Part shown: positions 1-64,000 of the stretch, piece by piece
Layout of the letters: each line of letters starts with the position of its first letter
Numbering within the stretch: position 1 is the first letter of the stretch
Sequence record: OV696614
Source of the DNA: Escherichia phage Cyrano
Length of the DNA stretch: 64,000 nucleotides
Reading direction: 5' to 3' (one strand)
Notes under the pieces: model-generated
Told to the model about the DNA's origin: nothing
The model's input: the letters and a program-made list of their open reading frames with translations, nothing else
Databases searched by the model: none
Made by a program: the position numbers and the translations under genes

Positions 1-78
1 TTATTTCCGCCCACTTTCCAGAAGAACTGGAAGAAGCACGGCGGTTTATTGATCCCCTATCTAATTAACTAATACTAG

Positions 79-94
79 AAAACAATTTGTTTAA
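79..94. promoter_or_regulatory. Palindromic motif AAACAA-N-TTGTTT upstream of helicase gene
   Basis: aaaacaatttgtttaa about 18 nt upstream of the ATG at 112; same 13-bp palindrome recurs at 7 other gene 5' regions. Confidence 0.4.
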
Positions 95-111
95 AAAACA
101 AAGGAAAGCAC

Positions 112-1452
112 ATGACCGAACTTTGCCATACAGGACGCGGGCTGTCCGAAGAGTTTGATGAAGATTTCCAGAACAGACTGACGGCATATTTTTGTCGTGA
201 TCACGAGTTTCTTACTCGTGCGGGAGATCTGGTTGTGCCTAGCCAATTTGCCAATGCGGCCAATGCCATATTGGTTAATATGGTTTCGGGCTATTACCGT
301 ATGTACAAGAGCGCGCCCTCTTCATCTGCAATTCTGGATATGCTTAAGCGTGCGAAACGCGATAAGACTATCCGTGAGGAACTATTCGCCGATGTTGTTG
401 CTGCGTTTAAGCGCATTCTTGCAGAAAAATTGTCCGATACCTCGTACATGGTTGACCAGGTATCAACCTTCGCAAAAAGTGTAGCGTTTGATGATGCTCT
501 GATTAAGGCTGCTGAACTGAAAGAGAAAGGCGACTTTCAGGGGGCGATGGCAATCATGGCCAAGGTTCAGCAGATTGGATCGAACGAAGCGACCGGAATC
601 TATGACTACTACACCTCCGCAAGTGAGCGATTGAAAGCGCGTGAATATGAGGCTTCAGAGGAGTATGTGCCAAACAGCATTACAACTGGACTCCCTCTGC
701 TCGATAGGTTGCTGTACCAAAAAGGCTGGGCAAAGCGCGAAATGGTGCTCTTCATGGGGTTCGCTAAATCCGGTAAATCGACCGCAATGGGTGAGTTTTC
801 CATAAACGCAACGCTTGCTGGCTACAATGTTCTGTATCTCTCGCTGGAGGTTCACACCACCATTTTATCCGACCGTTTTGATGCAAGATTGTCGGAGACA
901 GAAATGTCCAAGCTGGTGGAACGGCGCGATGAGGTTCATCGTAAGTTGGCAGAGTTGGGAGCCACGAAGGGGATTGGTAGTTTGTGGGTGGTTGAGCGTC
1001 CGTCAGGAAGTATGTCACCGGCAGATCTGGACCGTATGCTTAACAGCATGAAAGCCAACGGCATGGTACCTGACATGGTTGTTGTCGACTACGCAGATTT
1101 GATGCGTGCCAGTTATGACCTTCGTGATGATCGCGCCAACATTCGTAGTATCTACACCGATTTACGTGCTCTTTATGACAAGCATAACGTTGCTGGGATC
1201 ACGGCATCGCAGACAAACCGTGAAGGTGGCGCGTCAGAAGTTGCCACAATGATGCACGCTGCCGACAACATCGAAAAAGTACGTATTGCTGACCTGGTAA
1301 TAACGATCAACAAAACCGAAGAAGAAGAAGCGAAAGGAGAGGCTCGTCTCTACTTTGCTGGTTCACGTAACCAGCAGGGAGGGATCAGCATTCGCGTTAA
1401 ACAAAACCTCGAACAAATGCGCTTCATTGAGCGAATCTTAGACGTTACCTAA
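112..1452 (+). CDS. DnaB-family replicative DNA helicase
   Basis: 446 aa; Walker A GFAKSGKST, Walker B-like VVVDYADLM, SQTNREG motif. Confidence 0.8.
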   Translation: MTELCHTGRGLSEEFDEDFQNRLTAYFCRDHEFLTRAGDLVVPSQFANAANAILVNMVSGYYRMYKSAPSSSAILDMLKRAKRDKTIREELFADVVAAFKRILAEKLSDTSYMVDQVSTFAKSVAFDDALIKAAELKEKGDFQGAMAIMAKVQQIGSNEATGIYDYYTSASERLKAREYEASEEYVPNSITTGLPLLDRLLYQKGWAKREMVLFMGFAKSGKSTAMGEFSINATLAGYNVLYLSLEVHTTILSDRFDARLSETEMSKLVERRDEVHRKLAELGATKGIGSLWVVERPSGSMSPADLDRMLNSMKANGMVPDMVVVDYADLMRASYDLRDDRANIRSIYTDLRALYDKHNVAGITASQTNREGGASEVATMMHAADNIEKVRIADLVITINKTEEEEAKGEARLYFAGSRNQQGGISIRVKQNLEQMRFIERILDVT

Positions 1453-1533
1453 AAAATAAGCGTGGAGAACACCTCCACGCTTGATTCATTGGTGAAACAA
1501 CTTTTCTTTTGCCAAACCACAAAAGAAAAACAC

Positions 1534-2715
1534 ATGAGCCTTTATGTTATATCAACATTTAGGTTGGTCACAATATTGCCTGTTAAAAGTGGAATTATCG
1601 TGAGCGAGCTGAAAGAGCTAATTACCGAATTAGATTTTGAACAATGGTTGGATACTGAAGGTATCGTTTATCGACGTGGAGGCGTGAGTACTCGCGGTCG
1701 TGAAGTGAATATCAAGGAGTGTCCGGTATGCGGCAGCTCCAACTGGAAGGTATATTTCAATCTGACCAGTGGCGTCGGTAAATGCTTCGCTGGTGATCAT
1801 CCCGAAGAGATTCAGTTCAATAAGCTGGTCTTCCTCAAGCACTACAGCGGCAAATCACGACGACAGTTCGAGGAATATGTGCAGAACGCCCTTCTTTCCC
1901 AGGGGTGGGCACCAAAGAAAGAAGAGCTAGTGCTTGCAAGCACAGTCGAGTTAGAGGGGCCAGTTGCACTCCCTCGTCATTACGAGCTTCCTATAGATGG
2001 CCGTCTTCCAGACTATCTGGTTGAACGAAACATATCGCCTGAAATGGCAAAATATTTTGACCTACGATACTGCGTCGAAGGCAAGCACGCCTATGTAGAT
2101 CCGTATACAGATCAGGTTAAAGGACAGATATTCGATATGCGAATACTGATACCGGTTTACGATCTGGATGGGGTAATGAAGACATTTCAGGGACGAGACA
2201 TTACCGGTACAGCAGAACGCCGCTACCTCTTTCCTATGCAGCTTCCAGCTTCAGGTAAGTTTCTCTACAACGGCCATAATGCAGTTGGCAAACAGACTGT
2301 AGTTGTCTGTGAGGGGGCGTTCGATGTTATGGGAGTTAAACGAGCTATTTTTGATGAAGAAACATTACGTGATTACGTGGAACCAATAGGAACGTTCGGG
2401 ATGCATCTATCTGGCAACACCACTCAGGATGCAGAAGATCAGTTGGGCGCGTTCCTGACGCTCAAGGCGCGTGGATTACGTAATGTGATCATGATGTGGG
2501 ATAGTGAAAAGCAAGCTATACGCAACACTATGGCCGCAGCCAAGCGACTGACCAGTATTGGTCTTAATGTCAAAGTAGCGTGTTTGGGCGAGGAAGGACT
2601 CGACCCAGGCGATGCAACGCCAGAACAAATTATCAAAGCCTATTATCGGGCAAAACCGTATACCAGACAGTTGGAGTTGCAAAGCAAGGTTTTAGGCATT
2701 AAGGCTCTATCGTAA
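1534..2715 (+). CDS. DNA primase (zinc ribbon plus TOPRIM-like)
   Basis: CPVCGSS zinc-ribbon motif, acidic VVVCEGAFD segment; start moved from track GTG 1462 to ATG 1534, which sits behind the conserved AAAAACACATG context and after a hairpin at 1460-1480. Confidence 0.65.
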   Translation: MSLYVISTFRLVTILPVKSGIIVSELKELITELDFEQWLDTEGIVYRRGGVSTRGREVNIKECPVCGSSNWKVYFNLTSGVGKCFAGDHPEEIQFNKLVFLKHYSGKSRRQFEEYVQNALLSQGWAPKKEELVLASTVELEGPVALPRHYELPIDGRLPDYLVERNISPEMAKYFDLRYCVEGKHAYVDPYTDQVKGQIFDMRILIPVYDLDGVMKTFQGRDITGTAERRYLFPMQLPASGKFLYNGHNAVGKQTVVVCEGAFDVMGVKRAIFDEETLRDYVEPIGTFGMHLSGNTTQDAEDQLGAFLTLKARGLRNVIMMWDSEKQAIRNTMAAAKRLTSIGLNVKVACLGEEGLDPGDATPEQIIKAYYRAKPYTRQLELQSKVLGIKALS

Positions 2716-2790
2716 CAAGTGCCGATAAAATAAGTAGATGATTACTTATCTTTCTGTAAGAATACTTTCATCTGTTAGCTAGGAGTTTGT

Positions 2791-3573
2791 ATGAAAGACG
2801 AAATTCAGAAATTAGCCTGCGACATCATTGATAAAACTGGTTTAGAAATCAGCGAGAGCAATCGGCTAGACATCATTGAAAAAGCCGTAAAAACAGCAAT
2901 GGATCATATCGCCACTCGTTTGGTCGAGATCCCGCTACCGGGGCTACCTTATCTGAAGGTTAAGTTACACGTATGGGGTGAACCTTCTTGTGCACGGCGT
3001 TCTGCATTAGTTGTTTTTATTAGCAAAGAAAACCCGATCAGTCTTAAAGTGCAGGTTGGGGCATGGATGGATGGCAAAGCGATCTACACAAATACCGTTT
3101 TTTGTGCGTCAAATGACAGTATTATTGAAGAGGCTATTCAAGAATCACTTCTAACTATGCATAGCTTAGTTTTGCTGGAAGACAAGCAAAACTACGAAGA
3201 GTACTTACGGTCGATAAAAGGTGAGAGAACATTGTCACTTAAAGCCGATTTCGTTACCCCGACAAACCTGTTGGAAGTCTTGCTTAATAAAGGGGCTAAT
3301 GATGCTGTAAACCTAATCAGGGAGAGCGAATATTCGACTCTTTGGGACATGTGCAAAAGCCAGTTGGATCTTGTGCATATCATTGTTGATGCGGGTAAGG
3401 CGTGTGATGGCGTAATGGCGGAATTTGCTGGGAAGGTGGTCAGGATTGCTAACGAATTACCGATGATAGAGCAAGAGGCTAAATCATACGCCACCAATCA
3501 TGTCACAGAGCTTCTTGCCCCCTATCGCTTAGAAAGCAATCAGCGCAAGATGATTAGCTGGGGAAGTTGGTAA
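2791..3573 (+). CDS. hypothetical protein
   Basis: 260-aa ORF with AGGAG RBS upstream; no recognised motifs. Confidence 0.45.
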   Translation: MKDEIQKLACDIIDKTGLEISESNRLDIIEKAVKTAMDHIATRLVEIPLPGLPYLKVKLHVWGEPSCARRSALVVFISKENPISLKVQVGAWMDGKAIYTNTVFCASNDSIIEEAIQESLLTMHSLVLLEDKQNYEEYLRSIKGERTLSLKADFVTPTNLLEVLLNKGANDAVNLIRESEYSTLWDMCKSQLDLVHIIVDAGKACDGVMAEFAGKVVRIANELPMIEQEAKSYATNHVTELLAPYRLESNQRKMISWGSW

Positions 3574-3628
3574 TCTCTCAGTGTGTCGTTTTTTACGCAA
3601 AGAATGATAGGTAAGTACAAGATTATTT

Positions 3629-4111
3629 GTGGCGGTGGTTGTGAAAGCTGATTTGTCAAAAATCCCCTCTATTTCAGGAAATAATGGTTATTCACTTCGT
3701 TGTGAGGAAGTAAAGATAAACGGTGAGTCGGCATATTGCAGCTACTCCGTTTGCCAGCACACCATTCTTGCCTTCAAAGAAAACCGTCTTCCTCGAACTT
3801 CATTCCAGTCGTGCGCAACCGCTATCAAAGCAGGCAAATGCAAGGCGTTAAAAATGATGGTTGAAGAGATTCGTAAAGGAGAATCTCTGTATTTCGAAGA
3901 TATGACCGCACTCATTAAGGAGGTTGAAGAACGGAATAAACAAGCCAGAACTATAAAACGAAAACGTGACAGTGTAACGATTAATAGCATGGTTAAGAAG
4001 AGCGCCACATCACAAACAGCGATCACTGACGTGTATGCGGCGTTGCTTGAAGAAACAACAAAAGAAACACATGAGCAAATCGATCAACATATGGAGGCAA
4101 AACAACAATGA
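3629..4111 (+). CDS. hypothetical protein (start uncertain)
   Basis: 160-aa ORF from a GTG; basic C-terminal half; true start may be an internal ATG. Confidence 0.3.
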   Translation: MAVVVKADLSKIPSISGNNGYSLRCEEVKINGESAYCSYSVCQHTILAFKENRLPRTSFQSCATAIKAGKCKALKMMVEEIRKGESLYFEDMTALIKEVEERNKQARTIKRKRDSVTINSMVKKSATSQTAITDVYAALLEETTKETHEQIDQHMEAKQQ

Positions 4112-5430
4112 AAAAGTTGATCGCACTTAAGCATAAGCTGGACGAAATGAAAGCTATGGGAACCAATGCAAAAAAAGAGGCATTGGCCAACATGGATGAC
4201 TTTGAACAAAGCATGGTTTCATTGATGCTCAACCCTTTCATCCGTTTTGGGGTAAAGAAATACAAAGTGGCAGAGCCGCTTAGTGAGTCCGTCCCAAGTG
4301 ACGAAAAAGCCATTGATGTACTGAATAAGCTGGCCTCTCGCGAGCTGACGGGGAACGCAGCAATAGCAGCTGTTGAGTCTATCGTGGCGTCAATGTGCGC
4401 CGATGGGCAGGACGTGTTCCGTCGTTTCCTCTTAAAAGACCCGAAAGCAGGTGTTGGGATTAGCCTATGCAACAAGGTTTTTGAAAATCCCATTCCGAAA
4501 TTCGAGGTGCAGCTGGCGTCACCGTATAAAGAAAAAGGCGACAAATACCCCTTCAAGCCAAATCCTAAAGCAAAATGGCCGATGATTGGCAGTCTTAAGC
4601 TCGATGGTTTGCGAGTAATTTGCGAGGTTATTGTTGACGAGGAAGAGGTTAACTTCCTTTCTCGTACTGGTAATCCAATCACGTCTCTCGATCACCTAAA
4701 GCCAGCAATGCTCGAATTAGGCAAACTTTCAGGCCACAAACACATCTTCTTCGATGGTGAAGGAACAGCCGGTTCATTTAACCAGTCCGTATCTGCATTG
4801 CGCAAAAAGAACGTGCAGGCAATTGGCGCTATTTATCATGTTTTCGACTTCTTCCTACCGGAATGGCGGGCACAGGCTAAATCCAAAGAGTATGCAAAGA
4901 CAGGTATGAAGCTGAAAGAGCGCCTGGCTATTCTCGTGGCGTTGTTCAAAAACGATCGCAGTGAAGGCTACGCACAAGACATTCACCTGCATCCGTTCTA
5001 TATCATCCATAGCCACGAAGACTTCATCGAACGCTTCATGAAACGCCTGGACGATAACGAAGAAGGGGAGATGGGCAAAGATCCGAACTCTGTTTACGAG
5101 TTTAAACGTACCCGCAGCTGGTGGAAGTTAAAAGACGAAGATTCAGAAGATGGTGAAATTATCGATTTTGAGCCGGGCGATCCGGACTCTGGTTTTGCCA
5201 ACACGCTTGGAAAAATTGTTATTCGCCTTGAAAACGGTGTGATTGTTCGTGCGAGCGGCATTAAGCATAAATATCTGGACGAGATCTGGAACAACAAAGA
5301 GAAGTACCGTGGTCGTATTGTTGAGGTTCATTGTCACGAGAAAACACCGGATGGCAGCTTACGCCACCCCCGACTGAAATGGCCGCGTTGCTTACGCGAT
5401 ACAGAAGATCGAATCGGAGATAAAGAATGA
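4108..5430 (+). CDS. ATP-dependent DNA ligase
   Basis: 440 aa; adenylation motif SLKLDGLRV (KxDG) and downstream ligase-like blocks; start overlaps upstream stop. Confidence 0.75.
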   Translation: MKKLIALKHKLDEMKAMGTNAKKEALANMDDFEQSMVSLMLNPFIRFGVKKYKVAEPLSESVPSDEKAIDVLNKLASRELTGNAAIAAVESIVASMCADGQDVFRRFLLKDPKAGVGISLCNKVFENPIPKFEVQLASPYKEKGDKYPFKPNPKAKWPMIGSLKLDGLRVICEVIVDEEEVNFLSRTGNPITSLDHLKPAMLELGKLSGHKHIFFDGEGTAGSFNQSVSALRKKNVQAIGAIYHVFDFFLPEWRAQAKSKEYAKTGMKLKERLAILVALFKNDRSEGYAQDIHLHPFYIIHSHEDFIERFMKRLDDNEEGEMGKDPNSVYEFKRTRSWWKLKDEDSEDGEIIDFEPGDPDSGFANTLGKIVIRLENGVIVRASGIKHKYLDEIWNNKEKYRGRIVEVHCHEKTPDGSLRHPRLKWPRCLRDTEDRIGDKE

Positions 5431-5606
5431 TGCTCGGCTGGATGATTGCATTTTTAGCAGTTGGTTTTTTCATAGGTATTGTGGTGATGTCCAGTTGCAT
5501 CAATGACTACATTAAAAGCGGTGTTATAGAAAGACGCGGTCGTATTTATCGCATTGTAGAAATAACCAACACCCTGAAGGAGATTAAGGATGATCGTATT
5601 AAGTAA
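5427..5606 (+). CDS. small membrane protein (below ORF-track cutoff)
   Basis: 59-codon ORF read by hand, ATG overlapping the ligase stop (ATGA); hydrophobic N-terminus MMLGWMIAFLAVGFFIGIVV. Confidence 0.3.
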   Translation: MMLGWMIAFLAVGFFIGIVVMSSCINDYIKSGVIERRGRIYRIVEITNTLKEIKDDRIK

Positions 5607-5805
5607 ACGGGAGAAGGAAACGCTTCATGAAATCAGTAAGTGGCCGGAGTTCCCTGAGTACTGGAAGCCTAAAACGCGAGCTAAGTTAGAGCGTTTAGGG
5701 TTGGTTGCAAACGTTTCTGAAACGAAGTGTTCGGCCAACTACCAGTTAACTGATAAAGGGAAAGTATTGCTACAGCAATTAGTAGAATCAGGAGTGTTAA
5801 AATGA
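5590..5805 (+). CDS. hypothetical protein
   Basis: 71 aa; AAGGAG RBS; translationally coupled to neighbours. Confidence 0.4.
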   Translation: MIVLSKREKETLHEISKWPEFPEYWKPKTRAKLERLGLVANVSETKCSANYQLTDKGKVLLQQLVESGVLK

Positions 5806-5954
5806 TTCCATACATCTCATTAGCTTTTATGGGTGGCTTCCTTATCGGCTTCGGCATCTGTCGTGATTTAATTAAGCAGGAACTTAAAACCAAAACACTG
5901 TGCATCGGAAAGCGTGTGTATCGGGTAGTTCATGAAACAAAGGTTAGAAAATGA
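5802..5954 (+). CDS. small membrane protein (below ORF-track cutoff)
   Basis: 50-codon ORF read by hand; ATGA overlap with upstream and downstream genes; hydrophobic segment. Confidence 0.3.
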   Translation: MIPYISLAFMGGFLIGFGICRDLIKQELKTKTLCIGKRVYRVVHETKVRK

Positions 5955-6241
5955 GCAATTTAACTTCTTGGGACTGGTGGTTGGCCACCTATTTCTTAGC
6001 GGCCGGAGTCGCATTCGCCTTTTACGTAGGTCAGTTAGTCGTAAAACTGTTGCTGATTAAATTTGCTAGTCATAAACGTATCGATGATGGTCTGTGGCGT
6101 CTTGGCACCCTGGTGGAAACTCGCTACGGGCAACTTAAGGAGAACGAAACCATTACTATCCAGGCGAAACGATTCACTGCCACCATCACAAGAACACCTA
6201 GTCGTAGAGTGGCCTTGATCAAAAAAGTCACAACCGAATAA
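5951..6241 (+). CDS. membrane protein, unknown function
   Basis: 96 aa; N-terminal transmembrane helix WWLATYFLAAGVAFAFYVGQLVV. Confidence 0.4.
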   Translation: MSNLTSWDWWLATYFLAAGVAFAFYVGQLVVKLLLIKFASHKRIDDGLWRLGTLVETRYGQLKENETITIQAKRFTATITRTPSRRVALIKKVTTE

Positions 6242-6250
6242 AAACATCAT

Positions 6251-6272
6251 GATAAGTATTTACTTACTTATC
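6251..6272. repeat. Intergenic palindrome family (GATAGGTAAGT..ACTTACCTATC-like)
   Basis: gataagtatttacttacttatc just after the stop at 6241. Confidence 0.4.
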
Positions 6273-7020
6273 TTTTATGTATAAGATGACTTTGTTTTCG
6301 TTGAGACGCGACTGTTTGAACTTAAATACAAGTGCAAACGAAGAAGTCTATCTGGCAGTAGCCTAATAAGCCAAACACCAGCGAGGTCAGTTTCCAGCCT
6401 CGTTACCGAAATGGGACACACTGAGCGAGTGTGATTGCAGAACGCAGGAGGGAACATTCATGTTCCCTCCGATGAAGTAACAGAATGGGCGGTTGGTATA
6501 TTTTCAACTCCATATGACTCCCGGATTCTTAGCCACTGACCGCCCATCCTGTTACGTCATTTTGTTCAATTATGTCGTTTATACTGGGTTAAAAAGCGGC
6601 GACGTAGCCCGGCTGGTATGGTTAGCCAGCACACAACGTTGAGGCCATTACATTTTTATCAATTCTAAGGTTCTATTCACAGAGATACCGGCGAGCGTTG
6701 ATATGTAACATGTTGGGCAAACATTCAATCGGAGTAGTGGCCTCAACGTTGTGAAGACGGGATTGTTGTGTAGGTTTAACCACTGTTGCCATTGGTGCCT
6801 GTTTTCACAACAAATGATTCCATACATCACATTGTATAAATTACAAAGTAGGTGCTGTCCTCAGAAACATCATCTACTTAAAGATTTTGCCTTCTACTAT
6901 TGAGCGAAGTCGAAAGCGTCTGGCACTAACGAAAAGTGCAAGTAGCGGTGCGTTTCCTGGCAGAAACTAAACCGTCGCGATTGGCACTGTTGAGTAAAAA
7001 AATACTGGCAGTGCCGAATT

Positions 7021-7095
7021 GATGGTGTAGCTCAGTGGTAGAGCAGTTGGCTGTTAACCAACTGGTCGGTGGTTCGAATCCACCCACCATCGCCA
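7021..7095 (+). tRNA. tRNA-Asn (anticodon GTT)
   Basis: Cloverleaf read by hand: acceptor gatggtg/caccatc, anticodon loop ctGTTaa, T-loop ttcgaat, 3' CCA. Confidence 0.85.
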
Positions 7096-7097
7096 AT

Positions 7098-7173
7098 GCC
7101 GGTTTAGCTCAGTTGGTAGAGCACCTGCCTTGTAAGCAGGATGTCAGCGGTTCGAATCCGTTAACCGGCACCA
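7098..7173 (+). tRNA. tRNA-Thr (anticodon TGT)
   Basis: Acceptor gccggtt/aaccggc, anticodon loop ctTGTaa, T-loop ttcgaat, 3' CCA. Confidence 0.85.
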
Positions 7174-7181
7174 ACACAATT

Positions 7182-7268
7182 GGAGAGTAGAGAGCATGGT
7201 GCTCAAGCGGTCTTGAAAACCGTCCCATTGCGCAAGCGATGATGGTTCGATTCCATTACTCTCCGCCA
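7182..7268 (+). tRNA. tRNA-Ser (anticodon TGA), type II with long variable arm
   Basis: 87 nt; acceptor ggagagt/actctcc, anticodon loop ctTGAaa, long variable arm, T-loop ttcgatt, 3' CCA. Confidence 0.8.
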
Positions 7269-7424
7269 GACACAGCGTTGAGCGGTTTGGCCTTTTAATC
7301 AACTCGATTAAGACTCCGCTAACATAAACCAGACCGCTCAACGCTGTGATAGACAATTACGGCAGACGTTCTTAACCATAGCTTGCTAACATCATAGCAA
7401 CACTTTTTTTTCAGCGCAAAATTC

Positions 7425-7448
7425 AAAGGGGCTTCGGCCCCTTTTTTG
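7425..7448 (+). terminator. Rho-independent terminator after tRNA cluster
   Basis: GC hairpin ggggcttcggcccc followed by ttttttg. Confidence 0.6.
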
Positions 7449-7490
7449 CAACTGAAAGAGTCAAGTCTACGAACTTTGTAGGAAGAAATA

Positions 7491-7841
7491 ATGACCAGCA
7501 AAGAGAACACACCACTAAAAGTCACCTCTGAACACATTGAACAACTCATTCAAAGTGAACATTATTTCACTGCATATGATGCCAGCCACGGGGATAACTT
7601 CATCTCTGTTTACAATTCAAAAACAGATATCGACAAAGGTCATGAGTCGTTAAAACTCTTAACGTTCTGCGTTATGGTTCTCAAAAATGGATATACCGTA
7701 ACGGGAAAATCTGCGTGCGTAAGACCAGAAATCTTCAACTTTGATGTTGGTCGCGAGTACGCTCGAAAAGATGCTGTCGATCAAATCTGGCCCCTGGAAG
7801 GCTATCTCCTGAAGCAAAAGTGGCATGAGGCAAAGCAATGA
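7491..7841 (+). CDS. hypothetical protein
   Basis: 116 aa; RBS aggaag; stop overlaps next start. Confidence 0.45.
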   Translation: MTSKENTPLKVTSEHIEQLIQSEHYFTAYDASHGDNFISVYNSKTDIDKGHESLKLLTFCVMVLKNGYTVTGKSACVRPEIFNFDVGREYARKDAVDQIWPLEGYLLKQKWHEAKQ

Positions 7842-8083
7842 CGATCACTATCTACGGACGAGATAACTGCTCATACTGCAAACGTGCGGTCGAGCTGGCG
7901 AGGCAACTAAAGGGACATGGCTACGGTGATTATGAGTACATCGACATCACCACTGCCGGTATCGACAAGAAAAAACTAAGTGAAATTGTTGGTAAACCGG
8001 TAGAGACTATCCCCCAGGTGCTGATCGATGGCCAGCCGATTGGCGGATACACAGAGATGGCATCTTTCGTAAGTTTCTTATAA
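7838..8083 (+). CDS. glutaredoxin-like protein (NrdH/NrdC-type)
   Basis: 81 aa; N-terminal active site IYGRDNCSYCKRA (CxxC) and glutaredoxin-like fold length. Confidence 0.75.
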   Translation: MTITIYGRDNCSYCKRAVELARQLKGHGYGDYEYIDITTAGIDKKKLSEIVGKPVETIPQVLIDGQPIGGYTEMASFVSFL

Positions 8084-8120
8084 GTAAAAGCCACATCTTT
8101 GTACATATAGTACATATAAC

Positions 8121-8146
8121 AAAAAAGGCCCATATGGGCCTTTTTC
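8121..8146. terminator. Bidirectional rho-independent terminator
   Basis: aaaaaaggcccatatgggccttttt: palindromic hairpin with A-run and T-run, between convergent genes. Confidence 0.6.
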
Positions 8147-8267
8147 ATAACTTCTAGCTAACCACTACAGTGGCTTAAAGACCACTTCACCCTTGCGTTC
8201 AGCTTCAGCTTTAGCAGTCATGAATCGTTTGATCATTTCGACTTTGCTAGCATGGATAGTTTTAAAA

Positions 8268-8822
8268 TCAATCTTCCCTTTGTTTTGGGTAGTGTTGTGT
8301 TCGTATCGCATAGGAAGCTCCGTCATTTAAATAAGTTAGGCCACGCTCTTGTGTAAATCTCTTCACATATCTCTTGTATGTGGCCATCAGTTCTTCGCGT
8401 TCTGCCGCAAAGAATAAAATCTGTATGCCTTCATTGTCGGCAACTTTGAGCATTAAGTCAACTAAAGTACCGTAAAGGTATTGAAGTTCACCTAAAGTAA
8501 GATTAAAAGACCCTTCGGGTTTGGCAAATACGTTAATTGGCTCTTCCGCTCCAAGAGCGACATTCTGGAGCTGTTCTTGCTGCCTGTCAAGTTGAATCAT
8601 GTCCACAAAACTAACGACAGATACACACAACCCATAAACATCAGCACCTAACATATTATGCATAGTTTCTGCGGCAACAGGATCTAAAGAAGGAGGGCAA
8701 AAGACTAAACGGTATCTAGCCTTACGAGCTTCATTGCCAGAGAAAACAAAGTCTATATCTAAATATGACAGATCACCCGGCAATGAAGCCAAACCAGGTG
8801 TAACCAACTTATGCAAGTGCAT
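8268..8822 (-). CDS. hypothetical protein
   Basis: 184-aa minus-strand ORF in a locally reversed segment next to the integrase. Confidence 0.4.
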   Translation of the reverse strand: MHLHKLVTPGLASLPGDLSYLDIDFVFSGNEARKARYRLVFCPPSLDPVAAETMHNMLGADVYGLCVSVVSFVDMIQLDRQQEQLQNVALGAEEPINVFAKPEGSFNLTLGELQYLYGTLVDLMLKVADNEGIQILFFAAEREELMATYKRYVKRFTQERGLTYLNDGASYAIRTQHYPKQRED

Positions 8823-9089
8823 CTGTCTCGAATCCCTCTTTATTAGTATAAGTTGTCTTATTGTACCCTACCAAACGTTTATATGCATTGTTATGTATTA
8901 TTTTGATTTTCAATATTACCTCCTAGAACGAAGGGTAGATTTCAAAAAACGCATCCTCAATGATTCCATACCTACTATGTATGGAATCATTACTGAAAAT
9001 GAGTTACTTTTACTCTTGATCCTATAAGAATCTATGCCTAATATACTGTTTACTTATACAGTGCATCGGCGTAACTCGGTGATTGTCAT

Positions 9090-10193
9090 ATGAAAAATAG
9101 CTTTGACAGAGCACGCGCTGCGGAGAACACCTCAAAAGAGGCGATTGAGTATCTCGAAAGAGCATCTCAAATGCAGGCCGTTATGATCTCCCAGGTCAGC
9201 AATGACATGAGATTCTCGGACGCATTCATGTTATTCACTCGCTTATCTCTGCTGATAACAAGACGTCGGCCAGAGATCGCTGTTCATTGTATTTTGATAC
9301 ATGTTTTGCCGCACATTGCCGATGTAAAAGTAAGTGATATTAATAGGTTCATGGTGAACCAACTGGTCAACCCACTAATACTGGATGGCAAAATTGTTAT
9401 GGGTCGCCGCGTTTTCTCTCTGATGAAGCAGTTCCTCAGCTGGTGCGCCTTCCAGGGGATGATCGACGTGTCACCGTTAAACGATATGTCACTTAACAAA
9501 GTTGCCGGTGGCGCAAAGCCCACACCTCGCGAGCGGAAGCTAACCGACGCAGAGGTATGGGTGTTCTGGAATATATGGGACTACTTCAATGTGTGTGCTG
9601 GTACAAAATGGGCGGCCAGGCTATGTCTTGTATCCGCAAGACGACCTGACGAAGTACTGCGGGCTAAAAAAAGTGAGTTCAACCTCCAGCGTGGGGTTTG
9701 GAATCAAGGCAAGAGAAACAAATCAGCCCGTGAGCATTCTCTGCCTTTAAGCACATTAATGCGCACATGCATTGAAGAGTTATTCGAATATGGTAAAGGC
9801 AGCCAGTGGCTTGTGCCTTCGAATAAAAAAATCGGGAAAGATCTTCCGATGTCTAAAGTGGCAATAGCCCAGGCATTACGCCGTATCCTGGAACGACCAG
9901 AACTGATGGAGCTTGAGCCATTTACACCACGAGATTTGCGTCGTACTGCGCGTAGTTACTTCCCAGCATTAGGCATAAGCCAGGAGGTATCACGTAAAAT
10001 CATGAACCACAGTCTTGAGGGGATAGATCGGGTCTACGACCGGCACGATTATATGGACGAGATGCGAGACGCCTTAGAAAGTTTCTCGACGTACATCGCA
10101 TCAATCGTAGAGCAACCGGATTTAGACGAAATTGACCACAAATTTAAGGGAGATCGTCTATCAACAGAGCTTATTCGTGTAAATTTTTCATAG
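9090..10193 (+). CDS. tyrosine recombinase / integrase (P4-like)
   Basis: C-terminal catalytic region PRDLRRTARS..KIMNHSLEGIDRVYDRHDY (R, H-x-x-R-like, terminal Tyr). Confidence 0.7.
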   Translation: MKNSFDRARAAENTSKEAIEYLERASQMQAVMISQVSNDMRFSDAFMLFTRLSLLITRRRPEIAVHCILIHVLPHIADVKVSDINRFMVNQLVNPLILDGKIVMGRRVFSLMKQFLSWCAFQGMIDVSPLNDMSLNKVAGGAKPTPRERKLTDAEVWVFWNIWDYFNVCAGTKWAARLCLVSARRPDEVLRAKKSEFNLQRGVWNQGKRNKSAREHSLPLSTLMRTCIEELFEYGKGSQWLVPSNKKIGKDLPMSKVAIAQALRRILERPELMELEPFTPRDLRRTARSYFPALGISQEVSRKIMNHSLEGIDRVYDRHDYMDEMRDALESFSTYIASIVEQPDLDEIDHKFKGDRLSTELIRVNFS

Positions 10194-10574
10194 AGACTTT
10201 ATGGCCTCAACAACCTTTTGTGATGCGCCTTTCTCTTTACCGAATCGCTCGTTATATGCAGCAAGAACCTGTTTTTCGTCCTCGTTAAGAGGAGCAGTGC
10301 CTTCTTTGTATAAAAATGCTGCGAGTTCGGGTTGGCGTTCTTCCAGCACCATCATCATAAGACGACTTGGCTCAATGCCCAGTGCCAGCGCCAGCGGACG
10401 AACCTTATCGATAGGCAAAGGAATTTTGCCGCTTTTAATTAAAGAAAGGTTGTTGGCGTTTTTATACCCAATTGTTTTGGCTATCTGGGCCTGGCTCATA
10501 GGTGAGGATTCAATCAACCCTGCGATAAAAGCAGCGTAGCGACTTTCTATAAATTCAATCTTGTTATCAGACAT
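10188..10574 (-). CDS. XRE-family helix-turn-helix transcriptional regulator
   Basis: 128 aa; HTH MSQAQIAKTIGYKNANNLSLIKSGK; divergent from downstream genes. Confidence 0.7.
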   Translation of the reverse strand: MSDNKIEFIESRYAAFIAGLIESSPMSQAQIAKTIGYKNANNLSLIKSGKIPLPIDKVRPLALALGIEPSRLMMMVLEERQPELAAFLYKEGTAPLNEDEKQVLAAYNERFGKEKGASQKVVEAIKSL

Positions 10575-10606
10575 GGTTACAACCTTTGCGCGTTCAATTC
10601 TCTCTG

Positions 10607-10620
10607 GTAAGTGCTTACCG
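10607..10620. promoter_or_regulatory. Palindrome GGTAAGTGCTTACC, candidate operator
   Basis: Perfect 6-2-6 inverted repeat about 35 nt upstream of the HTH regulator start; shares core with the recurrent intergenic palindrome. Confidence 0.4.
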
Positions 10621-10825
10621 ATATTACATCAAAGGTTAGGGTTGTAAAGCTATTATCATTTTTTTCGATAGGCACTTAAAAGACCGGTTAAAGGCCATTG
10701 CACGGAGAAAAATTAGCCCAAAACAGGTAAGAAAATCAACTTGCATATGATATGAATGTATTCAGTATTGATATAAATTTTAGTAGTATTCCTTACCATA
10801 GTATAAGTTAGAATGGATTGATTGA

Positions 10826-11038
10826 ATGAACACCACTATTTCCAGCCTAATCGCTCTTGAGATCGGACACGTACAGAAATTAGTTGATGAGTGTGTAGCT
10901 GACATCCTCACCGATCTACCGAATGAGCAGATTCAGGTTGGTGTGAATGACACAACTGGATTTATATTCGAACTTAACAACAAACGCTTCACGCTTCTCA
11001 ATACCGGCTCCGGGTCTTTAGCCGTCAGAATCTGTTAA
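10826..11038 (+). CDS. hypothetical small protein
   Basis: 70-aa ORF in divergent intergenic region; weak support. Confidence 0.25.
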   Translation: MNTTISSLIALEIGHVQKLVDECVADILTDLPNEQIQVGVNDTTGFIFELNNKRFTLLNTGSGSLAVRIC

Positions 11039-11136
11039 CCCCTCTTCTCCCTGCGCGAATGGCTTAGTTCCCTGTTCGCGCAGTGCTACATTAAACACAC
11101 TAGTAAATAATTTGTTTTCATAACAAAGGATTAGCC

Positions 11137-13245
11137 ATGTCTAAAAAACGTTCCATCAAAGAGGTTCAGGACTTCCGTGACAGTGTAAAACGAGTAGTCG
11201 CTCTCCTTTCAGGTAAAAACATCCCTGTTGCAGAACGAGGGGACGACGCTTATGTACGCTATAACGATGATGGAGAGCCAATTCTCGTAAACATCCCATC
11301 AATCCCGGATAACGCAACACCGGCATTGATGAATGCTGTGCGCGGATTTCTCGATCATGAGGTTGCTCACATTTTGTTTACCGATATTCGTGTGTCCAAC
11401 AAAATGAGAGAAAAAGGACGCGTTCCTTCCTGGTCGCTATGGAATGCCTTAGAAGACGTGTTCATCGAGCGAAAAATGGGTCAGGTCTTTAACGGAACAA
11501 GACGTAATCTGATGGCAACTCAGCGCCTTATTATCGAAAAAGTCTTTAAACCAAAGGCTTCAGAGGCTATTGCTTATTGTGGCAAAGATCAGCGCGCGCT
11601 TTTTCTAAACTTCTTTCTCTGTCCGGTTGTAAGAGCCTGGGATGGCCAAGCACCGTTCGTAGATTTCATGGATGAATATTGGCCTGTCATTGAGAAACCA
11701 ATTTCATTATTAAAAGAACATGGTATCGATGTGGCCGTGCGTAACATGTCTTGCACCGAGGATTGTGTAAAGGTGGCTGCGACCATAGCTAAGATCCTCA
11801 AAGACACTGAAAGTGAAAGCAACGGTAAGGAGTCAGCTCCGGGAAAAACTTCCGATCCTTCAGACGCTGACCAGACGGATGCCTCTGGAGAAAACAATGA
11901 AGATAACGAAGATCATGAGACACCCTCAGCGTTAGATAATCACAAATCTATCAAATCAGAATCACACAATAAGCACAAACATGATAATAATGACAGTGAT
12001 GATTTAGATAATTCTGAATCATCAGAAACAATATTCGATGATACAGAAAATGATAAAGAGGTATCAGATTCTGATGCTTCTGATAACGCGGCGTCAGAAT
12101 CATTAACCGCTGACCACGAAAAAAGAAAAACGACAGAAGACGGCTCTTCAGATATTCCAACTCCGTCAAAAATGAGTCTGGAAGAGGCTTTAGAGGAGCT
12201 GGATAGCATAGAAGATGAAGTCGGAGGCATGACAGAAGATGCTCTATCCGAAACGATTAAAAGCGAGTTAACAGAAAGCTCGAAAAGCGAATACAGGCCA
12301 TACAATCGCTCATACGACTTCATCGGCTCGATTGATCAGGCAGAAGCCCATATCAAACGGCTTATTAAAACATTCTCCGATATTGATTTAGGAGGATGTC
12401 CAATCAGCCGCTATCGCATCGTTCCTGAAGGCAACCAGCTCTTCGACAAATATATTGAAAAGCATCTTTCGTCAGGTGTTTCGTCGACGCTGGCAAAAGA
12501 CCTGGAGCGAGCAATAGCAAGCAGAAACAGAGTTCAGTTTATACCGGGCCAGCGTCGGGGGCGCATTCATGGTTCTAGTATCTACAGATTAGCAATGAAT
12601 GATGATCGCGTGTTTCGTAAAAAAGAAGAATCTAAAGCCGTTAACGCCTGTGTTCAACAAGTGATTGATTTATCAGGTTCAATGAGGGGTATAACGATAC
12701 AATTGGCTCTTGCAAGTGCATATACCATCGCCGATGCCCTTGATCGAATAAATGTTCCCAACATTATCACCGGCTTCACTACATTTGGTAGTCATATGGC
12801 GGCAGGAGAACTTAAGGCTGTCAAGTATGAGTTCTCTCGCTTTGAATCTTTAATGCTACCTATCATCAAAAATTGGAATGAAAAGGTAAATTCTCGCGAA
12901 GTTCGCTCACGTATGGGGTGCGTAGGCTACACATTCCCACTTCTTAATAACGTGGATGGTGAAAGCATAGCCAGCCTTGCATCGTTATTTTCCGGTCGCA
13001 TGGAGGACAGGAAGATCATGCTTGTTCTGAGCGATGGCGAGCCGTGGGCTGTTGGGAGAGGTTTTGACGCTCATTTGCGTTCGGTTGCGAAGCAAATTGA
13101 AACGCAGACTGACATTGATTTGATGGCAATTGGCATCATGACTGACGCACCGGAGAGATTTTACTCAAATCATGCCCTGGTAACGAGCGTTGATAGTCTT
13201 GGTTCATCTGTAGTTACTGAACTATCTCGTATCATTTTAAAGTGA
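11137..13245 (+). CDS. von Willebrand factor A domain protein (CobT-like)
   Basis: 702 aa; C-terminal vWA MIDAS motif VIDLSGSM; long acidic Ser/Asp/Glu-rich linker. Confidence 0.7.
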   Translation: MSKKRSIKEVQDFRDSVKRVVALLSGKNIPVAERGDDAYVRYNDDGEPILVNIPSIPDNATPALMNAVRGFLDHEVAHILFTDIRVSNKMREKGRVPSWSLWNALEDVFIERKMGQVFNGTRRNLMATQRLIIEKVFKPKASEAIAYCGKDQRALFLNFFLCPVVRAWDGQAPFVDFMDEYWPVIEKPISLLKEHGIDVAVRNMSCTEDCVKVAATIAKILKDTESESNGKESAPGKTSDPSDADQTDASGENNEDNEDHETPSALDNHKSIKSESHNKHKHDNNDSDDLDNSESSETIFDDTENDKEVSDSDASDNAASESLTADHEKRKTTEDGSSDIPTPSKMSLEEALEELDSIEDEVGGMTEDALSETIKSELTESSKSEYRPYNRSYDFIGSIDQAEAHIKRLIKTFSDIDLGGCPISRYRIVPEGNQLFDKYIEKHLSSGVSSTLAKDLERAIASRNRVQFIPGQRRGRIHGSSIYRLAMNDDRVFRKKEESKAVNACVQQVIDLSGSMRGITIQLALASAYTIADALDRINVPNIITGFTTFGSHMAAGELKAVKYEFSRFESLMLPIIKNWNEKVNSREVRSRMGCVGYTFPLLNNVDGESIASLASLFSGRMEDRKIMLVLSDGEPWAVGRGFDAHLRSVAKQIETQTDIDLMAIGIMTDAPERFYSNHALVTSVDSLGSSVVTELSRIILK

Positions 13246-13261
13246 ACAAAACAGCCTTAAC

Positions 13262-13284
13262 GATAAGTAACCACTTACGATAGA
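13262..13284. repeat. Intergenic palindrome family
   Basis: gataagtaaccacttacgatag just after the vWA gene stop. Confidence 0.35.
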
Positions 13285-13340
13285 TAATGATATATTTATA
13301 TAAGAAGTTGAACGCTCATTAGAAAACAAAGGAAAAACGC

Positions 13341-14576
13341 ATGACTACTACTGCACTGCAAAATGAAAAAAATCCTTCTGATTACCTTGTTTGCAAGTGG
13401 TGCGGAAAATCATTTCACTATTTTAAGTCCCATGTAGCCAATGGTAATTGCGAGGGCATTCCTGAGTCAGTAAAAGATGCCGATCCTGACACCGTACTGA
13501 AAATGTACACAACACAGTTTCCAGATGAGCCAACGCTATCGAAAAAGGCACTTGATGCAATTCAAGCTAAACGTGCCGAGCAAAAAAGCGAAATGGCCAA
13601 ATCATCTGGCGTGACCAGTAGCCCAGGCTACACAGGCACAGTTGAGTACAAGACAGATCTGGTCGCAGCTCACGAACTGCTAAATGTAACGGTGAAAGAA
13701 CTCGGAACAAAACGTGGGACGCCGCTCATGGTTAGCGTCAACGTCAATACGCCGTTTCCAGAGTTCGTTCCAGAAGTGAAGAAGGGCTACGTATATGGCG
13801 ACTTCGAACTGATCAAAGACATTTTCATGATGCTTGAACTTGGCATACCTGGCTATTTGTGGGGTCATGCAGGAACAGGCAAATCGTCATTGCCTACACA
13901 ACTATGTGCTTTGCTCAATCGTCCGTTGATCCGTGCCCAACATACAGCATCAATGGAAGAGGCACATGTTACGGGGCAAATTCTGGCGCGTGATGGCTCT
14001 ACGTATTTCGAGCCTGGCTTGCTTGCGCTCGCAATGAAGCATGGCTGGGTTTACCTCGCGGATGAATACGACTTTGCGTTTCCACAGATTCTTGGCGTGT
14101 ATCAGCCAGTGCTGGAAGGTGAAGCGTTGGTCATCAAAGAGGCGACTCCAGAATGGCGTCGCATTACTCCGCATGAACGGTTTGCTTTCATTGGCACTGG
14201 CAACACGAACGGATCTGGTGATGAAACCGGCTTGTACCAGGGTACAAACATCCAGAACGCCGCGAACTTTTCGCGTTTTGGCATCGTTTCGAATGTGAAA
14301 TACATGAGCAAAGAGGCAGAGATCAACATGTTGATAAATGCCGGTATCGTGGATGAATACGCAGAAAAGATGGTTAAGTTTGCCGGTATCGTTCGCGATG
14401 GATACGAAGAACACCTTATCAGTCAGCCAATTGGCCCTCGTGAACTTTTGTTGTCGGCCAAGATTGGAATGATGCGAGGCGACTTTGTGACAGGTATTGA
14501 GCGTTCTTTCATTAACAAACTCCCTTCAGCTTCTGCACAAGCGGCTCGTGAAGTTGTTCAAAAAATATTTGGTTGA
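13341..14576 (+). CDS. AAA+ ATPase, MoxR/CbbQ/CobS-like
   Basis: 411 aa; Walker A GHAGTGKSS, Walker B VYLADEYDFA; N-terminal Cys cluster; AAAGGAAAAACGCATG start context. Confidence 0.75.
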   Translation: MTTTALQNEKNPSDYLVCKWCGKSFHYFKSHVANGNCEGIPESVKDADPDTVLKMYTTQFPDEPTLSKKALDAIQAKRAEQKSEMAKSSGVTSSPGYTGTVEYKTDLVAAHELLNVTVKELGTKRGTPLMVSVNVNTPFPEFVPEVKKGYVYGDFELIKDIFMMLELGIPGYLWGHAGTGKSSLPTQLCALLNRPLIRAQHTASMEEAHVTGQILARDGSTYFEPGLLALAMKHGWVYLADEYDFAFPQILGVYQPVLEGEALVIKEATPEWRRITPHERFAFIGTGNTNGSGDETGLYQGTNIQNAANFSRFGIVSNVKYMSKEAEINMLINAGIVDEYAEKMVKFAGIVRDGYEEHLISQPIGPRELLLSAKIGMMRGDFVTGIERSFINKLPSASAQAAREVVQKIFG

Positions 14577-14756
14577 TCGTGCGTAAAGGATGTTTCGGCT
14601 CTCTTATCGCTGCTTCTGAAACTGGTAAGGCTTGTCTGGTATGTCCAGACAAGCCCGATTGTCACCAATCAGCAAAAGAAGTTGCGATTTCGATGTATGG
14701 GAAGTTCGTAGGCTTCCCCAATGACAAAATCAAAAAAACCATAAAGGTAAAAACAC

Positions 14757-17700
14757 ATGAAAGCACTGATGGTTCGAACTGACTTCTCACTTGGGGAGTC
14801 GGCTCTAAAAGCAGAAAACGCGGTGAAGATTGCCAGAGAAGCTGGCTACACCGCTGTAATTTCAGCAGATAGCATGAATATTGCGAGTGTTATTCCACTA
14901 CAACGTGCCGCTGGTGACGACATGGCGGTTATTTGTGGTGTGAAACTAAATATCGTTGATGATCCCACATACGAGCACCGGGCTAAACTTGCTAAAGAAT
15001 CTATGAGATGTATGGAATCATTAGAGCGGGGACGTAACTACTCGTTTACCGCTCTAATTAAAAATGAGCAAGGATATCGCGACATCTGCGAACTAATGAC
15101 GGCGGCCAACACACGAGAACAGTTCTACTTTGTACCGCGTCTCTCGCTCGAACAGTTGGTTTCTACATATGCCAAAGGCAACATCATCCTGCTTACTTCC
15201 GACATCGGTAGCGTGTTCCAACGCAACGATTTTGCAAAAATCATAAGCACACTGATTACAGCGGGTGGAAAAGACAACTTCTATAGTGTGGTTTATCCGC
15301 ACCCTACCCCATTCTACGACCAGATTAACGTCCGGGCGATGAAAGTCGCCAGCGCATTGAAAATAGAGCCAGTGGCGTTCTATCCCGCTTATTACGAATC
15401 GATCGACGATGCAGACATTAAAGACATTGCGCACATGGTTACGAACAACATCAAAATCGACCAGCCGCATCGTCTGCGTATCCCCCACCAGCGAGATAAC
15501 GCCATCAATGGTCGTCGCCATCTCCTTGAGGCGCTTAAAGCCTTCTCCGTTCGCATGGATGTGCCGGTAACAGCTGCAATGGCCTCAACAACGCAGGACT
15601 CCATTATCGATGCCTGCACATGGCGCTGGCATGAATTGCCACCAGCACTGCCCAAGATGGCAGACGACGAACCTGCAACGCTGATGAAACTGGCTGTTGC
15701 AGGGCTGCGTAAACGTCTTACCACAAAAGAGTTTGGATACACACCACCTGCTTCTGAGAACAGGGTTTATGTTGAGCGGCTAAAGTACGAAATGGACACG
15801 CTGACTCGCCTGGGATTCTGTGGTTACTTCCTGATGGTACGCGATCTGATGAATCACAGCCGTGAAACTGGCATTCCTGTCGGGCCTGGTCGTGGTTCCT
15901 CTGCCGGTTCTCTGGTGGCGTGGTGCATAGGCATAACCAACGTCGACCCAATCCGTCACGGTCTTCTGTTTGAGCGTTTCATCAACCCTGAGCGTCTCGA
16001 CTTGCCGGATGCGGACTTGGACTTCAGCCAGGCACGTCGCCATGAGGTGATCGAGTATCTGAATGAACGCTACGGCGAAGATTACGTTGCAGGCATTCCG
16101 AACTTCACCTATCTGGGCGCGGCATCTGCACTACGTGACACCGCTCGTATTTATGGTGTGGAGTCCGCAGATATGGCGGTATCAAAAGAACTGAAGAACG
16201 TCGAGGATGATAGCCTTCCATTGGAAGAGCTGCGCGAACAACTGGCAAGTCTCGACAAATACGCAACAAAATATCCTGATGCATTCAATGCAGCCTGCAA
16301 GTTACAAAGCCTTATGCGTGGCTTTGGTAGACATGCGGCAGGGATGATCGTAGCAGGTGTTCCTCTGACAGAACGTACACCGGTTGAGCGCCGTGGTGAC
16401 GCGCGTTGTATCGCATTTGACAAGCGTTACTGCGAGGCTATGGGCCTAATTAAGCTGGACGTGCTTGGCCTGGCAACTCTCGATTTGCTCGATAGTGCAA
16501 AACGCTACATCAAAGAGAGTACCGGGGAAGACATCAATCTCGACGCTATCCCACTGGACGATCGCAAGGTTCTGGATGGGTTCGCTGCAGGGTACACGCA
16601 GGGCGTATTCCAGCTGGAGTCCGGCCCCATGCGTAAGTTGCTTAAAGATCTGGGCGGTGGCATCGAGCCAATGAGCTTCAAGACCGTTGTCGCCACGACC
16701 GCACTCTTCCGACCAGGCCCGATCCAATCCGGCATGTTGGACGACTATGTCTCCGTGGCCAAAGGCTTCATGGCTCCACATTCAATTCATCCGCGTCTTG
16801 AGGAAGTCACCCGGGAGACTAATGGTGTTTTGCTCTATCAGGAACAAATCATGCAAAGTTCCCGAGTACTTGCCGGGTTCTCTATGGCCGAAGCAGACGC
16901 TCTGCGTTCCGCTATCGGTAAAAAGAACATGGATAAGATGAAAGCGATCGGCAGCGATTTTGTAGAACGAGCACAAGCAGGCTGGGTGACACTGTCACTC
17001 AAAAATGGAGGTACTGTAGAGGTTCACAAACACGCAAAACTGGATTGCTCAGACGGTAAGCGTAGAAGCTACAGCGAGGCTATTAGTGACGGCATAGACT
17101 ACGTGGAGATCGTCTCTGAACAAGAAGGTCTCAGTAAGGAAAAAGCCCAAGAAATATGGGACGCCTTTGAGAAGTTCGGTGGATATGCCTTCAACAAATC
17201 ACACAGTGTTGCTTATTCTTTAATCAGTTATCAGTCTATGTGGCTAAAGACGCACTACCCTGCTGAGTTCTTCGCAGCTGCGCTCACCATTCTGGGCGAG
17301 GATAAGCATCAGGGGCTGGTGAAGGATGCGCTGACCTATGGCATTCGCGTATTGCCACCAGACGTTAATGTGTCATCTAACCGAATTGAGATCCGCACAC
17401 TCGAAGACGGCAGTCAGGCACTGTATGCGCCATTCTCTGCTGTGAAAGGCTGTTCTGAAAATGGTTGTCAGGCAATTATGCGTGCGCGTGAGAAAGTTGG
17501 TGGCAAATTCGAGTCAGTGGCACAATTCGATGAAGCGGTCGAGAAGCGTGCATGTAACAGTCGTGTACGCGAGTCGCTTCATAAAGTAGGGGCTTTTGCG
17601 TCAATTGAGCCAGGCAGTCTGCCAGCAACTGATCCTGAACGACTGCGCGACCAGGCTGAGCTGATGGGCAATCTCATCATTGACGCTGTTAAAGCATCAC

Positions 17701-18263
17701 GTCCGTTCGAAATGAATCCTAAGCGTTCTGCCGAAATCAACGTACTCATGACACGTATGGCGGCTGAAATGGGCTTGGGTGAGGAGTTGATACGCCCGAC
17801 TATTGGTATTAAACCCAAAATCATGATCATTCTGGACAATGCGAACGGCAATGACGCTCGTACCGGCTACTTCATGGAGAACGGATACGACGACTTTAAG
17901 GCAAAACTACTGACAGTTGGAGATCTGCGCATGGGCGATCTTTATGTCACGGGTGTTTGTAAGAAGGTTAAGGACAAAGAGAAAGACTATACCAAAGACG
18001 AGATAGGCCAGTTCACAGACTTTATGCGGGAAGAAATTAATCTTGTACGACCAACCTACATTTTGACGTGTGGTAGTCGTTCAACCGCACTATTTAACAA
18101 TAAGAGTAAACCATCAGATCTGATTGGTCGTAAGGAGTACTTCCCAGAGCTTGATGCAACCGTCTTCTACGGATTTAACCCGAATATCCTGTACTTCCGA
18201 CCGGAAGAAGGAGAGCGACTGGAGGCCATTCTGGCTGATATCGCGGAGACAATAAATAAGTAA
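14757..18263 (+). CDS. dnaE: DNA polymerase III alpha subunit (DnaE-type, family C)
   Basis: 1168 aa; GPGRGSSAGSLVAWCIGIT palm motif; N-terminal PHP-like region lacks the usual His motif. Confidence 0.85.
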   Translation: MKALMVRTDFSLGESALKAENAVKIAREAGYTAVISADSMNIASVIPLQRAAGDDMAVICGVKLNIVDDPTYEHRAKLAKESMRCMESLERGRNYSFTALIKNEQGYRDICELMTAANTREQFYFVPRLSLEQLVSTYAKGNIILLTSDIGSVFQRNDFAKIISTLITAGGKDNFYSVVYPHPTPFYDQINVRAMKVASALKIEPVAFYPAYYESIDDADIKDIAHMVTNNIKIDQPHRLRIPHQRDNAINGRRHLLEALKAFSVRMDVPVTAAMASTTQDSIIDACTWRWHELPPALPKMADDEPATLMKLAVAGLRKRLTTKEFGYTPPASENRVYVERLKYEMDTLTRLGFCGYFLMVRDLMNHSRETGIPVGPGRGSSAGSLVAWCIGITNVDPIRHGLLFERFINPERLDLPDADLDFSQARRHEVIEYLNERYGEDYVAGIPNFTYLGAASALRDTARIYGVESADMAVSKELKNVEDDSLPLEELREQLASLDKYATKYPDAFNAACKLQSLMRGFGRHAAGMIVAGVPLTERTPVERRGDARCIAFDKRYCEAMGLIKLDVLGLATLDLLDSAKRYIKESTGEDINLDAIPLDDRKVLDGFAAGYTQGVFQLESGPMRKLLKDLGGGIEPMSFKTVVATTALFRPGPIQSGMLDDYVSVAKGFMAPHSIHPRLEEVTRETNGVLLYQEQIMQSSRVLAGFSMAEADALRSAIGKKNMDKMKAIGSDFVERAQAGWVTLSLKNGGTVEVHKHAKLDCSDGKRRSYSEAISDGIDYVEIVSEQEGLSKEKAQEIWDAFEKFGGYAFNKSHSVAYSLISYQSMWLKTHYPAEFFAAALTILGEDKHQGLVKDALTYGIRVLPPDVNVSSNRIEIRTLEDGSQALYAPFSAVKGCSENGCQAIMRAREKVGGKFESVAQFDEAVEKRACNSRVRESLHKVGAFASIEPGSLPATDPERLRDQAELMGNLIIDAVKASRPFEMNPKRSAEINVLMTRMAAEMGLGEELIRPTIGIKPKIMIILDNANGNDARTGYFMENGYDDFKAKLLTVGDLRMGDLYVTGVCKKVKDKEKDYTKDEIGQFTDFMREEINLVRPTYILTCGSRSTALFNNKSKPSDLIGRKEYFPELDATVFYGFNPNILYFRPEEGERLEAILADIAETINK

Positions 18264-18269
18264 TAAAGA

Positions 18270-18295
18270 AAACCCGCCTGTTGGCGGGTTTATAA
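18270..18295 (+). terminator. Rho-independent terminator after dnaE-like gene
   Basis: aaacccgcctgttggcgggttt hairpin then T-rich tail. Confidence 0.7.
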
Positions 18296-18566
18296 AGAAT
18301 TATGGCGCTTGTTGAGGAAGTCACTCCTCTTACGCACTTTGTTTTGCCATGCCGGCAGTTAGCTTCTGCCTTTGACTATTCATGCGGCAACCCCGCATTT
18401 CGCCACAATGGGCAATTCACTTTTATGGAATAAACTGGCCGTTGTGTCGATTTAATTAGCATGGCCTTACCATGCTAATTTATTCAACTTGTACAATCCT
18501 ACAAATCTATCCACTCAGGCTTACACCGTCTTCGTTATTGTAGAAATGAGGATCATCAGCGTTGAA

Positions 18567-18782
18567 TCAGCTTAGAGCAACGACATTTGCTGCTGCTGGG
18601 CCTTTAGCACCATTCTCGATAGAGAATTCGACCTGCTGGCCTTCTTCCAAAGTGCGGAAATTATTACTCTGAATTGCCGAAAAATGTACAAAAACATCTT
18701 TACTGCCATCAGCAGGAGAAATAAAGCCAAAGCCTTTATCAGAGTTAAACCATTTTACTAAACCAGTCATTTTATTAGACAT
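18567..18782 (-). CDS. cold-shock protein, CspA family
   Basis: Start moved to internal ATG giving about 70 aa: [30 protein letters not shown] (RNP1/RNP2 motifs). Confidence 0.85.
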
Positions 18783-19111
18783 AGATATTACCTTCTTAAT
18801 TTTGTGAGCCACATAGTGCGGCGAGAATTTGATCTGTATAGATTGGGACTTACTTAGGCACTTAAGGAGGAGACTCACGAAGAAGGGAAATCAGAAGATA
18901 ACACTGAACTGAGACTGCTTTACTAAAACTGCTTACATAAGGTCTGTCTTGCAAACCAACGATGCTATTAACGCATACCCCTTCTTTTCATGCAACCTTT
19001 ATTTTTCAAAGATAACTAATTTTTGTCACCATTGGTTTAGTAAACGTTAACGAACCAGACGATGCCAGACACCTTTACAGAGAACAGATGCCCGCCAATT
19101 GGCGGGCATCA

Positions 19112-19675
19112 TTATGCGCATTTCGCAATATCTTTGCGGCGTTTAATCAGTTTCTCCGCAATTTGCTCTATTTCGTTGAAATCTTTCGAGACGCTGTTTC
19201 GAAGCGCCAGATTCCATTTACTCAAAGTTCGGGCATTTTGGACAATTTGATCGCCCTCTTTAAGTCGTCCGTTATTCATGAGCCATTCAGCCACATCAGC
19301 CCAATCCCAGAGAGGAGACTGGCCTTTTATGCGTTGTACAGGGCAAGGGAAGTCGCCGCTTCCGCGCTTACCGTCTTTGAGCAACGCCACTGCCTGGCGA
19401 GACAGGTCTGTCAGTTCCGCGATATCGCTTAAGCCCACAAGAGCCGAGTCGACGGATTCAACAATTGCACCGATACCGGCTGATTCAATATTGTCGACCG
19501 CAGATGCGATAGCTGCATCAAGTGATTGTGCTTCGCGGTCAAATTCTACATAGACGGAGTTTCCATATGCGCAAATTAGCGCATCGTCACAGCCGTTTTG
19601 GTACAGCGCGTCTTCCAGTCCTTCCGTCTCATACGATACGCCTGAGAGCGTCAGAGTGAAGTTATAAAGCGCCAT
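19112..19675 (-). CDS. hypothetical protein with probable HTH
   Basis: Start moved to MALYNF with AAGGA RBS; central LSDIAELTDLSRQAVAL resembles an HTH. Confidence 0.4.
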   Translation of the reverse strand: MALYNFTLTLSGVSYETEGLEDALYQNGCDDALICAYGNSVYVEFDREAQSLDAAIASAVDNIESAGIGAIVESVDSALVGLSDIAELTDLSRQAVALLKDGKRGSGDFPCPVQRIKGQSPLWDWADVAEWLMNNGRLKEGDQIVQNARTLSKWNLALRNSVSKDFNEIEQIAEKLIKRRKDIAKCA

Positions 19676-19735
19676 AGTTTTCCTTTGAAGATAGTTGGAC
19701 AGTTTCTGCAAAAGGCGGCTAATGCCGCCTTGAAA

Positions 19736-19960
19736 TCATTTACAACGATCAACCATTCGTTTGATCTGTTTGGCATGGTTTTCGGGATTACCCGGAGTCG
19801 ACCATACGCTCATTTGGTGAGTTTTGTGTTCACCTTCTGGATTACCGCATCGCAGTCTGCAAAAACAATGTGCAGCACCACCAGCAGCTACCCAGATCCA
19901 GCCTTTACTTAATGCATAGTCAATGGCTGCTTGAATATGCTTATTCGGATGTTGCTTCAT
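19736..19960 (-). CDS. hypothetical small Cys/His-rich protein
   Basis: 74 aa, upstream of and co-directional with 19112-19675. Confidence 0.35.
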   Translation of the reverse strand: MKQHPNKHIQAAIDYALSKGWIWVAAGGAAHCFCRLRCGNPEGEHKTHQMSVWSTPGNPENHAKQIKRMVDRCK

Positions 19961-20213
19961 TCGCCTCAGATAATAGTATTCTATTCACAGTGTTGACATC
20001 TGTCAACGGCGACTGAATTTCATCCGTTCATGCCACACCCCATCCATCTCATGTATGTGACCTAAAGATGGTCAGCACAGCTTACCAAAATAAGACAACT
20101 AATTATCTTCGGTGATCTCAATATCTTCCCCTGAACAAAGTTGACATGACGCCATAAACCCGTTCTCTGTTTGATATAATTGATACAGATTTTATAAGTA
20201 GGAACCTATTAGA

Positions 20214-20645
20214 GTGAACACTGATATTTTTTCTAAAATCATGGCCGATCTGGAGTTCGACCGCGACAACCTTGAGGAAGTATGGCGTAAACAGCCACGG
20301 CTTTTAATGGAGTATGGGTCAAAACTAGCGCAGGCAGATCGAGATGTCGCAGAGGCAAAACTTAACCTTGAAGCTGTTGAAGCAAAGCTATACGACACAG
20401 AGCGTAAGAACTTGAGTATGAACGGCATTAAGTTCAACGAGTCTGTACTGGACGCTAAGGTTAAAACAAACCCACAGTATCTGTCTAAACGGCAGAAGTT
20501 GGATGAAGCACGGCACATCGCAGACATATACAAACATGCTGTCGCCGCCTTTTCGCATCGCCGAGACATGATCGTTCAGGCGTCAAAGATGGCCATCGTT
20601 GAATTAGAGCGATTAGGCTCTGAACGCTTTATTACTCCCCGTTGA
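20214..20645 (+). CDS. hypothetical protein
   Basis: 143 aa from a GTG; coiled-coil-like composition. Confidence 0.4.
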   Translation: MNTDIFSKIMADLEFDRDNLEEVWRKQPRLLMEYGSKLAQADRDVAEAKLNLEAVEAKLYDTERKNLSMNGIKFNESVLDAKVKTNPQYLSKRQKLDEARHIADIYKHAVAAFSHRRDMIVQASKMAIVELERLGSERFITPR

Positions 20646-20762
20646 TTTTTGATAGATAATAAGTAAGTACTGATCTATCATTTAACAGCTCGAAAGAGCC
20701 ACGAATGAACGAAAGCCCAACGCGCATAGCGCCATCGGCCAAATCACAACAAGGAGAAACAC

Positions 20763-21791
20763 ATGTCTAAGACATTACTTGATTTGCTTAACAAAACTCG
20801 TGAAGACATTGCCGCCAAACGTGGCAACAACGTTGATCTGACTCGCTTAAAAGACGGCGTCAACTATATCCGCATCTTCCCGAATAAAGACGACCCAAAC
20901 GGTAAGTTCTTCCAGACTTTCGGTATGCACTACGTTAAGTATCAGAACGAGGAAGGTAAAGAAGCAACCAACGCTTATATTTGTGAGCAACATACTCACG
21001 GTCGCGCTTGTCAGCTATGCGAAATGGTGATGGAAGGTCGCGCTCGTCACAAGGGTAACAAAGCAATGGAAGAACGCATCGGTCAAATGCGTGCCACTCC
21101 TCGCTACCTGGTCAACGGCATTCTTTCTGCTCGTGAGGATTTCGCAGATGCTGAGAAATGCCAGTTAATCGAGCTGCCGTCTACTGTATTCGATGATATC
21201 TGCAAAGCAATCACCGAAGACATCGCTGATGATATCGGCAATCCACTGAGCAAAGAGGAAGGCTACGCATTCCTGATTAAACGTACTGGCTCTGGTCGCG
21301 ATACCAAATATGACGTCTCGCCTAAGCGTAAAGTCTACAAAGGCGATATCGAAGATAAATTCTGGAACACCCAGCATGATCTGATCGCATACGCAAATCA
21401 GGCTGATGAAACTCGTCTTCTGTCGACAGTTCGCACTATGGGTCGTCTGATTGGCATCGCTGCACCAACTGCCGCAGCATCTGCACCAGCAATTTCCTCA
21501 ACCGCGAAAACATCGGCTGCGGCACTACCTGGATTTGGCTCTGTCACTGGTCATACAGAAGGAGCGACGGCTGTAGCAACCGCGCACACACCGGCTTCTG
21601 AACCAACCAGTCTGGTTGATGAAGAAATCCTCCGTGCCGTTGAAACTGAATTTAAACCAGAGGCAAGTTCCGCTGCCGTTGCCGTATCAGTCAAAGAGTC
21701 TGAAGCAGTCGCAGCGACATCTGTAGCAACCGCATCTGCGACGGAAGATGAAGGTCTGGATGACCTACTGAGAGAGCTGGACTCTCTGTAA
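20763..21791 (+). CDS. single-stranded DNA-binding protein, T4 gp32-like
   Basis: 342 aa; IRIFPNKDDP resembles gp32 N-terminal block; zinc motif CEQHTHGRACQLC; Ala/Ser-rich acidic C-terminal tail. Confidence 0.7.
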   Translation: MSKTLLDLLNKTREDIAAKRGNNVDLTRLKDGVNYIRIFPNKDDPNGKFFQTFGMHYVKYQNEEGKEATNAYICEQHTHGRACQLCEMVMEGRARHKGNKAMEERIGQMRATPRYLVNGILSAREDFADAEKCQLIELPSTVFDDICKAITEDIADDIGNPLSKEEGYAFLIKRTGSGRDTKYDVSPKRKVYKGDIEDKFWNTQHDLIAYANQADETRLLSTVRTMGRLIGIAAPTAAASAPAISSTAKTSAAALPGFGSVTGHTEGATAVATAHTPASEPTSLVDEEILRAVETEFKPEASSAAVAVSVKESEAVAATSVATASATEDEGLDDLLRELDSL

Positions 21792-21807
21792 TCCCATTAC
21801 GTGACCA

Positions 21808-21836
21808 GTAAGGCGTCTACGGACGCCTTACTTTTT
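21808..21836 (+). terminator. Rho-independent terminator after SSB gene
   Basis: taaggcgtctacggacgcctta hairpin then ctttttgg. Confidence 0.6.
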
Positions 21837-21851
21837 GGAAGGAATGTACCG

Positions 21852-22796
21852 GTGAATTATCTCTTCGTAGATGGCAATAGCCTGGGTTATTACCACCAAC
21901 AATCTGACAAATTGCACAACGGCGAAATGGAAGTACAGGCTGCTTTCGGCTTTGTTAAGAACGTCCGTCGTTATGCCTCCATCCTCCATGCCCGACCTAT
22001 GATTCTTTGGGATGGATTTAGTGACAAGCGTCGCGACTTTTACCCGGACTACAAGGCAAATCGCGACGACGATCCTGATATGAAAAAGATGAAGGAAGGC
22101 TTTGCTATCCAGAAGCCATACATCCTCAAAATGATGACCGCGCTTGGAGTTACCCAACTCATTGCAAAAGATGCAGAAGCGGATGATCTGGCCGGGCTGC
22201 TGGTATCCCGCATGGCACCGCAGCCAACCGTTGAACACATCTATCTGTTAACAGGCGATAGCGACTGGCTTCAGTTAGTTCGTGAAAACGTAAGCTGGGT
22301 AAGCCTGCGTGAAGACGCCAAAAACAAGCAGGTTAATTTTGAGCAATTTGCGGAGCTGACAGGATTCGCTACTCCTCGCGCATTTTTGGAAGCAAAAGCA
22401 TTACAAGGCGATAAATCGGACAACATTAGCGGTGTTGGTGGCATTGGTGCTGGCGGTGCGAAAGAGCTGCTGCATGAATGGGGAAGTGTCGCAACGATGG
22501 TACGCGGCATCAACGACGGCTCAATCGTGGTTGACAAAGGACGCCATAAGACCGCCTTCAACAAACTAGCGAAGAATGCCTTCAACGAGAAAACAGGCTG
22601 TCGAATGCTCGAAGCGTTCAAGAGAAACATCACGCTAATGAACCTGATTGAGACGAAGTTTCCGCCTACCGAAATCGAAACAATCAAAGGCAATCGTGAC
22701 GTGAAAGCATTCGAGCAACTGTGCTACGAGCTGAATTTCCGTTCGTTCCTTGAAGACCTTGAAGTGTTTGTTCTTCCATTCGAAAGGTATTGCTAA
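21852..22796 (+). CDS. 5'-3' exonuclease / flap endonuclease (RNase H-like, FEN family)
   Basis: Start moved to GTG 21852 behind GGAAGGA RBS because track start 21801 lies inside the terminator hairpin; NYLFVDGNSLGYY, GDSDWLQLV and KSDNISGVGGIG motifs. Confidence 0.8.
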   Translation: MNYLFVDGNSLGYYHQQSDKLHNGEMEVQAAFGFVKNVRRYASILHARPMILWDGFSDKRRDFYPDYKANRDDDPDMKKMKEGFAIQKPYILKMMTALGVTQLIAKDAEADDLAGLLVSRMAPQPTVEHIYLLTGDSDWLQLVRENVSWVSLREDAKNKQVNFEQFAELTGFATPRAFLEAKALQGDKSDNISGVGGIGAGGAKELLHEWGSVATMVRGINDGSIVVDKGRHKTAFNKLAKNAFNEKTGCRMLEAFKRNITLMNLIETKFPPTEIETIKGNRDVKAFEQLCYELNFRSFLEDLEVFVLPFERYC

Positions 22797-23062
22797 TGCT
22801 TAAATCGATTATTAATGGCGCTACAACCACCCCCACCCAACTGGCAAAAGAGATTGTCTTTTATCACGGTGAGTACGCTGTCATCGCACTGCCGTCAATT
22901 CTAGGCGCTGCCGGAATGAAAGCGACAGATCGCGAGTTTGGATTAGTCAGCGAGCAGGTCGTAAAAATCCTCGCTCGTGTATCCAGACTCCTTAATCACG
23001 ATGCGATTGTATTCGACGAATCCGCCGCTTTAAAACGAATCAACGAAACAAAAGGAGCCTGA
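22790..23062 (+). CDS. hypothetical protein
   Basis: 90 aa; translationally coupled between FEN and RecA-like genes. Confidence 0.4.
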   Translation: MLMLKSIINGATTTPTQLAKEIVFYHGEYAVIALPSILGAAGMKATDREFGLVSEQVVKILARVSRLLNHDAIVFDESAALKRINETKGA

Positions 23063-23064
23063 TC

Positions 23065-25404
23065 ATGGCAAAAGGAAAATCCGCACTGGCACTTGCTCTG
23101 AAAAAGAAAATCGGTAGCAACGACGAAATTCAGAAAGTAACTCATTGGATTGACACAGGCTTTCCTCCGTTAAACAAAGCTATTTCCGGTCGTTACGATG
23201 GCGGTTTCCCATGTGGTCGTATCGTAGAAGTATTCGGGCCACCAAGCGCGGGGAAATGTGTTACCGCAGACACCATGCTGCTGACGGAGCGTGGAATGGT
23301 AACAGTGAAAGAACTGTTTGAGATTGAGGGGCACAAAGCAACATGCACTACTCGCGATGTAGAGCATAACGTTGGACTCATCAATGAAAATGGCGTGATA
23401 GAGAAGACCTCACACCTGACATGGAACAACCGTCGCAAATTCAAGCGTATTAAGCTGGCATCAGGCGGTTATATCGAGGCTACGTTCCGTCACCCAATCC
23501 GTGTGGTTGACGACTTAGGTAATGTCGTCTGGCGACATGCTGAAAAAATCAGTGTAGGCGACACGATTCCTTCAATGGTTGGCACACATCAATTCGGCGA
23601 TCAGCACCTGGATGCCAATATCGCAAAACTGATGGGCTATTTAATTGCTGACGGATACGTGGCCTCTGAAAATTCAGTGAATTTTTCTAACACAGATCCT
23701 TTCATCAAGGATGAGTACTACCGCCTCATTTCGCTGGTATCAGACAAGATGCCAGTTACGAGAAAACATAACGGCTCGGAAGACCATGTGCTGTTTAGCA
23801 AAGAGGTGCGTTCGCTGCTTTTTAAAGAGTATGGTCTGGAGTATGAGAAAGCTGCTGGCAAGCAGGTTCCGTTGAGTGTGCGTCGCGCCAATAGCGAGGC
23901 TCAAATTGCATTCCTTCGCGGCTACTTTGAGCTGGAATGCCACGTCAATGATGGTCGCTGCATTGAGGTTGTGAGCGCGAGTGGGCTGCTGCTACAGCAA
24001 ATTCGCCTCATGCTCCTGAATCTGGGGATTACGTCAACTATCTCTGAAAAACACGTCGCGGGTTATGAAAATACATATTACCGGCTGTCATTCAGTGGCT
24101 CTAATTACGACCTTTTTCTGTCAACGATTGGTTTCGAATCTCCGGCACGTTTATCAGTGGCAACCAAACGGGACATTGGTTTTGACCGCACTTACTCAGG
24201 CTATGTTCCGCACATCAGCGGCTTAGTGAAATCACTCTACGAGTCGCTCACCAAGACCACCCGTGAAGACTACGCTCTGGTAGACCACGTTATTGGCCGC
24301 GGCGATCGTGTCGGAATAGACAAACTGCGAGAAATCTATGTCTCCTTCATTGGCAGAAAGAATCGTTTTAACGAGCATCTGTTTGCACAACTGGCAGCGG
24401 TAATTGGCTCTAACTTGTTCTACGACGAAGTCGTGGCTATTGAGGAAGGTGAAGCACCAACGTTCGACGTAGCGATGCCGGAAACACACTCTTTCTGGTC
24501 TAACGGGATTATCAGCCACAACACATTCCTTGCAACAGCAGCGATGATCTCCGCTCAAAAACAAGATGGTCTGGCGGTATTCCTCGATCATGAAAACAGT
24601 TTTGACGTTGGCCTGGCTGTAGCCAATGGCCTGAACGCAGATGAGGATGACGGTCAGTGGGTATACAAGCAGCCAGATACCTTCGAAGACTCTGTAGAGT
24701 TGATCGGCACAATACTTAAATTGGTTCGTGATGAAGAGCTTATCCCCGAATCAGCACCTATCTGTATCGTGGCTGACTCTCTTGCGTCTATGGTTCCGAA
24801 CTCCAAAGCCGAGAAGTTCGAAAAGATGGCTGAAGGCACTGCCAAAGACAAAGATCAGCTAAACATGAACGACAATACGGCACTGGCTCGTGCGACGAGT
24901 GCGAACTTCCCTACTCTGGCTTTGTGGGCACGCAAATACAACGCCTGCATCATCTTCTTGAATCAGGTTCGCACAAAAATCGGTGTAATGTTTGGCGACC
25001 CTACTACGTCGCCAGGTGGAGATTCACCGAAGTTTTACGCTTCTGTGCGCATCCGTCTCGGTGCATCGGTGATGAAGGATGGGAAAGAGAAGATCGGCCA
25101 GGACGTAGGCGCAGAATGCATCAAAAACAAAGTTGCACCACCGTATGGCAAATGCACCTGGAAATTCTACTTCGATCCTACTCGTGGCCTCGACGTTATC
25201 GAGTCGCTCGTCGAGTACATGCTGGAAGAAGGATACCTGCCAAAGAACGCCAGCGGGCGAGTTGAAATTGGTGACAAGAAATACACCAAATCGCAGATCG
25301 TCGACATGTATCGGGAGAAGCCATTAGCAGAAATCATTGCTGCGTTACAGGCGATAGATGACCGACGAGAGAAGACATCACCAACAGAAGAACTAGAAGA
25401 TTAA
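23065..25404 (+). CDS. recA: RecA-like recombinase interrupted by an intein
   Basis: 779 aa; extein GRIVEVFGPPSAGK..TFLATAAMISAQ resembles the RecA P-loop region GRIVEIYGPESSGKTT; 422-aa insertion inside the Walker A motif. Confidence 0.85.
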   Translation: MAKGKSALALALKKKIGSNDEIQKVTHWIDTGFPPLNKAISGRYDGGFPCGRIVEVFGPPSAGKCVTADTMLLTERGMVTVKELFEIEGHKATCTTRDVEHNVGLINENGVIEKTSHLTWNNRRKFKRIKLASGGYIEATFRHPIRVVDDLGNVVWRHAEKISVGDTIPSMVGTHQFGDQHLDANIAKLMGYLIADGYVASENSVNFSNTDPFIKDEYYRLISLVSDKMPVTRKHNGSEDHVLFSKEVRSLLFKEYGLEYEKAAGKQVPLSVRRANSEAQIAFLRGYFELECHVNDGRCIEVVSASGLLLQQIRLMLLNLGITSTISEKHVAGYENTYYRLSFSGSNYDLFLSTIGFESPARLSVATKRDIGFDRTYSGYVPHISGLVKSLYESLTKTTREDYALVDHVIGRGDRVGIDKLREIYVSFIGRKNRFNEHLFAQLAAVIGSNLFYDEVVAIEEGEAPTFDVAMPETHSFWSNGIISHNTFLATAAMISAQKQDGLAVFLDHENSFDVGLAVANGLNADEDDGQWVYKQPDTFEDSVELIGTILKLVRDEELIPESAPICIVADSLASMVPNSKAEKFEKMAEGTAKDKDQLNMNDNTALARATSANFPTLALWARKYNACIIFLNQVRTKIGVMFGDPTTSPGGDSPKFYASVRIRLGASVMKDGKEKIGQDVGAECIKNKVAPPYGKCTWKFYFDPTRGLDVIESLVEYMLEEGYLPKNASGRVEIGDKKYTKSQIVDMYREKPLAEIIAALQAIDDRREKTSPTEELED
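23257..24522 (+). mobile_element. Intein with LAGLIDADG homing endonuclease domain
   Basis: Begins with Cys right after GK of the P-loop, ends SHN followed by Thr that completes GKT; LAGLIDADG-like blocks LMGYLIADGYV and FLRGYFELECHV. Confidence 0.8.
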
Positions 25405-25409
25405 TTATC

Positions 25410-25434
25410 AGGCGTCCAAACGGACGCCTTTATT
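25410..25434 (+). terminator. Rho-independent terminator after recA-like gene
   Basis: aggcgtccaaacggacgcct hairpin then ttatt. Confidence 0.65.
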
Positions 25435-25497
25435 GTATGTTGAAAATGTATAAGCACTTACTTATCATTAGCACACAATAACCACATAGGAAAACAC

Positions 25498-25698
25498 ATG
25501 TTCAAACTCTATCTTATGGCAGTAGTTACAGGTCTATCTGTAGTTTTCATCTACTGTTTGCTGGTTCCGTCGCTGATCTCTGCTAAAAGCGACATTGCCG
25601 TAATGCTTGGAATCATCGTTGCTTTTGGTGCTCCTGTGATCGGGTTTATTGCAGGTCGTAAGTTTCTAAAGTCACTCATCAATTCGAAGGAGAAGTAA
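25498..25698 (+). CDS. small membrane protein (two predicted TM helices)
   Basis: 66 aa, hydrophobic; coupled to downstream SPFH gene. Confidence 0.5.
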   Translation: MFKLYLMAVVTGLSVVFIYCLLVPSLISAKSDIAVMLGIIVAFGAPVIGFIAGRKFLKSLINSKEK

Positions 25699-25701
25699 GT
25701 A

Positions 25702-26532
25702 ATGAAGAAAGGTTTACTTGCAGTTGCTCTGGCGGCTATTTGCACAATGGGTCTTACTGGCTGCGATCGCGTGGAGCCTGGATACGTTGGCATCAAAGTA
25801 AACAAATTAGGTGAAGACAAAGGGATTGGTGAAGTGGTTGGCGTTGGTCGCCAATGGACAGGTCTTAACACCGAACTTTACGTATTCCCGACCTTCAAAC
25901 AAATGAAGACCTACGACGAGCCGTTCACATTCCAGATGAGTGACGGTACTGCTATTGGTCACAAAATTGGCGTTGCGTATCTGGTTAATCGTGACAAGGT
26001 AACGACGGTGTTCCAGACCTATCGCAAAGGCGTAGACGATATCACCGAATCAGATCTGCGTCAGAAAATTGCCGACTCTCTAAACCGTTTGGCCAGCCGT
26101 ATGACCACTGACTCATTTATCGACGGTGGTAAGGCACAATTGCTGGACAACGCACTGAAAGATATTCAGAAAGAGATGTCTCCGGTTGGTATTGAGGTAC
26201 TGAGCCTGTCATGGGTTGGAAAGCCTGATTACCCAAAAACTGTCATTGAATCTATTAACGCCAAAGTAACGGCTAACCAGCGTACTCTGCAACGTCAGCA
26301 GGAAGTTGAACAACGTAAAGCTGAGGCGAATATGCTACGTGAACAGGCTAATGGTGAAGCTGATGCTATCCGTGCTCGTGCGCAAGCAGAAGCAGACGCC
26401 ATTCGTCTGCGCGGTGAAGCTCTGCGTCAAAACCCGAACGTTATGGAACTGGAAGCCATCAATAAATGGAATGGCCAGTTACCGCAGTACATGACTCAAG
26501 GGGCTAACACTCCTTTCATTACAGTGAAATAA
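25702..26532 (+). CDS. SPFH/band-7 family lipoprotein
   Basis: 276 aa; lipobox LTGC after signal peptide; C-terminal coiled coil rich in A/E/R/Q typical of stomatin/HflK-like proteins. Confidence 0.6.
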   Translation: MKKGLLAVALAAICTMGLTGCDRVEPGYVGIKVNKLGEDKGIGEVVGVGRQWTGLNTELYVFPTFKQMKTYDEPFTFQMSDGTAIGHKIGVAYLVNRDKVTTVFQTYRKGVDDITESDLRQKIADSLNRLASRMTTDSFIDGGKAQLLDNALKDIQKEMSPVGIEVLSLSWVGKPDYPKTVIESINAKVTANQRTLQRQQEVEQRKAEANMLREQANGEADAIRARAQAEADAIRLRGEALRQNPNVMELEAINKWNGQLPQYMTQGANTPFITVK

Positions 26533-26548
26533 CTCCCCTTAAAAGTTC

Positions 26549-26574
26549 AGGCGTCCAGTTGGACGCCTTTTTTA
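26549..26574 (+). terminator. Rho-independent terminator
   Basis: aggcgtccagttggacgcct hairpin then ttttttat. Confidence 0.65.
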
Positions 26575-26593
26575 TCGCAATTATCTTATTAAG

Positions 26594-26609
26594 AAAACAA
26601 TTTGTTTAA
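26594..26609. promoter_or_regulatory. Palindromic motif AAACAA-N-TTGTTT
   Basis: aaaacaatttgtttaa immediately after terminator, upstream of the 26747 gene. Confidence 0.4.
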
Positions 26610-26746
26610 AGGGTTAAGAAAATATAACAGCTATTAAGAAACTCTACGATGCCGCAAACGCGGCTCTGGATGTTATTGATGATGAAGTATCAAAAGGCTT
26701 TCCTGAACCTGATTGGGCGCATCAGCTACGAAACGCTATCGCCGAA

Positions 26747-27049
26747 ATGAATCCACCAGATCCGACCACCGAGGAGACAGACTGGCAGCGATTCATCCGT
26801 ATGTACGCTCAGGAAATAGGTCCAACGCCAACGGCAGAGCAGGCAATGCTGCTGAAATACTTCAAAGAGGCGGGAGAGGATTTACCAATTGATGACTCAG
26901 CATATTGGTTCCACTGCGCATGGCGTAAGTATGACGTGATATTCACACAAGGCATGGGAAGCAAAGATATGGTTGTGTGGCATCTACTCCATATAGACAC
27001 AGCCGTTGACAGAGTTATTGAACAGTTTTTCCCTAAACAAGAAGATTGA
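26747..27049 (+). CDS. hypothetical protein (start uncertain)
   Basis: 100 aa; about 40 in-frame stop-free codons upstream without an ATG, so start may be non-canonical. Confidence 0.35.
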   Translation: MNPPDPTTEETDWQRFIRMYAQEIGPTPTAEQAMLLKYFKEAGEDLPIDDSAYWFHCAWRKYDVIFTQGMGSKDMVVWHLLHIDTAVDRVIEQFFPKQED

Positions 27050-27104
27050 TCGCCTATTCATAACTAACAAAATAAGTAAACACTAACCACAAAAGGAAAA
27101 ACAC

Positions 27105-27380
27105 ATGAGAGTTTTAGTTCGAATCGTTACCAGCACTGTCTATGACGTGTTTCCGGTTTTTATGGTCAAAGCCGATGGCCTTAACGACGAAGAAACTGAC
27201 GCGCTGATCCAGCGTATTCTCGTTGAATATACAGGTCATGACGCTGATTCAGTGATGGTTGATGATGATGGTGTTTGTTGGCATAACGGCAACTGTTGGT
27301 ACGTAGAAGAGACTCAACAAATCAGTGATGAAGATGCCGAACATCTTGAGCGTATTTTAAGCATCAGCACTTTTGAGTGA
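27105..27380 (+). CDS. hypothetical acidic protein
   Basis: 91 aa; AAAAGGAAAAACACATG start context. Confidence 0.5.
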   Translation: MRVLVRIVTSTVYDVFPVFMVKADGLNDEETDALIQRILVEYTGHDADSVMVDDDGVCWHNGNCWYVEETQQISDEDAEHLERILSISTFE

Positions 27381-27595
27381 GTTTACAGTAAAATTTATAT
27401 AAGTTAGTATCTACCTATCATGAAGATTTTTATTGAATACTTGTTACTCATCGTTTCAATAGCTTTTGTCATCGACTGCATTTTCACTGGTGTCATTCGT
27501 AAAGTCTTTTCCCCGGTGCACGACGTAGTCATAAACGCTTTGGCTATCGTGCTCGTATTTAATTCAGCATTTGATGTAATCAAAGAGGTGGCAGC

Positions 27596-27931
27596 ATGAA
27601 GGCCATCCCATTCGCGCTGTTGTTCCTTTCTTCGATCGTTGTGGCCGACACCACTGTTTATCAGTGTGAAATGTCTGTAGCCGACGTTAAGAATGGCGCT
27701 CTTACCGACGTCATAAAAGCACCATATGGAGCGATGGTCGTAGACAGCGGCGACCAGTTCTATGTTGTGCGTGACGATCGAGTGTTGTCATCCCCATATC
27801 TCACAAATCGTAATGGCAAATTAACCGGCGTCGGAGAAGACCACTTCGTATACAACAAATACAAGGGCTTCTATGGCGTTCACGCTTCTCAGCAAAGCTA
27901 CCTTTTCGATGACTGCAAGGAGGTTGGATAA
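27596..27931 (+). CDS. secreted or periplasmic small protein
   Basis: 111 aa; N-terminal signal peptide MKAIPFALLFLSSIVVA. Confidence 0.5.
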   Translation: MKAIPFALLFLSSIVVADTTVYQCEMSVADVKNGALTDVIKAPYGAMVVDSGDQFYVVRDDRVLSSPYLTNRNGKLTGVGEDHFVYNKYKGFYGVHASQQSYLFDDCKEVG

Positions 27932-28143
27932 TGGCATTAACACTGGCAGGTCTGGAAATCGAGAAAACAAGCGGCTACTGGCGTGCCAAGGGTTTCAAGC
28001 AACCTGGCATTCTTGAGCGTCTGGAACGTGAAGATGGGTATATCGTCCACCAGCGGCGTGAATGGCGTATGTACAATCCAGAAACAGGAAAACTGACTAC
28101 AAAAGCCGGAACACTTTGGGGTCTGTTGAAGAAAATACACTAA
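27931..28143 (+). CDS. hypothetical protein
   Basis: 70 aa; coupled start. Confidence 0.35.
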   Translation: MALTLAGLEIEKTSGYWRAKGFKQPGILERLEREDGYIVHQRREWRMYNPETGKLTTKAGTLWGLLKKIH

Positions 28144-28150
28144 TAGCACC

Positions 28151-28634
28151 AACCACTGCGGTGAGTAGTCTGCTCACCGCATTCGTATCCAGCTCATTAT
28201 CCACTGTAGTCAGTAACAAAACCTTCCTACATATCTGCTAACCACTGTAGCGAGTAGACAGCCTTTCATTCGCATCAAACAACCACTATGGTGAGTATTG
28301 GAGTGAGATGTCCAGCGGGTATCCACTATGGTGAGTAAGCCTTTGCTGTTTTCAGTGGATATCCACTCGCCACAGTGGATACGCTCAAAGATGAGGGCGA
28401 CAACAACCACTATAGACAGTAAATTTTCCAAGATACCCAGTGACCACTAACCTCGCAGCCCTTGTTTCATCAGTGTTAGTGATCACTAACATTTAATTCA
28501 GTATTTGCATTCTACTGCCTACAGTGGTTATCAACAGATAACGATACTCACTATAGTGGATAGCGAATTACAGATATAAGTAAGGCTCACTACAGTGGAT
28601 AGTGAGCCTTACTACTAACTACAGTGGTTGGGCT
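28151..28634. repeat. Iteron array downstream of repA (incA-like copy-control region)
   Basis: About 7 copies of aaCCACTRYRGTGAGTA then about 4 inverted copies (ctacagtgg / cactatagtgg). Confidence 0.75.
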
Positions 28635-29688
28635 ATTTGCGAGTCTTTGCCTTGCGCAACTCTTCGAGAAGCGCCAGTTCTTCTTTACTCAACATGACCA
28701 TTTTGCCTTCTTTTTCGTCAGGCACAACGTCGATAATGTCATCTTGATTCTCATCTGGGAGGCTATATTCCGTCTCATCATTATCGATTTTTGTTGATAT
28801 TTGTGCCTGGCGTAACTTTGGCCGCCTATAGTGGATGACGAAGTAGACCGAGTTTCCGCGCTTAACTTCCGTGTAATCGAGATATCCTATCTCTCGCAGC
28901 TGTTCCATAGCCTTTCTTACCGTCGCATTCTGAGTAATAGTGCGACTTGTCAGATTAAGTCTGGCGCGTAAACGGGCTAGTGATATTGGTGCCGGATCAG
29001 GCGGCAAACTTTCAATAAAAGTATAAAGCGCCTGAGCGGATTCTTTTCTTGAGAGTTCGTTTATAGCCCGGAGTTGCAGAAGAACCTTTTTGTCGAACTG
29101 GTAGAGTTCGAAAATCTTGGGATCTGCTTTCAGTTCGACCGTATCGTGCTTGACACTATATTTTGCCGTTTGCACAAGATGCGTTACGTAAAACTCATCA
29201 GAGCCTTTGCTACGGAACGAGATGGTATTTGTGGCAATACGGCTTAGCGAACTGTCCAGGCGTTTGCGTAACTTCGCTGATGACCTGGCGGTCGGAATGC
29301 CACACAGCCTTACAAACTCAACGAACGGCAACGTGACAGTATCGCCAACGACCTTGTGTTTGGCAAACGCGTGGATTATTCCCACCCACGTTTTAAAGTC
29401 GTTATCCATATCAAGCCGAAGGCCAGAGATCCTTATGTCTTCGTACCCTTCGGCTTTTGCCAGAGACAGCTGTTTGAGTTCAGCAGAGGCATCCATAGAG
29501 ACCATTTGCCCCTTTCTTCCTCTGGATGTCGATTTCAGCGTCGGAACGAAGAGGCCCAGACGCATCAAAGCAACAGGCTGAACAGTGTTATTAGTGTTAG
29601 GAACCAACGTAACAACTTCGCCTGTCTTTTTATCTGTTTCTGAAAATGCTTCAACGATCGCTATGTTTTTATTGCCGTTTTCGCTCAT
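28633..29688 (-). CDS. repA: Plasmid replication initiator RepA (P1 RepA-like)
   Basis: 351 aa; flanked by iterons; blocks [54 protein letters not shown] match my recollection of phage P1 RepA. Confidence 0.8.
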
Positions 29689-29732
29689 TCCAAATGTCTC
29701 TTGTTATTCGACGGCTTTGGTGGCCTTTGCTG

Positions 29733-29856
29733 ATTACAGTGGATAGTAGCACTCATCACAGCGGTTATCCTACCGTCTATAGTGGTTTTTCTCCTCTCTA
29801 TAGTGGTTGCTTTGCTCCCTATAGTGGATTATTCGCTCTCTATAGTGGATATCGAT
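29733..29856. repeat. Iteron array upstream of repA (origin/incC-like)
   Basis: ctctatagtggWT units at about 22-bp periodicity. Confidence 0.75.
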
Positions 29857-29898
29857 CATGTCTGAAGGCAGATGGCACAACGGTTTGAGGTGGGCGGG

Positions 29899-29971
29899 GA
29901 TCTTATTGGGTCTTTATGGGTCTCTTTGGTTCTCTTTGTGATCTGAATTACTGGATCGGGCCTGTGGATAA
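29899..29971. promoter_or_regulatory. Origin core elements: GATC sites and DnaA box
   Basis: GATC at about 29899, 29940 and 29954; perfect DnaA box tgtggataa at about 29963-29971; AT-rich stretch follows at about 30040-30110. Confidence 0.6.
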
Positions 29972-30129
29972 AAATCAGAGGATTTCAAGAACAGGTAACT
30001 CTACTCTTCTGTGGATATTTAAGGACATAAGAATCATGACTAAGAGTAGAGTTTAAAATATATCTATGTATATCAGTATGTTAATGAAGAATTAAGTCAT
30101 TAAGTTATCCATAAAAGACAATGTGCTCT

Positions 30130-30235
30130 ACTCTCTACAGTGGATATATACAGCTCTCCAGAGTGGTTGTTTTACTCTTCATAGCGGTTATTCAGCTCTC
30201 TACAGAGGTTTCTTTGCTCTCCATAGTGGATGGCA
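30130..30235. repeat. Second iteron array on far side of origin
   Basis: Five units (ctctacagtgg, ctccagagtgg, cttcatagcgg, ctctacagagg, ctccatagtgg) at 22-bp spacing. Confidence 0.7.
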
Positions 30236-30272
30236 ACACCCTTTCAGACCAGTAACCGCAACGGCTAGAGGC

Positions 30273-30330
30273 GATCGGGGATCTCTTTGGATCTTCTATT
30301 TGATCTTACTTGGGATCTCTTATTTGGATC
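30273..30330. promoter_or_regulatory. GATC cluster (probable Dam/SeqA-controlled origin element)
   Basis: Six GATC within about 58 bp at 7-13 bp spacing, followed by a DnaA-box-like agtggataa. Confidence 0.6.
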
Positions 30331-30431
30331 TATCCAGTGGATAACTGGGATAAGTAAAACAGGCAAATGCAGATTAAGGTATGCCTAATGAGTTATCGTA
30401 GCATCGGCCAATAACTACTGAAAAAACGATT

Positions 30432-31076
30432 ATGGATCTAAAACGCACGCGCTGGGTTCGTCGTCTTGAGGACGGCTCCTACACTATCGAATCAAATTCC
30501 AACCTGAATAAGCAGAAGTTACTTTGTGATATCTGCGGTATAGCGGCGAAGTGCCCGATCTACGAAACCAGAATTAAACTTGATAAGGCTGGTGTGAACT
30601 TTCATTTGAATAGTTGTATCAGGTACGTTCCATTGCTCGCATTTCGTAAACCGATCATCGGATTGGATGCGCCCTACTTCAACACACTCCGTTCAGGAGT
30701 AACGTGGCGAGATCGTTTAACACCAGACAAACTGATTTGCCTTGTATCCGCAGATACAGGAAAAATCATTCGTTTTGGGAAAGTAGACAAGGTTTACTCA
30801 GGCCCAGTTGACGAGATGTTGCGGAAACACAGCCGGTTTAATCACCTCTGCATGGGTGGTGAGAAAATCGAGAAGGTTGAAGAAGTGATCCGCAAATCCT
30901 ACGGACACTTCCTGACCAAAGATAGCCTGCTCACTGCAATCTACATCAGACATGTAAAACGTGAGTTCGACCTTGAATACCATAGCGAAGAAGAACTGAA
31001 CCTTGTCGATCCACGTCCTAAAGCTGGCGTCATAAGCATAAATGCAGCGCGTAAAAAGCCCACTGACGCGCTGTAA
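30432..31076 (+). CDS. hypothetical protein
   Basis: 214-aa ORF. Confidence 0.45.
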   Translation: MDLKRTRWVRRLEDGSYTIESNSNLNKQKLLCDICGIAAKCPIYETRIKLDKAGVNFHLNSCIRYVPLLAFRKPIIGLDAPYFNTLRSGVTWRDRLTPDKLICLVSADTGKIIRFGKVDKVYSGPVDEMLRKHSRFNHLCMGGEKIEKVEEVIRKSYGHFLTKDSLLTAIYIRHVKREFDLEYHSEEELNLVDPRPKAGVISINAARKKPTDAL

Positions 31077-31330
31077 CCCTCCAGATCGTATATTGGCGTA
31101 GATAGAATCTACGCCCCCTCAAAATAGCTCTCATAGCGTTCTACAGTGATCCAGTCTTATTTTTAGTCATACAGACAAGCAAAGTTGCGCCACGATAAAT
31201 AGGTATATACTTACTTATAAATTTTGTATATTAAGGCGCTCGTTTCATTCCTAACATACCGTTATGCATAGTTGTTTACCTCCTCATTGCTCTTAGAATT
31301 TGTATCAAAATAACCACAAAGGAAAAACAC

Positions 31331-32416
31331 ATGACTTTGCCATACGGCGTCATTTCTGACTGCCACTACCACAAATGGGATGCGTTCTCCACGACGAACG
31401 CTGAGGGGCTTAACTCCAGACTTGAAATACAGTTGGAAGCAACGAAAGAAGCAGCCATCGCCATGAAGAAGGCCGGTTGTAAGTACATGTTGGTTGCCGG
31501 TGATACATTTCACGTCCGAGGAACTGTGTCCCCTTCTGTTTTGCATTACGTAACTGAAACGTACAAGTGGATTATCAACGAGCTTGATCTGACAGTAGTA
31601 ATGCTGGCCGGTAATCACGATCTTGAAACCAACGATTCAGTATATAGCGCCAACGCAGCAGCATCGCTGAGTTCTATCGGCGTGGTAATCGTATGTGGCA
31701 AGCGCCCACACTCAATAAAAATTGGTGATGTGACTGTCCACCTGATTAGCTGGCGTAACAATCATGCGGAGCTTATCAGCGATCTGAAAGCATTACGTAA
31801 GAGCGTAGAAGGTGATAATCATGACGTTGTTATCCATACATCCATTAACAAAGCCATTCCAACAATGCCTGACGTCGGTATCGATGCGCAGGAGTTAAAG
31901 GATATCGGCTTTCGTCTCGTGCTTAGTGGGCATTACCACAACCACAAAGAGGTCATTCCTGGAGTTATCAGTGTCGGTGCACTGACTCATCAAAATTGGG
32001 GAGATGTTGGATCTCTGGCTGGCTACATGATCGTAAACCCGGACGGCAGTTTCAGTCACTACGAAACCAGTGCGCCTAAATTCATTAACCTGGAAGATGA
32101 TGTTGCTGATGACCAAATTCGCGGCAACTACGTGCGTTTCCGCGCCGTAATTGAGAACGATGAAGAAGGCATTAAGTACCAGAACATCCTCAAAACAATG
32201 GGTGCAAAAGGTGTCGTGTGCAACTTCATCCGTAAGTCATCAATGATGGAAGGGACAGCCAGCACAACTGAAACCAGCAAAATCGATAGCCTGGGAGAGT
32301 CGGTATCTGCTTATTGCAAGATTGTCCACGATACTGACGGCGGATTTGATCTGAGCAAATTGGATATTTTGTGTCAGGAAATCCTCACCGAAGCGGAGAG
32401 TTCGGAGGCTGTGTGA
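31331..32416 (+). CDS. SbcD/Mre11-family nuclease
   Basis: 361 aa; phosphoesterase motifs GVISDCHYH, LVAGDTFH, LAGNHD, SGHYHNH. Confidence 0.8.
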   Translation: MTLPYGVISDCHYHKWDAFSTTNAEGLNSRLEIQLEATKEAAIAMKKAGCKYMLVAGDTFHVRGTVSPSVLHYVTETYKWIINELDLTVVMLAGNHDLETNDSVYSANAAASLSSIGVVIVCGKRPHSIKIGDVTVHLISWRNNHAELISDLKALRKSVEGDNHDVVIHTSINKAIPTMPDVGIDAQELKDIGFRLVLSGHYHNHKEVIPGVISVGALTHQNWGDVGSLAGYMIVNPDGSFSHYETSAPKFINLEDDVADDQIRGNYVRFRAVIENDEEGIKYQNILKTMGAKGVVCNFIRKSSMMEGTASTTETSKIDSLGESVSAYCKIVHDTDGGFDLSKLDILCQEILTEAESSEAV

Positions 32417-32649
32417 AGCAAAGTCGTTATGGGAGCTTTCGAGACTTTGCCATCACGATGAAAAGACTTGAACGAGGCCAGACGGTGATGTTTCACAAGC
32501 CCTACCCGCCACAAGGAAATCCCGTAGCGTTTTATCTTGGAAGGTTAACAAGAAAAGGCGTATTGAGGCGCAGATCCTTCCCGGCGCATACGGAGTTCAG
32601 ATTGAAAGAAGGTCAAAAGCTAACACACGGTATCAAAGGTGTTATATGA
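32413..32649 (+). CDS. small hypothetical protein between sbcD and sbcC
   Basis: GTG start overlapping the sbcD stop; basic 78-aa product; weak support. Confidence 0.3.
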   Translation: MKQSRYGSFRDFAITMKRLERGQTVMFHKPYPPQGNPVAFYLGRLTRKGVLRRRSFPAHTEFRLKEGQKLTHGIKGVI

Positions 32650-34562
32650 AGTTTTTAAAGCTCCAGGTTGAGAATTTTATGGCTATCGCCAGCGCAGAGG
32701 TCGAGTTAGATCAGCGTGGTTTAGTGCTTATTCAGGGTGTTAATAGTGATGATAGTTCCGCATCAAGTAATGGCTCTGGAAAGTCAACTCTAATGAATAG
32801 CCTGATGTGGTGTCTTTATGGCGAAACAGCTCATGGTGTGAAGGGTGAAGATGTGTTGTCTACCGACCATGAAAAGAACTGTCGTGTTGCAGTAACCATC
32901 GAGGATGAAGGCAAGAGATACGCAATCATTCGTCACCGTAAACACAAAGAGTTCAAAAATCGTCTTATCGTTCGTGGTGAAGATGGCGATATGACGAAAG
33001 GCAAAGATGCGCTGACGCAGGAGTTCGTCGAGCGTCTGATCGGTGCATCTAAAGAGGTTTTCATGGCTTCCATCTATGCGAGCCAAGAAGCTATGCCAGA
33101 TTTACCTGGAATGTCCGACAAAAACCTCAAAACCATCGTAGAAGAAGCCGCTGGCGTTGACAGACTGACACGCGCCTACGCTATTGCTCGTGAGCGAGCT
33201 AATGCAGCTGCCGCACGTATGGATGTGGTTAAAACCAAATTGGAGTCGACAATCTCGACCATTGAGGCAACACAGTCAGAAATTGAGTCAGCGAAAGCCT
33301 CCTCTGAATCATGGGAGCAAGAGCGTTCTAAACGTTATGACGATGCCCTGGCTGGGCTGGCCAGTGCCGAAGTTGAGTTAACGGAAGTTGAACTTGAGAT
33401 CCGCACTCTTCCCGAACAGATACGTGATACCGAGAAGGCAATCGAAAGTGAGCGCAAAAAGTTAGCCTCAAAAGAAGAACATGACGCCAAGTTGCTCAAA
33501 GTTCGTGGTGCGATAACTGATATTCGGGCAAGCATCAAAGCTACAGAAAATAGTCAGGCTGATGCAATGAACCGCGCGCGTAATTTTAAGACCAAAGCAG
33601 AAGAGGTTGGTACTAAAGTGGGATCACCATGCCCTACTTGTGGCAAAGCCTACTGCGAAGAAGATCTATCAACGGTGAAGGAGAGTTTCATTGAACAAGC
33701 ACGTCAGGAAATTGGTCAGGCGAAGACACTTGCAGAGGCAATGGCTAAACACAAAACGAATCTTGAGAAAGCGTTAAGCATTGAGTCTGCCCTTGTTAAA
33801 ACGACACCTGATGTAACGGCTATCATTGCCCGGATTGAAGAGCTTACGAAACAACTCTCATCTTTGCGTCATCGTGAGAAGGAGGTTGTTGCTATTGAGT
33901 CTCTTGTGACTCGTGCTCGTACTGAGGTCGATCGTATATCAAAAGAGATTAATCCGTTTATTGCTCTTATCGCCAGACACGAAGATAACTTGGTATCCAG
34001 TAAGTCTACCTTCAAGTCCTTAAAAGATGAGTTGAAGGCTATTCAGGAACAAACGTTGCTATTGGAAAAAGCTCGTCAGGTCTACTCTCCTGCCGGGGTG
34101 CGTTCTCATATTTTGACGTCTGTTACGCCTTTCCTGAATACACGCACTGCCGAGTATCTCAATACGTTGTCTGACGGGAATATTACTGCTGAGTGGTCGA
34201 CGATGGATGTCACTAAAAAAGGTGAGTATCGCGACAAATTCAACATTAGTGTGCAGAAGAAAGGTTCAAGTAAGTCGTTCCAGACCCTCTCTGGTGGTGA
34301 GAAGCGGAAGGTTCGCATTGCGTGTTCTTTGGCATTGCAGGATCTGGTTAGTAACCGGGCGAGTAAAAACATCGATTTGTTTATCGGCGACGAAATTGAC
34401 GATGCACTCGATACAGCCGGTCTTGAACGCCTCATGGGTATTCTGGAGTCCAAAGCTCGCGAGCGAGGTACTGTGCTGATTATCTCCCATAAAGAGATGA
34501 AGTCATGGTTCCGGGAAACTATTACGCTGGAAGTTAAAGAGGGGCGCAGCTATGTCGTTTAA
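32646..34562 (+). CDS. SbcC/Rad50-family ATPase
   Basis: 638 aa; Walker A GVNSDDSSASSNGSGKST, coiled-coil middle with CPTCGK zinc hook, signature SGGEKRKV, Walker B LFIGDEIDDALD. Confidence 0.8.
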   Translation: MKFLKLQVENFMAIASAEVELDQRGLVLIQGVNSDDSSASSNGSGKSTLMNSLMWCLYGETAHGVKGEDVLSTDHEKNCRVAVTIEDEGKRYAIIRHRKHKEFKNRLIVRGEDGDMTKGKDALTQEFVERLIGASKEVFMASIYASQEAMPDLPGMSDKNLKTIVEEAAGVDRLTRAYAIARERANAAAARMDVVKTKLESTISTIEATQSEIESAKASSESWEQERSKRYDDALAGLASAEVELTEVELEIRTLPEQIRDTEKAIESERKKLASKEEHDAKLLKVRGAITDIRASIKATENSQADAMNRARNFKTKAEEVGTKVGSPCPTCGKAYCEEDLSTVKESFIEQARQEIGQAKTLAEAMAKHKTNLEKALSIESALVKTTPDVTAIIARIEELTKQLSSLRHREKEVVAIESLVTRARTEVDRISKEINPFIALIARHEDNLVSSKSTFKSLKDELKAIQEQTLLLEKARQVYSPAGVRSHILTSVTPFLNTRTAEYLNTLSDGNITAEWSTMDVTKKGEYRDKFNISVQKKGSSKSFQTLSGGEKRKVRIACSLALQDLVSNRASKNIDLFIGDEIDDALDTAGLERLMGILESKARERGTVLIISHKEMKSWFRETITLEVKEGRSYVV

Positions 34563-35295
34563 ATTAAGCCGCTCGCAGTTTTTGCAGGTATTTGCAGTGA
34601 TGCAGTCGATAAAACTGATCAATGGGCATACTTCCAATGGTGCGGCTCCACGTATTCTGTGGGGCAGCAACAATATTGACGGAGTACAATTCGCCGCGTT
34701 GCTTGGTCTAATATCCGAGACGCCATTGATGCAAAGTTTGAAATCACTACCACCTGGATGTATTGCGCCGATCCTGATTAATCCTTTTGTTGAGGGGGGA
34801 TATCTTCCCAACGTCGGGCCTGGGTTTATTGCATCCCATGAAACTGAAGATCTTAACATTAATAGCGAAGGGTTCTTTGGGGGAATGGGTGCGCATCACT
34901 GTATGGCTTTCACGAACCTTATTCGACTTGCCAATAAGCGGGTGGATAGTTTGGCATCGCCAGGTGATGCTTTTACTGGTTTCCTTATCCAAAGGAGGGA
35001 TAAAAAGTACAGTGCGGACAAACTACAGTTTGTTGGTAAGTATGGAGAAATGGTAGAAATCGAACTTCAGCTCCCTCATGTTTTAGCAAACGATAGTGCA
35101 GACAGTCGGAGGCTATTGGGCATCATGCGTCATTTCATAGCAAGTGGTGTTAAACATGCCGCAGATAAACGTGTCACGCAGGAAAATGAGTATTCAGACT
35201 TTGCAAACTATCCCCAACCAACGTTGCAAACGGCAATAGTAGCCAATTCGTTGGAGGCGAGATTATTGGAAAACCCTATATGGGGAACATGGTAA
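34552..35295 (+). CDS. hypothetical protein (possible sliding-clamp-like)
   Basis: 247 aa; N-terminus loosely resembles T4 gp45; size fits a clamp; weak. Confidence 0.3.
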   Translation: MSFKLSRSQFLQVFAVMQSIKLINGHTSNGAAPRILWGSNNIDGVQFAALLGLISETPLMQSLKSLPPGCIAPILINPFVEGGYLPNVGPGFIASHETEDLNINSEGFFGGMGAHHCMAFTNLIRLANKRVDSLASPGDAFTGFLIQRRDKKYSADKLQFVGKYGEMVEIELQLPHVLANDSADSRRLLGIMRHFIASGVKHAADKRVTQENEYSDFANYPQPTLQTAIVANSLEARLLENPIWGTW

Positions 35296-35304
35296 GGAGA
35301 CTAT

Positions 35305-35874
35305 ATGAGTAAAAAAATCAGCGTAGTTGGTGTTGATCCCTCAATGAGCAACTTTGGGCTTGCTGTGGGCACTTTAGACCTTGAGACGGACGAACTTGAG
35401 ATTCACGGCCTTACTCTTGTTGAGACTAAAGCGGGGAGTAACAAAAAGACCGTTCGTGTGAACAGTGACGATCTGCGCCGCGCCAGTGAAATATGGCGTG
35501 TTGCGAAGCCAATCATTGATAAGGCAAATATGGTTTTTTGTGAGCTACCGGTTGGGAGCCAAAACTCTCGTTCGCAGACGTCTTACGGTATTTGTATCGG
35601 TGTACTTGCGTGTGTGGATAAGCCATTGATCCAGGTTACTCCAAACGAAATCAAGCATTTTGTCGGCAATAAACTTACTACATCGAAAGAAGAGATTATC
35701 CAGTGGGCTACGAAAAAACACCCTAAAGCACCGTGGCTGCGTCGTAAGCAATCTGGACAGGATGTTCTCGTGAACAAAAACGAACATTTGGCTGATGCGG
35801 TGGCTGCCATCCATACCGGTATGCAAACAGATCAGTTCCGCCAGGTGCGCGATGTTCTTAAGTCTCTCATTTGA
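35305..35874 (+). CDS. RuvC-like Holliday junction resolvase
   Basis: 189 aa; ISVVGVDPSMSNFGLAVG N-terminus and HLADAVAAIHTG C-terminal motif, both RuvC-like. Confidence 0.55.
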   Translation: MSKKISVVGVDPSMSNFGLAVGTLDLETDELEIHGLTLVETKAGSNKKTVRVNSDDLRRASEIWRVAKPIIDKANMVFCELPVGSQNSRSQTSYGICIGVLACVDKPLIQVTPNEIKHFVGNKLTTSKEEIIQWATKKHPKAPWLRRKQSGQDVLVNKNEHLADAVAAIHTGMQTDQFRQVRDVLKSLI

Positions 35875-35881
35875 TTTCATT

Positions 35882-35902
35882 GATAGGTAAGTGCTTATCT
35901 AT
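35882..35902. repeat. Intergenic palindrome family
   Basis: gataggtaagtgcttatctat just after the stop at 35874. Confidence 0.4.
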
Positions 35903-35947
35903 TAACATGGGCCACTATATTTAGTGGCCCTCTTTATTTGGTGATAC

Positions 35948-38263
35948 ATGATAAGCATCGTAAAACGTAACGGCCAAACAGAGCCGTTATCCGAAGAAAA
36001 ATACAACCGCGTCGTAATGTATGGCGTAGAAGGCATTCGTGGTGTAAGCGCATCCGCTGTAGCAATGGGAGCTGCGGCCAGCATTTTTGATGGGATTACC
36101 ACCAGCCAGTTGCATGAGGCTTTGGTTAAATCTGCCGCTGATTTGATCTCACCAGAAGCACCAAATTACTCACAGGTGGCTGCCCGCCTGAACATTTTTA
36201 AAATCCGCAAAGATGCCTTCGGTCGTTACGACTATCCGAACTTCTACCAACACATTGTCAAGAACGTTAACAAGGGCGTTTATGACAAGGATTTGCTGAC
36301 ACATTATTCGTTTGAAGAGATCGAAGAACTCGGCAATTACATTAAGCCGAAACGTGACGATCTTTTTGGCTATGCAGCTACGGTGCAGTTGCAAAGCAAA
36401 TACCTCGTTCAAAACCGTGTTACTGGTGAGATTCATGAGGGGCCGCAACATATCTATATGCTGGTAGGCATGTGTCTGTTCCAGAATTGGGAAGACGACT
36501 GCGCTGGCAAAACACGTATGGAGATGGTCAAAGGTTTCTATGACGTTACAAGTACGTTCAAACTGTCTCTGCCCACACCAATCATGGCCGGCGTCCGTAC
36601 TCCAACCCGTCAGTTCTCCAGTTGTGTGCTGATTGAGTCTGGCGATAGTCTGAAAGGGATTAGTGCAGCTTCAGCCGCAATTATCGACTACGTTTCACGT
36701 CGTGCTGGAATTGGTATTGGTTTTGGCCGTATCCGTGCGCTGGGCAGCGAGATCCGCAATGGTGAAGCCACCCATACTGGAGTTATTCCATTCCTGAAGC
36801 ATTTCCAGACGGCTGTTAAATCTTGTTCGCAAGGTGGTGTTCGTGGTGGCGCAGCAACAGCGTTTTACCCGATCTGGCATCTTGAAGTTGAAAGTCTGCT
36901 GGTGGTGAAAAATAACCGTGGTATTGATGAAAACCGCGTTCGCCATCTTGATTACGGCGTCATGAGTAACCGTCTAATGTACCGTCGACTCGTCAGAAGC
37001 GAGAACATCACTCTGTTCAGCCCGCATGATGTGCCTGATATGTACGAAGCCTTCTTCACAGACCAGGAGCTGTTTGAAAAGCTGTACCATAAATACGAAG
37101 CCGATGATTCAATTCGCAAGAAGTCAGTACCTGCCATTGAGCTGTTCTCATCTCTGATGCAGGAACGAGCGTCCACGGGCCGAATTTATATTGCGAACGT
37201 CGATCATATTAACGAGCATGGCGCTTTCATTCCCGCTCTTGCACCTGTTCGCCAGTCAAACCTGTGCATGGAGATCACTCTACCCACTCGTCCACTGGCA
37301 TTTACCGACGACCCGAACGGTGAGATCGCGCTATGCACTTTATCCGCTTTTAACCTCGGAGCCATCCGTTCACTGGAGTCTCTTAAAGAGGTGGCGTTCT
37401 ATGCCGTTGCTGCACTGGATTCGTTACTGGATTATCAAGACTATCCGATGGAGGCAGCCGAAGTGCCTGCCAAAGCTCGTCGTAGCTTGGGAATTGGTGT
37501 AACCAACTTTGCTTATTACCTGGCAAAGAATGGCGTTCGTTATTCTGATACCGCTGGCAATAAACTGGTGCATGAAACGTTCGAAGCTATCCAGTATTAC
37601 CTTCTTGATGCCAGCTGCCGACTTGCTGAAGCAAAAGGTGAGTGTGACTGGTTTGAGCAGACCAAGTACGCAATTGGTCAGTTGCCGATCGACCATTACC
37701 GTTCTTCATTAGACGAAAGTGGCGAAACCAACTTTGAGTTAAAGATGCCGTGGGAAGAACTGCGTGAACGTATTGCAAAATACGGCCTTCGCAACTCCAC
37801 ACTGACGGCACAAATGCCATGCGAGACTTCCAGCCAGATCACTAATTCCACCAACGGCATCGAACCGCCTCGTGGACCGGTGTCGGTGAAATCTTCTAAG
37901 GACGGCATCGTTAAGATGGTCGTGCCTGAGTTTGAAAAACTGAAGGAACAGTATGAATACCTGTGGGATATGCCGGACAACCGCGGCTATCTGACAAAGG
38001 TGGCGATCATCCAGAAGTTCTTTGACCAGGCTATTTCAGCCAATACCAACTATGACCCTTCTCGCTTTGAAGGCGATAAAGTCCCAATGATGACGCTACT
38101 GTCAGATTTGCTTCTCGCCTACAAGATGGGAGTTAAAACGCTTTACTACCACAACACCAGAGATGGGGCAGGAAAGCGTGATGACGACGAACCGCAGAAT
38201 CCACTGACGCAAGCTGTAGCCGTCGAGCCAGAAGATGAGTGCGACGGAGCCTGCAAAATCTGA
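35948..38263 (+). CDS. nrdA: Ribonucleoside-diphosphate reductase alpha subunit (class Ia)
   Basis: 771 aa; active-site block SNLCMEITLPT, C-terminal Cys pair ECDGAC; overall enterobacterial NrdA-like. Confidence 0.9.
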   Translation: MISIVKRNGQTEPLSEEKYNRVVMYGVEGIRGVSASAVAMGAAASIFDGITTSQLHEALVKSAADLISPEAPNYSQVAARLNIFKIRKDAFGRYDYPNFYQHIVKNVNKGVYDKDLLTHYSFEEIEELGNYIKPKRDDLFGYAATVQLQSKYLVQNRVTGEIHEGPQHIYMLVGMCLFQNWEDDCAGKTRMEMVKGFYDVTSTFKLSLPTPIMAGVRTPTRQFSSCVLIESGDSLKGISAASAAIIDYVSRRAGIGIGFGRIRALGSEIRNGEATHTGVIPFLKHFQTAVKSCSQGGVRGGAATAFYPIWHLEVESLLVVKNNRGIDENRVRHLDYGVMSNRLMYRRLVRSENITLFSPHDVPDMYEAFFTDQELFEKLYHKYEADDSIRKKSVPAIELFSSLMQERASTGRIYIANVDHINEHGAFIPALAPVRQSNLCMEITLPTRPLAFTDDPNGEIALCTLSAFNLGAIRSLESLKEVAFYAVAALDSLLDYQDYPMEAAEVPAKARRSLGIGVTNFAYYLAKNGVRYSDTAGNKLVHETFEAIQYYLLDASCRLAEAKGECDWFEQTKYAIGQLPIDHYRSSLDESGETNFELKMPWEELRERIAKYGLRNSTLTAQMPCETSSQITNSTNGIEPPRGPVSVKSSKDGIVKMVVPEFEKLKEQYEYLWDMPDNRGYLTKVAIIQKFFDQAISANTNYDPSRFEGDKVPMMTLLSDLLLAYKMGVKTLYYHNTRDGAGKRDDDEPQNPLTQAVAVEPEDECDGACKI

Positions 38264-38324
38264 CATATGGTGGGGGATATCCCCACCTTCTCTTTGATTT
38301 GTAAGCCTTGTTTAAACACATAAG

Positions 38325-38340
38325 ATAACAACTTGTTTAA
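38325..38340. promoter_or_regulatory. Palindromic motif AAACAA-N-TTGTTT
   Basis: ataacaacttgtttaa about 30 nt upstream of the nrdB start. Confidence 0.4.
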
Positions 38341-38369
38341 ACCCACCAAAAAAGAAAAAGGAAAAACAC

Positions 38370-39512
38370 ATGTCATATTCAACGTTCCGTTTGGGTGCTA
38401 ATGATGCAACCAAAGAGCCTATGTTCCTCGGACAATCTGTCAACGTGGCACGTTACGATCAGCAAAAATACCGTGATTTTGAAAAGTTGATTGAACGTCA
38501 ATTGTCTTTCTTCTGGCGGCCGGAAGAAGTTGATATTTCGAGCGATCGTATCGACTTCAACACGAAGCTGCGGGACCACGAACGTCACATTTTTCTGAGC
38601 AATCTCCGTTATCAAACGTTACTCGATTCAGTTCAGGGACGTAGCCCAAATGCAACGCTGCTGCCGCTTATCTCTATTCCTGAACTGGAAACGTGGGTTG
38701 AAACATGGTCTTTCTCTGAGACTATCCATAGCCGCAGCTACACCCACATTATTCGTGGCATGGTGGACGATCCGAGCATTGTTTTTGACGGTATTGTTAC
38801 GGATGAAGAAATCATCAACCGAGCGATCAGTATCTCTGCTGAATATGACAGGCTTTATGGGATGACCTGCGAGCGCCAGTCGTTAGGTGAGAAAGAGTTT
38901 GAACGTCTGTACGTAAATGAATATGGCTGGGAGCCATACCCTTTGCATCGTCAGCTTTTCCGCACGTTGGTGTCCATTAATGCGCTTGAGGCGATCCGTT
39001 TCTATGTAAGTTTTGCATGTACGTTTGCCTTTGGCGAACGGAAGTTGCTTGAGGGTAACACCAAAATTATGCGCTTTATTGCCCGTGATGAAGCTCTGCA
39101 TTGCGAAGGAACTGAACGCATGATCCGCTTCATGCGTACCGGTCGCGAAGGTTTATTGTGGAAAGAGATTGCTGCTGATGAAGAAAACGTCATTTACGAC
39201 ACCATGAAATCAGTCGCCGAACAAGAAATGAACTGGGCAGACTATCTCTTCAAAGACGGTTCGATGATTGGTTTAAACGCGGATATTCTGAAGACCTATG
39301 TAAAATACCGAACCAATCTGGCTATGAATCGTCTTGGCCTGAAGGCTTTATTTCCAGAGGTTACCACCGATCCGCTGGTCTGGATGAACAAGTGGTTGTT
39401 AACCGACACACTGCAAATTGCACCACAAGAGGCAGAGCAAAGCACATATCTGGTAGGTCAGATCGATTCTACCGTGGATAAGGCTTCTCTAAGCCAGTTT
39501 GCTGACCTGTAA
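38370..39512 (+). CDS. nrdB: Ribonucleoside-diphosphate reductase beta subunit
   Basis: 380 aa; blocks [51 protein letters not shown] match my recollection of E. coli NrdB. Confidence 0.85.
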
Positions 39513-39589
39513 ACCGATACAAAGCATTATGTGGCCTGGCAACGCTGGGCCACAATGGATCACAAGAATTAAGAAGGAACAAAACTAGC

Positions 39590-40459
39590 ATGAACTTTAC
39601 CAAACTGACTGACCACCTGAAACTTGCCACCGATCGACTCATTGGATTTAAGCCAGAACCATATGAGTTGCATGAAGGTCATGGTGTAGCTACTGAAAGT
39701 ATTTACAAGATGGTCGATCAGTTTCATGAACTCTTCCAGCATCCGAGACGCGTTATGCCGACACCAGAGCTGCTTCGTCTCCGTGCAAGCCTGATTCATG
39801 AAGAAGCTGTAGTGGAAGGTATTCCAGCTGCAATGAATGGGGATATTGAGCAACTGCTGGATGCAATGGCCGACTTTTTATACGTTGGTGTTGGTACGAT
39901 GGTCGCCATCAAAGGTGGTATTTCTACCGGCATGACCTATTACACGCAGGAACAGAGCATTGATCGCTTTATGCAGACAATTTTTGTGCCTGGTAACACT
40001 GTTTTCGATGATATGGCAATGCCATTTCAGGAAGCTCGTGAGGCGTCATGTATGCTCGAAGAGCTGGCAGATAAACTTGAGAACAAGACTGTTAAGGATT
40101 CTGAGCTGATTCAGGAACTGCGCCGTGTCATGAACAAAATCTATGTGGCGTGCATGATGACCTATCGACTGGCTGATTTCCTCGGTATCAATGTAGTCGA
40201 GCTGGTTGGCGAAATTCATCGGTCTAACATGACAAAATTATGGCCTGCTGATGTTGAGGAACGTCGCCAGGCTGTGGCCAACTGCAAATACGACTCTTCA
40301 GATCTGGGATTCCGCCATGCTGATGGCACCGATAAGATGATCGGTTTTCGAATTTCCGATGGAAAGATTCTGAAGTCTCCAACCTATAGTGATGTCGATT
40401 TATCCTCCTTTGTTGAGCAAGCTAAAGCCTCAGCAATGTACGGAATGATCAAAAAATAA
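39590..40459 (+). CDS. hypothetical protein, possibly MazG-like NTP pyrophosphohydrolase
   Basis: 289 aa; acidic helical motif LIHEEAVVEGIPAAMNGDIEQLLDAMADFLYV resembles the MazG EExxE..D pattern; tentative. Confidence 0.4.
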   Translation: MNFTKLTDHLKLATDRLIGFKPEPYELHEGHGVATESIYKMVDQFHELFQHPRRVMPTPELLRLRASLIHEEAVVEGIPAAMNGDIEQLLDAMADFLYVGVGTMVAIKGGISTGMTYYTQEQSIDRFMQTIFVPGNTVFDDMAMPFQEAREASCMLEELADKLENKTVKDSELIQELRRVMNKIYVACMMTYRLADFLGINVVELVGEIHRSNMTKLWPADVEERRQAVANCKYDSSDLGFRHADGTDKMIGFRISDGKILKSPTYSDVDLSSFVEQAKASAMYGMIKK

Positions 40460-40629
40460 TTGTAGGTAGTTATCTATCTGTGTATATTTAACATGCGTAA
40501 TAAAACTCTGGAATGACTATTCGTTTTGGTGGCCTATGGCCACCATTTTTTTATCTGTCTGGTCTTGTTCTCTCAATGAATGTAAACTCACACGATGAAT
40601 AAGTAATTACTTATCTTTGTGAGGTTTTT

Positions 40630-41733
40630 GTGTCACTCCTTTTGAATCGAGAGCATACGAACGGTCAGGTAACAAACGCATCGTATGCAAAAGTTATTGA
40701 GACGGTGCTTAAAAGCGGCGTGCAGGCTGATGATCGCACAGGCACTGGCACTTTAAGCACCTGCTACGTTCCCTCTTACTACATGCTTACTGGTGGGACT
40801 GTGCCGCTTATTTCTGGAAAGGCGGTAAATCTTAAGCCACTACTTGTCGAACTTGAGTGGTATCTGAAAGGCACGGGCAACATCCAATTTCTCAAGGATA
40901 ACGGCGTTAAGATTTGGGATGCATGGGCCGATGAGAATGGCGATTTGGGGCCGGTTTACGGTAAGCAGTGGCGTCGATGGGAAGATACCCGCATCGTGAG
41001 CCATAGTGAATATCTGAGCAAGATCGCTACTTTCCGTGAACGCGGGTACAAAGTCGAGGGATACCTGGGTATCAGTGAAGATCGCGTAGTGCTGTCCCGT
41101 GAAATCGATCAGCTACAGCGTATTGTCGATACACTGCGCACGAACCCTACCGATCGTCGCATCATGCTTAACGCATGGAACGTAGGCGAGCTTGAGGATA
41201 TGAAACTGCCACCTTGCCACTTTGTCTTCTCTTTGTGGAGTCGTGAGCTGGATTTTGAAACCCGTTTAACGATGGCAACTGACATTGGTCTTCAACACAG
41301 TCGCCTCGGTTACGAGTCTATCTACACCAAGATGCTATACGATCTGGAGATGGACGGCAGTGTTACTGAAGCTGAACTGGATGAACTTGGAATCCCCAAA
41401 CGCATCCTCAACTCCTGCCTCGTACAGCGTAGCGTAGACACTTTTGTTGGTATGCCATTCAATATTGCTGGCTATGGCATTCTCACTCATTTTCTCGCGA
41501 AGATTACGGGTCACATGGCCGGTGCATTTGTGCATTTTGGCTTTGACGTGCATTTGTACAACAACCACATGGAAGGTGTGTGTGAGCTAATGAAACGACA
41601 GGCTCCAGAGCATTCAGATCCGGTCGTTATTTTCCCTCATGAATGGTCAGAGTTGGATGATTTCAAATGGGACGAGGTTTTAATTCTTGGCTATGACCCT
41701 CTACCGTGGATCAAGGTTCCAGTGGCGGTGTGA
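40630..41733 (+). CDS. Thymidylate synthase with internal insertion
   Basis: 367 aa; ThyA blocks DRTGTGTLS, DENGDLGPVYGKQWR, NAWNVGELE, PCH, GMPFNIAGY; about 100 extra residues. Confidence 0.85.
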   Translation: MSLLLNREHTNGQVTNASYAKVIETVLKSGVQADDRTGTGTLSTCYVPSYYMLTGGTVPLISGKAVNLKPLLVELEWYLKGTGNIQFLKDNGVKIWDAWADENGDLGPVYGKQWRRWEDTRIVSHSEYLSKIATFRERGYKVEGYLGISEDRVVLSREIDQLQRIVDTLRTNPTDRRIMLNAWNVGELEDMKLPPCHFVFSLWSRELDFETRLTMATDIGLQHSRLGYESIYTKMLYDLEMDGSVTEAELDELGIPKRILNSCLVQRSVDTFVGMPFNIAGYGILTHFLAKITGHMAGAFVHFGFDVHLYNNHMEGVCELMKRQAPEHSDPVVIFPHEWSELDDFKWDEVLILGYDPLPWIKVPVAV

Positions 41734-41734
41734 T

Positions 41735-42148
41735 ATGGCAAGAGGTATGTATGTCTTATGCGAAATTGAAGGTGTGCTGGCAAATGCCAGCCATCGTAAA
41801 TCAGTATCTGACGCGGATGCAGGCCAGCTCATTGCCGGTGATGAACTCATTTTCCCCACCAGCCGTATGTTGCGTGGTTTTGCTCGCTCAGGGGCTGAAG
41901 TGGTGCTTATCAGTAGCCGCTCTGAAACTCTTGAAGCGCCCACTAAACGATGGCTGAAAGATTTTGGCGTTGATTACGACTGGCTTCATCTCGTACCGAA
42001 TAGCACCAGTTATGAGAAGCATATTAAGCGCACATTAGCGGAGCATAAAGGCGATCTGCTTATCGCTGCGCTGGTGCACGATCCTCGACTCCGTGCCGCT
42101 TTAGCTGACTCTCATCATAGACCGGTCATCTATGAGGTGAGCAAATGA
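41735..42148 (+). CDS. hypothetical protein
   Basis: Start moved to ATG right after the thyA stop (MARGMYVL); 137 aa. Confidence 0.4.
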   Translation: MARGMYVLCEIEGVLANASHRKSVSDADAGQLIAGDELIFPTSRMLRGFARSGAEVVLISSRSETLEAPTKRWLKDFGVDYDWLHLVPNSTSYEKHIKRTLAEHKGDLLIAALVHDPRLRAALADSHHRPVIYEVSK

Positions 42149-42621
42149 AGATGATAGCTGCTGTTGGCCGTAACTATGAGATCGGCATAGCGAACGAACT
42201 GCCCTGGCGTTGTTCTACCGATCTGAAGCTATTTAAGAGACTCACCAAAAACGCCACTGTCGTTATGGGGCGTAAAACGATGGAAAGTCTCAAACGCCCT
42301 CTTCCAGAGCGTCATAACCTCGTTTTGACGCGCTCTCATGGCTTTGTACCAAATGGATTCTACCCTGCTGGTGTGGATGATGTGTTGCGATTACCAGAGC
42401 CTGTGTGGGTGATTGGCGGGGAACAAATTTACTCGCTATTCATGCCGCATGTTGAAGAGATTTGGCTCTCCCACATCGGCGTTGATGTACCAAACGCCGA
42501 TGCATTCTTCCCGGCAAGCATGATGCGTAACTTAGGCTTTGTGCCTGTTGAAACAGCTTATACCCAACGAGCCAGCGAGGAAGAGCCTGGCTTTTCGCAG
42601 ATCGTATACAGAAGGTCGTAA
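42145..42621 (+). CDS. Dihydrofolate reductase
   Basis: 158 aa; MIAAVGRNYEIG..LPW, VVMGRKT, VIGGEQIY motifs. Confidence 0.85.
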   Translation: MKMIAAVGRNYEIGIANELPWRCSTDLKLFKRLTKNATVVMGRKTMESLKRPLPERHNLVLTRSHGFVPNGFYPAGVDDVLRLPEPVWVIGGEQIYSLFMPHVEEIWLSHIGVDVPNADAFFPASMMRNLGFVPVETAYTQRASEEEPGFSQIVYRRS

Positions 42622-43265
42622 TGGATTACCGGATTGGGATCACTGGTGCTCAGGGCAGTGGGAAAACAACCCTGGCTAAATATATCGACAAACATTACGG
42701 AATCCCTTACGTGGATGCTGGTGTCGGAAGTTTGATGAGCCGCCTCGGTGTTCGAGTAGGTGAGTCTATGCCTCTATATGAGCGGCTTCAGATTCAAATG
42801 GAAATAGCAAAGCATATAGAGCTACTTACACGTGGTGTTGAAGGCTTTGTTATCGATCGCACACCTGCTGATGTTATGGCCTACACGTTGGATTTGGTCG
42901 GCCATACAAATGAAGATCGGTGTATTGAGTTAGCCCTCGATATCGAAAAGTTTTGCCACAAAACTGCTATTTCAAACTTTAACGCCATTGCTGGCCTACG
43001 CCCGGGGGTCGCTCTCTCAGAGCGAGATTACTTGCGATCACAACGAGCATCATTAGACCGTCTGTATGTCGCTCGTATTGATGCGTTGATGTGCGGGGAA
43101 CTGACAAAAATTCACCTGCATCCGCAAAGGGGAGATCTGCAAACCTTCGTCGTTTCCAACCGATATCGCACGGTTGAAGCAAGAGCCAGATCAGTGATGA
43201 GAATGCTAGATAACGCTGTAGAAAAGATAGAAAACCGGTTCTGTGGCCGAGTAACCGTTCATTAG
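42621..43265 (+). CDS. P-loop nucleotide kinase (dNMP kinase-like)
   Basis: 214 aa; Walker A GITGAQGSGKTT near N-terminus; sits in the nucleotide-metabolism cluster. Confidence 0.55.
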   Translation: MDYRIGITGAQGSGKTTLAKYIDKHYGIPYVDAGVGSLMSRLGVRVGESMPLYERLQIQMEIAKHIELLTRGVEGFVIDRTPADVMAYTLDLVGHTNEDRCIELALDIEKFCHKTAISNFNAIAGLRPGVALSERDYLRSQRASLDRLYVARIDALMCGELTKIHLHPQRGDLQTFVVSNRYRTVEARARSVMRMLDNAVEKIENRFCGRVTVH

Positions 43266-43326
43266 AAATTGTTCGCCTCTTCGACATTGCGACAATAAAA
43301 CTCTCAAAATGGGTTAAGGATAAAAA

Positions 43327-43746
43327 ATGTTTAGTGAAATGTTACTTGAAGATGAACTGGATCGGAAAACAACAGAGGCTTTGATTCGTGTAGCGGACGA
43401 ACATTCCCGGTCGCTTATGAGCGATCGAGAGGCTCGTCTGGCTATTCGTACCGTATTCGAAATTGCGCAAGGGCTTGTTGGCGCACAAGTAGGTGAAGCC
43501 ATTAACATCGCCATGTCTCAGTTCAGTGAAGACAGTAAAAAGCCTCTGTTTCCTATGCATTTGATGCTGGCTGGTGGCACGGTGCTTTATATCTCTGTTT
43601 GTCTGGATAGCAACCAAATCAATATTCTCAACACTGCGTCAGGTAAGTGGAAAGATCCGATTGTCTGTGAAACCAGTGAAGAAACTTTGAAAAAAGCGGC
43701 TCAATTTGTACGTAGCGCACTACTTAAGGGCGCTAAGAAGTTGTAA
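43327..43746 (+). CDS. hypothetical protein
   Basis: 139-aa ORF. Confidence 0.4.
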   Translation: MFSEMLLEDELDRKTTEALIRVADEHSRSLMSDREARLAIRTVFEIAQGLVGAQVGEAINIAMSQFSEDSKKPLFPMHLMLAGGTVLYISVCLDSNQINILNTASGKWKDPIVCETSEETLKKAAQFVRSALLKGAKKL

Positions 43747-43755
43747 GGAGTTCTG

Positions 43756-44313
43756 ATGACAACGATTGTTGCAGGCATCGATATCGAGTCTACGGGACTG
43801 GATTTCCTTGCTGGTCATAAAATTATTGAAATCGCAATTACCCGCTATGAACTGGAGACACAGAGACATATTGATAGTCTGGAGATGCGTTTTAACCCTC
43901 GCAGAAACATAGATCCGAAAGCTCAAGCCGTTCATGGCATTTCATTAGAACAGCTGGCAGCTGAACCTTTGTTGTCAAATCATGCCAGCGAAATTGGCGC
44001 TTATATGGAGGCATGTAGTGCGTGGGTTGCTCATAACGGCGAAGCATTTGATATACCATTTATTAGACACGAGTTTTCAGGGTATGGAGTAAGACTGCCA
44101 GACGTTCCCGTTATAGATACTATGTTATCGGGATTGTGGGCCACAGAAGACGGTAAACGTCCTCGTCTTGAAGAATTGGCCTTCTCTCTTGGCTTTATAT
44201 ACGATCATGCCAAAGCACATAGTGCCTTATATGACACAAACTTAATGATGCAATGCTTCTTTAAGGCACGTAATAAATACGGATTTTTTAAATTACCCTC
44301 TGAAATTGTGTAA
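43756..44313 (+). CDS. DnaQ-like 3'-5' exonuclease
   Basis: 185 aa; Exo I GIDIESTG, Exo II AHNGEAFDIPF, Exo III HSALYDT; AGGAG RBS. Confidence 0.75.
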   Translation: MTTIVAGIDIESTGLDFLAGHKIIEIAITRYELETQRHIDSLEMRFNPRRNIDPKAQAVHGISLEQLAAEPLLSNHASEIGAYMEACSAWVAHNGEAFDIPFIRHEFSGYGVRLPDVPVIDTMLSGLWATEDGKRPRLEELAFSLGFIYDHAKAHSALYDTNLMMQCFFKARNKYGFFKLPSEIV

Positions 44314-44317
44314 AACA

Positions 44318-44357
44318 AAAGCCTGCTTTAAAGAGAGTTTGAAGCAGGCTTTCTTTT
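44318..44357 (+). terminator. Probable rho-independent terminator
   Basis: agcctgctt .. aagcaggct stem followed by ttcttttaaag. Confidence 0.5.
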
Positions 44358-44473
44358 AAAGAACAGTCGCCTTTCAATCATTTCCTGCCTGTATTTAATA
44401 CTTTTCCGCCTGATAGGTTTAGTCAAAATGTAGCCATCGAAACGCAAATGCAACTAAACAGAAGGAGACTTAC

Positions 44474-45283
44474 ATGAGTTCGGTTGAAAATGTAATGACA
44501 AATGATGATCTGGATGAGCTGACAGCCATGTTGCAATCACTTGATGAACCAGTAAAAAAAGCTGCACAGGTTGAAAATACTGATGATATTGACGATCTGC
44601 TTCTCGGCCTCGATGCTGGCGTAGCCATGAGTTCTGATGATGTTGCCGAAGAACTGTTCAATGAAGAAAAAGCAGGTGATTTCAGCTCTGCTTTAAATGA
44701 GTTGGAGTTAGCGCATGAGCCTATAAACGTAATTAATGCTGAAAGTGTTGAAGCTGCCGTAAACGAGCCAGAACAATTGGGATTTATTGAGGTTGAAGGG
44801 TGTGTTGAGGTTAATGAAGAATTAAAAGTTCAACAGTCAAATGATAGCAATACAAATAAAAAAGCTCGTACTGCAAGAGGTCCTCGCTTCACTTTAAGTG
44901 ATAAAGATGATTCGTTTTTCAATAAAGCGGGCTTAGAAAAAGATATTTTCTTAGACGCTTACGATAACGCGCCTGTCAAAGCAAAGGATAAGATATTAAA
45001 CCTTCTTAATTGGTTTAGCGGAGGTCCAGATATTAGTGTTTACACGGTAATTTCCATGAGACACCTTCTCACAGAAAAGAAGGCTACAAGTAATAGTATT
45101 AAGATTGCTTTAATGAGCAATCCAGAAAAACCGTATCCGCTTAACACTGCGTCAACTCAGGCTGGGCAAATGATGGCTGTATTTCCAGCGACAGGAATTG
45201 CCGTTAGAGACGGTGGAAATCTAACATTGAACGAAGAATCACCGATCGTTAAGAAGTTTGTAGCGGAGTACACTATTGGATGA
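44474..45283 (+). CDS. highly acidic protein, unknown function
   Basis: 269 aa; N-terminal half very rich in Asp/Glu; GAAGGAG RBS. Confidence 0.5.
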   Translation: MSSVENVMTNDDLDELTAMLQSLDEPVKKAAQVENTDDIDDLLLGLDAGVAMSSDDVAEELFNEEKAGDFSSALNELELAHEPINVINAESVEAAVNEPEQLGFIEVEGCVEVNEELKVQQSNDSNTNKKARTARGPRFTLSDKDDSFFNKAGLEKDIFLDAYDNAPVKAKDKILNLLNWFSGGPDISVYTVISMRHLLTEKKATSNSIKIALMSNPEKPYPLNTASTQAGQMMAVFPATGIAVRDGGNLTLNEESPIVKKFVAEYTIG

Positions 45284-45435
45284 CGTCCCCCTACTGAAAA
45301 TAAAGCCCATAGAGAGCTTTATAGTGCTGGGTAAGCCAATCACATATCCAGCACCACAAAAACGCGCCAGAGAGCTTCTCGTTTGCATTTCTGGCGCGTT
45401 TTATTTGATTGCCAGACATAAAATCAAATGCAAAA

Positions 45436-45456
45436 ATAGGTAATCACTTACCTATC
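45436..45456. repeat. Intergenic palindrome family (best copy)
   Basis: ataggtaatcacttacctatc, near-perfect inverted repeat just upstream of the methyltransferase gene. Confidence 0.45.
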
Positions 45457-45466
45457 GAGAAAGAAG

Positions 45467-46060
45467 ATGATTGCAGCCGAAAAAATCAAACAGCGAAAGC
45501 GCGACAACTCTCTTCGTGACCTCTGGAGAACACCTGACTGGCTGTTTTCTGCCATTCAACGTTATCTTGGAGTGACATTTGATGTTGACGTTGCCTGCAA
45601 CAAGGACAATGCGAAGCTGCCTAATTTCATAGGCGTTGAGCGTGATGCTTTGAAATCTGAATGGGGACAGCCAGGTACAATTGCCTTCCTCAATCCACCC
45701 TACTCCAAAATCTCCCCCTGGATTGATGCGGCTATACGTGAGCAGGCTCGCGGAGTTACAACAGTGATGCTAATTCCTCAATCCCTCGATACAAAGTGGT
45801 ATGAGCGTGCAACAGAGTGTGCGAATGAGACGATTATTCTGTCTGGTGGCCGCGTAGCGTTTGTCGAGCCTGACGTCAATTTGGGTCAGGTAGAAGTAAA
45901 CATCAACCCCGGTGGCAGTATGCTCGTTGTTTTTCGAGGATTCTGTCAGGACGCTGGGCACTCTATAAGCAAGATCCCTTTGGACGTCATGAAAAGTCTG
46001 GGAGGGTATGATCCTGCGAATGTGATCAGGAAAAAAAGACCATCAAAGAAGGCTGCTTAG
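45467..46060 (+). CDS. DNA N6-adenine methyltransferase (phage Dam-like)
   Basis: 197 aa; catalytic motif FLNPPYS. Confidence 0.7.
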   Translation: MIAAEKIKQRKRDNSLRDLWRTPDWLFSAIQRYLGVTFDVDVACNKDNAKLPNFIGVERDALKSEWGQPGTIAFLNPPYSKISPWIDAAIREQARGVTTVMLIPQSLDTKWYERATECANETIILSGGRVAFVEPDVNLGQVEVNINPGGSMLVVFRGFCQDAGHSISKIPLDVMKSLGGYDPANVIRKKRPSKKAA

Positions 46061-46222
46061 TTTGTTCTGGCGTCTGTAATTAGCCTGCTTCTGTATATAT
46101 AAATAACTACATATTAATTATTAATATACGGAAGCAGGCTGTTTTATATCAGAGACTCCCAGACCTGAACACCACTACAGAATCCACTAGAACCCCTTCC
46201 CAGACGCTTTAAAATCGATTTT

Positions 46223-46477
46223 ATGAACCACTTTAAGGAAACCAACATGTCATACCCGACTAATGTCGTTGCGCTCGTAGAGAGCGATTTTCTGGCCCAG
46301 GCTCGTGAAATGATGAAAGATCGTGAGCAGGCTTTCAACTTGTACGAGTGGGCAATTAAGTGCTTGCATCTTGGCGAGCATCGCGAACTTGTTGAACAGC
46401 TTTTAGGTGAGTTGATCAATGAGGTGTTTGCCTTGAATGTTCAACTACATGGTCGAGAAAATAATCAATCACAATGA
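46223..46477 (+). CDS. hypothetical protein
   Basis: 84-aa ORF. Confidence 0.4.
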   Translation: MNHFKETNMSYPTNVVALVESDFLAQAREMMKDREQAFNLYEWAIKCLHLGEHRELVEQLLGELINEVFALNVQLHGRENNQSQ

Positions 46478-47060
46478 TAGATAAGTACAAACTATTTATA
46501 AAGTGAATTGTAAGTGCTAAGATCTGATAGTTTCCAGTCGTAGACTGGAGACTCGACCTGATGGGTGGGGGTAAGCGTCACTGGCGTCAGGTTTAAAAAA
46601 GCTCACTACCAGCGTAGAACCGGCACCGTTTAGGGGTTGGGGAAGGGGGAACCAAAGTGGGCAGAGACAAGGGTCACTTTATGATTGTCGAGTCTGGAGT
46701 GTTTCGAGAGGTTGAATCCAGTACTCCCCTTCATAAAGTGTGGGAAGATCTCGGTTCTGGGGTGCTGTCATCCATAACTTCCCAAGCCTAAGCTGGCAGT
46801 AGACTTAGGTCATAACTTTTCAGGTTATGAAACGACCAGGTTGGTGAGGAAATTTTGTACTCACCTCCCTGGGAGAGTATTACCTGAAAAGACAACCTCT
46901 CACTTCGTTCGAGGTGAACTTCACTCACTTCGTTCGTTCAGTTCAGGTTTATAAAAACCTGTTCTGGGAAGTAATTTGTTTATTTTAATAATTATTAACA
47001 CGCACGCGTGTGCGCACGCGCGAGGAAAAAATCGGCGCGGCGCTTGATTCAGGAGTTTAT

Positions 47061-47654
47061 ATGACGACGAAGACACCAGCCCGATCGCAAGCAAAAACTC
47101 GCAAAAAAGCCAAAAACAAAAATTCTCCCCGCACCAATCCCACAACGTCTGTCGTAGAGTTCAATCCCCAGCTTAAAACCGTGAAAATCTTCAGTGATGG
47201 CTCTTGCCTTAAAAATCCGGGTGGCCCGGGCGGTTACGGTATAGTTCTCCAGTATCGTGGTGAGGAACGCGAGTTCTCAGATGGTTTTCATAGCACCACC
47301 AATAACCGCATGGAGATGATGGGGGCACTTATCGGGCTGGAGCGTTTGAAATATCCATGCAACGTTATTTTGCACTCTGATAGCCAGTATCTGAAAAACG
47401 GCATGACACTGTGGATGAAATGGTGGAAACGCAATGGATGGATGACTTCTGACAAAAAACCGGTAAAGAATGTTGATCTGTGGAAGCGTCTGGATGAGGC
47501 CGCAAGTCGACATAATGTTCGCTGGAAGTGGGTTAAAGGTCACGCCGGGCATCGTGAAAATGAAATATGTGATCGACTCGCGAAGATCGCAGCTTTTTCA
47601 GCAGCAGATATGCCTCACAAGAAAGATATTGGTTTTGTTTATAACAAGTGGTAA
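47061..47654 (+). CDS. Ribonuclease HI
   Basis: Start moved to internal ATG behind AGGAG RBS; basic N-terminal tail then RNase HI blocks [29 protein letters not shown]. Confidence 0.85.
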
Positions 47655-47671
47655 GTAAGTGTTTACCTATC
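47651..47671. repeat. Intergenic palindrome family
   Basis: gtaagtaagtgtttacctatc just after the RNase H stop. Confidence 0.35.
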
Positions 47672-47799
47672 ATTTTAAATCATGTATCTTATCAGCGTCA
47701 GGATGACAATGTGTCGGTAAGACACAGTTCCAGGATGGAACGAGAAAGGCGGCTGGCAATCGCCAGCCGCAACTCTTTCTGACACTGGATGGAGTCCAC

Positions 47800-48294
47800 A
47801 TGGCACGTCAAACCTATTTCACTTCTGCAACTAAACGTCCTCGTTCACTACGTCAAATTTTGGCCGAATTATTTAGCGGTCGTGTTCTGTCACGTCTTGA
47901 TGAACTGGAGACTACCGTTCGGTTGCTGAATGAACGTTTAGATAAGCAAGCGTCAGTTGTTGCGAACGTGGGGGCGATTGTTACCTCTGGTTCTTCACAC
48001 CAAGCGAAAAATGCACGGCCTTTAGTGAAGGAGAAAAACAACAAGGACAGTTCGAATGGAAAATTTTCAAAGAAAGAGGCTGAAACCAATGGCCTACGTT
48101 CTCATTATAGTTTCACTGGCGACGGTAGCCGTTCCAGCCGGCCAGAGCCTTTTGATGCCGGGTTCATCCATCACCACACCTCCGTCGACGACAATTACCA
48201 CCACTCCAGTAGAGCGTCCTGTCACTCTGGATGGGATGACGGTGGATGCGATACCTCAAGTTCATCCGGTTACTCAGGATCATGCTGTGACTAA
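47800..48294 (+). CDS. hypothetical protein with Ser/Cys-rich C-terminus
   Basis: 164 aa; C-terminal low-complexity tail SSSSGYSGSCCD. Confidence 0.4.
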   Translation: MARQTYFTSATKRPRSLRQILAELFSGRVLSRLDELETTVRLLNERLDKQASVVANVGAIVTSGSSHQAKNARPLVKEKNNKDSSNGKFSKKEAETNGLRSHYSFTGDGSRSSRPEPFDAGFIHHHTSVDDNYHHSSRASCHSGWDDGGCDTSSSSGYSGSCCD

Positions 48295-48303
48295 GGCGGT
48301 TGT

Positions 48304-48492
48304 ATGAACTGGTTTTCAAATCACTTTGGAAAAATTTGGCTGGCAATTCTTGCCCTCATGGCCGCCGGTTGGGTATCGAACATTATAAAACTTGTTTGCT
48401 CTGGCGATCTCCAGTTTCAGGCTGGCATGACCTTGGCTCGTGTAGTTGGGATTTTTGTTTTTCCAGTCGGTTCGGTACTTGGTTATTTCTGA
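48304..48492 (+). CDS. small membrane protein
   Basis: 62 aa with two hydrophobic segments. Confidence 0.4.
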   Translation: MNWFSNHFGKIWLAILALMAAGWVSNIIKLVCSGDLQFQAGMTLARVVGIFVFPVGSVLGYF

Positions 48493-48546
48493 CGGCTGTT
48501 AGTGCATATGCATTGACCATCTTTGCGTAAGCAATTTATGAAACTA

Positions 48547-48561
48547 TAAAACAACTTGTTT
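48547..48561. promoter_or_regulatory. Palindromic motif AAACAA-N-TTGTTT
   Basis: aaaacaacttgtttt about 25 nt upstream of the 48586 start. Confidence 0.4.
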
Positions 48562-48585
48562 TGACAAATAACAAAAGGAAAACAC

Positions 48586-49011
48586 ATGTTAGGTTTCTTC
48601 AAAAAGAAAACTCGTAAAGCAGTTATCGAAGTCAAAAAAATGGAGAACCGTGATGCGGTTGAGGCCACCGTGTGGGGCGCGTACATGATCTCCTATGCCG
48701 ACGGCACATGTGACGCAAAAGAAATTGCCATTCTTGAGAAGACAATTGCAGCTCTGCCTGCGTTTTCTCCGTTTGCTGGTGAAATTGCCCAAATGAGCGC
48801 CAATATCCGTGCTCGTTACGAAGCGTCCCCTCGTTCTGCTAATGCACAGGCTATTCGTGAGCTGTCTGATATTGCGGGTACTCCAGAGGCGGTCGATGTT
48901 CTGTGTCTGTGCCTTGATATTGCCGACCAGGACGGCATTGATGAACCAGAAGAGCAGGCGCTGAAAAAGATCGCCCAGGCGCTTCAGTTGTCACTGGATG
49001 CTTATCTCTAA
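48586..49011 (+). CDS. TerB-like domain protein (tentative)
   Basis: 141 aa; helical acidic pattern ADGTCDAKEIAILEK..EQALKKIA reminiscent of TerB; tentative. Confidence 0.4.
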   Translation: MLGFFKKKTRKAVIEVKKMENRDAVEATVWGAYMISYADGTCDAKEIAILEKTIAALPAFSPFAGEIAQMSANIRARYEASPRSANAQAIRELSDIAGTPEAVDVLCLCLDIADQDGIDEPEEQALKKIAQALQLSLDAYL

Positions 49012-49276
49012 TGCTTGAGAGATTCCGGCTTGTGACCGTCATTGCTCTTCTGGTGATAGCGGTGTTGGTGGATTTTACGGGAAAGATGATGTCTGTCATT
49101 TCTGATGGCGTCCTCATTGGTCTGGCGATCTACTTCGCTTATCCGCTAGTCCGTAAAGCAACGTGTTAATGACAAGGGCCAAATGGCCCTTGTGTTTCGT
49201 TGACCGAAATAGAGAGTTTGCACCTTTACGTTTAGCTTGCTCCCCTTTTATGCCACATCACAATAAAGCCAATAAG

Positions 49277-49292
49277 AAAACAACTTGTTTAA
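49277..49292. promoter_or_regulatory. Palindromic motif AAACAA-N-TTGTTT
   Basis: aaaacaacttgtttaa upstream of the 49309 start. Confidence 0.4.
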
Positions 49293-49308
49293 GCATTAGG
49301 AAAAATAC

Positions 49309-49878
49309 ATGTGCAAGAAATGCAAAGCGATAGCTGATGAACAAAACGCCTTATTCGAAGAAATGGATGCTAATGAGCTGGTCAAAATGTTAGCCATTCT
49401 TCGAGGAATAGAAGACGTTTCCATATTTGAGAGAGTGGTTACAGCACTTAATTTTGAGTCCACCTTTGAAGAGCCAACTCAGGTTGTAGCTTTAGCACAT
49501 CATTTCGGTGTTCATTATCTTGCTGAAAAAGAGCGCGCTGATAAGTTGCAGGCGACTTTGGATATGGTGAGCGAGACTCAACGAACTGATGACACTAACA
49601 AGAGTGAGGCGATTATTGCCAGCAAAGATCGTGAAATTGCTGGGCTTAAATCCTCTCTAACGATGTTGATGTCTGCGTTCAATCTTATGTCTTCTCAGGC
49701 GGGTTATAAAATGCCATCACTAAACAGCGATGATCCGATGGCCGTTCGTCAGCTTTTGGGAGCAATGGCCGACCAACTCGACGACACAAAGAGTCGCCTT
49801 GAAGACATGATGCGTGAGTTAAGCCATCGACATAACCTCGCAACACAACCACACAAAGTCTTTCAAAGCTCTAATTGA
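49309..49878 (+). CDS. hypothetical protein
   Basis: 189 aa; N-terminal CKKC. Confidence 0.45.
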   Translation: MCKKCKAIADEQNALFEEMDANELVKMLAILRGIEDVSIFERVVTALNFESTFEEPTQVVALAHHFGVHYLAEKERADKLQATLDMVSETQRTDDTNKSEAIIASKDREIAGLKSSLTMLMSAFNLMSSQAGYKMPSLNSDDPMAVRQLLGAMADQLDDTKSRLEDMMRELSHRHNLATQPHKVFQSSN

Positions 49879-49932
49879 TCTGATATGGCCGCATGATCGG
49901 CCATATTGTGTTGATAAAAACAAGGGTGAAAA

Positions 49933-50214
49933 ATGGCATACGGTACAGGGATTTACAACAATAAAGGAATTAACGTTACTGGCTTCCTTACACCTATTTT
50001 TTTTCTTGATCGATTTACGGCGTCATCAGGCTCTAAGACGTACTCTAATCCGCCACCGGGTAAATCACTACATGCCGTGTGGTCATTAATGCCTCTTAAC
50101 AACGACAACTACATCAATTTACCTGTTCCAAATGTTACTATTAATGGAAATACGGTTAGTTGGTCAAATTTATATACGGGGCTTGGTTCTTACATATACA
50201 CATACTGGGGATAA
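49933..50214 (+). CDS. hypothetical protein (AT-rich cassette)
   Basis: 93 aa; Asn/Tyr/Thr/Gly-rich; noticeably AT-rich local DNA. Confidence 0.4.
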   Translation: MAYGTGIYNNKGINVTGFLTPIFFLDRFTASSGSKTYSNPPPGKSLHAVWSLMPLNNDNYINLPVPNVTINGNTVSWSNLYTGLGSYIYTYWG

Positions 50215-50216
50215 TT

Positions 50217-50831
50217 ATGTTCGGGATGTCAATTACTCAATCAGATGGAAGTTTGTGGATGAGTCCAGAATTTACTCCGCAAAATCTGATTAATAAAGGG
50301 ACAATGTCTACATCTAAAGGTTCTGTTTTTCAAACATCAATCCCATCAAACAAATCATGTTTTTTTTTCATAAAAAGCAGTAATAAGGCGAACATGATGT
50401 TTATTCATGAGCATAGTAACGGATACAATGCTCTCAGATTGCATCAGGTAAATGGTAGCCCCGGAACAATAACAGTTTATGCTTTTTCTGATATGGTGTT
50501 ACCACATTCTGGCTATGGCATTGCCATGTATAACAGCGCAGGCGCAATGGTGTATCACGGTGAGATGATGCCCCTTGATGCGAAACTTATCACTATTTCT
50601 GACCCTCAATTTACAATAGATATGGGGTATCCATGTGCGGTAATGCCTGCTATGGTTGGAGTATATAACTATAGACGAACCGATTACGACAGACCTGTCT
50701 ATGTAACAATGACAGGTGCAACTGGAAACCAAGTATATAACGGTAAATGGTATTCCGGTAATGTCACATGGGATATTAAGAAGATTTATACAAACAAAAT
50801 TCTGGTGATAAATACCTCCAAGTATGATTAG
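50217..50831 (+). CDS. hypothetical protein (AT-rich cassette)
   Basis: Start moved to ATG 3 nt after the upstream stop; about 204 aa; beta-rich Tyr/Asn/Thr composition. Confidence 0.45.
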   Translation: MFGMSITQSDGSLWMSPEFTPQNLINKGTMSTSKGSVFQTSIPSNKSCFFFIKSSNKANMMFIHEHSNGYNALRLHQVNGSPGTITVYAFSDMVLPHSGYGIAMYNSAGAMVYHGEMMPLDAKLITISDPQFTIDMGYPCAVMPAMVGVYNYRRTDYDRPVYVTMTGATGNQVYNGKWYSGNVTWDIKKIYTNKILVINTSKYD

Positions 50832-50934
50832 CCAATGCCTTTATTTGAAGGATTGCCTGTTTATTTCTATTTAGTACCTTTTCATTTTTGAAATAATTGC
50901 ACCATTAAACAAATCACTTCTTAATGGTGCAATT

Positions 50935-52620
50935 ATGAATACAGCCCTTTCCATCATCGACGATGCCAACTCAAACACTGCTATCGACTATCGGCAGGAA
51001 ATGAACGTCATCCACGAAATTGTGGCCGAGTGCGAGAAAGAGATCGCTTTCATGTACCAGGTTCACGACTTCGTTTATGGCGACGAACGCCACAACATGA
51101 TTAATCGCCTGCTGCAACTGAACCACCGACCAGATGAAGAACGCTCACGTTTGAATCGAGCTTGGCTGGATAAAGTCGATCTGGAATGGGTGAAACAGAA
51201 TATTTGGGCCGAGTACTGGAGGAAGGTCACGGACATGACTAACGTTTTGCTGATCATGCCAGCTTCCCGTCGAGATGAGTGGCGCGAGCAGTTTATAGAG
51301 GGCAAACAGGAAGTCATCAAAACTGACAGAACCGGCTACCAGATGAAGGTTAAAGAGTTCGTTGGTGTACCGGAGTTCAAAGCAGAAACGGTCATACCCA
51401 CGATGCTTAATTTGCTGAATGACAGGCACAAATATCTCTCTGAGCGCGTGTATGGCTTGTTTAAGGCGCTGAGTCCTGCGCACAAGACAAATAAGACAAA
51501 CGGTTTCAGCGAGCGGCTGATAATCGCTGACTGCATTTCTGATTTCTGGCGGGACAGCGTTAGCGTGAACTATCGCAAAGAGGACTACATCGACGATCTG
51601 CGTGTCTTGCTTCATTTCTTCGCGCACAAAGAATTTATTACCATCAACCGCACTGCTGAGGTGCTATCAGCTGCGTATCGGGCAAACGACTGCCAGACCG
51701 GTGACTGGATGAACGTCGATGGAAATCTGATGCGCGTGAAGATGTTCAAGAACGGCAACGTTCACTTTGAAATACATCCTGACGTGGCCTGGAAGTTGAA
51801 TGAGGTGCTGGCTTACAGTATGCCTGCTGCAATTCCCGCGCCATGCCGAACTGCGCCAAAAACACGGGCACCAAAGCAGTTCGGGTTAATCCAGAAGACG
51901 ATCTCCGTGCCGGTTCGCACTGCGCTTCGTGACGGGCGATTGAGCAAAGACAAAGGCGTATGGTACTTCTCTGATTCAGCTCTCCAGAAGTCGCAGGTGG
52001 AAGAGCTTGAGCGCACACTGAGCTTCATTGGCGGCGTGCAGGAGAAAAAGCACTGGCAGTTCCCGTATGACATCGGCCATACGCTAAATACGATTGTGGC
52101 TACCGGTTTAATACCGGATACAAAATCACACCAGTTCTACCCTACCCCACGCTTGATTGCTGAGTACGTTGCCAGAGCCACTGAATTGAAGCCTGGTGAG
52201 AAGCTGCTTGAGCCTCAAGCCGGACGTGGGGATCTTCTGGCCTATATTAACGCCGATCTGGAAGATGTTACCTGCATAGAAATCGCACCTCTCTTCGCTG
52301 ATATCCTGCGTGGAAAAGGGTATACGAACACGATTTGCTGCGACTTCATAAAGTGGTCTGAGGACAACGCAGGTTATCAGTTCGACAAAATCGTTATGAA
52401 CCCGCCGTACTCGCTTGGTCGTCATAGAGAGCACACGCTGGCTGCGCTGGGGCATCTGAAAGTCGGCGGGCGTCTTGTAGCAGTATTGCCGGGCACTGCG
52501 CCAATCCTGAGCTGGATGACGATGGATAATTACGTTTATGCCAAAGGGAAGTCGTTTACCAACGAGTTTGAAGATACCGGGATCACAGTCAGCGTATACG
52601 TTTTCAAACGCGTTAAATGA
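50935..52620 (+). CDS. N6-adenine DNA methyltransferase with large N-terminal domain
   Basis: 561 aa; C-terminal SAM-binding LEPQAGRGDL and catalytic MNPPYS; N-terminal about 380 aa unassigned. Confidence 0.65.
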   Translation: MNTALSIIDDANSNTAIDYRQEMNVIHEIVAECEKEIAFMYQVHDFVYGDERHNMINRLLQLNHRPDEERSRLNRAWLDKVDLEWVKQNIWAEYWRKVTDMTNVLLIMPASRRDEWREQFIEGKQEVIKTDRTGYQMKVKEFVGVPEFKAETVIPTMLNLLNDRHKYLSERVYGLFKALSPAHKTNKTNGFSERLIIADCISDFWRDSVSVNYRKEDYIDDLRVLLHFFAHKEFITINRTAEVLSAAYRANDCQTGDWMNVDGNLMRVKMFKNGNVHFEIHPDVAWKLNEVLAYSMPAAIPAPCRTAPKTRAPKQFGLIQKTISVPVRTALRDGRLSKDKGVWYFSDSALQKSQVEELERTLSFIGGVQEKKHWQFPYDIGHTLNTIVATGLIPDTKSHQFYPTPRLIAEYVARATELKPGEKLLEPQAGRGDLLAYINADLEDVTCIEIAPLFADILRGKGYTNTICCDFIKWSEDNAGYQFDKIVMNPPYSLGRHREHTLAALGHLKVGGRLVAVLPGTAPILSWMTMDNYVYAKGKSFTNEFEDTGITVSVYVFKRVK

Positions 52621-52681
52621 TAGGTAAATGCTTACTTAATTTGTGTAAGAATGTAGTAACTAAACGATAAGAGAAAAACAC

Positions 52682-53386
52682 ATGAGCAACCTCCAGTTAG
52701 AGCATTTTAACGTCACAGGACATTCCGATTTTCCTTTCAAGTTTACATTGAAAGGTTATGCAGAGGATGCGGTAGGCCAGATCATTATTGATAAAGGCAT
52801 CGTTAAGTTTGAGGGGAATTTTGATGAATCCGCGAAAACATTCATAGACTTCGTTGCCAAACGTTGGAGCGAGCAATGGAAAGACCTGGAAAAGCGCGCT
52901 AGTGAGTTTGATCGGTTCATGGATGCAATGGATACAGCAAAAGAGGCTATTGCTGCCGGGACTCCGTTAGATCTGGAGTCACTTTTCAACGGCGAAGTGG
53001 CCTCTGCGATGTTCGCTACCATGTTCGCGGGTGAGTTCGTCCGCAGCGGTGCCAAAAACTACCTTGAGCTGGATTACAACGTCCCTGCAATTGGCGATTT
53101 CGTCGTTACCATCCAACGCAAAGAAGGTAAGACGCCAGGTGAACGCGTCGCAGAACTTGAGGCTGTTGTGGATCAGCGTAACGGAGAGTGTGACCGTTTG
53201 ATCAACGAGCTTCATGCACTTCGGGAAGAAAGAATATGCGAGGGTAGTAATACACGTAATGCAGCGGATATCTACTTCCAGTTAGTTGAGGAATGCCAGA
53301 TTCCACCAGGTGGCTCTCTTGTCGATTACGTCGGACATTTAATGGCGGAAGTTAACTCCAGCCATAAAGATGGTGAGGTGCGCTGA
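52682..53386 (+). CDS. hypothetical protein
   Basis: 234 aa; GAGAAAAACACATG start context. Confidence 0.45.
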   Translation: MSNLQLEHFNVTGHSDFPFKFTLKGYAEDAVGQIIIDKGIVKFEGNFDESAKTFIDFVAKRWSEQWKDLEKRASEFDRFMDAMDTAKEAIAAGTPLDLESLFNGEVASAMFATMFAGEFVRSGAKNYLELDYNVPAIGDFVVTIQRKEGKTPGERVAELEAVVDQRNGECDRLINELHALREERICEGSNTRNAADIYFQLVEECQIPPGGSLVDYVGHLMAEVNSSHKDGEVR

Positions 53387-53766
53387 TGTTTGGCATTGAC
53401 GCACAGCGTATAGCCGCTTTTGCAAAAAGCCCTCTTGATAATCCCTTGTCTCGTAGTGAGCAAATGGAGCTGGCAAGGCTTTTTCTTCACATTCAAAAAC
53501 AGGCAGACATTTTCAATAACATGCCTAATCAACCTATTCTGGATGGTCACATCCAGATGGTCATTAACAGTCATGAGAAAGGCTGGGCTGCAATCGTCCC
53601 CTGCACAATTACATACAGGTTGGCTAAAGAGGTTCAAGAGTTTCGAAAAGTCAGTGTCGAATCAGAGTCTACCAAAGCCGCAATAAACACTCTTATTCGC
53701 ATGGGGTTCACATGGACCGGTGGAGCCTACTGGCAAGCACCTCACCCCATTTTATCCGGCAATTAG
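53386..53766 (+). CDS. hypothetical protein
   Basis: 126 aa; ATGA-coupled start. Confidence 0.4.
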   Translation: MFGIDAQRIAAFAKSPLDNPLSRSEQMELARLFLHIQKQADIFNNMPNQPILDGHIQMVINSHEKGWAAIVPCTITYRLAKEVQEFRKVSVESESTKAAINTLIRMGFTWTGGAYWQAPHPILSGN

Positions 53767-53903
53767 ACGCTACAAATCCTTCGGCATGAATAAATAAAGG
53801 CCATAAGTTGTGGCCTTAAATAAATTGTTTTCTACCTTTTCTTATTTGTGAAAATAACCAGCACTTGGTAGTGCTTATGTAACAGCAAAGAAGAGAAAAA
53901 CAC

Positions 53904-54455
53904 ATGAGTAACAAAATCGAAAATCCCGTAGTTCTCATTCACAAGCGCGAGAACCACGACTCCTATGCGGTGGCGATCACCAATGGGAGTCACGATTTTT
54001 ACGATGGCCTGCTAATGGCCTCAGTGTCGCCTGATAAGGCAGACAACTCTTTTGCCGTCTTCGCTATGGTTGGTTACTACATGGCTGCCGAAATTGAGAA
54101 GTTGCGGGCGCAGAGAGACGCATTAGCGGCGGAGAATGTGGCATTGCGATCTAAGGCTGCGGAACTGGCACATGAAGCGTCAAAAATTTACTCGGCATAT
54201 AACGCCACTATCACAGAGCCTGACGGGGATTTTATGGACATGCAGACATTGCATGAAATGCAGTGCATAGAAACTCCAGCCACCGATGCTTTTCTGGCTG
54301 AAGTACGTGCGCAGGGCGTGGATATGGCTCGTAACGCGATGATTGATTTTGTTGATGGTGAAGTTGGGCCAAACAAGAACGTTCCGGGGCTGATTAGAGG
54401 CGCAGAGATATGCGTAAGTATTGCTGAACAGCTTCGTAAAGGAGTCATCCAGTGA
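53904..54455 (+). CDS. hypothetical protein (lambdoid early-region-like)
   Basis: 183 aa; AGAGAAAAACACATG context; DAFLAEVRAQGVDMA resembles ead/Ea22-type proteins. Confidence 0.45.
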   Translation: MSNKIENPVVLIHKRENHDSYAVAITNGSHDFYDGLLMASVSPDKADNSFAVFAMVGYYMAAEIEKLRAQRDALAAENVALRSKAAELAHEASKIYSAYNATITEPDGDFMDMQTLHEMQCIETPATDAFLAEVRAQGVDMARNAMIDFVDGEVGPNKNVPGLIRGAEICVSIAEQLRKGVIQ

Positions 54456-55012
54456 GCAAGATTGACTATCAGGCACTGCGTGAGATAGCAGAGAAAGCAA
54501 CGTGTGGTGTGTGGTCGCTCGAGTATGGAGAGGGCCGATTTGATGGTGATGATGCACTAATTCATCGCGAGGCTGCTGGATATATTCCCATTTGCAGAAT
54601 TGAAGGAGCGCATCCTGAAAGCGGTTTCGATGAAGATTTCCAAATGGAACAGCAGGCCAATGCTGAATTCATCGCCGCAGCCAATCCGGCTACTGTGCTG
54701 ACGCTGCTGGATGAACGGGAAGGAAACCAGCAATACATCAAACGCCGCGACCAGGAGAACGAGGAGATTGCGTTAACGGTAGGGAAGTTGCGCGTTGAGC
54801 TTGAGGCAGAAAAACAGCGGGCAAAGGATCTGTTTATGGAAAATGCTCGGCTTAAGTCAGGCATAGCTGGTCTGATACACCTCGGTATTCGATATGCGGA
54901 TGTTGAGGTCATGAAAATTGCTGGAGATGCCCAGCTTTCTACTCCATGCACTGACAGCATCATAAACAGCATTGCAGCAGGCATTTTCACCAAAGAGGGG
55001 GCAGCACGATGA
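54452..55012 (+). CDS. Ead/Ea22-like protein
   Basis: 186 aa; EFIAAANPATVLTLLDE block typical of Ea22-like prophage proteins as I recall them. Confidence 0.45.
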   Translation: MSKIDYQALREIAEKATCGVWSLEYGEGRFDGDDALIHREAAGYIPICRIEGAHPESGFDEDFQMEQQANAEFIAAANPATVLTLLDEREGNQQYIKRRDQENEEIALTVGKLRVELEAEKQRAKDLFMENARLKSGIAGLIHLGIRYADVEVMKIAGDAQLSTPCTDSIINSIAAGIFTKEGAAR

Positions 55013-55194
55013 GAACACTAGAGGTTCGCGCTGAAGACGTAATCCCTGGTGATGTGCTCATAACATCTAAAGGTCAACAATGTGCGGTTAAATCTTTTTG
55101 GATGGAAAATGACAAAGTGACTCTGTTCGGTACGGATGGTTCCGAAACTGATTATGACTACGACGAATTGCTTGTTGTTGAGAGAGCTGCCTAA
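55009..55194 (+). CDS. hypothetical small protein
   Basis: 61 aa; coupled starts on both sides. Confidence 0.35.
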   Translation: MRTLEVRAEDVIPGDVLITSKGQQCAVKSFWMENDKVTLFGTDGSETDYDYDELLVVERAA

Positions 55195-55847
55195 TGACCA
55201 CCGTTAACAATAAGAAATGCTACCCAAGCGAGAAATATCTTAATGAGCTGATCACCAACATTGAGTTTGCTGCAAGGGCACCAGTTGAAGTCGTGAGAGC
55301 GATTGCAGCAGAGCTACAGAAGCACCGTAAGGCCTATGCCAATACAGCCGCATCTAAGGATGGTTGGATAAGCTGTAGTGAGCGAATGCCTGTAATCGGC
55401 GAGCTAAATTGGAGAACTGGTTTTCCTTTGCTGATTACGTGTGAGATCGGCGTTATACCTGCTTATTACGGCTTTGTGAGCGTTAATGGTGATAGGCATT
55501 ATGGCTTTATGGAGAGTCTTAAATACGGAGACGATAACGGCAACCATCCTCAAACTAATGAATATGGTCTGATTAGCAATGTCACACACTGGATGCCACT
55601 ACCAGAACGCCGCAGGAGTCGAACAGTGAATAATGCAGAGTTATTTCAGAAAATATCGGCTCTCGCGACTGAATGCCACGCTATAGCATCTGAGCTTGAT
55701 GTTGGCGATGAACGAACCGAGATGTTCGAAATATACAGTGTGCTGCGCAATCTCTGTCGGCGTGGCTACGCCACTCAAGTAGGGCGAATGACTAACCCAC
55801 TACTCTCATCCTGTGATGAGGATGACTCGGATGAGGATGACGAATGA
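55194..55847 (+). CDS. DUF551-like protein
   Basis: 217 aa; GWISCSERMP block resembles the DUF551 signature of lambdoid prophage proteins. Confidence 0.45.
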   Translation: MTTVNNKKCYPSEKYLNELITNIEFAARAPVEVVRAIAAELQKHRKAYANTAASKDGWISCSERMPVIGELNWRTGFPLLITCEIGVIPAYYGFVSVNGDRHYGFMESLKYGDDNGNHPQTNEYGLISNVTHWMPLPERRRSRTVNNAELFQKISALATECHAIASELDVGDERTEMFEIYSVLRNLCRRGYATQVGRMTNPLLSSCDEDDSDEDDE

Positions 55848-56509
55848 TGCATAAATCAGTAGCCGGTGAGTTTCAGAAGGAAGTCGATAATACTACCGTT
55901 CTATTGGACGATATTTTAAGCATTCTCGCGCTTCTTGAGGCTGGCGATTGGTCAGAACATTGCACTAAAACGGAGTTAGGCGGTCGGCTTGAAAGAGAGA
56001 TTACACGACTTATTGGTGATGCGCAGGAAGCTACAGTCACTAGTTATGAGTTAATCGCTGAAGCCTGGCGTTTGATGGATGGACAAGATCCTAAAACCAG
56101 CGATTGGCATAGCAAGGCTTCGAAGTATTTAAATTCCGATAGGGTAGAAAAAGTTGATGATGTGAAACCGAAGCCAGTAGACCACGGTTTCCGCGATAAC
56201 TGCGAATGCTCTAGTTGCCAGACCACGGCCCGTATTTGTTCCGAATTGACAGATAAGTCCAGCCTAATCTACGAAGTTAATGTAGGCGGTAATACATGGG
56301 TCGAATGCACAAGAGCTGCATACGTAAGAGCAAAAGACAAGGGTGAATTAACCAGAGTTGTTACCAATCACCCAAATAATGAGCTTAAAGATCACCAGAT
56401 TCGAGAACTGGTGAACGAGTTGAGAGATATTGCGGTTCAGTACCACGGAACGCAGCAATTGCGGGAGAAGATTGCCAGAGCAGTGAACAACTCAGTCCGT
56501 AAAAAATAA
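55844..56509 (+). CDS. hypothetical protein
   Basis: 221 aa; ATGA-coupled start. Confidence 0.45.
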   Translation: MMHKSVAGEFQKEVDNTTVLLDDILSILALLEAGDWSEHCTKTELGGRLEREITRLIGDAQEATVTSYELIAEAWRLMDGQDPKTSDWHSKASKYLNSDRVEKVDDVKPKPVDHGFRDNCECSSCQTTARICSELTDKSSLIYEVNVGGNTWVECTRAAYVRAKDKGELTRVVTNHPNNELKDHQIRELVNELRDIAVQYHGTQQLREKIARAVNNSVRKK

Positions 56510-56949
56510 GCAATAGTACGATAAAGAGGCCCCATGCTCTTGATGGGGCCTGTAGCAACTAGCGTTATGGACGCTGGTTTACGTACTCAATGATCGCTTT
56601 GATAATCGCGAACATCGGCGGCACGATTTTGAACAGTAAGTTAACCATAACAGGCCTCACTTAGTTTTATCGCGCCTAGCTGCAAATACCTTTGGGCTTG
56701 CCTTTGCAGTTGCAATATCTGTAGTCGCCAGATACTTACGGCACGATTTCGAGTTAAGGTAAGGTTTTAGAGTCACCAAAAACCTGGACTTAAATCTTCT
56801 TTGAGAACAACGATGTTTAGTAAATGGTCATTATTACCTGGTATGACCACTCAACGTTTCTTGATGAATCCAGTACATTCGGTTAATCTTAATTCAGTCG
56901 CCAGATACTTATGGCTCAGGAACAGAGCCGCAAACTCTGTTTCCTTTTA

Positions 56950-56980
56950 AAAAGCCCAGCCTAGTCAACTGGGCTTTTTA
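56950..56980. terminator. Bidirectional rho-independent terminator
   Basis: aaaaagcccag..ctgggcttttta hairpin with flanking A and T runs. Confidence 0.6.
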
Positions 56981-57274
56981 ATGTCTATTTTTAACCCAAT
57001 GAACCTTCAATACCGCAACATCAGTGTCTTGCGAATTAAGATAGTGTGTATAGGTTATGCATGCAAGTGCATAACTCTGTGGATAACTCAGGAAGGAAAA
57101 AGTAGCTTCCGCGCAATTTAGGCCAGACAAGGCTTTCGCAAAAGTCAACAGAGAGAAAAAATTTGTTAAAAATAACGTTTGTTGGAATTGTATATATTTA
57201 TGCCTTTCAATAGTTAGCATCTTATTAACATCTTTTTTAAGAGATAGAGTTCAAAAATATATAGCTTCAACATA

Positions 57275-57294
57275 TACTGTATGTGTATACAGTA
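57275..57294. promoter_or_regulatory. LexA (SOS) box
   Basis: tactgtatgtgtatacagta: perfect CTGT-N8-ACAG palindrome about 17 nt upstream of the humD-like start. Confidence 0.8.
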
Positions 57295-57310
57295 TTAAGA
57301 GGCGAGTATT

Positions 57311-57700
57311 ATGGGCTTCCCTTCTCCTGCGGCGGATTATGCTGAGAGCCGTATTTCTCTTGATCAGCAGATAATTAGACATCCTTCAGCGACCTACTTC
57401 ATGAGGGCAGCTGATAGTCATCATCGTGAGGGAATATTACAGGGTGCATTGCTGGTGGTCGATTCCTCACTTACCCCGGTTGATGGTTCTCTGCTTGTAT
57501 GCGCTCTGGATGGGGAATATCGCGTAAAAAGATACCGGAAGTACCCACGTCAGCATCTGGAGGATTTAAGAACCGGTAAGAAGGAAGCATTGCCAAAGGA
57601 TGACGATGGATGCACGGGCAGCAATGCCGTGTTTGGTGTGATCACTCACATTATCAACGACGCAAGAAGTGGCGAGTTTGATGATTGTCCCGTGATGTAG
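57311..57700 (+). CDS. humD: UmuD'-like protein (P1 HumD-like, pre-truncated)
   Basis: 129 aa beginning MGFPSPAADYAE, i.e. at the position of the UmuD Cys24-Gly25 cleavage site; S24 peptidase-like core. Confidence 0.8.
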   Translation: MGFPSPAADYAESRISLDQQIIRHPSATYFMRAADSHHREGILQGALLVVDSSLTPVDGSLLVCALDGEYRVKRYRKYPRQHLEDLRTGKKEALPKDDDGCTGSNAVFGVITHIINDARSGEFDDCPVM

Positions 57701-57712
57701 GAGAACTGATTA

Positions 57713-57736
57713 GGCGGTGCATTGCACCGCCTTTTT
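57713..57736. terminator. Bidirectional terminator between humD-like gene and mrp
   Basis: ggcggtgcattgcaccgcc hairpin followed by tttttat. Confidence 0.7.
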
Positions 57737-57737
57737 A

Positions 57738-58838
57738 TCACACTGCGCGGAATGCGATTTCGCCAGGTATTACTTCACCTTGCCAATACATTTGGGCAGC
57801 AACGCGATCTGCGAGGTCACGATAAATAGCCGTAAATTCGCTATCTGGACGACTAATAACGGTTGGTGTTCCGTTATCCAGATCTTCACGAAGAGAGATA
57901 TGAAGTGGCATTTGGCCTAACAACTGCGTGTTGTATTTCTCGGCCAGTTTCTGTGCGCCACCGGTGCCAAAAATTGGCTCGTGATGACCGCAGTTACTGC
58001 AAATATGCACACTCATGTTTTCGACGATACCCAGTACCGGCACTTCGACTTTTTCGAACATCACAATGCCTTTCTTCGCATCGATCAGCGCGATGTCTTG
58101 CGGCGTAGTTACCACAACCGCACCAGTTACAGGAATGTTCTGCGCCAGCGTCAACTGAATATCACCAGTGCCCGGCGGCATATCGAGAACGAGATAGTCC
58201 AGATCAGGCCACAGTGTTTCCTGCAACATCTGCATCAGCGCCTTGCTGGCCATCGGTCCACGCCACACCATCGCATTGTCGTCAGTGACCAGATAACCAA
58301 TTGAATTGGTTGCCAGGCCATGAGACATGATAGGTGCCATGTGAGTACCGTCAGGTGAGGTTGGACGTTGGTTTTCCGCGCCCAGCATGGTTGGAATTGA
58401 TGGCCCGTAGATATCGGCATCCAAAATACCAACTTTCGCACCTTCAGCCGCCAGCGCCAGCGCCAGGTTTACCGCCGTGGAGGATTTACCCACGCCGCCT
58501 TTACCGGAGCTGACCGCAATGATGTTCTTCACGCCATTAATGCCTGGTTGGTTTTTGACGCGCTTAAGCGTGGCAATGTTGTACGACAGCTTCCAGTCAA
58601 TAGCCTTTGCGCCAGTGATACGGAGCAGATCACCACTACATTGCTCTTTCAGATCTTCAAAAGGCTTATTCCACACGAAAGGCATGATTAGTTCGACATG
58701 CAGTGTGTCATCCATCAACGCAACATGGTGTAACGCTTTAAGCGTAGTCAGGTTGTGTTTCAGGGTTGGGTGCTGAAAATTAGCCAGCGTACCGGCTACC
58801 ATTGCTCTCAGGGCATCCGGCGATTTGGACTCGCTCAT
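57738..58838 (-). CDS. mrp: Iron-sulfur cluster carrier ATPase Mrp/ApbC
   Basis: 366 aa; P-loop SSGKGGVGKSST, CxxC motif ICSNCGHHEPIFG; enterobacterial Mrp-like; divergent from metG. Confidence 0.9.
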   Translation of the reverse strand: MSESKSPDALRAMVAGTLANFQHPTLKHNLTTLKALHHVALMDDTLHVELIMPFVWNKPFEDLKEQCSGDLLRITGAKAIDWKLSYNIATLKRVKNQPGINGVKNIIAVSSGKGGVGKSSTAVNLALALAAEGAKVGILDADIYGPSIPTMLGAENQRPTSPDGTHMAPIMSHGLATNSIGYLVTDDNAMVWRGPMASKALMQMLQETLWPDLDYLVLDMPPGTGDIQLTLAQNIPVTGAVVVTTPQDIALIDAKKGIVMFEKVEVPVLGIVENMSVHICSNCGHHEPIFGTGGAQKLAEKYNTQLLGQMPLHISLREDLDNGTPTVISRPDSEFTAIYRDLADRVAAQMYWQGEVIPGEIAFRAV

Positions 58839-58995
58839 CCCGTCTCCTTTATTTTAATTTGCGCAATTGTCGCCTTGTAGTGTACTCCAGCTACGACATT
58901 TAATCATTTATGAGAAATGCTGTTATCACATGGCAGACATAAGGCCATTTTGTTACTATCAAGCCCCTTTTCACTACAAAGAAGTAATGCCTACT

Positions 58996-61029
58996 ATGAC
59001 CCAAGTCGCGAAGAAAATTCTGGTGACGTGCGCGCTGCCGTACGCTAACGGCTCAATCCACCTCGGCCATATGCTGGAGCACATCCAGGCTGATGTCTGG
59101 GTTCGTTACCAGCGAATGCGCGGCCACGAGGTTAATTTCATCTGTGCCGACGATGCCCACGGTACGCCGATCATGCTGAAAGCACAGCAGCTTGGTATCA
59201 CACCGGAGCAGATGATTGGCGAAATGAGTCAGGAGCATCAGACTGATTTCGCAGGCTTTAACATCAGCTATGACAACTATCACTCGACGCACAGCGAAGA
59301 GAACCGTCAGTTGTCTGAGCTTATCTATACTCGCCTGAAAGAGAACGGTTTTATTAAAAACCGCACTATCTCTCAGTTGTACGACCCGGAAAAAGGCATG
59401 TTCCTGCCGGATCGTTTTGTGAAAGGCACCTGCCCGAAATGTAAAGCGCCAGATCAATACGGCGATAACTGTGAAGTCTGCGGCGCAACATATAGCCCGA
59501 CTGAATTGATCGAGCCGAAATCGGTGGTTTCTGGCGCTACCCCGGTAATGCGTGATTCCGAACACTTCTTCTTTGATCTGCCTTCTTTCAGCGAAATGTT
59601 GCAGGCATGGACCCGCAGCGGCGCGTTGCAGGAGCAGGTGGCAAACAAAATGCAGGAGTGGTTTGAATCTGGCCTGCAACAGTGGGATATCTCCCGCGAT
59701 GCGCCTTACTTCGGTTTTGAAATTCCGGACGCGCCGGGCAAATATTTCTACGTCTGGCTGGACGCGCCGATTGGCTACATGGGTTCCTTCAAGAATCTGT
59801 GCGACAAGCGCGGCGATACCACCAGCTTCGATGAATACTGGAAGAAAGACTCCACCGCCGAGCTGTACCACTTCATCGGTAAAGATATTGTTTACTTCCA
59901 CAGCCTGTTCTGGCCTGCCATGCTGGAAGGCAGCAACTTCCGCAAGCCGACCAACCTGTTTGTTCACGGCTATGTGACGGTGAACGGCGCGAAGATGTCC
60001 AAGTCTCGCGGCACCTTTATTAAAGCCAGCACCTGGCTGAATCATTTTGACGCTGACAGCCTGCGTTACTACTACACTGCGAAACTCTCTTCGCGCATTG
60101 ATGATATCGATCTCAACCTGGAGGATTTCGTTCAGCGCGTGAATGCCGATATCGTGAACAAAGTGGTTAACCTGGCCTCCCGTAATGCAGGCTTTATCAA
60201 CAAGCGTTTTGACGGCGTGCTGGCAAGCGAACTGGCTGACCCGCAACTGTACAAAACCTTTACTGATGCCGCTGAAGTGATTGGCGAAGCATGGGAAAGC
60301 CGTGAATTTGGTAAAGCTATCCGTGAAATCATGGCATTGGCTGACCTGGCTAACCGCTATGTCGATGAACAGGCTCCGTGGGTGGTGGCGAAGCAGGAAG
60401 GACGCGATGCCGATCTGCAGGCGATTTGCTCTATGGGCATTAACCTGTTCCGCGTGCTGATGACGTACCTGAAGCCGGTACTGCCGAAACTGACTGAACG
60501 TGCAGAAGCATTCCTGAATACAGAACTGACCTGGGATGGCATCCAGCAACCGTTGCTGGGCCATAAAGTGAATCCGTTCAAGGCACTGTATAACCGCATC
60601 GATATGAAGCAGGTTGAAGCACTGGTGGAAGCATCCAAAGAAGAAGTGAAAGCCACAGCCGCACCGGTAACTGGCCCACTGGCTGACGACCCGATTCAGG
60701 AAACTATCACCTTTGACGACTTCGCCAAAGTTGACCTGCGCGTGGCGCTGATTGAAAACGCAGAGTTTGTAGAAGGTTCTGACAAACTGCTACGCCTGAC
60801 GCTGGATCTCGGTGGTGAAAAGCGTAATGTCTTCTCAGGCATCCGTTCTGCTTATCCAGACCCACAGGCACTGATTGGTCGTCACACCATTATGGTGGCT
60901 AACCTGGCTCCGCGTAAAATGCGCTTCGGTATCTCCGAAGGCATGGTGATGGCTGCTGGCCCCGGCGGGAAAGATATCTTCCTGTTAAGCCCGGATGCTG
61001 GTGCTAAACCAGGCCACCAGGTTAAGTAA
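58996..61029 (+). CDS. metG: Methionyl-tRNA synthetase
   Basis: Start set at [26 protein letters not shown] (HIGH motif), KMSKS present, zinc-knuckle CPKC..CEVC, C-terminal tRNA-binding domain; 677 aa. Confidence 0.9.
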
Positions 61030-61049
61030 TTAAACAACCTCTCTTCGCA

Positions 61050-61076
61050 ATGCCCGGCAACACGCCGGGCATTTTC
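61050..61076 (+). terminator. Rho-independent terminator after metG
   Basis: gcccggcaacacgccgggc hairpin then atttt. Confidence 0.65.
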
Positions 61077-61102
61077 ATATAGACACAATCCCTTCTGATT
61101 TA

Positions 61103-61117
61103 CACAGTACCTAAAAC
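61103..61117. promoter_or_regulatory. Palindromic motif AAACAA-N-TTGTTT
   Basis: aaaacaatttgtttt downstream of metG. Confidence 0.4.
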
Positions 61118-61153
61118 AATTTGTTTTCTGCCTTTTGTTGATTGAGATAATAA

Positions 61154-61167
61154 GCCACATAAGAAAA
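61154..61167. promoter_or_regulatory. Palindromic motif AAACAA-N-TTGTTT
   Basis: aaaacaaattgttt about 15 nt upstream of the 61182 start. Confidence 0.4.
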
Positions 61168-61181
61168 CAAATTGTTTCGGA

Positions 61182-61490
61182 GTGGTTGAAATGTTGAACA
61201 TTACCCAAGCCTACCAGGTGGCATTGATCAGTTCATCTCATACATCAGAGGAAGATGCTCGCCGATTCATGATCGCAAGCAATGAGCTGGATTGGGTTTC
61301 ACAAATTGATGGCGGTTGTATTGTCCACGCCGGGTTACAGGATGATGTCTGGAAAGAGGACTTGCGTCGATATGGTATATCCGAAGGCGCGATTGCTAAC
61401 ATTCAGAAAGTACTTGATGTAGGCTTTGACTCTGTACATTTTGATTGTGGTGCACCGGTCGTTGAAGGGCTTGAGTGCTGGAACTGGTAA
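61182..61490 (+). CDS. hypothetical protein
   Basis: 102 aa. Confidence 0.45.
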   Translation: MVEMLNITQAYQVALISSSHTSEEDARRFMIASNELDWVSQIDGGCIVHAGLQDDVWKEDLRRYGISEGAIANIQKVLDVGFDSVHFDCGAPVVEGLECWNW

Positions 61491-61535
61491 CAGATATTAA
61501 AGCATTGGTAGTTTGTTTTTAGGATTATCAAAGAA

Positions 61536-62270
61536 ATGAAAAAGTTGAAAAGTTTAGAAATCCCTGGAACTGGTTATAAATTCTTTATGGACAACGCGGA
61601 GTGTGCACCTAACGCGTTGGAAAAAATACAAAGTCTTATCAACAGCCTTACTGAAGAAGCGAAAGAACTGAAGAGCGAGGCGACAAAGGACAATACAGCT
61701 AAAATCCAATGCTTAAATCTCGTCTCTTATTGTTTATATCAAGTATCCAAAACACTGATTAAAGGCAATATCTATTACGACGATGAAGACACCTCGACAC
61801 CTGAAGAAAAAGATAGCGATGAAGAACTCTATGAAGATATCTCTACTAGTGCGGGTCACGCTGCCTTCGATGCTATGGGTGAATCGTCAGGCATCAGATC
61901 ATTTGTTGAACAGAACAATTCGACAATAATGATTGAGTACTGTGAACAAACAAGCTCCAAGGCCATACATGTTCTTCACGATGTTGCTGCAGGGGTTCGC
62001 TGTGAGGCTGAAGCGGTCAGAAAAGATGTATTTGGTGCAGACAGTAATACCGTGAAAGCGTTTATCAACAGTGCTCTGCTAAATTCTTACTCAAACCTTA
62101 TAGTCAATGCGGCACTATGCGCAAATTCAGGTGAAGAACACATTGTCATAACTGAAACCAAACATGAGCATCAACAGTCACCAACCATAGAAGAGGTAAC
62201 TGCATTGGCTATCAAACAGGCGAGTGAAATTAGTGATGAAATTCTCTCTCTGCTAAACAAAACTAAGTAA
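61536..62270 (+). CDS. hypothetical acidic protein
   Basis: 244 aa; acidic, Ser/Glu-rich. Confidence 0.45.
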   Translation: MKKLKSLEIPGTGYKFFMDNAECAPNALEKIQSLINSLTEEAKELKSEATKDNTAKIQCLNLVSYCLYQVSKTLIKGNIYYDDEDTSTPEEKDSDEELYEDISTSAGHAAFDAMGESSGIRSFVEQNNSTIMIEYCEQTSSKAIHVLHDVAAGVRCEAEAVRKDVFGADSNTVKAFINSALLNSYSNLIVNAALCANSGEEHIVITETKHEHQQSPTIEEVTALAIKQASEISDEILSLLNKTK

Positions 62271-62399
62271 AACATTGATAATGGCGGTCACAATTTGATT
62301 CTTTTCTATAAGAATCCGTTGATCGCCACTACTCCCCTTCCATACCCGCAACCACATCCTTAAATATCAATAAGTTATAGTTGTTTATACAATCAAGAA

Positions 62400-63120
62400 A
62401 ACAACTGAATAACAGATCAACGAAACGTCAACGCTTTCACCCGATTTGGCCTAAAAAATTGACGTTTTCACACATCACTGCTTATACCCGTAATTCTACG
62501 CAGCAGACAGCACCACAGCGTTCAATTTTCACCACAGACGACTCAACACACTACCAACAAAAACACACGCTCAAAATCGCTCCCGTTGCGTTACATAACC
62601 ATATAAACAACTTATTTTCAGGCATAACAAAACAACTAAATAACACATATGCCATTACCCAAAACAACCAACCTCTTTATGGCAGGCTACCGAAAAGACC
62701 CACCTCTTCTTCCCAGGCTACCGGACAACCAACCTAACTTTCACAGGCAATCCGAAAACATTCATACGCGCGATACCCACGACACGCCATTACCCAAACA
62801 GCGAAGAAACACCAGAATCACTGAAACCCCAACGAAGCCTGTAACCGCAAGGTTTCTCTCAATCCCAAAAGACACGAAACATAACAATCACGGGAAACGC
62901 CATTACCCAATACACGAATAACTACAAAAGCCTTTCACACACTCCAGACAAACAACTCAAACACAATAACGAAAGGAATCGCCCACCTGCCATTACTCCA
63001 TACACGGAGAAGAACAATCACCAAAACGACGAGAACACCCCATAGAAGAACCACCGCAAAACTAACGAAACCACATACACCGACAGAGAAAACAACACAC
63101 CCAATTCACCAACAGAAATA
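62400..63120. repeat. Strand-asymmetric A+C-rich noncoding region with dispersed GCCATTACYC repeats
   Basis: Top strand almost devoid of G and T runs; four copies of gccattac(c/t)c at about 62651, 62786, 62899 and 62989. Confidence 0.5.
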
Positions 63121-63329
63121 GTCGCCGTATAGAACGTTCTGGAAGGAGTGAGCATTAACGCCTATAGAGAGGTTGAAACAGATAAAACACGAAGAAAACA
63201 CAACATGTATAGCGAACAAGACAGGTATGTATAAGTGGGGAGGGAAGGAGGGGTGTCGCCTCCTTTTTCGTATTTATTCAACTCCTGATTTTATCCCCCG
63301 TAACACCCCTACGGTCAGCCTTCGGTCCA

Positions 63330-63475
63330 TACAGGGAAAAGGCTGCATCCCGCTACAGAAACGGCTGGGTTGCCTTCGGGGAACGGCTGGAGGTTTTCAG
63401 GGAAACGGTCGAGTTGCCTGTGTGGATTTCGGGAAAAGGCTCGATGCCGGTTCAGGAACGGCGGCGTACCGGTAT
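63330..63475. repeat. G-rich iteron-like direct repeat array
   Basis: About six units resembling cAGGGAAAcGGCTsG at 22-23 bp periodicity. Confidence 0.5.
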
Positions 63476-63789
63476 AGCGTGAGGGAGAGTTGCGGCTACC
63501 CACCTGTAATGTGCGGGAAGAAGAGAGGCGCTCACGTGCAGGCGAACTTACTTACCGCAGGATTCCCTCTGAATGCCCAACTACAGCGTAATTGTGCCAG
63601 ACAGCCAACGGGCCACAATCGATTTCAGTAGGTTTTCGGGGAGATGATTATTCTGCCCACCAGCCACCTTCGGCCACTAAATCAGAATAATGTAAAAAGT
63701 GTACTCGGTACTGAACCTGAAAACTCACTGCCAAAACCACATTCACCGGAATAAAATCCTTTTTCGCCTTTGCGTTATTGCGATAATAA

Positions 63790-63805
63790 CACCATCAAGA
63801 AAACA
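63790..63805. promoter_or_regulatory. Palindromic motif AAACAT-N-TTGTTT (one mismatch)
   Basis: gaaaacatgttgtttaa about 10 nt upstream of the partial gene. Confidence 0.35.
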
Positions 63806-63815
63806 TGTTGTTTAA

Positions 63816-64000
63816 GGATTGCTTTATGTTTGCAAATATCGACATCAACCAAATTAAGAAATTGACTCAAAAAGAGTTTGACCAGTTTTATGAGTTAGAA
63901 GGTTGGTCTTCCACTCTGATTAATTCAAGATGGGTGCTGGAACTGATGACTCGTGATGACGCACCTGCTTTGATGATCAGCGACCTGGGTGAAGATGCTG
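63816..64000 (+). CDS. hypothetical protein (3' truncated by window end)
   Basis: ATG at 63816 read by hand, open to the end of the window. Confidence 0.4.

Follow-up and report, generated by a model that had tools for sequence, protein, structure and literature searches.

A removable two-gene cassette of an SSU5-like phage-plasmid encodes an SPFH lipoprotein and a small membrane partner, a probable two-component membrane scaffold

A cassette of approximately 1 kb was characterized in an Escherichia coli SSU5-like phage-plasmid (the window, by which we mean the whole stretch of 64,000 nt that was analysed). It carries two genes, one for a 66-aa membrane protein and the other for an SPFH/Band 7 lipoprotein, together with a candidate promoter containing a probable operator and a terminator present in duplicate. 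We favor, with moderate confidence, a structural or organizational reading of this cassette, in which its two products form a two-component SPFH membrane scaffold. Its features, in window coordinates, are as follows:

25410-25429, + strand: upstream hairpin, left copy of the flanking direct repeat (8-bp stem, 6 G-C, -15.1 kcal/mol)
25440-25468, + strand: candidate sigma-70-like promoter, TTGAAA-17-TATCAT (10 of 12 consensus matches)
25450-25465, no strand assigned: 7-N2-7 inverted repeat ATAAGCA-CT-TACTTAT, within the promoter spacer and overlapping the -10 element
25498-25698, + strand: partner gene (ORF, 66 aa, two-helix membrane protein)
25687-25692, + strand: Shine-Dalgarno sequence AAGGAG of the SPFH gene, within the 3'-terminal part of the partner gene, as read from the sequence
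25702-26532, + strand: SPFH gene (ORF, 276 aa, SPFH/Band 7 lipoprotein)
25702-25764, + strand: lipoprotein signal peptide (MKK at the start, then a hydrophobic segment leading to the lipobox L-T-G-C, with Cys21)
25768-26328, + strand: SPFH/Band 7 domain, residues 23-209 (PF01145, AlphaFold2 and Foldseek)
26236-26430, + strand: single long Ala/Glu/Arg/Gln-rich helix, residues 179-243 (AlphaFold2, and full-length Foldseek alignments to cage subunits)
26452-26532, + strand: C-terminal tail E-A-I-N-K-W-N-G-x-L-P...P-F, with W256, G258 and P261 invariant across the family
26549-26568, + strand: downstream hairpin, right copy of the direct repeat (8-bp stem, 6 G-C, -15.1 kcal/mol), followed by T6

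The stomatin/HflK-like character of the larger protein had been proposed in the initial annotation, with a search for an SPFH domain as the means of checking it. This search was positive, as the Pfam Band_7 profile (PF01145) matched at E 2.6e-30, with a score of 106.2 bits where the cut-off is 23.6, from position 2 to position 176 of its 176. The AlphaFold2 monomer, with a pLDDT of 84 overall and of about 90 over the SPFH domain, consists of a beta/alpha domain (residues 21-176) followed by a single helix of 65 residues (179-243), and Foldseek aligned it with HflK (7vhq_E, 2e-14), and then with prohibitin, erlin, stomatin, flotillin and QmcA, at a probability of 1.00. [quoted passage not shown] The C-terminal tail, of low pLDDT in the monomer, is presumed from its conservation to form a cap or an oligomerization element. 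The protein has the full architecture of a cage former, namely the SPFH domain, the long wall helix, a short helix and the conserved tail. To our knowledge, most bacterial members of the SPFH superfamily are without an established function.

Membership of the HflK, HflC or flotillin families was ruled out, since every score was under its cut-off. The flotillin profile Flot (PF15975) matched residues 208-266 weakly, with 19.9 bits against 27, and the flotillin model NF058507 gave 16 bits against 700; for the NCBIfam equivalogs hflK (TIGR01933) and hflC (TIGR01932), the scores were 18.7 against 159.4 bits and 30.2 against 134.4 bits, respectively. In a profile search of the PDB, the family was equally distant from QmcA, HflK, HflC and prohibitin.

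The SPFH protein is also a predicted lipoprotein. Its L-T-G-C21 satisfies the lipobox pattern [LVI][ASTVI][GAS]C, Cys21 being the predicted site of lipidation, and this residue is conserved at 90% or more in 82 homologues. Asp22 (+2) and Arg23 (+3) follow it, and the Cys-Asp pair was present in 96 of the 101 close homologues captured by the pattern. In enterobacteria, inner-membrane retention is signaled by an Asp at +2 relative to the lipidated Cys, and basic residues at +3 can weaken this retention. With its Asp at +2, the protein of the window is predicted to be retained in the inner membrane. The +2 residue of N4-like, rV5-like and other homologues is Tyr, Glu, Ser or Asn, given which some of the distant homologues might go to the outer membrane.

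The hydropathy of the 66-aa protein showed two hydrophobic stretches, approximately at residues 4-24 and 34-53, with a loop of nine residues between them and a basic C-terminal tail, for which the predicted topology is a two-helix hairpin with both termini inside (N-in/C-in) and a periplasmic loop. The loop motif P24-x3-S28 and G38 are conserved, and the P, S and G are invariant across phyla; the dN/dS of the protein is 0.13-0.25. No Pfam family matched the partner of the window at E up to 0.1, and none of 16 diverse partners matched NfeD (PF01957), even with E up to 1 allowed, by which a relationship to NfeD was ruled out. Its sole PHROG match was phrog_1130, described as “membrane protein” (E 1e-25). 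The SPFH ATG is found 3 nt after the stop codon of the partner gene (TAA, 25696-25698), and the two genes closely abut or overlap in every lineage examined. Thus, the description first given of this locus, a 66-aa two-helix membrane protein translationally coupled to a lipoprotein with a long coiled coil, agrees with the hydropathy, with the 3-nt spacing and internal AAGGAG, and with the PF01145 match, the lipobox and helix 179-243. The minus-strand ORFs and the internal + strand ORF of the cassette matched no family, and an Rfam scan returned chance-level matches only, none of them at threshold.

The two helices of this protein, joined by a short loop, and its charged C terminus are holin-like features, and the pair could be thought to control the timing of lysis, with the 66-aa protein acting as a class II holin or antiholin-like protein restrained by the SPFH scaffold. 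Coliphage N4, whose homologues of the pair are gp19/gp20 according to the annotation of Moo19, does show lysis inhibition (bioRxiv 10.1101/2025.11.12.688109). However, the same study assigns the functions of lysis and rapid lysis to gp60-63, with gp19 and gp20 unmentioned, the pair is in no lysis cassette among the phages examined, phrog_1130 is no holin family, and the chromosomal and fused forms described below are inconsistent with a holin. A class II holin was ruled out because phrog_1130 alone matches and the gene is always found beside that of the SPFH protein, in regions of early genes or of replication, and we regard a role in lysis timing as very improbable.

To define how constant the association of the two genes is, 64 species-representative genomes, from Enterobacterales to Bacteroidota and Dependentiae, were scanned with a profile HMM of the partner (E up to 0.01). 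The partner was found in 58 of the 64 loci, and in 56 it is directly upstream of the SPFH gene, at a distance of 0-83 nt. In the two remaining loci, from Shigella/E. coli, an IS1 is inserted between the partner and the SPFH genes and accounts for a gap of approximately 800 nt that had been considered as a possible third gene. In many homologues, the partner is fused in-frame to the SPFH protein, and in such proteins the SPFH domain comes after three hydrophobic helices, an arrangement also present in the predicted model of a natural fusion. These in-frame fusions therefore indicate a 1:1 unit and fix its periplasmic orientation, and their transmembrane helices independently place the SPFH domain at the inner membrane. 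The 66-aa protein is an obligate partner of the SPFH protein, conserved and co-translated with it.

SSU5-, P1- and P2-like phages and Stx phages carry the pair, as do the virulent N4-like and rV5-like phages. About 14% of the complete E. coli genomes carry a copy, and the cassette is also present on the pMT1-type plasmids of Yersinia pestis. In Dyella, the pair is chromosomal, syntenic and not part of a prophage, being located between blaI/blaR1-like and nrdAB genes.

In the window, the cassette is bracketed by two near-identical hairpins, of which the upstream one is the terminator of the gene for an intein-containing RecA-like recombinase and the downstream one is the terminator of the cassette. 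Both contain the motif AGGCGTCC-N4-GGACGCCT, which occurs twice in the 64 kb, against 0 expected. The two hairpins and the promoter-like site are kept in SSU5 (78% DNA identity), and among 51 SSU5-type loci, the upstream hairpin was found in 46, the downstream hairpin in 49 and the promoter-like site in all 51. The sister plasmid pYPE3-114k has an empty site, composed of one hairpin and then the identical downstream sequence TTTTTTATCGCAATTATCTTATTAAG; the cassette is therefore a true accessory insertion, and its removable, terminator-flanked nature is shown directly. It is also missing from the SSU5-type plasmids of Klebsiella. With a promoter-like site and a terminator of its own, and with presence and absence between syntenic relatives, the cassette is of the moron or accessory type.

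Our results also indicate how the cassette is probably expressed. Matches to the palindrome at 25450-25465 were found as 16 strand-hits in the window, against 0.53 expected, and the sites fall between genes, in short gaps that precede + strand genes. Besides the cassette promoter, about nine other promoters of the window have it, and the genes behind these include those for a gp32-type SSB, the large subunit of RNR, thymidylate synthase, Dam and an AAA_5 protein. Judged from this distribution, the palindrome is a probable operator common to all of these promoters. Because the palindrome is shared with promoters of DNA metabolism, the expression of the cassette probably follows the early program of the phage and is not autonomous. 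In other phages, the pair is located within early or middle lytic operons.

The initial annotation had presented the locus as a unit with its own start context between strong terminators, like an independent moron, and this description holds in part. The accessory status is confirmed by the empty site of pYPE3-114k and by the absence from Klebsiella, and both hairpins are present with the same stability. An independent regulation, in contrast, was not supported, given the shared palindrome and the early or middle operons of the other phages, and the upstream hairpin is the weaker terminator because its T tract is interrupted here (TTTATTG), as opposed to the T6 run of most relatives.

Purifying selection on the SPFH protein is very strong. 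Its identity to the SSU5 homologue is 94% at the amino acid level, equal to that of the recombinase, and it is 63% to the N4-like and 47% to the rV5-like homologue, with a dN/dS of 0.025-0.05 (about 0.03). Such conservation across unrelated phage families is unusual for exclusion proteins tracking rival phages, which bears on the role in superinfection exclusion or envelope protection that the initial annotation considered plausible for the pair. In this alternative, the scaffold and its partner would block the entry of DNA from secondary phages, or colicins and pore formers, at the inner membrane. T4 encodes two early superinfection-exclusion proteins that protect the infected cell, Imm, a small two-helix inner-membrane protein, and Sp, which is periplasmic. 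A membrane/periplasmic pair that is made early resembles such exclusion proteins of virulent phages, but the T4 proteins are an analogy for this alternative only, being unrelated in sequence and fold, non-SPFH and encoded by non-adjacent genes.

The genomic context of the pair was also considered in relation to exclusion. The cassette is removable and accessory, and the partner falls in the PHROGs category “moron, auxiliary metabolic gene and host takeover.” In P1-like phage-plasmids, the pair takes exactly the slot of tciA-tciB-tciC, between tRNA genes and ban, and thus alternates with genes annotated as tellurite/colicin resistance (TerB-like); the proteins are unrelated, and the comparison shows only that cargo related to the envelope is exchanged at this position. 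The P1 genes plp and upl, considered as a possible form of this pair, were ruled out by the annotation of RCS47, as they are different, oppositely oriented genes. In the N4-like phage Moo19, a neighboring gene belongs to the Pfam family GP17 (“superinfection exclusion gene product 17”), and a table for Vi01-like phages puts an SPFH protein beside a “superinfection exclusion protein” (PMC3220722). The GP17 neighbor, however, is restricted to N4-like loci and was discarded as a general association of the pair. In addition, neither protein matched a defense model of PADLOC-DB v2 at E up to 1, by which identity with a known defense system was ruled out and the exclusion role is so far not supported, and discrete cages would cover patches of the membrane only. 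Because of the strong conservation of the SPFH protein, the lack of PADLOC matches and the syntenic chromosomal pair of Dyella, a host-directed scaffold fits better than an arms-race exclusion; phage-specific exclusion seems less likely than a host-directed role, and we consider it unlikely.

A conserved host protein as the target would explain the conservation, and one candidate for such a target is FtsH. The pair would in this case be a mimic of HflK/C that cages or displaces the protease, altering the turnover of its substrates (CII/CIII-type proteins, sigma-32, LpxC and membrane proteins) and, in consequence, the frequency of lysogeny or the yield of infection. HflK and HflC of E. coli, which form an FtsH-modulating cage (PDB 7vhp/7vhq, 7wi3 and 9cz2), are likewise encoded by a two-gene operon, and they resemble the SPFH protein in its predicted inner-membrane anchor and periplasm-facing SPFH domain, in the long wall helix and in the presumed C-terminal cap region. 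HflK is also its best PDB match, both by sequence (E 0.007) and by fold (2e-14), and the NCBIfam hflC and hflK models match weakly. The pair of Stx2 phages belongs to the leftward early operon, with cI on one side of it and xis/int on the other, and periplasm-facing prokaryotic prohibitins have been proposed as a possible replacement of HflK/C (Hinderhofer et al. 2009, PMC2636767). Nevertheless, the identity to HflK/C is approximately 17%, the scores are far under the equivalog cut-offs, and the profile is no closer to HflK or HflC than to QmcA or prohibitin. Moreover, the pair is found in virulent phages, which have no lysogeny decision to influence, and in none of the loci was ftsH linked to the pair. 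There is also a difference in composition. The HflK/C pair consists of SPFH paralogues that both keep their own uncleaved transmembrane helix, while the cassette encodes a single SPFH protein, with a lipoprotein signal predicted to be cleaved, and a non-SPFH, two-helix partner. Mimicry of HflK/C is in our opinion as doubtful as exclusion.

The presence of the cassette in Stx phages and on the pMT1-type plasmids of Y. pestis, together with its frequency in E. coli genomes, raises a further alternative, lysogenic conversion or virulence, in which the lipoprotein made from the resident prophage-plasmid would be displayed in the envelope or in vesicles and change the interaction of host and pathogen, for example by TLR2 signaling. 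Lysogens of Pasteurella multocida produce a prophage-encoded “HflK/C-like” protein, PM0222, which may be a relative; it is present in outer-membrane vesicles and is an activator of TLR1/2, and mutants deleted for it are less virulent in mice (PMC9872710). The vesicle location also speaks against our reading of an inner-membrane scaffold, to the extent that PM0222 is related to this family, which is only possible. On the other hand, the predicted location of the protein of the window is the inner membrane, the pair is held by virulent phages and by soil Dyella, and the promoter palindrome is that of DNA-metabolism genes. Lysogenic conversion thus appears quite improbable.

For the scaffold that we favor, the following sequence of events can be proposed. 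The cassette would be expressed with the early DNA-metabolism regulon of the phage, and not constitutively from the prophage. The SPFH protein would be exported, lipidated at Cys21, kept in the inner membrane by its Asp at +2, facing the periplasm, and would oligomerize into a dome similar to that of HflK/C or prohibitin. The partner would provide the membrane-spanning helices that the cleaved lipoprotein is without, with its P-x3-S loop at the periplasmic face, beneath the SPFH domain, and together the two proteins would fence off a patch of the inner membrane. Such a scaffold could enclose or protect some conserved client in the inner membrane, for example a protease of the FtsH type or another membrane complex, or stabilize the membrane during phage development. 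The specific cellular role, for which host-directed takeover or an auxiliary function is suggested, is put forward tentatively at most.

Among the known systems, the NfeD-SPFH operons (QmcA-YbbJ, PDB 8z5g; YqiJ-YqiK; and the archaeal PH1510/PH1511) also pair an SPFH gene with a gene for a small membrane protein, sometimes in fused form, keep this pairing across phyla and have the cage-forming SPFH fold (PMC2636767). Adjacency with occasional fusion is common to them and to the pair described here; the NfeD domain is not, as the present partners have about 60-80 aa and are without an NfeD/OB-fold domain. QmcA differs in addition in its SPFH domain, which is cytoplasmic, whereas the one described here is predicted to be periplasmic. 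For the HflK/C and the prohibitin-type subfamilies, Hinderhofer et al. found no partner (PMC2636767). The Dyella homologues are named “prohibitin family protein” by NCBI, which recalls the prokaryotic prohibitin-type SPFH proteins (SPFH4; Hinderhofer et al. 2009). The eukaryotic prohibitin cages of PHB1/2 (PDB 8rrh and 9o9z) match the fold of the SPFH protein at 7.5e-14 and, as predicted for that protein, face away from the cytoplasm or matrix, but the protein described here would be anchored by a lipid, where prohibitins use a helix, and has a two-helix partner of its own.

What is new in the present analysis is the linkage of the partner across phyla, the in-frame fusions, the distribution throughout phages and in Dyella, and the wiring to the promoter palindrome. 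It is possible, although we offer it as a speculation, that these genes represent an undescribed two-component SPFH system, the “split” form of the three-helix fusions, which would be ancient in Gram-negatives, captured repeatedly by at least eight unrelated lineages of tailed phages, temperate and virulent, and switched on early. Its periplasm-facing cages would then constitute a general step in the takeover of the host membrane, perhaps by caging FtsH or by shielding the membrane from secondary attack.

Being about 1 kb long and dispensable, with sisters that naturally lack it, and with scaffold and anchor in separate genes that are also fused in nature, the cassette is a very tractable minimal system for the study of SPFH cage function. 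Once defined, its role would account for a conserved function that many phages exert at the inner membrane of the host, for which protease control, membrane stabilization and exclusion are the candidates; if the role is ordinary membrane housekeeping, the pair remains as well-annotated but unremarkable accessory genes. No functional study of this family was found in the searchable full-text literature, and no evident member in a survey of Pseudomonas SPFH proteins; a paper on Gifsy resistance was set aside as functional evidence because it concerns another protein. Direct homologues, with the same two genes in the same order, are gp19/gp20 of N4 (from the annotation of Moo19), SSU5_061/SSU5_062, gp11/gp12 of P88, the “lipoprotein” genes of RCS47, and PHROGs 1130 and 200. 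Across these, the identity of the SPFH protein is 63-94%, and its labels vary among lipoprotein, SPFH domain protein and, wrongly, “serine protease.”

The unit consists of two plus-strand genes, and both positions given for them in the initial annotation were exact:

25498–25698, + strand, ORF of the 66-aa partner protein
25702–26532, + strand, ORF of the 276-aa SPFH protein

The partner is composed of two hydrophobic segments, with a nine-residue loop (P-S-L-I-S-A-K-S-D) between them, and a basic C-terminal tail. Its TAA is 3 nt from the ATG of the SPFH gene, whose AAGGAG ribosome-binding site lies within the 3' end of the partner gene. The SPFH protein starts with a lipoprotein signal peptide, in which the lipobox L-T-G-C21 is followed by Asp-Arg. 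The minus-strand ORFs of the unit had no family match, and the Rfam search over the unit gave no match above chance.

The SPFH lipoprotein cassette proposed in the initial annotation is real and was read correctly. The 276-aa protein scored 106 bits with the Pfam Band_7/SPFH family (cut-off 23.6). An AlphaFold2 model, based on an alignment of 82 diverse homologues (mean pLDDT 84), contains the following elements:

N-terminus, signal helix
residues 21–176, alpha/beta SPFH domain
residues 179–243, single 65-residue helix
residues 246–254, short helix
C-terminus, flexible tail

The best PDB match of this model by Foldseek was HflK (7vhq_E, 2e-14), followed by prohibitin, erlin, HflC, stomatin, flotillin, QmcA, and the major vault protein, which are subunits of cage-forming SPFH assemblies. 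In the solved cages, the cap is built by the C-terminal region, and the tail of the phage protein, where W256, G258, and P261 are among the most conserved residues of the family, may be the equivalent of this cap. The profile distances of the family to QmcA, HflK, HflC, and prohibitin are approximately equal (E 1e-6 to 1e-5), and the protein scored below the equivalog cut-offs of HflK, HflC, and FloT; it thus belongs to an SPFH subfamily of its own. In phage records, the lipoprotein is often named "serine protease" and sometimes "transposase" (P88, phiP27, Stx2 phages, RCS47, and Erwinia phages); neither name is supported by its sequence or fold, and these labels look like propagated mis-annotation.

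The pair recurs in phages of different types. It is found inside the early operon of the P2-like phage P88, in P1-like phage-plasmids such as RCS47, in a leftward operon of Stx2 phages with cI on one side and xis/int on the other, in the N4-like phage Moo19 (a Shigella virus), where the genes are annotated as "similar to N4 gp19" and "N4 gp20", and in the rV5-like phage 4MG, with one additional small ORF between the genes. Across the partner sequences, the Pro and Ser of the loop and a Gly of helix 2 are invariant. A profile HMM made from sequences with these residues was applied to 64 loci of species-representative genomes (E up to 0.01), which include Enterobacterales, Sutterella, Dyella and other Rhodanobacteraceae, and Methylumidiphilus, as well as Dependentiae, Saprospirales, Flavobacterium, and Bacteroidales. 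The partner was found in 58 of the 64 loci; in 56 it is located 0–83 nt upstream of the SPFH gene on the same strand, and in the other two an IS1 lies between the genes. These insertions, at about 3230–4000 of the chromosomal loci L093 (Shigella flexneri) and L094 (E. coli), uncouple the pair and alter the C-terminus of the partner. The two-helix protein is an obligate partner of the SPFH protein. It matched no Pfam family and lacks an NfeD domain, its sole catalogue entry being phrog_1130.

Among the representatives of 50%-identity clusters, many have the partner fused in-frame at the N-terminus of the SPFH protein (homologous proteins P0156, P0166, P0167, P0177, P0183, P0318, P0345, and P0382), so that two helices lead to a third hydrophobic segment with a lipobox-like end and then to the SPFH domain; one representative, P0161, has the partner at the C-terminus instead. 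Another natural N-terminal fusion, P0021, comes from a P1-like element closely related to the others, in which the frames usually overlap by 20 nt, and its predicted model shows three helices and then the SPFH fold. These fusions imply that partner and SPFH protein are a 1:1 functional unit, and they predict an N-in/C-in partner with a periplasmic loop and an SPFH domain on the periplasmic side of the inner membrane. The reading with the best support is that the pair forms an SPFH scaffold of two components, which sits in the inner membrane and faces the periplasm. It would be the "split" counterpart of the three-helix fused proteins, with the lipoprotein forming a dome and the partner supplying a membrane-spanning palisade.

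Over the cassette region, identity is 95% with Escherichia phage PhiR41_1 and 78% with Salmonella phage SSU5, which makes the window part of an E. coli SSU5-type phage-plasmid. SSU5 has the same two genes 3' of its recombinase, named "membrane protein" and "lipoprotein". The window and SSU5 share 94% identity in the SPFH protein, with saturated synonymous sites and a dN/dS of about 0.03 (0.05–0.13 against the P1-like, P2-like, and N4-like copies). This conservation is on par with that of the RecA-like recombinase (94.5%) and higher than that of the SSB (83%), the exonuclease (92%), and most small neighbor genes (68–78%). The partner is also under purifying selection (dN/dS 0.13–0.25), yet it changes far more quickly, with 56% identity to SSU5.

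The unit is bracketed by two hairpins:

25410–25429, upstream hairpin, 8-bp G+C-rich stem, predicted −15.1 kcal/mol
26549–26568, downstream hairpin, 8-bp G+C-rich stem, predicted −15.1 kcal/mol

Both share the stem AGGCGTCC...GGACGCCT, which has no other copy in the 64 kb, and a promoter-like TTGAAA-17-TATCAT lies between the upstream hairpin and the partner gene. Among 51 SSU5-type loci, the upstream hairpin was present in 46, the downstream one in 49, and the promoter-like site in all 51, the stems being kept and the loops variable. Among 703 related plasmids, the E. coli plasmid pYPE3-114k matched both flanks with ~1.1 kb missing: its recombinase stop codon is followed by one hairpin and then by the sequence found after the downstream hairpin in the window (TTTTTTATCGCAATTATCTTATTAAG...). 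Both genes are likewise missing from Klebsiella SSU5-type plasmids. Together, the empty site and this absence show that the unit is a genuine accessory cassette, whose gain or loss maps to the terminator direct repeat. Yersinia pestis pMT1-type plasmids have the same order of recombinase, small protein, and SPFH gene, with ~81% DNA identity (plasmid matches H132–H136) and, at locus L092, 94% identity of the SPFH protein.

A 7-N2-7 inverted repeat, ATAAGCA-CT-TACTTAT, occupies the spacer of the cassette promoter at about 25450, its right arm overlapping the −10 element. The consensus ATAAGTA-N2-TACTTAT occurs at about ten sites in the window (about 6252, 13262, 20659, 25450, 35883, 40599, 45436, 47655, and 52619), with 16 strand-hits against 0.53 expected. 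Nearly all are in short intergenic gaps immediately 5' of plus-strand genes, including those for a gp32-type SSB, the ribonucleotide reductase large subunit, thymidylate synthase, Dam methylase, and an AAA_5 protein. The palindrome is probably a common operator/promoter element of a phage-wide DNA-metabolism (early) regulon. The initial annotation likened the unit to an independent moron; the empty site in pYPE3-114k confirms a removable accessory cassette, but the cassette would not be self-regulated if the palindrome is a shared operator.

By tblastn, the SPFH protein was detected in 412 phage records. These include the virulent Schitoviridae (N4-like), Vequintavirinae (rV5-like), Ounavirinae (phiEa104), and Bruynoghevirus (LUZ24-like), and also phiCbK, Lak megaphages, and a crAss-like phage. 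Wherever its surroundings in phages were examined, the gene is amid early/middle genes (polymerases, nucleases, ligase). SPFH folds are frequent in other viruses too, giant viruses included. A copy is present in 748 of 5,426 complete E. coli genomes, in approximately equal shares on plasmids and in chromosomal prophages. In Dyella, the pair is outside any prophage, with blaI/blaR1-like genes on one side and nrdAB on the other, a synteny kept in 12–13 of 17 loci; this is the cellular form of the module. Chromosomal loci of Dyella and other Rhodanobacteraceae are L103–L137 (e.g., L107, 3776–4849), syntenic in most Dyella species.

Superinfection exclusion, the role first suggested for the unit, is possible, with thin support. 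In the slot of P1-like elements from the tRNA genes to ban, an interchangeable cargo hotspot, either this pair (loci L048/L088, RCS47 and vB_EcoM-813R1) or tciA-tciB-tciC (reference P1, P7, D6, and SJ46) is found. Directly 5' of the pair in Moo19 (locus L083, 1891–2205) is a gene matching Pfam GP17, "superinfection exclusion gene product 17" (E 3e-46), a neighbor seen in N4-like phages only. The N4-like arrangement also occurs in L149, a contig labeled as an archaeal MAG and probably phage contamination of the bin. For a virulence role there is a sole pointer, the putative relative PM0222 of Pasteurella (PMC9872710). We favor a function directed at the host; the pair might control a membrane client that is itself conserved, FtsH being an example, or stabilize the membrane during development. 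The reasons are that conservation is strong even between phages that are not related, that Dyella has chromosomal orthologs, that the cassette is probably wired into the early regulon, and that neither protein matched any defense-system model.

No functional study of the SPFH lipoprotein family was found in the searchable literature. The presence of the gene is unsurprising, as it is routinely annotated "SPFH domain-containing protein"; three points are undescribed there, namely that a two-helix partner is conserved and also occurs in fused form, that the pair ranges over both temperate and virulent phages and reaches chromosomes of bacteria, and that its candidate operator is shared.

Upstream of the cassette, the RecA-like recombinase (23065–25404, + strand, 779 aa) contains an intein with a LAGLIDADG homing endonuclease, positioned after the P-loop (GPPSAGK/C...SHN/T). 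The SSU5 homolog has 358 aa and no intein, and relatives are labeled "intein-containing recombinase RecA" or "LAGLIDADG family homing endonuclease". Downstream, the start codon of a DUF7238 gene (26624–26626) is ATA, being ATG in 17 related loci, so that only a 100-aa ORF (26747–27049) is left, which does not cover the initial ~22 positions of the Pfam model. Either the start codon is mutated, and the gene may then be inactive or use a non-canonical start, or there is a sequencing error. Further on, a small hydrophobic ORF (27420–27599, + strand, 59 aa) overlaps with its stop the start of a 111-aa ORF (27596–27931, + strand) that has a signal-peptide-like N-terminus, MKAIPFALLFLSSIVVA...; neither matched Pfam, and the two may constitute a second membrane and periplasmic pair.

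Follow-up and report, generated by a model that had tools for sequence, protein, structure and literature searches.

The window analysed here is a 64,000-nucleotide stretch of the Escherichia phage Cyrano record OV696614, in which the region 28151-30345 contains an initiator gene flanked on both sides by arrays of short repeats. The gene, repA (28633-29688, minus strand), encodes a 351-aa protein that was assigned by Pfam matches and sequence identities to the Rep_3 initiators (WH1 and WH2 domains) of the RepFIB/P1 family. A RepA-like initiator on this strand had been proposed in a sequence-only reading of the same DNA, and the profile search bore this out, as Rep3_N (42.2 bits against a gathering score of 22.4; E 1.3e-10) and Rep3_C (22.6 bits against 21.1; E 1.3e-4) were both matched above their gathering scores. 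P1 RepA and RepFIB Rep also matched Rep3_N above the cut-off and Rep3_C just below it. The protein is 91% identical to the RepA proteins of pHCM2, pMT1 and SSU5, 59.9% identical to the Rep of F RepFIB (E 4e-142) and 47.5-48.7% identical to P1 RepA over aa 28-293 (E 1e-71 by tblastn, 5e-92 by blastp). P1 RepA is shorter (286 aa) and lacks the acidic and basic C-terminal tail (aa 294-351), which is present in RepFIB Rep. With RepA as the query, a sequence search of the PDB yielded nothing at E up to 1, so no solved structure corresponds to it in sequence, and a search of NCBIfam gave no meaningful match.

The repeats share the core CTAYAGTGGWT and number 24, with 12 downstream of repA, one inside the gene, and six and five in two upstream arrays. 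When up to one mismatch was allowed, the core was found 25 times in the 64-kb window compared with 2.57 +/- 1.57 times in shuffles, and 19 of the 25 matches fell in 28.2-30.25 kb. All 13 exact copies in the window were located in this interval. The earlier suggestion that iteron arrays lie on both sides of repA is therefore supported by an enrichment far above that of the shuffles.

The downstream control array (28147-28633) is the analogue of P1 incA, which has the same position and also contains copies in two orientations. It follows the consensus T-R-C-T-S-N-CYAYAGTGGWT-R and comprises 11 strong copies and one weak copy, six per orientation; the two orientations had been recognised previously, and the count of about 11 is corrected to 12. 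Copies in the minus orientation are mostly distant from repA and those in the plus orientation mostly close to it. Both the copy number and the orientation pattern are kept in SSU5, pMT1, pHCM2 and the Enterobacter and E. coli relatives. The remaining control iteron (28818-28840, core 28826-28836) was overlooked in the sequence-only reading, and is an exact core in the 3' end of repA, where the coding strand reads ATC CAC TAT AGG and uses the rare AGG codon. An exact copy is found at the same place in SSU5, pMT1, pHCM2 and two further replicons (L006 and L007), and is missing in the Pantoea relative. We infer that it acts as an extra titration or handcuffing site, giving 12 + 1 control iterons in Cyrano compared with 9 in P1. 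A perfect palindrome in the downstream array, GTGGATATCCAC (28355-28366), was considered as a dimer operator; none of the relatives has it, and for this reason it was not accepted as a general feature. The ORFs adjoining the array are small, hypothetical and on the opposite strand.

Upstream of repA, the proximal iteron array (29726-29854) begins 37 bp from the start codon and contains six copies spaced 22, 21, 21, 21 and 21 bp apart. The distal array (30127-30235) contains five copies spaced 23, 21, 21 and 21 bp apart. Two upstream arrays with a 22-bp period had been described; the arrays stand, with the period revised to 21 bp, only the first intervals being 22 and 23 bp. The proximal array is 86-90% identical to relatives, compared with 63% at the 4-fold sites of repA. 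It is followed by a GC-rich spacer with degenerate GATC repeats (29855-29959), consisting of three GATC sites (29899, 29940 and 29954) and three GGTC/GTTC units. Identity in this repeat block is 86-95% between lineages, with the units other than GATC conserved as well. At the end of the proximal module, between the arrays, is a perfect DnaA box, TTATCCACA (29963-29971, minus strand), which had been noted correctly before and is one of three perfect boxes in the 64-kb window. Relatives have TTATACACA at this position.

The distal array is 83-86% identical to relatives, and is directly preceded by a DnaA-box-like sequence in the opposite orientation, TTATCCATA (30105-30113, plus strand), of which the TTATCCA core is invariant in five lineages. 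The array is followed by a GC-rich spacer and a cluster of six GATC sites (30236-30332), which are homologous to the Dam-methylated repeat region of P1 oriR. The sites, at 30273, 30280, 30290, 30302, 30314 and 30327, form a cluster at 30273-30330 with spacings of 7, 10, 12, 12 and 13 bp. Six GATC sites in 58 bp are unique in the window, where the next densest 60-bp stretch has three, and the Poisson expectation for such a cluster is approximately 0.02 per window. All six are invariant in seven relatives, some of which differ from Cyrano in both Rep and iterons. The outer end of the module is marked by a DnaA box with one mismatch, TTATCCACT (30336-30344, minus strand), that had also been missed. 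Of the two boxes that stand in tandem in P1 oriR, the first has exactly this sequence and the second has degenerated in Cyrano. The box beside the cluster is imperfect and variable between lineages (64-71% identity). The GATC region is a local stability minimum beside a GC clamp, as in P1, and by analogy it is likely to be the site of opening and of SeqA sequestration.

The six-GATC cluster had been placed between the two upstream arrays. It is present within 28151-30345, but lies beyond the distal array, and only four GATC sites (29854, 29899, 29940 and 29954) are found between the arrays. Since the cluster is beyond the distal array, the upstream region resolves into two tandem oriR-like modules, each with the order iterons, GC-rich spacer, GATC repeats and DnaA box. 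Judged from this order of parts, the entire origin module has been duplicated in tandem, and the region is not one origin placed between two arrays. The duplicated module is common to pMT1, pHCM2, SSU5 and a Pantoea plasmid. P1, F RepFIB and the Klebsiella relatives do not have it, and their single array has the position of the distal array of Cyrano. Both modules are 76-95% identical across lineages, compared with 59-61% for the spacer between them and 62.7% for the 4-fold sites of repA; by this measure the iterons, GATC repeats and DnaA boxes of both copies are under purifying selection.

The spacer between the modules (29979-30100) is the least stable duplex of the replicon region. An AT-rich stretch between the arrays had been reported and is indeed present (72-78% A+T at 30020-30120), and the spacer is AT-rich in the Cyrano-type lineage only. 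In relatives it is not AT-rich, and its identity to them (59-61%) is on par with the 4-fold sites of repA. It was therefore rejected as a conserved unwinding element, as a spacer evolving at the neutral rate probably does not contain one.

For the division of work between the two modules, we consider it an even chance that the proximal copy is mainly an operator and auxiliary origin, with the distal copy as the main opening site. However, the proximal module is better conserved than the distal one, which is hard to reconcile with a purely auxiliary role. Another possibility, which we regard as doubtful, is that both modules are independent and complete origins, either redundant or used under different conditions, such as different DnaA or Dam/SeqA status, or plasmid maintenance as opposed to early replication after induction. 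Each module is complete, with 5-6 phased iterons, a GC spacer, repeats of the GATC type and a DnaA box, selection acts on both, and the modules of the Pantoea plasmid retain 4/5 and 5/5 GATC sites, all of which would fit with two working origins. On the other hand, the proximal module of the SSU5 lineage has lost 3/6 GATC sites and melts less readily than the distal module, a Moellerella relative has two iteron arrays and a single GATC cluster, and relatives with a single module evidently replicate well. Returning to a proximal operator and a distal opening site, a more tentative extension, to which we would give less than even odds, is that the duplicate is an old, selected adaptation of the SSU5/pHCM2/pMT1/pLF82/Pantoea branch, in which the copies may share the work and form a two-origin control circuit. 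For example, the GATC-poor proximal copy may be an operator and an origin insensitive to Dam/SeqA, and the GATC-rich distal copy an origin gated by the cell cycle. No description of a two-origin circuit was found in the literature searched, which did not extend to the early original papers on the replicons of pMT1 and pHCM2.

By analogy with P1, in which the repA promoter lies within the repA-proximal iterons, the proximal array is expected to be the site of an autoregulated repA promoter. The promoter scan gave 8 weak matches compared with 4.4 expected, and no convincing conserved sigma-70 promoter for repA. The best matches on the minus strand were at 29855-29828 and 30084-30057, and as neither of these plausible matches on the repA strand is conserved in relatives, no promoter was assigned to repA. 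An Rfam search of 27.5-31 kb returned nothing at E up to 1, so there was no sign of an antisense-RNA control element in this region.

The locus had been likened to the P1 replicon, and RepA, the order of parts and the distal oriR core show that the two are homologous, beyond a likeness in layout. In P1, which with P7 represents the IncY replicon (oriR/incC, repA, incA), a control array with copies in two orientations is likewise followed by repA, iterons phased at 21 bp, a GC-rich spacer, GATC repeats and a DnaA box. Its oriR can be aligned with the distal region of Cyrano at 67% identity, including an exact 21-nt block in the distal core, TTGGATCTATCCAGTGGATAA, and the GATC spacings are similar (7, 10, 12... 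in Cyrano and 7, 10, 11... in P1). The two also have a common duplex stability profile, in which the GATC block that comes after a GC clamp melts easily. The differences are that the P1 iterons, CCAGCACACAT, are unrelated in sequence to CTAYAGTGGWT, and that the two DnaA boxes of P1 stand in tandem in a single module, whereas Cyrano has two modules with one box each. The P1-type label can be refined further, as the nearest named relative is RepFIB, the basic replicon of the IncF plasmids F and P307, by 60% identity to the Rep of F RepFIB and by IncFIB typing. In F RepFIB, repA is likewise flanked by iteron arrays on both sides, and the origin likewise consists of phased iterons, a GC spacer, five or six clustered GATC sites and DnaA boxes, in one module instead of two in tandem. 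The iteron sequence of Cyrano is unlike that of F RepFIB, therefore a different incompatibility specificity would be expected. The non-coding layout of pHCM2, pMT1 and SSU5 is that of Cyrano, and the IncFIB replicon types include those of pHCM2, pLF82 and pMT1. At the nucleotide level the replicon is 83% identical to SSU5 and approximately 80% identical to pMT1 and pHCM2.

The SSU5-like replicons of the Klebsiella pKPHS1 type and the E. coli O169 type share the genomic slot and flanking genes with Cyrano, and their Rep is 52.9% identical to Cyrano RepA by blastp (48.8-51.5% by tblastn). Their six-GATC cluster has spacing identical to that of Cyrano, with approximately 78% sequence identity. 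Their iterons, ACCGCTGACAGCATA, are different and in a single orientation, and, as in P1, their one origin module contains two DnaA boxes in tandem. This comparison bears on whether the repeats could be a centromere or sites for a protein other than RepA, with a partition or regulatory role. In P1, parAB-parS directly follows incA, whereas no parAB-parS is adjacent in Cyrano. In a tblastn search with P1 ParA and ParB, no match in the window had an E value below 0.3, and the stretches of near-identical plasmids that were included gave none at E 1e-3. As P1-type partition genes were not found in the window, stable inheritance must rest on something else; a partition site is needed somewhere, and the large downstream array with copies in two orientations could be a candidate. 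However, a single core motif is present on both sides of repA, and the upstream 21-bp phase is typical of Rep_3 origins. Furthermore, the repeat sequence varies with the Rep (Klebsiella type, P1 and F) while the GATC and DnaA core remains constant, which is the signature of initiator-specific iterons. A centromere or a site for another protein is therefore very improbable, and the repeats are treated below as the iterons of RepA.

The window can be identified from its sequence as part of an E. coli SSU5-group phage-plasmid of the pLF82/"Cyrano" type. The published Cyrano repA primers match its repA exactly, and matches were found in 460 PLSDB plasmids, 64 of them at 99% identity or more. The near-identical ones were typed by MOB-suite as IncFIB and non-mobilizable. 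At least 80% of the window between 20 and 44 kb is present in 83 complete E. coli genomes, and among the E. coli records listed with this part, all are plasmids of approximately 107-115 kb. Near-identical DNA was found only as closed circular plasmids of this size among the records listed. The terminase, portal, capsid, tape-measure and tail genes are on the same near-identical circular plasmids, which encode a complete siphovirus, so the low-copy phage-plasmid suggested by the sequence-only reading is borne out. The SSU5 group is a well-known group of phage-plasmids with members in E. coli, Salmonella and Yersinia. For Cyrano/pLF82, 5.5 copies per chromosome have been measured, and ciprofloxacin induces Cyrano with the formation of siphovirus virions (PMC9928086); infectious particles and plasmid maintenance in lysogens have been published for this element. 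Both this SSU5-like siphovirus and P1, a myovirus, are temperate and lysogenise as plasmids.

Taken together, these comparisons indicate, with a probability of about 90%, that 28151-30345 is a functional plasmid replicon with a low copy number, and that among iteron replicons it belongs to the RepFIB/P1 family. It is highly unlikely that the repA locus is instead a relic, with leftover repeats, in a prophage that is replicated from another origin by DnaE, the helicase and the other phage proteins. DnaE, a DnaB-like helicase, NrdA and NrdB, which had been listed previously, were confirmed by Pfam, while the primase of the same list was not identified; a ligase and a RecA-like protein are also encoded in the window. 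With replication proteins of its own, the phage must have a lytic origin somewhere. However, repA is intact, and between the E. coli, Salmonella, Yersinia and Enterobacter lineages the iterons, GATC sites and DnaA boxes have diverged far less than neutral sites. The replicon type also maintains plasmids that are not phages (F RepFIB and a Pantoea plasmid), and no second plasmid-type initiator is annotated on the inspected portions of the near-identical plasmids.

As a functional replicon, the locus could work in the following way, drawing on the biology of P1 and RepFIB. RepA monomers would coat the 21-bp-phased upstream iterons and host DnaA would bind the flanking boxes. The duplex would then open in the fully Dam-methylated GATC repeats beside the GC-rich clamp. 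The distal module, the one homologous to P1, is the most likely place for this opening, and SeqA could sequester the hemimethylated GATC cluster once the origin has fired. RepA bound to the repA-proximal array would repress the promoter of repA, and the 12-iteron downstream array and the intragenic iteron could draw off RepA by titration and, through handcuffing, pair with the iterons of the origin. Titration and handcuffing together would limit the element to a few copies per chromosome.

The replicon itself is already known, as repA is annotated in hundreds of records and is a marker for IncFIB typing. SSU5-group phage-plasmids have been typed as IncFIB (PMC7969092; bioRxiv 10.1101/2025.09.12.675607). 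The sole addition made here is the duplicated origin module with purifying selection on both copies, a small, testable point for plasmid biologists. The RepA region of pMT1 was reportedly likened to RepFIB and P1/P7 in the 1998 sequence papers of that plasmid. SSU5-group elements matter in practice, as they carry resistance genes, such as CTX-M, and virulence genes, as with pMT1 of Yersinia pestis. A map of the origin and copy control could therefore be useful for typing, curing and changes in copy number.

Outside the basic replicon, the Dam-like methyltransferase that had been noted elsewhere in the window was recovered at 45467-46060 (plus strand) as a predicted phage-type Dam N6-adenine methyltransferase (Pfam PF05869, E 2.5e-38), and is an accessory gene.

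The repA gene (28633-29688, minus strand) is predicted to encode a plasmid initiator of 351 aa, and a Pfam profile search of this RepA protein placed both Rep_3 domains above their gathering scores (Rep3_N/WH1, 42.2 bits, E 1.3e-10; Rep3_C/WH2, 22.6 bits), which bears out the RepA-like initiator of the sequence-only reading, in which 28151-30345 was claimed as a P1-type replicon. For both P1 RepA and RepFIB Rep, Rep3_N was found above and Rep3_C just below the cut-off. RepA was about 91% identical to the RepA of pHCM2, pMT1 and SSU5, followed by the F-plasmid RepFIB Rep (59.9%, E 4e-142), the Klebsiella pKPHS1-type Rep (52.9%, E 8e-104) and P1 RepA (48.7%, E 5e-92); it is longer than P1 RepA, with a C-terminal tail that is common to RepA and RepFIB. 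The Rep ORF annotated in two relatives, from Klebsiella (L008 1552-2769) and E. coli O169 (L009 1573-2787), is 405 aa long and extends through the plasmid's five origin iterons; its start codon is probably over-extended, with the true start near L008 position 2650.

Allowing one mismatch at most, the 64-kb window has 25 matches to the iteron core CTAYAGTGGWT, the expected binding unit of RepA, compared with 2.57 ± 1.57 in shuffles. Nineteen of these fall within 28.2-30.25 kb, and the exact cores lie in the replicon stretch without exception (13/13). With the unit extended to about 19 bp (T-R-C-T-S-N-CYAYAGTGGWT-R) there are 24 copies: 12 downstream of repA (28147-28633), six per orientation; one exact copy inside the repA 3' end (28826-28836); six in the proximal upstream array adjoining repA (29726-29854; spacing 22, 21, 21, 21 and 21); and five in the distal upstream array (30127-30235; spacing 23, 21, 21 and 21). 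The intragenic copy, read as codons ATC CAC TAT AGG, of which AGG is rare, is kept in SSU5, pMT1, pHCM2 and two other lineages but missing from the Pantoea relative, and may be an additional RepA titration site. In the downstream array two iteron halves build a perfect 12-bp palindrome, GTGGATATCCAC (28355-28366), which was found in the window's lineage only. A lone iteron-like palindrome, AACCACTACAGTGGCT (8160-8175), consists of two overlapping one-mismatch cores directly after a terminator-like hairpin, 20 kb away from the replicon, and could be either a chance occurrence or a remote RepA site.

The region upstream of repA consists of a tandemly duplicated module, its copies spaced by about 375 bp and each with the order, toward repA, of DnaA box, GATC-type repeats, GC-rich spacer and phased iterons. 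A perfect DnaA box (29963-29971) and an AT-rich stretch do lie between the two arrays, as had been claimed. The cluster of six GATC sites (30273, 30280, 30290, 30302, 30314 and 30327) is real and unique in the window, where any other 60-bp stretch has three or fewer (Poisson expectation about 0.02), but it is situated outward of the distal array and not between the arrays, where there are four GATC sites and three degenerate GGTC/GTTC units. The nearest-neighbour stability profile has the shape seen in P1, with duplex stability very high in the GC spacer and low in the easily melted GATC block that comes next. The AT-rich stretch was rejected as an unwinding element, as it lies in the neutrally evolving inter-module spacer and its counterpart in the relatives is not AT-rich. 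A promoter scan and comparison with the relatives did not locate a conserved repA promoter, and no RNA family was detected at 27.5-31 kb with Rfam.

The order of these parts is common to the window and the annotated P1 record (nine iterons in incA, then repA, then five incC iterons at 21-bp intervals that enclose the repA promoter, then five Dam sites and a pair of DnaA boxes), so the proposed oriR/incC/incA architecture holds. The distal origin core (30240-30348) shares 67% identity with P1 oriR, including the exact 21-mer TTGGATCTATCCAGTGGATAA, and 72% with the Klebsiella-type core; its GATC spacing is 7, 10, 12 compared with 7, 10, 11 in P1. The window replicon differs from that of P1 in its larger number of control iterons, in having two origin modules, and in DnaA boxes that are single where those of P1 are in tandem; it is also without the parAB-parS that P1 has beside its control array, and no homologues of P1 ParA or ParB were found in the window by tblastn. 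The iterons of P1, F, the Klebsiella type and the window are unrelated in sequence, whereas the GATC and DnaA core is common to all, a pattern expected if each initiator has iterons of its own and these are attached to a host-factor module held in common.

The module is paired in SSU5, pMT1, pHCM2 and the window itself, as it is in an Enterobacter plasmid and another lineage of E. coli. P1, F RepFIB, the E. coli O169 plasmid and the Klebsiella pKPHS1 type have one module each, and an SSU5-like plasmid from Moellerella has one GATC cluster but two iteron arrays. Alignments covering 80% or more of the 743-bp two-module region were obtained for 334 PLSDB records. The iteron core and the two-module origin of the SSU5-group phage-plasmids recur in Pantoea agglomerans pASB05p2 (207 kb; L014 2500-3065), and no phage genes were seen in the 5-kb stretch examined; therefore, this replicon type is not confined to phage-plasmids.

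Constraint was assessed as the identity of the window to four diverged relatives. This was 86-90% for the proximal iterons, 86-95% for the proximal GATC/GGTC repeats, 95% for the proximal DnaA box, 83-86% for the distal iterons and 76-77% for the distal GATC block, with six of six GATC sites invariant, compared with 59-61% for the inter-module spacer and 62.7% for repA 4-fold degenerate sites. Judged by these identities, both module copies are under constraint. This selection pattern, together with repeats that co-vary with Rep type, argues against a relic locus, which is very improbable, and equally against an array bound by a protein other than RepA, for which we see hardly any likelihood. 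That the modules are two independent origins is plausible, albeit at well below even odds. The tandem origin is the sole replicon feature for which we could not find a prior description in the literature searched; older pMT1 and pHCM2 papers and a 2026 phage-plasmid RepA preprint were outside the reach of the search, and an earlier description is possible.

By analogy with P1 and RepFIB, RepA monomers would bind the phased origin iterons and DnaA the flanking boxes, and the methylated GATC block would open, its hemimethylated form then being sequestered by SeqA. RepA on the proximal array would repress its own promoter, while the iterons downstream of and within repA would titrate RepA and handcuff the origin, giving a low copy number. 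This prediction agrees with the 5.5 plasmid copies per chromosome published for Cyrano/pLF82, for which ciprofloxacin induction and siphovirus virions were also reported (PMC9928086); the two repA qPCR primers published for "Cyrano" (plasmid pLF82, from E. coli LF82) have exact matches in the window.

Identity over the 2.5-kb region is 99-100% with 64 PLSDB plasmids from E. coli, E. albertii and Shigella (about 101-126 kb, non-mobilizable, IncFIB type), 83% with Salmonella phage SSU5 and about 80% with pMT1 of Y. pestis, pHCM2 of S. Typhi and plasmids from Enterobacter and Citrobacter. Among 5,426 complete E. coli genomes, 83 cover at least 80% of window 20-44 kb, and the records listed for them are all plasmids of about 107-115 kb. 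The near-identical plasmids also carry genes for terminase, portal, major capsid, tape-measure and tail proteins. Of the context genes named earlier, DnaE, a DnaB-like helicase, NrdA and NrdB were recovered and a primase was not identified; the Dam-like methyltransferase corresponds to a PF05869 Dam gene (45467-46060). With the corrections above, the original observation is confirmed, and its interpretation as a P1-type phage-plasmid replicon is supported. The replicon is already catalogued and belongs to a well-known phage-plasmid group, the SSU5 group, for which IncFIB typing is known (PMC7969092; bioRxiv 10.1101/2025.09.12.675607).

Other genes were also observed on the element. A RecA-like recombinase gene (23065-25404, plus strand) has its P-loop split by an intein carrying a LAGLIDADG homing endonuclease (Pfam: RecA 3e-36, Intein_splicing 2e-11, LAGLIDADG_3 2.5e-17); the near-identical plasmid CP088852 has an intein-free version of 357 aa, therefore the intein is polymorphic within the lineage. 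There is a three-tRNA cluster (7021-7268; Asn-GTT, Thr-TGT and Ser-TGA), and host-type, full-length apbC (Fe-S cluster carrier; 57738-58838, minus strand) and metG (methionyl-tRNA synthetase; about 58996-61029, plus strand), both so annotated in near-identical plasmids. A dihydrofolate reductase gene (about 42140-42620, plus strand) adjoins thymidylate synthase; in the near-identical plasmid pW170_1, PGAP calls this reductase DfrA51, a trimethoprim-resistant form.

What the first reader, a model, noticed from the sequence alone, without database searches (positions are those of the whole stretch)
44474..46060. Highly acidic protein immediately upstream of a Dam-like orphan methyltransferase
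A 269-aa protein with an extremely Asp/Glu-rich N-terminal half precedes an N6-adenine methyltransferase (NPPY) that has no partner restriction enzyme. Acidic DNA-mimic proteins (Ocr- or ArdA-like) and orphan methylases are classic anti-restriction tools. The methylase may also regulate the GATC-rich plasmid origin in this window.
Basis: inference. Interest (0 to 1): 0.5.

Follow-up and report, generated by a model that had tools for sequence, protein, structure and literature searches.

The report
Acidic winged-helix phage protein, separate Dam methylase
The acidic protein is not an Ocr/ArdA-type DNA mimic but an uncharacterised phage protein with a floppy acidic arm on a winged-helix (probably DNA-binding) domain, and the gene after it is an ordinary, separately transcribed phage Dam-type methylase.

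Summary
The window is an SSU5-like phage-plasmid of E. coli. A 269-aa ORF (44474-45283) has a very acidic N-terminal half, and the next gene (45467-46060) is an orphan PF05869/TIGR01712 N6-adenine methylase with an NPPY motif.

The anti-restriction-pair reading is only partly supported.
- **The two genes are separate units.** They lie 183 bp apart, across a strong intrinsic terminator that is conserved in relatives. A second terminator precedes the acidic gene.
- **The acidic region does not look like a rigid mimic.** It is poorly conserved and predicted disordered.
- **The family is large but unannotated.** It has 661 representatives in ~105-120 kb phages of enterobacteria, Pseudomonas, Stenotrophomonas and Rhizobium, always near a DnaQ-like exonuclease.
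- **The Dam gene is a clade-specific neighbour.** It sits next to the acidic gene only in the SSU5 clade (80/80 loci, against 0/42 distant loci).

Best reading: a DNA-binding accessory factor of the replication and nucleotide-metabolism module, with a polyanionic regulatory or recruiting arm. The methylase is a common orphan phage Dam, probably GATC-specific, and could plausibly act on the real GATC-rich P1-like origin. Interest is modest.

The parts
43756..44313 (+). DnaQ-like 3'-5' exonuclease (185 aa). This is the conserved upstream neighbour of the acidic gene across the whole family.
   Evidence: PF00929 RNase_T at E 2.5e-21 and phrog_192 'DNA polymerase exonuclease subunit'. Found within 8 kb in 41 of 42 distant loci.
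44318..44357 (+). Intrinsic terminator after the exonuclease gene.
   Evidence: 15-bp stem, -20.9 kcal/mol, z -4.6, followed by UUUCUUUU.
44474..45283 (+). Gene for the 269-aa acidic winged-helix protein (phrog_5235). It appears to be a monocistronic unit.
   Evidence: All homologues are annotated 'hypothetical'.
44474..44851 (+). Polyanionic N-terminal arm (aa 1-126). It holds a conserved amphipathic acidic helix (aa 10-25, DDLDELTAMLQSLDEP), a second motif (aa 37-47, IDDLLxGLD), and then a variable disordered stretch.
   Evidence: Net charge -28 over aa 1-120. pLDDT is 81 for aa 11-20, 52-64 for aa 21-80 and below 50 for aa 81-132. Column identity is 0.78 and 0.69 for the two motifs against 0.34 for aa 81-134. 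Acidity is conserved across the family, with median net charge -24 in 185 members.
44852..44890 (+). Short K/R-rich linker (aa 127-139, NKKARTARGPRFT) between the arm and the folded domain.
   Evidence: Net +4 in the window aa 121-140. Lys/Arg-rich tracts occur at the same place in distant members.
44891..45280 (+). C-terminal folded domain (aa 140-269): three helices followed by a winged helix (H-S-H-H-S-S) and a C-terminal helix.
45359..45410 (+). Intrinsic terminator between the acidic gene and the methylase gene.
   Evidence: -26.2 kcal/mol, z -5.9, then UUUUAUUU. The hairpin is kept in SSU5 and other divergent relatives, with changes on both arms such as GCGCCAGA/TCTGGCGC to GCACCAGA/TCTGGTGC.
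45409..45437 (+). Sigma-70-like promoter candidate for the methylase gene (TTGCCA-17-AAAAAT with an extended TG).
   Evidence: Consensus scan at 9/12. Such matches are no more frequent here than in shuffled sequence, so this is weak evidence.
45467..46060 (+). Orphan phage N6-adenine DNA methyltransferase (197 aa, NPPY at aa 76-79).
   Evidence: PF05869 at E 2.5e-38. TIGR01712 at 113.9 bits against a cutoff of 97.05. PADLOC 'orphan methyltransferase' models. Homologues in 1603 phage records.

Best explanation
These are two independent genes in the replication and nucleotide-metabolism block of an SSU5-like phage-plasmid.

**Gene 1.** It encodes a core, lineage-specific protein with three parts: a long, intrinsically disordered, strongly acidic N-terminal arm; a short Lys/Arg tract; and a C-terminal winged-helix domain. 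The arm carries one or two short conserved amphipathic acidic helices.

The most likely mechanism is inferred, not shown. The winged helix binds DNA through an invariant Lys/Asn stripe (K169, K173, N176) and an invariant polar recognition helix (T225, Q229, Q232). The tethered polyanionic arm then either folds back to gate that binding or recruits or competes with other nucleic-acid-binding proteins. Acidic tails of SSB, T4 gp32, T7 gp2.5 and HMGB1, sigma-70 region 1.1 and the RNA polymerase delta subunit work in this way. The protein would serve phage DNA replication or transcription. It is not a rigid Ocr/ArdA-type decoy for restriction enzymes.

**Gene 2.** It is a common orphan phage Dam-family methylase, acquired only in the SSU5 clade and transcribed on its own. 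It probably methylates GATC. That would protect against methylation-sensitive GATC cutters and keep the GATC-rich P1-like origin (and any other GATC-dependent sites) methylated.
For: **Shown**
- The element is an SSU5-like phage-plasmid (98-99.5% identity to Escherichia phage PhiR41_1/CMS-2020a and about 200 E. coli plasmids).
- Terminators sit on both sides of gene 1. The downstream one is conserved with changes on both arms.
- AlphaFold2 gives pLDDT above 90 for aa 140-269 and below 50 for aa 81-132.
- The family has 661 representatives at 50% identity, nearly all 220-330 aa with the same layout.
- Acidity of the arm is conserved (median net -24, D+E 24%) while its sequence is not. The winged-helix core is net positive (mean +3.7).
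- Invariant residues are K169, K173, N176, T225 and Q232.
- Gene order is conserved in phages of four host groups and in metagenomes: ribonucleotide reductase, ThyA, DHFR, AAA_28 kinase-like, DnaQ-like exonuclease, then this gene.
- The element encodes its own DnaE, DnaB-like helicase, primase, ligase and RNase H.
- The methylase passes curated family cutoffs. It is present next to gene 1 in 80/80 SSU5-like loci and 0/42 distant loci.
- The characterised relatives M.EcoVT2Dam and M.EcoT1Dam methylate GATC, as does a cloned 35%-identical relative of the latter (PMC6602927, PMC4996451).
- The origin has 6 GATC in 55 bp beside Rep3-type iterons and DnaA-box-like sites.

**Inferred**
- DNA binding by the winged helix.
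- The gating or recruiting role of the arm.
- GATC specificity of the methylase.
Against: - No member of the family has been studied, and no Pfam, NCBIfam, PADLOC or PDB sequence relative exists. Function therefore rests on fold and context.
- The recognition helix is nearly invariant across phages of very different hosts. That is unusual for a sequence-specific regulator.
- No candidate binding site was found. There are no iterons in or beside the gene. The one strongly enriched palindrome in the window is confined to the SSU5 clade.
- Conserved gene order within one phage lineage is weak evidence of functional linkage.
- The folded domain is only weakly basic (+1 over aa 135-269).
- For the methylase, 30-39% identity to GATC enzymes does not fix specificity, and E. 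coli already has Dam.
Confidence: 0.5

Rival explanations
1. One reading: the acidic protein is a DNA-mimic anti-restriction protein (working like Ocr or ArdA) that forms an anti-restriction pair with the orphan methylase. A softer form has the disordered polyanionic arm itself acting as the DNA decoy, with the winged helix only positioning it.
For: Strong negative charge (net -28 over 120 aa) is conserved as a property across 185 family members. The gene belongs to a phage element that must face restriction. It is adjacent to an orphan methylase in all 80 SSU5-like loci. Known DNA mimics are non-homologous to each other, so lack of homology does not exclude the activity (review PMC12707154).
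Against: - There is no Ocr (PF08684) or ArdA (PF07275) match, even at E<=10.
- Neither protein appears among the listed fold matches in the PDB or BFVD searches.
- Known mimics are rigid folded dimers. Here the acidic part is disordered and poorly conserved, and the conserved part is a near-neutral to basic winged helix.
- Ocr and ArdA are expressed first on DNA entry. This gene sits inside the nucleotide-metabolism and replication block between terminators.
- The methylase is absent next to the gene in 0/42 distant loci.
Confidence: 0.1
2. The protein is a host-RNA-polymerase accessory or takeover factor that works like the Gram-positive delta subunit or sigma-70 region 1.1. The folded domain docks on RNA polymerase, and the disordered acidic arm enters the nucleic-acid channel to displace DNA or RNA or to change promoter selectivity.
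For: The architecture mirrors delta, which has a folded ~90-aa domain plus an intrinsically disordered acidic region of net -47 (PMC7749165). A K/R tract lies at the junction. The folded-domain surface is invariant across phages of different hosts, which fits a conserved protein target such as RNA polymerase. The lineage has no RNA polymerase among the annotated genes seen, so presumably relies on the host enzyme.
Against: No sequence similarity to delta/HARE-HTH or to sigma was found in Pfam or PDB searches. Delta and sigma region 1.1 are not among the top structural matches. The domain order is reversed. There is no direct evidence of RNA polymerase binding.
Confidence: 0.15
3. The protein is a protein-protein adaptor of the phage Pol III-type replisome. 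The winged helix or the acidic helices bind the DnaQ-like exonuclease, DnaE or the helicase, and DNA binding is secondary.
For: The gene lies within 8 kb, often within 100 bp, of the DnaQ-like exonuclease in 41/42 distant loci. The element encodes DnaE, a DnaB-like helicase and a primase. The 185-aa exonuclease is shorter than E. coli epsilon (243 aa), whose C-terminal tail binds the alpha subunit; this comparison is from my own knowledge. Short conserved acidic helices in a disordered arm look like linear binding motifs. Winged-helix domains of cullin, Stn1 and RPA32 type mediate protein contacts.
Against: The distance to the exonuclease varies from 4 bp to 6 kb, with unrelated genes between, and in two loci the order is inverted. 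A terminator separates the two genes here. All members belong to one lineage with globally conserved gene order. No interaction test could be run.
Confidence: 0.12

Closest known systems
T7 Ocr (gp0.3) and ArdA DNA-mimic anti-restriction proteins
   Same: High density of Asp/Glu, and encoded by mobile elements that face restriction.
   Different: Ocr and ArdA are compact, rigid, fully folded dimers whose surface charges copy B-DNA, and they are expressed first on entry (PMC12707154). Here the acidic part is disordered and variable. A conserved winged helix makes up the other half. There is no sequence or fold match, and the gene lies in the replication block.
RNA polymerase delta subunit (RpoE) of Bacillus and other Firmicutes
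   Same: A small folded helical/winged-helix-like domain, a Lys-rich junction and a long intrinsically disordered polyanionic region (delta: net -47) (PMC7749165).
   Different: The domain order is reversed (the acidic arm is N-terminal here). No HARE-HTH sequence match was found, the hosts are Gram-negative bacteria, and RNA polymerase binding is untested.
Winged-helix DNA-binding regulators (Fur/PerR, BlaI/MecI, ArsR, MarR) and linker-histone globular domains (H5/H1)
   Different: Sequence identity is only 7-17%. No metal- or ligand-sensing domain was detected by sequence searches. The protein has an extra three-helix N-terminal extension and a ~130-aa acidic arm. No operator was identified.
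Acidic-tailed DNA-binding proteins (E. coli SSB, T4 gp32, T7 gp2.5, HMGB1)
   Same: The same logic of a DNA-binding module joined to a disordered acidic tail that competes with DNA and recruits partners, set in a replication context. The properties of these proteins are from my own knowledge.
   Different: Those proteins use OB folds or HMG boxes and have short C-terminal tails. Here the module is a winged helix and the arm is long and N-terminal.
Phage Dam-family orphan methyltransferases (PF05869/TIGR01712; M.EcoT1Dam, M.EcoVT2Dam)
   Same: The methylase at 45467-46060 passes both curated models and has NPPY. It has no partner nuclease and shares 30-39% identity with T1-like and Stx-phage enzymes.
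   Different: Nothing notable, and its specificity has not been measured. It is an SSU5-clade addition. The methylase-like gene conserved across the whole lineage is a different one (DUF4942, 50935-52620).

Membership tests
Ocr (PF08684) DNA mimic | Sequence membership of the Ocr family | tested here: not met
   The Pfam scan returned no Ocr match at E<=0.01 or at E<=10. PHROGs assigns the protein only to unknown-function families.
Ocr / ArdA DNA mimics | A compact, rigid, fully folded acidic scaffold that copies the shape and charge of B-DNA | tested here: not met
ArdA (PF07275) | Sequence membership of the ArdA family | tested here: not met
   No match in Pfam at E<=10 or in PADLOC.
Ocr / ArdA DNA mimics | Inhibition of type I restriction-modification enzymes | not testable with these tools
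   This needs efficiency-of-plating or binding assays.
Winged-helix DNA-binding domain | H1-S1-H2-H3-S2-S3 topology with a recognition helix and a beta-hairpin wing | tested here: met
Winged-helix DNA-binding domain | Actual DNA binding | not testable with these tools
   Only indirect evidence is available: invariant K169, K173, N176, T225 and Q232, and conserved K/R at positions 219 and 245.
Phage N6-adenine methyltransferase (PF05869 Dam; TIGR01712) | Score above the curated family cutoffs | tested here: met
   PF05869: 131.8 bits against a cutoff of 28.1. TIGR01712: 113.9 bits against 97.05.
Phage N6-adenine methyltransferase (PF05869 Dam; TIGR01712) | Catalytic (D/N)PP(Y/F) motif | tested here: met
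   NPPY at residues 76-79.
Phage N6-adenine methyltransferase (PF05869 Dam; TIGR01712) | GATC target specificity | not testable with these tools
   Inferred only. M.EcoVT2Dam and M.EcoT1Dam methylate GATC (PMC6602927, PMC4996451), and identity to Stx-phage and T1-like homologues is 30-39%.
Orphan methyltransferase | No cognate restriction endonuclease in the neighbourhood | tested here: met
   The neighbours are a DnaQ-like exonuclease, the acidic winged-helix protein, an 84-aa protein with no family match and RNase H. No nuclease domain of restriction type was found among the ORFs of about 41-56.5 kb that were submitted to Pfam. PADLOC's best hits are 'orphan methyltransferase' models.
RNA polymerase delta subunit (HARE-HTH + acidic disordered region) | HARE-HTH N-terminal domain homology | tested here: not met
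   No Pfam match. The profile search of PDB sequences found nothing relevant. The resemblance is one of architecture only.

The most novel reading that the evidence does not exclude
The family is a new class of 'tethered disordered DNA mimic'. A winged helix anchors the protein on phage DNA or on a host nucleic-acid enzyme. A ~130-residue polyanionic arm with short acidic helix motifs then locally competes DNA-binding host proteins off the phage genome. Candidates are restriction and BREX complexes, H-NS-type silencers and RNA polymerase. This would be a delta/sigma-1.1-like principle used by Gram-negative phages for host takeover or anti-defence.
Probability: 0.15. Interest if true: 0.7.

Novelty: new variant of a known kind. 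Interest (0 to 1): 0.3.

Why it matters
As first read (an Ocr-like decoy plus a methylase), this would have been a routine anti-restriction module, and that reading is largely not supported. What remains is a large, unannotated protein family: 661 representatives at 50% identity, with no Pfam family. It is a core gene of a widespread lineage of ~110-kb phages and phage-plasmids, including the SSU5-like plasmids found in about 4% of complete E. coli genomes (206 of 5426), some of which carry antibiotic-resistance genes. Learning what a winged helix with a conserved polyanionic arm does in these elements would fill a gap in how they replicate or take over the host. It could also add a disordered-mimic mechanism to the known rigid ones. 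The methylase and the GATC-rich origin together give a simple, testable link between phage-encoded Dam and plasmid-state replication.

Tried and rejected
- **Remote homology of the folded domain.** Profiles of 28 full-length and 30 C-terminal sequences against PDB sequences gave only noise (prefoldin E 0.23; a membrane protein E 1.1). Pfam scans of 28 diverse members gave no shared family. A second large-database search with the C-terminal profile returned only unannotated proteins.
- **Replication initiator with an origin inside its own gene, as in lambda O.** No iterons or significant repeats were found in 44300-45480.
- **The enriched palindrome AAACAA-N-TTGTTT as the protein's binding site.** There are 11 sites against 0.46 expected. 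The motif occurs in most SSU5-like loci (exact matches) but in none of the distant loci that also encode the protein, so the link is not supported.
- **A second palindrome family (TAAGTA-N5-TACTTA).** Not enriched.
- **afdb50 fold search.** The library was unavailable.
- **Distant loci with a 28-sequence alignment.** A 6-sequence alignment worked.
- **Literature.** Searches on SSU5, pHCM2, Nickievirus and RHEph10 found no functional data on this gene.
Full report
**What the window is.** The region 43.7-46.5 kb is 98% identical to Escherichia phages PhiR41_1 and CMS-2020a. It is 95-99.5% identical to plasmids in 206 of 5426 complete E. coli genomes. The same genes occur in Salmonella phage SSU5 at 57% protein identity. 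The window is therefore an SSU5-like phage-plasmid. Annotation of near-identical plasmids places the finding inside a block of replication and nucleotide-metabolism genes. That block holds ribonucleotide reductase, thymidylate synthase, DHFR, a kinase-like AAA_28 protein, a DnaQ-like exonuclease and RNase H. The element also encodes DnaE, a DnaB-like helicase, a primase, a ligase and a Rep3-type RepA.

**Check of the observation.** ORF 44474-45283 encodes 269 aa behind an AGGAG ribosome-binding site.
- Residues 1-120 contain 32 Asp/Glu and 4 Lys/Arg, a net charge of -28. Residues 135-269 are nearly neutral; the C-terminal part from residue 126 has pI 9.3.
- Among 53 non-overlapping ORFs of at least 100 aa in the window, it has the highest acidic fraction. 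Its most acidic 120-residue stretch ranks second.
- ORF 45467-46060 encodes 197 aa with NPPY at residues 76-79. It matches PF05869 (E 2.5e-38) and passes the NCBIfam equivalog TIGR01712, 'phage N-6-adenine-methyltransferase', at 113.9 bits against a cutoff of 97.05.
- None of the ORFs between about 41 and 56.5 kb that were submitted to Pfam shows a restriction-nuclease domain.

**The two genes are not a unit.** The 183-bp gap contains a hairpin of -26.2 kcal/mol (z -5.9) followed by UUUUAUUU, then a promoter-like site. The hairpin is kept in SSU5 and other relatives whose protein is only 53-66% identical. Both arms change together, for example GCGCCAGA/TCTGGCGC becomes GCACCAGA/TCTGGTGC or GCGTCAGA/TCTGACGC, which argues that it functions. 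A second terminator (-20.9 kcal/mol, z -4.6, UUUCUUUU) follows the exonuclease gene. The acidic gene is thus bracketed by terminators and looks monocistronic.

**Anatomy of the acidic protein.** AlphaFold2 with 22 homologues gives a two-part picture.
- Residues 140-269 are predicted with pLDDT 88-97. They form three helices followed by a canonical winged helix (H189-201, strand, H206-214, H223-240, two-strand wing) and a final helix.
- Residues 81-132 are below pLDDT 50.
- Residues 21-80 are low-confidence helices at pLDDT 52-64.
- Only a short N-terminal helix (residues 11-20, mean pLDDT 81) is moderately confident.

Conservation matches this picture. Within the SSU5 clade, column identity is 0.80 for residues 166-269 and 0.34 for residues 81-134. 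It is 0.78 and 0.69 for two short acidic amphipathic motifs at residues 10-25 (DDLDELTAMLQSLDEP) and 37-47 (IDDLLxGLD). A short Lys/Arg tract (NKKARTARGPR) joins the arm to the folded domain.

**Fold and family.**
- Ocr and ArdA are not among the listed matches in the PDB or in the BFVD viral-structure library.
- The protein matches no family in Pfam (even at E<=10), NCBIfam or PADLOC. It matches no PDB sequence, either alone or as a profile.
- PHROGs places it in phrog_5235, and its C-terminal part in phrog_3932. Both are of unknown function.
- An exhaustive profile search finds 661 representatives at 50% identity. Nearly all are 220-330 aa with the same layout. Every database name is 'hypothetical protein'.
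- In 185 members, the region before the winged helix has a median net charge of -24 (D+E 24%), while the winged-helix core averages +3.7. Acidity is therefore selected as a property although the arm's sequence drifts.
- Across 30 diverse C-terminal domains, K169, K173, N176, T225 and Q232 are invariant. S188, Y190, T191, Y221, A226 and Q229 are nearly so. These residues form a Lys/Asn stripe on the helix before the winged helix and the polar face of the recognition helix.

**Distribution and context.** Homologues occur in ~105-122 kb phages and viral contigs. These include SSU5-like elements of enterobacteria, Pseudomonas Nickievirus, Stenotrophomonas BUCTxx99/ANB28, the Rhizobium RHEph10 group and metagenomic relatives.
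- In 80 of 80 SSU5-like loci, the Dam-family methylase lies 134-1231 bp downstream.
- In 42 distant loci, none has a Dam-family gene within 8 kb. Forty-one have the DnaQ-like exonuclease nearby, usually upstream on the same strand at 4 bp to 6 kb. The one exception has a short flank.
- Pfam-labelled metagenomic contigs show the same order: ribonucleotide reductase, ThyA, DHFR, PRA-PH, AAA_28, RNase_T exonuclease, then this gene. A DUF4942 methylase-like gene follows further downstream.

The Dam gene is therefore an SSU5-clade addition placed after the acidic gene's terminator. It is not a conserved partner.

**Most likely mechanism.** What is shown is the architecture, its conservation, the fold class, the transcription signals and the synteny. 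What is inferred is the function.

The best-supported reading is a DNA-binding winged helix carrying a tethered polyanionic, disordered arm. Arms of this kind either fold back on the basic DNA-binding surface to gate it, or recruit or compete with other nucleic-acid-binding proteins. SSB, T4 gp32, T7 gp2.5, HMGB1 and sigma-70 region 1.1 work this way (own knowledge). So does the Firmicute RNA polymerase delta subunit, which has a folded N-terminal domain plus a disordered acidic region of net -47 (PMC7749165).

The position of the gene suggests a role in phage replication or transcription. I put this general reading at 0.5. Within it, I cannot separate a DNA-bound regulator from a delta-like RNA polymerase factor (0.15) or a replisome adaptor (0.12).

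Several points weaken a sequence-specific regulator:
- The recognition helix is invariant across hosts.
- There are no repeats in or beside the gene.
- The one strongly enriched palindrome in the window, AAACAA-N-TTGTTT, has 11 sites against 0.46 expected but is confined to the SSU5 clade.

**The DNA-mimic reading.** Known mimics are rigid folded dimers that are expressed first on entry (PMC12707154). Here the acidic part is disordered and variable, and the conserved part is a winged helix. The gene sits mid-block between terminators, and there is no sequence or fold resemblance to Ocr or ArdA. Membership of the Ocr and ArdA families is rejected. A function as a disordered decoy cannot be excluded by computation, and I give it about 0.1.

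**The methylase.** It belongs to a very common phage family, with homologues in 1603 phage records. These include Stx phages at 39% identity and T1-like phages at about 30%. The characterised relatives M.EcoVT2Dam and M.EcoT1Dam methylate GATC, as does a cloned 35%-identical relative of the latter (PMC6602927, PMC4996451). GATC specificity is therefore likely but unproven. GATC is not avoided in the window, with 276 sites observed against 246 expected.

Upstream of repA (28633-29688, minus strand; Rep3 WH1/WH2 domains) lie two sets of 21-bp iterons. Each set is followed by an array of GATC-containing decamers and a DnaA-box-like site. One array has 6 GATC in 55 bp at 30273-30327, and the other has 4 GATC in about 100 bp at 29854-29954. 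This layout resembles P1 oriR, whose GATC repeats must be Dam-methylated for initiation (own knowledge). Whether the phage enzyme matters in a Dam-positive host is untested.

**Verdict.** The methylase is an ordinary orphan phage Dam. The acidic protein is an uncharacterised winged-helix family with a conserved polyanionic arm. It is a new variant of a known kind of protein, of modest interest, and worth a small set of direct experiments.

Noticed in passing
window 80, 11105, 26595, 38326, 48549, 49278, 53818, 61114, 61165, 62605, 63801: The 13-bp palindrome AAACAA-N-TTGTTT (extended consensus AAGAAAACAAnTTGTTTAA) occurs 11 times at up to 1 mismatch, against 0.46 expected. Where checked, sites lie about 30-45 bp upstream of + strand start codons. 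It is conserved in SSU5-like loci and absent from distant relatives. It is a candidate operator or promoter element for an unknown regulator.
   Followed up: partly
window 28633-30431: Plasmid replicon. repA (Rep3 WH1/WH2, minus strand) has an upstream origin made of two sets of 21-bp iterons (CTCTATAGTGG...). Each set is followed by a GATC-decamer array (6 GATC in 55 bp at 30273-30327) and a DnaA-box-like TGTGGATAA/CAGTGGATAA. More iteron-like copies lie downstream of repA at 28148-28605. The layout resembles P1 oriR/incA.
   Followed up: partly
window 50935-52620: A 561-aa protein with DUF4942, annotated 'DNA methyltransferase' in SSU5 (SSU5_095). Unlike the Dam gene, it is conserved downstream of the acidic gene in distant metagenomic relatives (L127-L129). 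It is the methylase-like gene conserved across the lineage.
   Followed up: partly
L002 27239-33812 (plasmid pEcoFMU073332c): In a plasmid 99.5% identical over the finding, a complete type I R-M cassette (hsdR, hsdS, hsdM) sits where the window has the DUF4942 gene. PGAP marks that gene as a partial pseudogene there.
   Followed up: no
window 42145-42621: PGAP names the DHFR gene in near-identical plasmids as trimethoprim-resistant DfrA51. It lies in the same block as the finding.
   Followed up: no
window 43756-44313: The DnaQ-like exonuclease is only 185 aa, the exonuclease domain alone. E. coli epsilon is 243 aa, and its C-terminal tail binds the polymerase alpha subunit (own knowledge). 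How this protein joins the phage DnaE is unclear.
   Followed up: no
window 11137-13245: The 702-aa protein here, named CobT-like in related plasmids, contains the only stretch in the window more acidic than the finding (net -31 over 120 aa from residue 242).
   Followed up: no
window 44328-44453 (minus strand): A 41-aa ORF annotated as a hypothetical protein in PhiR41_1 overlaps the terminator and the likely promoter region between the exonuclease and acidic genes. It is probably not a gene.
   Followed up: no
window 46223-46477: An 84-aa protein (phrog_5343, no Pfam match) follows the methylase in nearly all SSU5-like loci long enough to show it, and is absent from distant loci. It travels with the Dam gene, and its function is unknown.
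   Followed up: partly

Follow-up and report, generated by a model that had tools for sequence, protein, structure and literature searches.

We find that the ORF-free gap upstream of the RNase HI gene of Escherichia phage Cyrano (record OV696614; the 64,000 nucleotides analysed here are called the window) holds a block of sequence on which purifying selection at the nucleotide level is stronger than on the neighbouring genes, and that the pattern of change within this block settles what is selected: a structured RNA of the + strand. The stretch from 46530 to ~46985 (+) would be the gene for an independently transcribed structured non-coding RNA (ncRNA) of ~455 nt, and we consider it probable that this is a stand-alone gene and not a leader of rnh. 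A new, undescribed RNA family, specific to the SSU5/pHCM2-type phage-plasmids of Enterobacteriaceae, is the best-supported assignment; a description of this RNA was sought in the literature on SSU5, pHCM2 and phage-plasmids, and none was found. The RNA is genetically linked to the 76-aa ORF that precedes it, not to rnhA.

The host element and the conservation of the gap

Sequence matches place the window among the phage-plasmids of the SSU5/pHCM2 type. A stretch of 700 bases around the gap matches 684-686 PLSDB plasmids, and also phage SSU5 at 88%; the plasmid hosts are Klebsiella, Escherichia, Enterobacter, Salmonella, Citrobacter, Cronobacter and others, and nearly all of the plasmids are non-mobilizable and ~100-120 kb as listed. 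In a RefSeq copy that is 100% identical across the RNA, the gap lies inside a long co-directional gene array that runs nrdA, nrdB, thymidylate synthase, dfrA51, AAA ATPase, 3'-5' exonuclease, a hypothetical gene, Dam methylase, the 76-aa hypothetical gene, the gap, rnhA, two hypothetical genes and a Rha regulator. Elsewhere the element carries replication genes for DnaE, a DnaB-like helicase, a primase, a ligase and a 5'-3' exonuclease, and it also encodes a RepB-family initiator and ParB proteins; a tRNA cluster lies ~39 kb from the RNA slot. The gap itself is without annotation in PGAP and in phage records, and the SSU5 RefSeq record draws the RNase H ORF 150 nt further upstream, into the gap. 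The core RNA is present in 232 of 5426 complete E. coli genomes, in single copy except in one genome that has three matching places. A sensitive blastn search of these 5426 genomes (E up to 1) returned matches only to phage-plasmid copies, and a host-derived RNA was rejected on this basis.

A first-pass annotation made from the letters alone had noted no convincing ORF between 46478 and 47060, and this holds: the longest ORF is 46 aa, and the window copy has 6-9 stop codons per frame in all six frames. Across 14 family members every one of the six frames contains 3-15 stops, and the indels are mostly 1-2 nt. To place the gap against its neighbours we used an alignment of 63 distinct SSU5-like loci drawn from IMG/VR and phage records. 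Per 50-nt window, 72-90% of columns are invariant in the block 46553-46946, against 54-66% in the small (76-aa) ORF and rnhA; the block is bordered by the most variable stretches of the region, 46480-46550 and 46950-47000, which contain many indels, and its edge on the 5' side is sharp, near 46551. In pairwise comparisons between clades, the core (46553-46946) is 91-99% identical, against 73-82% for the small ORF and 72-76% for rnhA. The variable columns are spread over the three codon phases as 27/28/29 in the core, as 69/61/172 in rnhA and as 32/15/69 of 77 in the small ORF. The absence of phase bias, the stops and the high nucleotide identity together indicate that the core is non-coding and under strong selection at the nucleotide level, and the phase pattern of the small ORF indicates that this ORF is coding; a protein-coding gene in the gap was rejected on the same counts of stops and phases.

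Sharp conservation boundaries and the existence of ORFs of 30-46 aa might be read as signs of a recent selfish insertion (an ORF-less intron or a MITE) or of unannotated small-protein genes, explanations to which we give almost no credence. The element is single-copy and occupies all of the SSU5-like loci that were examined, none of which is an empty site; it has no extra chromosomal copies in the E. coli genomes, and its substitutions track the same clades as the flanks. It is intergenic and gives neither a group I nor a group II intron signal in covariance-model searches, and an intron or other mobile RNA was accordingly discarded. As for small proteins, the ORFs are not conserved, are interrupted by frame-breaking indels and lack a period-3 pattern.

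Fold and covariation on the + strand

The first reading had called the gap structure-prone, and folding bears this out, the MFE z-scores of a 426-nt stretch relative to shuffles being -3.5 (+ strand) and -3.1 (- strand). The two hairpins that it had given as examples are both part of the fold described here: ggtttataaaaacctg (46945-46960) is the tip of a covarying hairpin at 46937-46968, and gtagactggagactcgac belongs to the 5' hairpin at 46530-46552.

An alignment of 50 distinct core-family sequences (A1) served as input to RNAalifold, which placed 128 pairs on the + strand with an energy of -143 kcal/mol, the reverse complement reaching -115. Many G-U pairs are invariant in this alignment and several pairs pass between U-A and C-G via U-G, so that the fold is valid on the + strand only. 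Of the cells in the core-family alignment 99.6% are paired, and eight pairs show double compensatory changes; the number of compensatory cells is 66, compared with 17.4 +/- 3.2 in shuffled controls (0/500 reach it) and 1-5 in slid controls. The 3' half is uninformative on covariation in the core family because it is invariant there.

The core-family structure was also projected on a 14-sequence alignment that includes divergent members. Here 89.7% of cells are paired (35-49% in slid controls), 48 pairs change on both sides (10-22 slid; 26.3 +/- 2.9 shuffled, 0/500) and 120 cells are double-changed (13-36 slid), figures that for the helices of the 3' half come from only ~6 divergent sequences and that include an imperfect alignment of the most divergent member, L356. 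Covariation in homologous regions, which the first-pass annotation had named beside a stable transcript as support for its proposal, is thus found at levels above both the shuffled and the slid controls, and we regard it as very likely that the region is a real structured RNA of the + strand.

The whole fold comprises ~135 pairs on the + strand and is divided into hairpins and domains as listed below.

Features of the gap and of the genes that flank it (positions in the window)
Feature	Position	Strand	Description
76-aa hypothetical ORF	46247..46477	+	PGAP start; ORF list has an upstream ATG at 46223
Candidate sigma-70 promoter	46495..46523	+	-35-like TTTATA 46495-46500, 17-nt spacer, extended -10 TGcTAAGAT 46515-46523
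5' terminal hairpin of the RNA	46530..46552	+	Clade-specific sequence, hairpin always
P1, long hairpin	46555..46593	+	Internal motifs GGGUGGRGG and CUGGCG conserved
Domain 2, three-way junction	46601..46662	+	Closing helix GCUCAC/GUGGGC; contains G-rich GGGGUUGGGGAAGGGGGAACC
Domain 3, multi-branch	46664..46901	+	Closed by GAGA..GGU with ACC..UCUC
P4 (domain 3 helix)	46675-46740	+	
P5 (domain 3 helix)	46741-46784	+	
P6 (domain 3 helix)	46786-46810	+	
P7 (domain 3 helix)	46816-46891	+	
P8 hairpin	46906-46936	+	Direct repeat CTCACTTCGTTCG x2, 25 nt apart
P9 hairpin	46937-46968	+	Tip CAGGUUUAUAAAAACCUG; conserved UCUGGGAA then follows
U/A-rich, indel-prone tail/spacer	46969..46998	+	Variable in length and sequence among clades
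GC-rich alternating purine-pyrimidine tract	46999..47030	+	Ends in box CGCGCGAGG and A-run, 47016-47030
rnhA-like RNase HI	47061..47654	+	Pfam RNase_H residues 40-178, E 8e-44

Helix by helix, compensatory changes are found in many parts of the fold. The 5' hairpin begins with G and ends right before CUCGRY in every clade despite its differing sequence, and eight of its ten pairs change on both sides in alignment A6, in which this stretch is poorly aligned. P1 has three compensatory pairs in the core set and five in the extended set (92.8% of cells paired), with U-G pairs that fit the + strand only. At one pair of the closing helix of domain 2 the core set contains UA, CG and UG, and this helix has three compensatory pairs in the extended set. 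Domain 3 is almost invariant in the core family; in the divergent members P4, the outer and inner parts of P5, and P6 are 97-100% paired and carry 8, 3, 2 and 6 compensatory pairs, respectively. P9 has a UA-to-GC compensatory pair in the core set and two compensatory pairs in the extended set. Unpaired sequence is also kept in divergent members, the motifs being GGGUGGRGG, CUGGCG, UUGUCGA, the domain 2 motifs UACCAGCG and GGGRGAAYCAAAG, the domain 3 loops GAUCUYGRUUCUGGG and CUGGCA, CUCACUYCGUUCGAGG and UCUGGGAA.

These results bear directly on whether the conservation could belong to a DNA-level element, such as an origin, a pac site, a recombination site or a protein-binding array, and be unrelated to RNA. 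Extreme nucleotide conservation would suit such an element, as would the direct repeat of CTCACTTCGTTCG in P8 and the palindromic GC tract. Against it, compensatory changes keep the helices, many of the G-U pairs are valid on the + strand only, and the box motif of the tract is unique in the window; moreover, the sequence of the 5' hairpin is wholly changed with its pairing kept, and a binding site would keep its sequence. A DNA-level element is in our judgement very improbable.

Transcription, gene neighbours and possible roles

In all clades that carry this RNA (type A, to distinguish it from a sister type described below) the sequence ATTTA is followed after ~17 nt by AGTGnTAnnAT and, exactly 6 nt later, by the G of the 5' hairpin. 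The spacer that follows the small ORF is variable apart from this promoter motif, from which we predict a transcription start at G46530. The window copy scores 8/12 against consensus, which is why the promoter is absent from the listing of a consensus scan; relatives carry TAAAAT. The suggestion of a long structured ncRNA made from the letters alone is supported by the combination of + strand covariation, aperiodic nucleotide conservation and a conserved candidate promoter whose predicted start falls at the base of a covarying hairpin.

The RNA probably ends in the region 46969-46998, which has the look of a weak terminator, with a small CCUGUUCUGGG hairpin and then a U-rich run; the promoter and terminator scan found no canonical intrinsic terminator after the RNA. 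Given the weak promoter copy and the lack of a canonical terminator, the RNA could arise mainly within a longer operon transcript that continues into rnhA. The CA/CG tract that had been described as standing immediately before the rnh start is present (46999-47022) but ends 38 nt before the ATG at 47061. The tract had also been called Z-DNA-prone; the sole part of it that is conserved is the box core CGCGCGAG(G/A), followed by an A-run, and this is found in all A-type members, even those that lack rnhA. The box could form the 3' side of a closing helix by pairing with CUCG at 46552-46555, both sides being invariant. It occurs once in the window, and a repeated phage promoter or operator was ruled out on this ground.

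The alternative that had been proposed was a structured 5' leader controlling rnh, and a cis-acting leader of the downstream gene, which is usually rnhA, could act through attenuation, processive antitermination, translation control or transcript stabilisation. The RNA does lie directly upstream of rnhA in the same orientation, within the long co-directional array and with no strong terminator between the two; the conserved GC-rich box stands between the RNA and the next gene, and the terminator-like hairpin and U7 of the sister type could join alternative folds. The RNA is nevertheless kept where the downstream gene is on the opposite strand (L362, L259, L260, L262) or unrelated (a Tad2-like gene in L354), the gene that follows the A-type RNA in L362 being a minus-strand UvrD-like helicase. 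The obligatory association with rnhA that would mark a leader or riboswitch is not seen, since rnhA, although it is the usual gene downstream, is absent or replaced in these five loci. Where an expression platform would be expected, a GC-rich hairpin and the box lie 38 nt before the ATG; of these only the CGCGCGAG core is conserved, and this also without rnhA. A variable AT-rich, indel-filled spacer separates the RNA from the rnhA ribosome-binding site, and ~395 nt of sequence that is 91-99% identical and forms more than 130 pairs far exceed what known leaders need. Since homologous RNAs persist without rnhA and the 76-aa ORF is constant, a dedicated rnh leader is unlikely, and we do not favour it. 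The rnhA-like protein itself has a 37-aa Lys/Arg-rich N-terminal extension, host RnhA aligning only from ~residue 38.

The constant neighbour of the RNA slot is the 76-aa ORF, not rnhA. We identified 57 homologues of this ORF, all of them on enterobacterial phage-plasmid-like contigs, and in ten of the ten loci fetched an ORF-free gap of 520-800 nt lies directly 3' of it. A core-family HMM applied to ORF-anchored loci gives 500 bits for L362 (Buttiauxella), 361 bits for L358 and ~165 bits each for L357, L354 and L353; the match is weak in L355, partial in L360 (a contig with Ns) and 51 bits in L356, in which the 5' domain is rebuilt and ~60 nt are inserted. Scanning metagenomes with a motif that does not match the core subtype yielded just four further real members, and a loop-only pattern scan of IMG/VR returned 74 SSU5-like matches and 16 chance matches, with no divergent copies beyond the SSU5-like ones. 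At the RNase H genes of other phages (L074-L082, 38-49% identity) and at L065/L066 no homologous element was found by pattern scans and HMM searches, and the RNA was on this basis rejected as a general companion of phage RNase H. The 76-aa protein is modelled as three helices (pLDDT 80.5) with no fold match in the PDB (best E 4.8); no Rop-like fold was found, and the model offers no RNA-binding clue.

Thirty Klebsiella phage-plasmids form a sister group in which the synteny is kept, with an RNase H that is 52% identical and a small ORF that is 49% identical, and the slot of this group holds a different conserved element of ~450 nt (type B) with 131 predicted pairs, 11 of them compensatory (7 sequences). 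This RNA contains an internal hairpin and U7 that resemble a terminator, and in L259, L260 and L262 the rnhA that would follow it is replaced by a minus-strand hypothetical gene. Types A and B do not match each other by nhmmer in either direction, by expanded HMMs or by a covariance model of the A 5' domain; the flank after the stop codon and the promoter layout are alike in both.

The surrounding replication genes raise the further possibility of an R-loop origin of lytic replication, in which a G-rich transcript hybridised near the AT-rich spacer and GC box would be processed by RNase HI and would then prime synthesis by the DnaE replisome that the element encodes; ColE1 RNA II, the oriF/oriG R-loops of phage T4 and mitochondrial CSB II are analogues. 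The size of ~455 nt is similar to that of RNA II, an AT-rich stretch and then a conserved GC-rich box stand at the 3' end, and the RNA lies in the replication module, usually adjoining RNase HI, of an element that has DnaE, a DnaB-like helicase, primase, ligase and 5'-3' and 3'-5' exonucleases and that has no known lytic origin. A role as specificity determinants would agree with the presence of different RNA types in sister groups of plasmids. The 5' domain contains G clusters and has a GC skew of +0.33. The earlier description of the whole gap as G-rich is apt for this 5' half (skew +0.28 to +0.33 over 46400-46700) and does not extend to 46700-47000, where the skew is ~0. The G tracts, however, are mostly taken up by helices of the covarying fold. 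A G-quadruplex was rejected because the tracts that could form it are not kept in divergent members. A conserved antisense promoter like that of RNA I is lacking inside the RNA, and there is no Rfam RNAI match: no minus-strand promoter-like site was found within 46553-46950, and the two such sites at 46536 and 46502 are in non-conserved upstream sequence. Furthermore, rnhA is dispensable at the locus, neither a GC-skew inflection nor a switch of gene orientation occurs there, and the RepB-family initiator already serves replication in the plasmid state. We consider an R-loop origin quite unlikely.

Two other roles were tried and set aside. For antisense action in trans, the targets in the window (including the RepB region) share 23 complementary 11-mers with the RNA where ~14 are expected, the longest match being 13 nt, which is not significant; for a CsrA sponge, GGA motifs occur at about chance frequency, as judged by eye.

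In the reading that we prefer, a stand-alone ncRNA gene, host sigma-70 RNA polymerase would transcribe the RNA from the conserved extended -10 promoter, starting at G46530, and the 5' and 3' hairpins would stabilise the transcript. The RNA may then act in trans, probably as a ribonucleoprotein (RNP) for which the 76-aa protein is the candidate partner, and would serve the early/DNA-replication module of the element; its position and the candidate 76-aa partner suggest an RNP of this module. Action in trans as an RNP is a tentative proposal, to which we give somewhat less than an even chance. More speculative, and on balance doubtful, is the idea that the RNAs of this slot, large and either catalytic or RNP-forming, make up a class of their own that has diversified until its types (A, B, and the L355/L356 variants with rebuilt 5' domains) can no longer be recognised from one another. 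These might serve replication, as primer or R-loop organiser of a lytic origin with processing by the N-terminally extended RNase HI, or might provide type-specific regulation of copy number or immunity.

Phage-plasmids of the SSU5/pHCM2 type are often found in clinical Enterobacteriaceae and carry resistance genes, and this RNA is their most conserved non-coding feature, although it is unannotated. It is directly testable, since its structure model is clear, a promoter is apparent, the 76-aa protein is a candidate partner and the host is genetically tractable. Should the RNA prove to have a part in replication or copy control, it could account for incompatibility or the lytic-origin biology of these elements.

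Comparison with known RNAs

The first-pass annotation had recommended covariance-model searches that include the large phage-associated RNA classes. We ran the window, the divergent members and the sister family against Rfam 15 (4227 covariance models, including GOLLD, ROOL, HEARO, OLE, raiA, RNase P, tmRNA, 6S, introns, riboswitches and RNAI) and obtained no match for either the A-type or the sister-type RNA. A scan of the whole window at gathering thresholds returned nothing in 46000-47300, and with the limit relaxed to E 10 the best score is 21 bits (cut-off 56), for an HCV stem-loop on the GC tract; ARAGORN reports 0 tRNA or tmRNA genes in 46000-47300.

A first comparison is with GOLLD (RF01998) and ROOL (RF03087), which are ~580-800 nt long. 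They resemble this RNA in being hundreds of nucleotides in length, in having many helices and in occurring on temperate phages; in all three the RNA is more conserved than the neighbouring genes, and sequence alone assigns no function. The present RNA differs in that it has no covariance-model match to these families at E up to 10, is smaller, has a narrow range (enterobacterial SSU5-type phage-plasmids) and occupies a fixed slot after the 76-aa ORF.

RNA II of ColE1/pMB1, at ~555 nt, offers a second comparison. Like RNA II, this RNA is ~0.5 kb, folded, and has G-rich segments in a plasmid-like replicon, with an RNase HI gene adjoining, an AT-rich region following the RNA and type-specific variants in sister replicons. 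Unlike ColE1, the locus shows no RNA I promoter or RNAI match and no Rop-like fold in the adjacent protein, a RepB-family initiator is present, and RNase HI is dispensable.

The put/EAR elements are ~70-120 nt with two or three helices. Like HK022 putL and putR and the EAR element, this RNA is structured and belongs to a long co-directional operon, either inside it or as its first part, where it could act on the transcribing polymerase; unlike them, it is ~455 nt with ~135 pairs and persists without a co-oriented downstream gene (L362).

Finally, RNase P RNA, tmRNA and 6S RNA share with it a multi-domain structure, a conservation far above that of the surrounding coding sequences and, apparently, a promoter of their own; this RNA differs from them in having no Rfam or ARAGORN match and no similarity to the E. 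coli chromosome by blastn. For enterobacterial RNase P RNA and tmRNA, conservation of the RNA is well above that of the adjacent coding sequences. The pattern found here (RNA >91%, coding sequences ~75%) likewise appears to resemble that of complex trans-acting RNAs and to be unlike that of a simple leader. Large, intricately folded bacterial and phage RNAs without known function are rare, and several earlier finds of this kind proved to be ribozymes or large homo-oligomeric RNA assemblies.

A second RNA in the same slot, and remodelled RNA variants

In the sister-group phage-plasmids of Klebsiella, a second structured RNA follows the homologous small ORF and so occupies the slot taken elsewhere by the type-A RNA, the ~455-nt structured noncoding RNA found upstream of rnhA. 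It looks unrelated to the type-A RNA, and an Rfam search with it returned no match; comparison of seven sequences gives 11 compensatory pairs. A feature resembling a terminator, consisting of an internal hairpin and U7, lies inside this RNA.

Among divergent relatives, two lineages have RNAs that retain P1 (the long hairpin near the 5' end) and the 3' domain motifs but whose middle domains are rebuilt or expanded. L356 has an insertion of ~60 nt, and the gap in L355 spans ~800 nt. Domain remodelling thus appears to be how the RNA evolves. Downstream of the RNA, the box CGCGCGAGG and its A-run are kept in all A-type members, including those that have no rnhA, and the box occurs only once in the window.

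Features located in the window and in fetched loci (L-numbers)
Feature	Location	Strand	Detail
Second structured RNA, sister group	L256:3420-3880 (NZ_CP097685.1); also L257-L272, L359, L361		~450 nt
RNA variants, rebuilt or expanded middle domains	L356:2280-2777; L355:2226-3029		two lineages
Box CGCGCGAGG, then A-run	window 47016-47030		3' of the RNA
Gene with weak Pfam Tad2-like (anti-Thoeris) match	L354:2931-3242; L353:3605-3916		divergent relatives
SSU5_090, RNase H	L001:4516-5280		254 aa, SSU5 RefSeq annotation
N-terminal extension of RNase HI	window 47061-47171		37 aa
Inverted repeat, AGCCTGCTTCTGTATAT / ATATACGGAAGCAGGCT	window 46082-46140		17 nt; 25 nt between arms
tRNA genes	window 7021-7265	+	cluster of three
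Rfam cspA thermoregulator match	window 18542-18960	-	187.6 bits, E 7e-50

Genes downstream of the RNA

The Tad2-like gene lies directly 3' of the RNA in L354 and after the next gene in L353, a placement that makes the segment past the RNA look like a variable hotspot for accessory or anti-defence genes. Where the phage-plasmids encode RNase HI, the protein begins with a Lys/Arg-rich extension that chromosomal RnhA proteins do not have, the alignment with the host proteins starting only at about residue 38. A basic extension of similar kind also seems to be present in the sister-group RNase H, provided that translation starts at an upstream in-frame ATG (~3930 in L256). For phage SSU5, the annotated start of SSU5_090 precedes the conserved ATG by 150 nt, which makes the annotated ORF overlap the RNA 3' end and the spacer; this start is probably mis-called.

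Other elements of the window

Directly past the Dam methylase gene, the inverted repeat is a possible terminator or regulatory hairpin that sets Dam apart from the small ORF. The third gene of the tRNA cluster scores only 32.7 bits, barely over the Rfam cut-off of 29. The cspA thermoregulator match indicates that the phage-plasmid has a putative cspA-like cold-shock gene together with the long regulatory 5' UTR of that gene.
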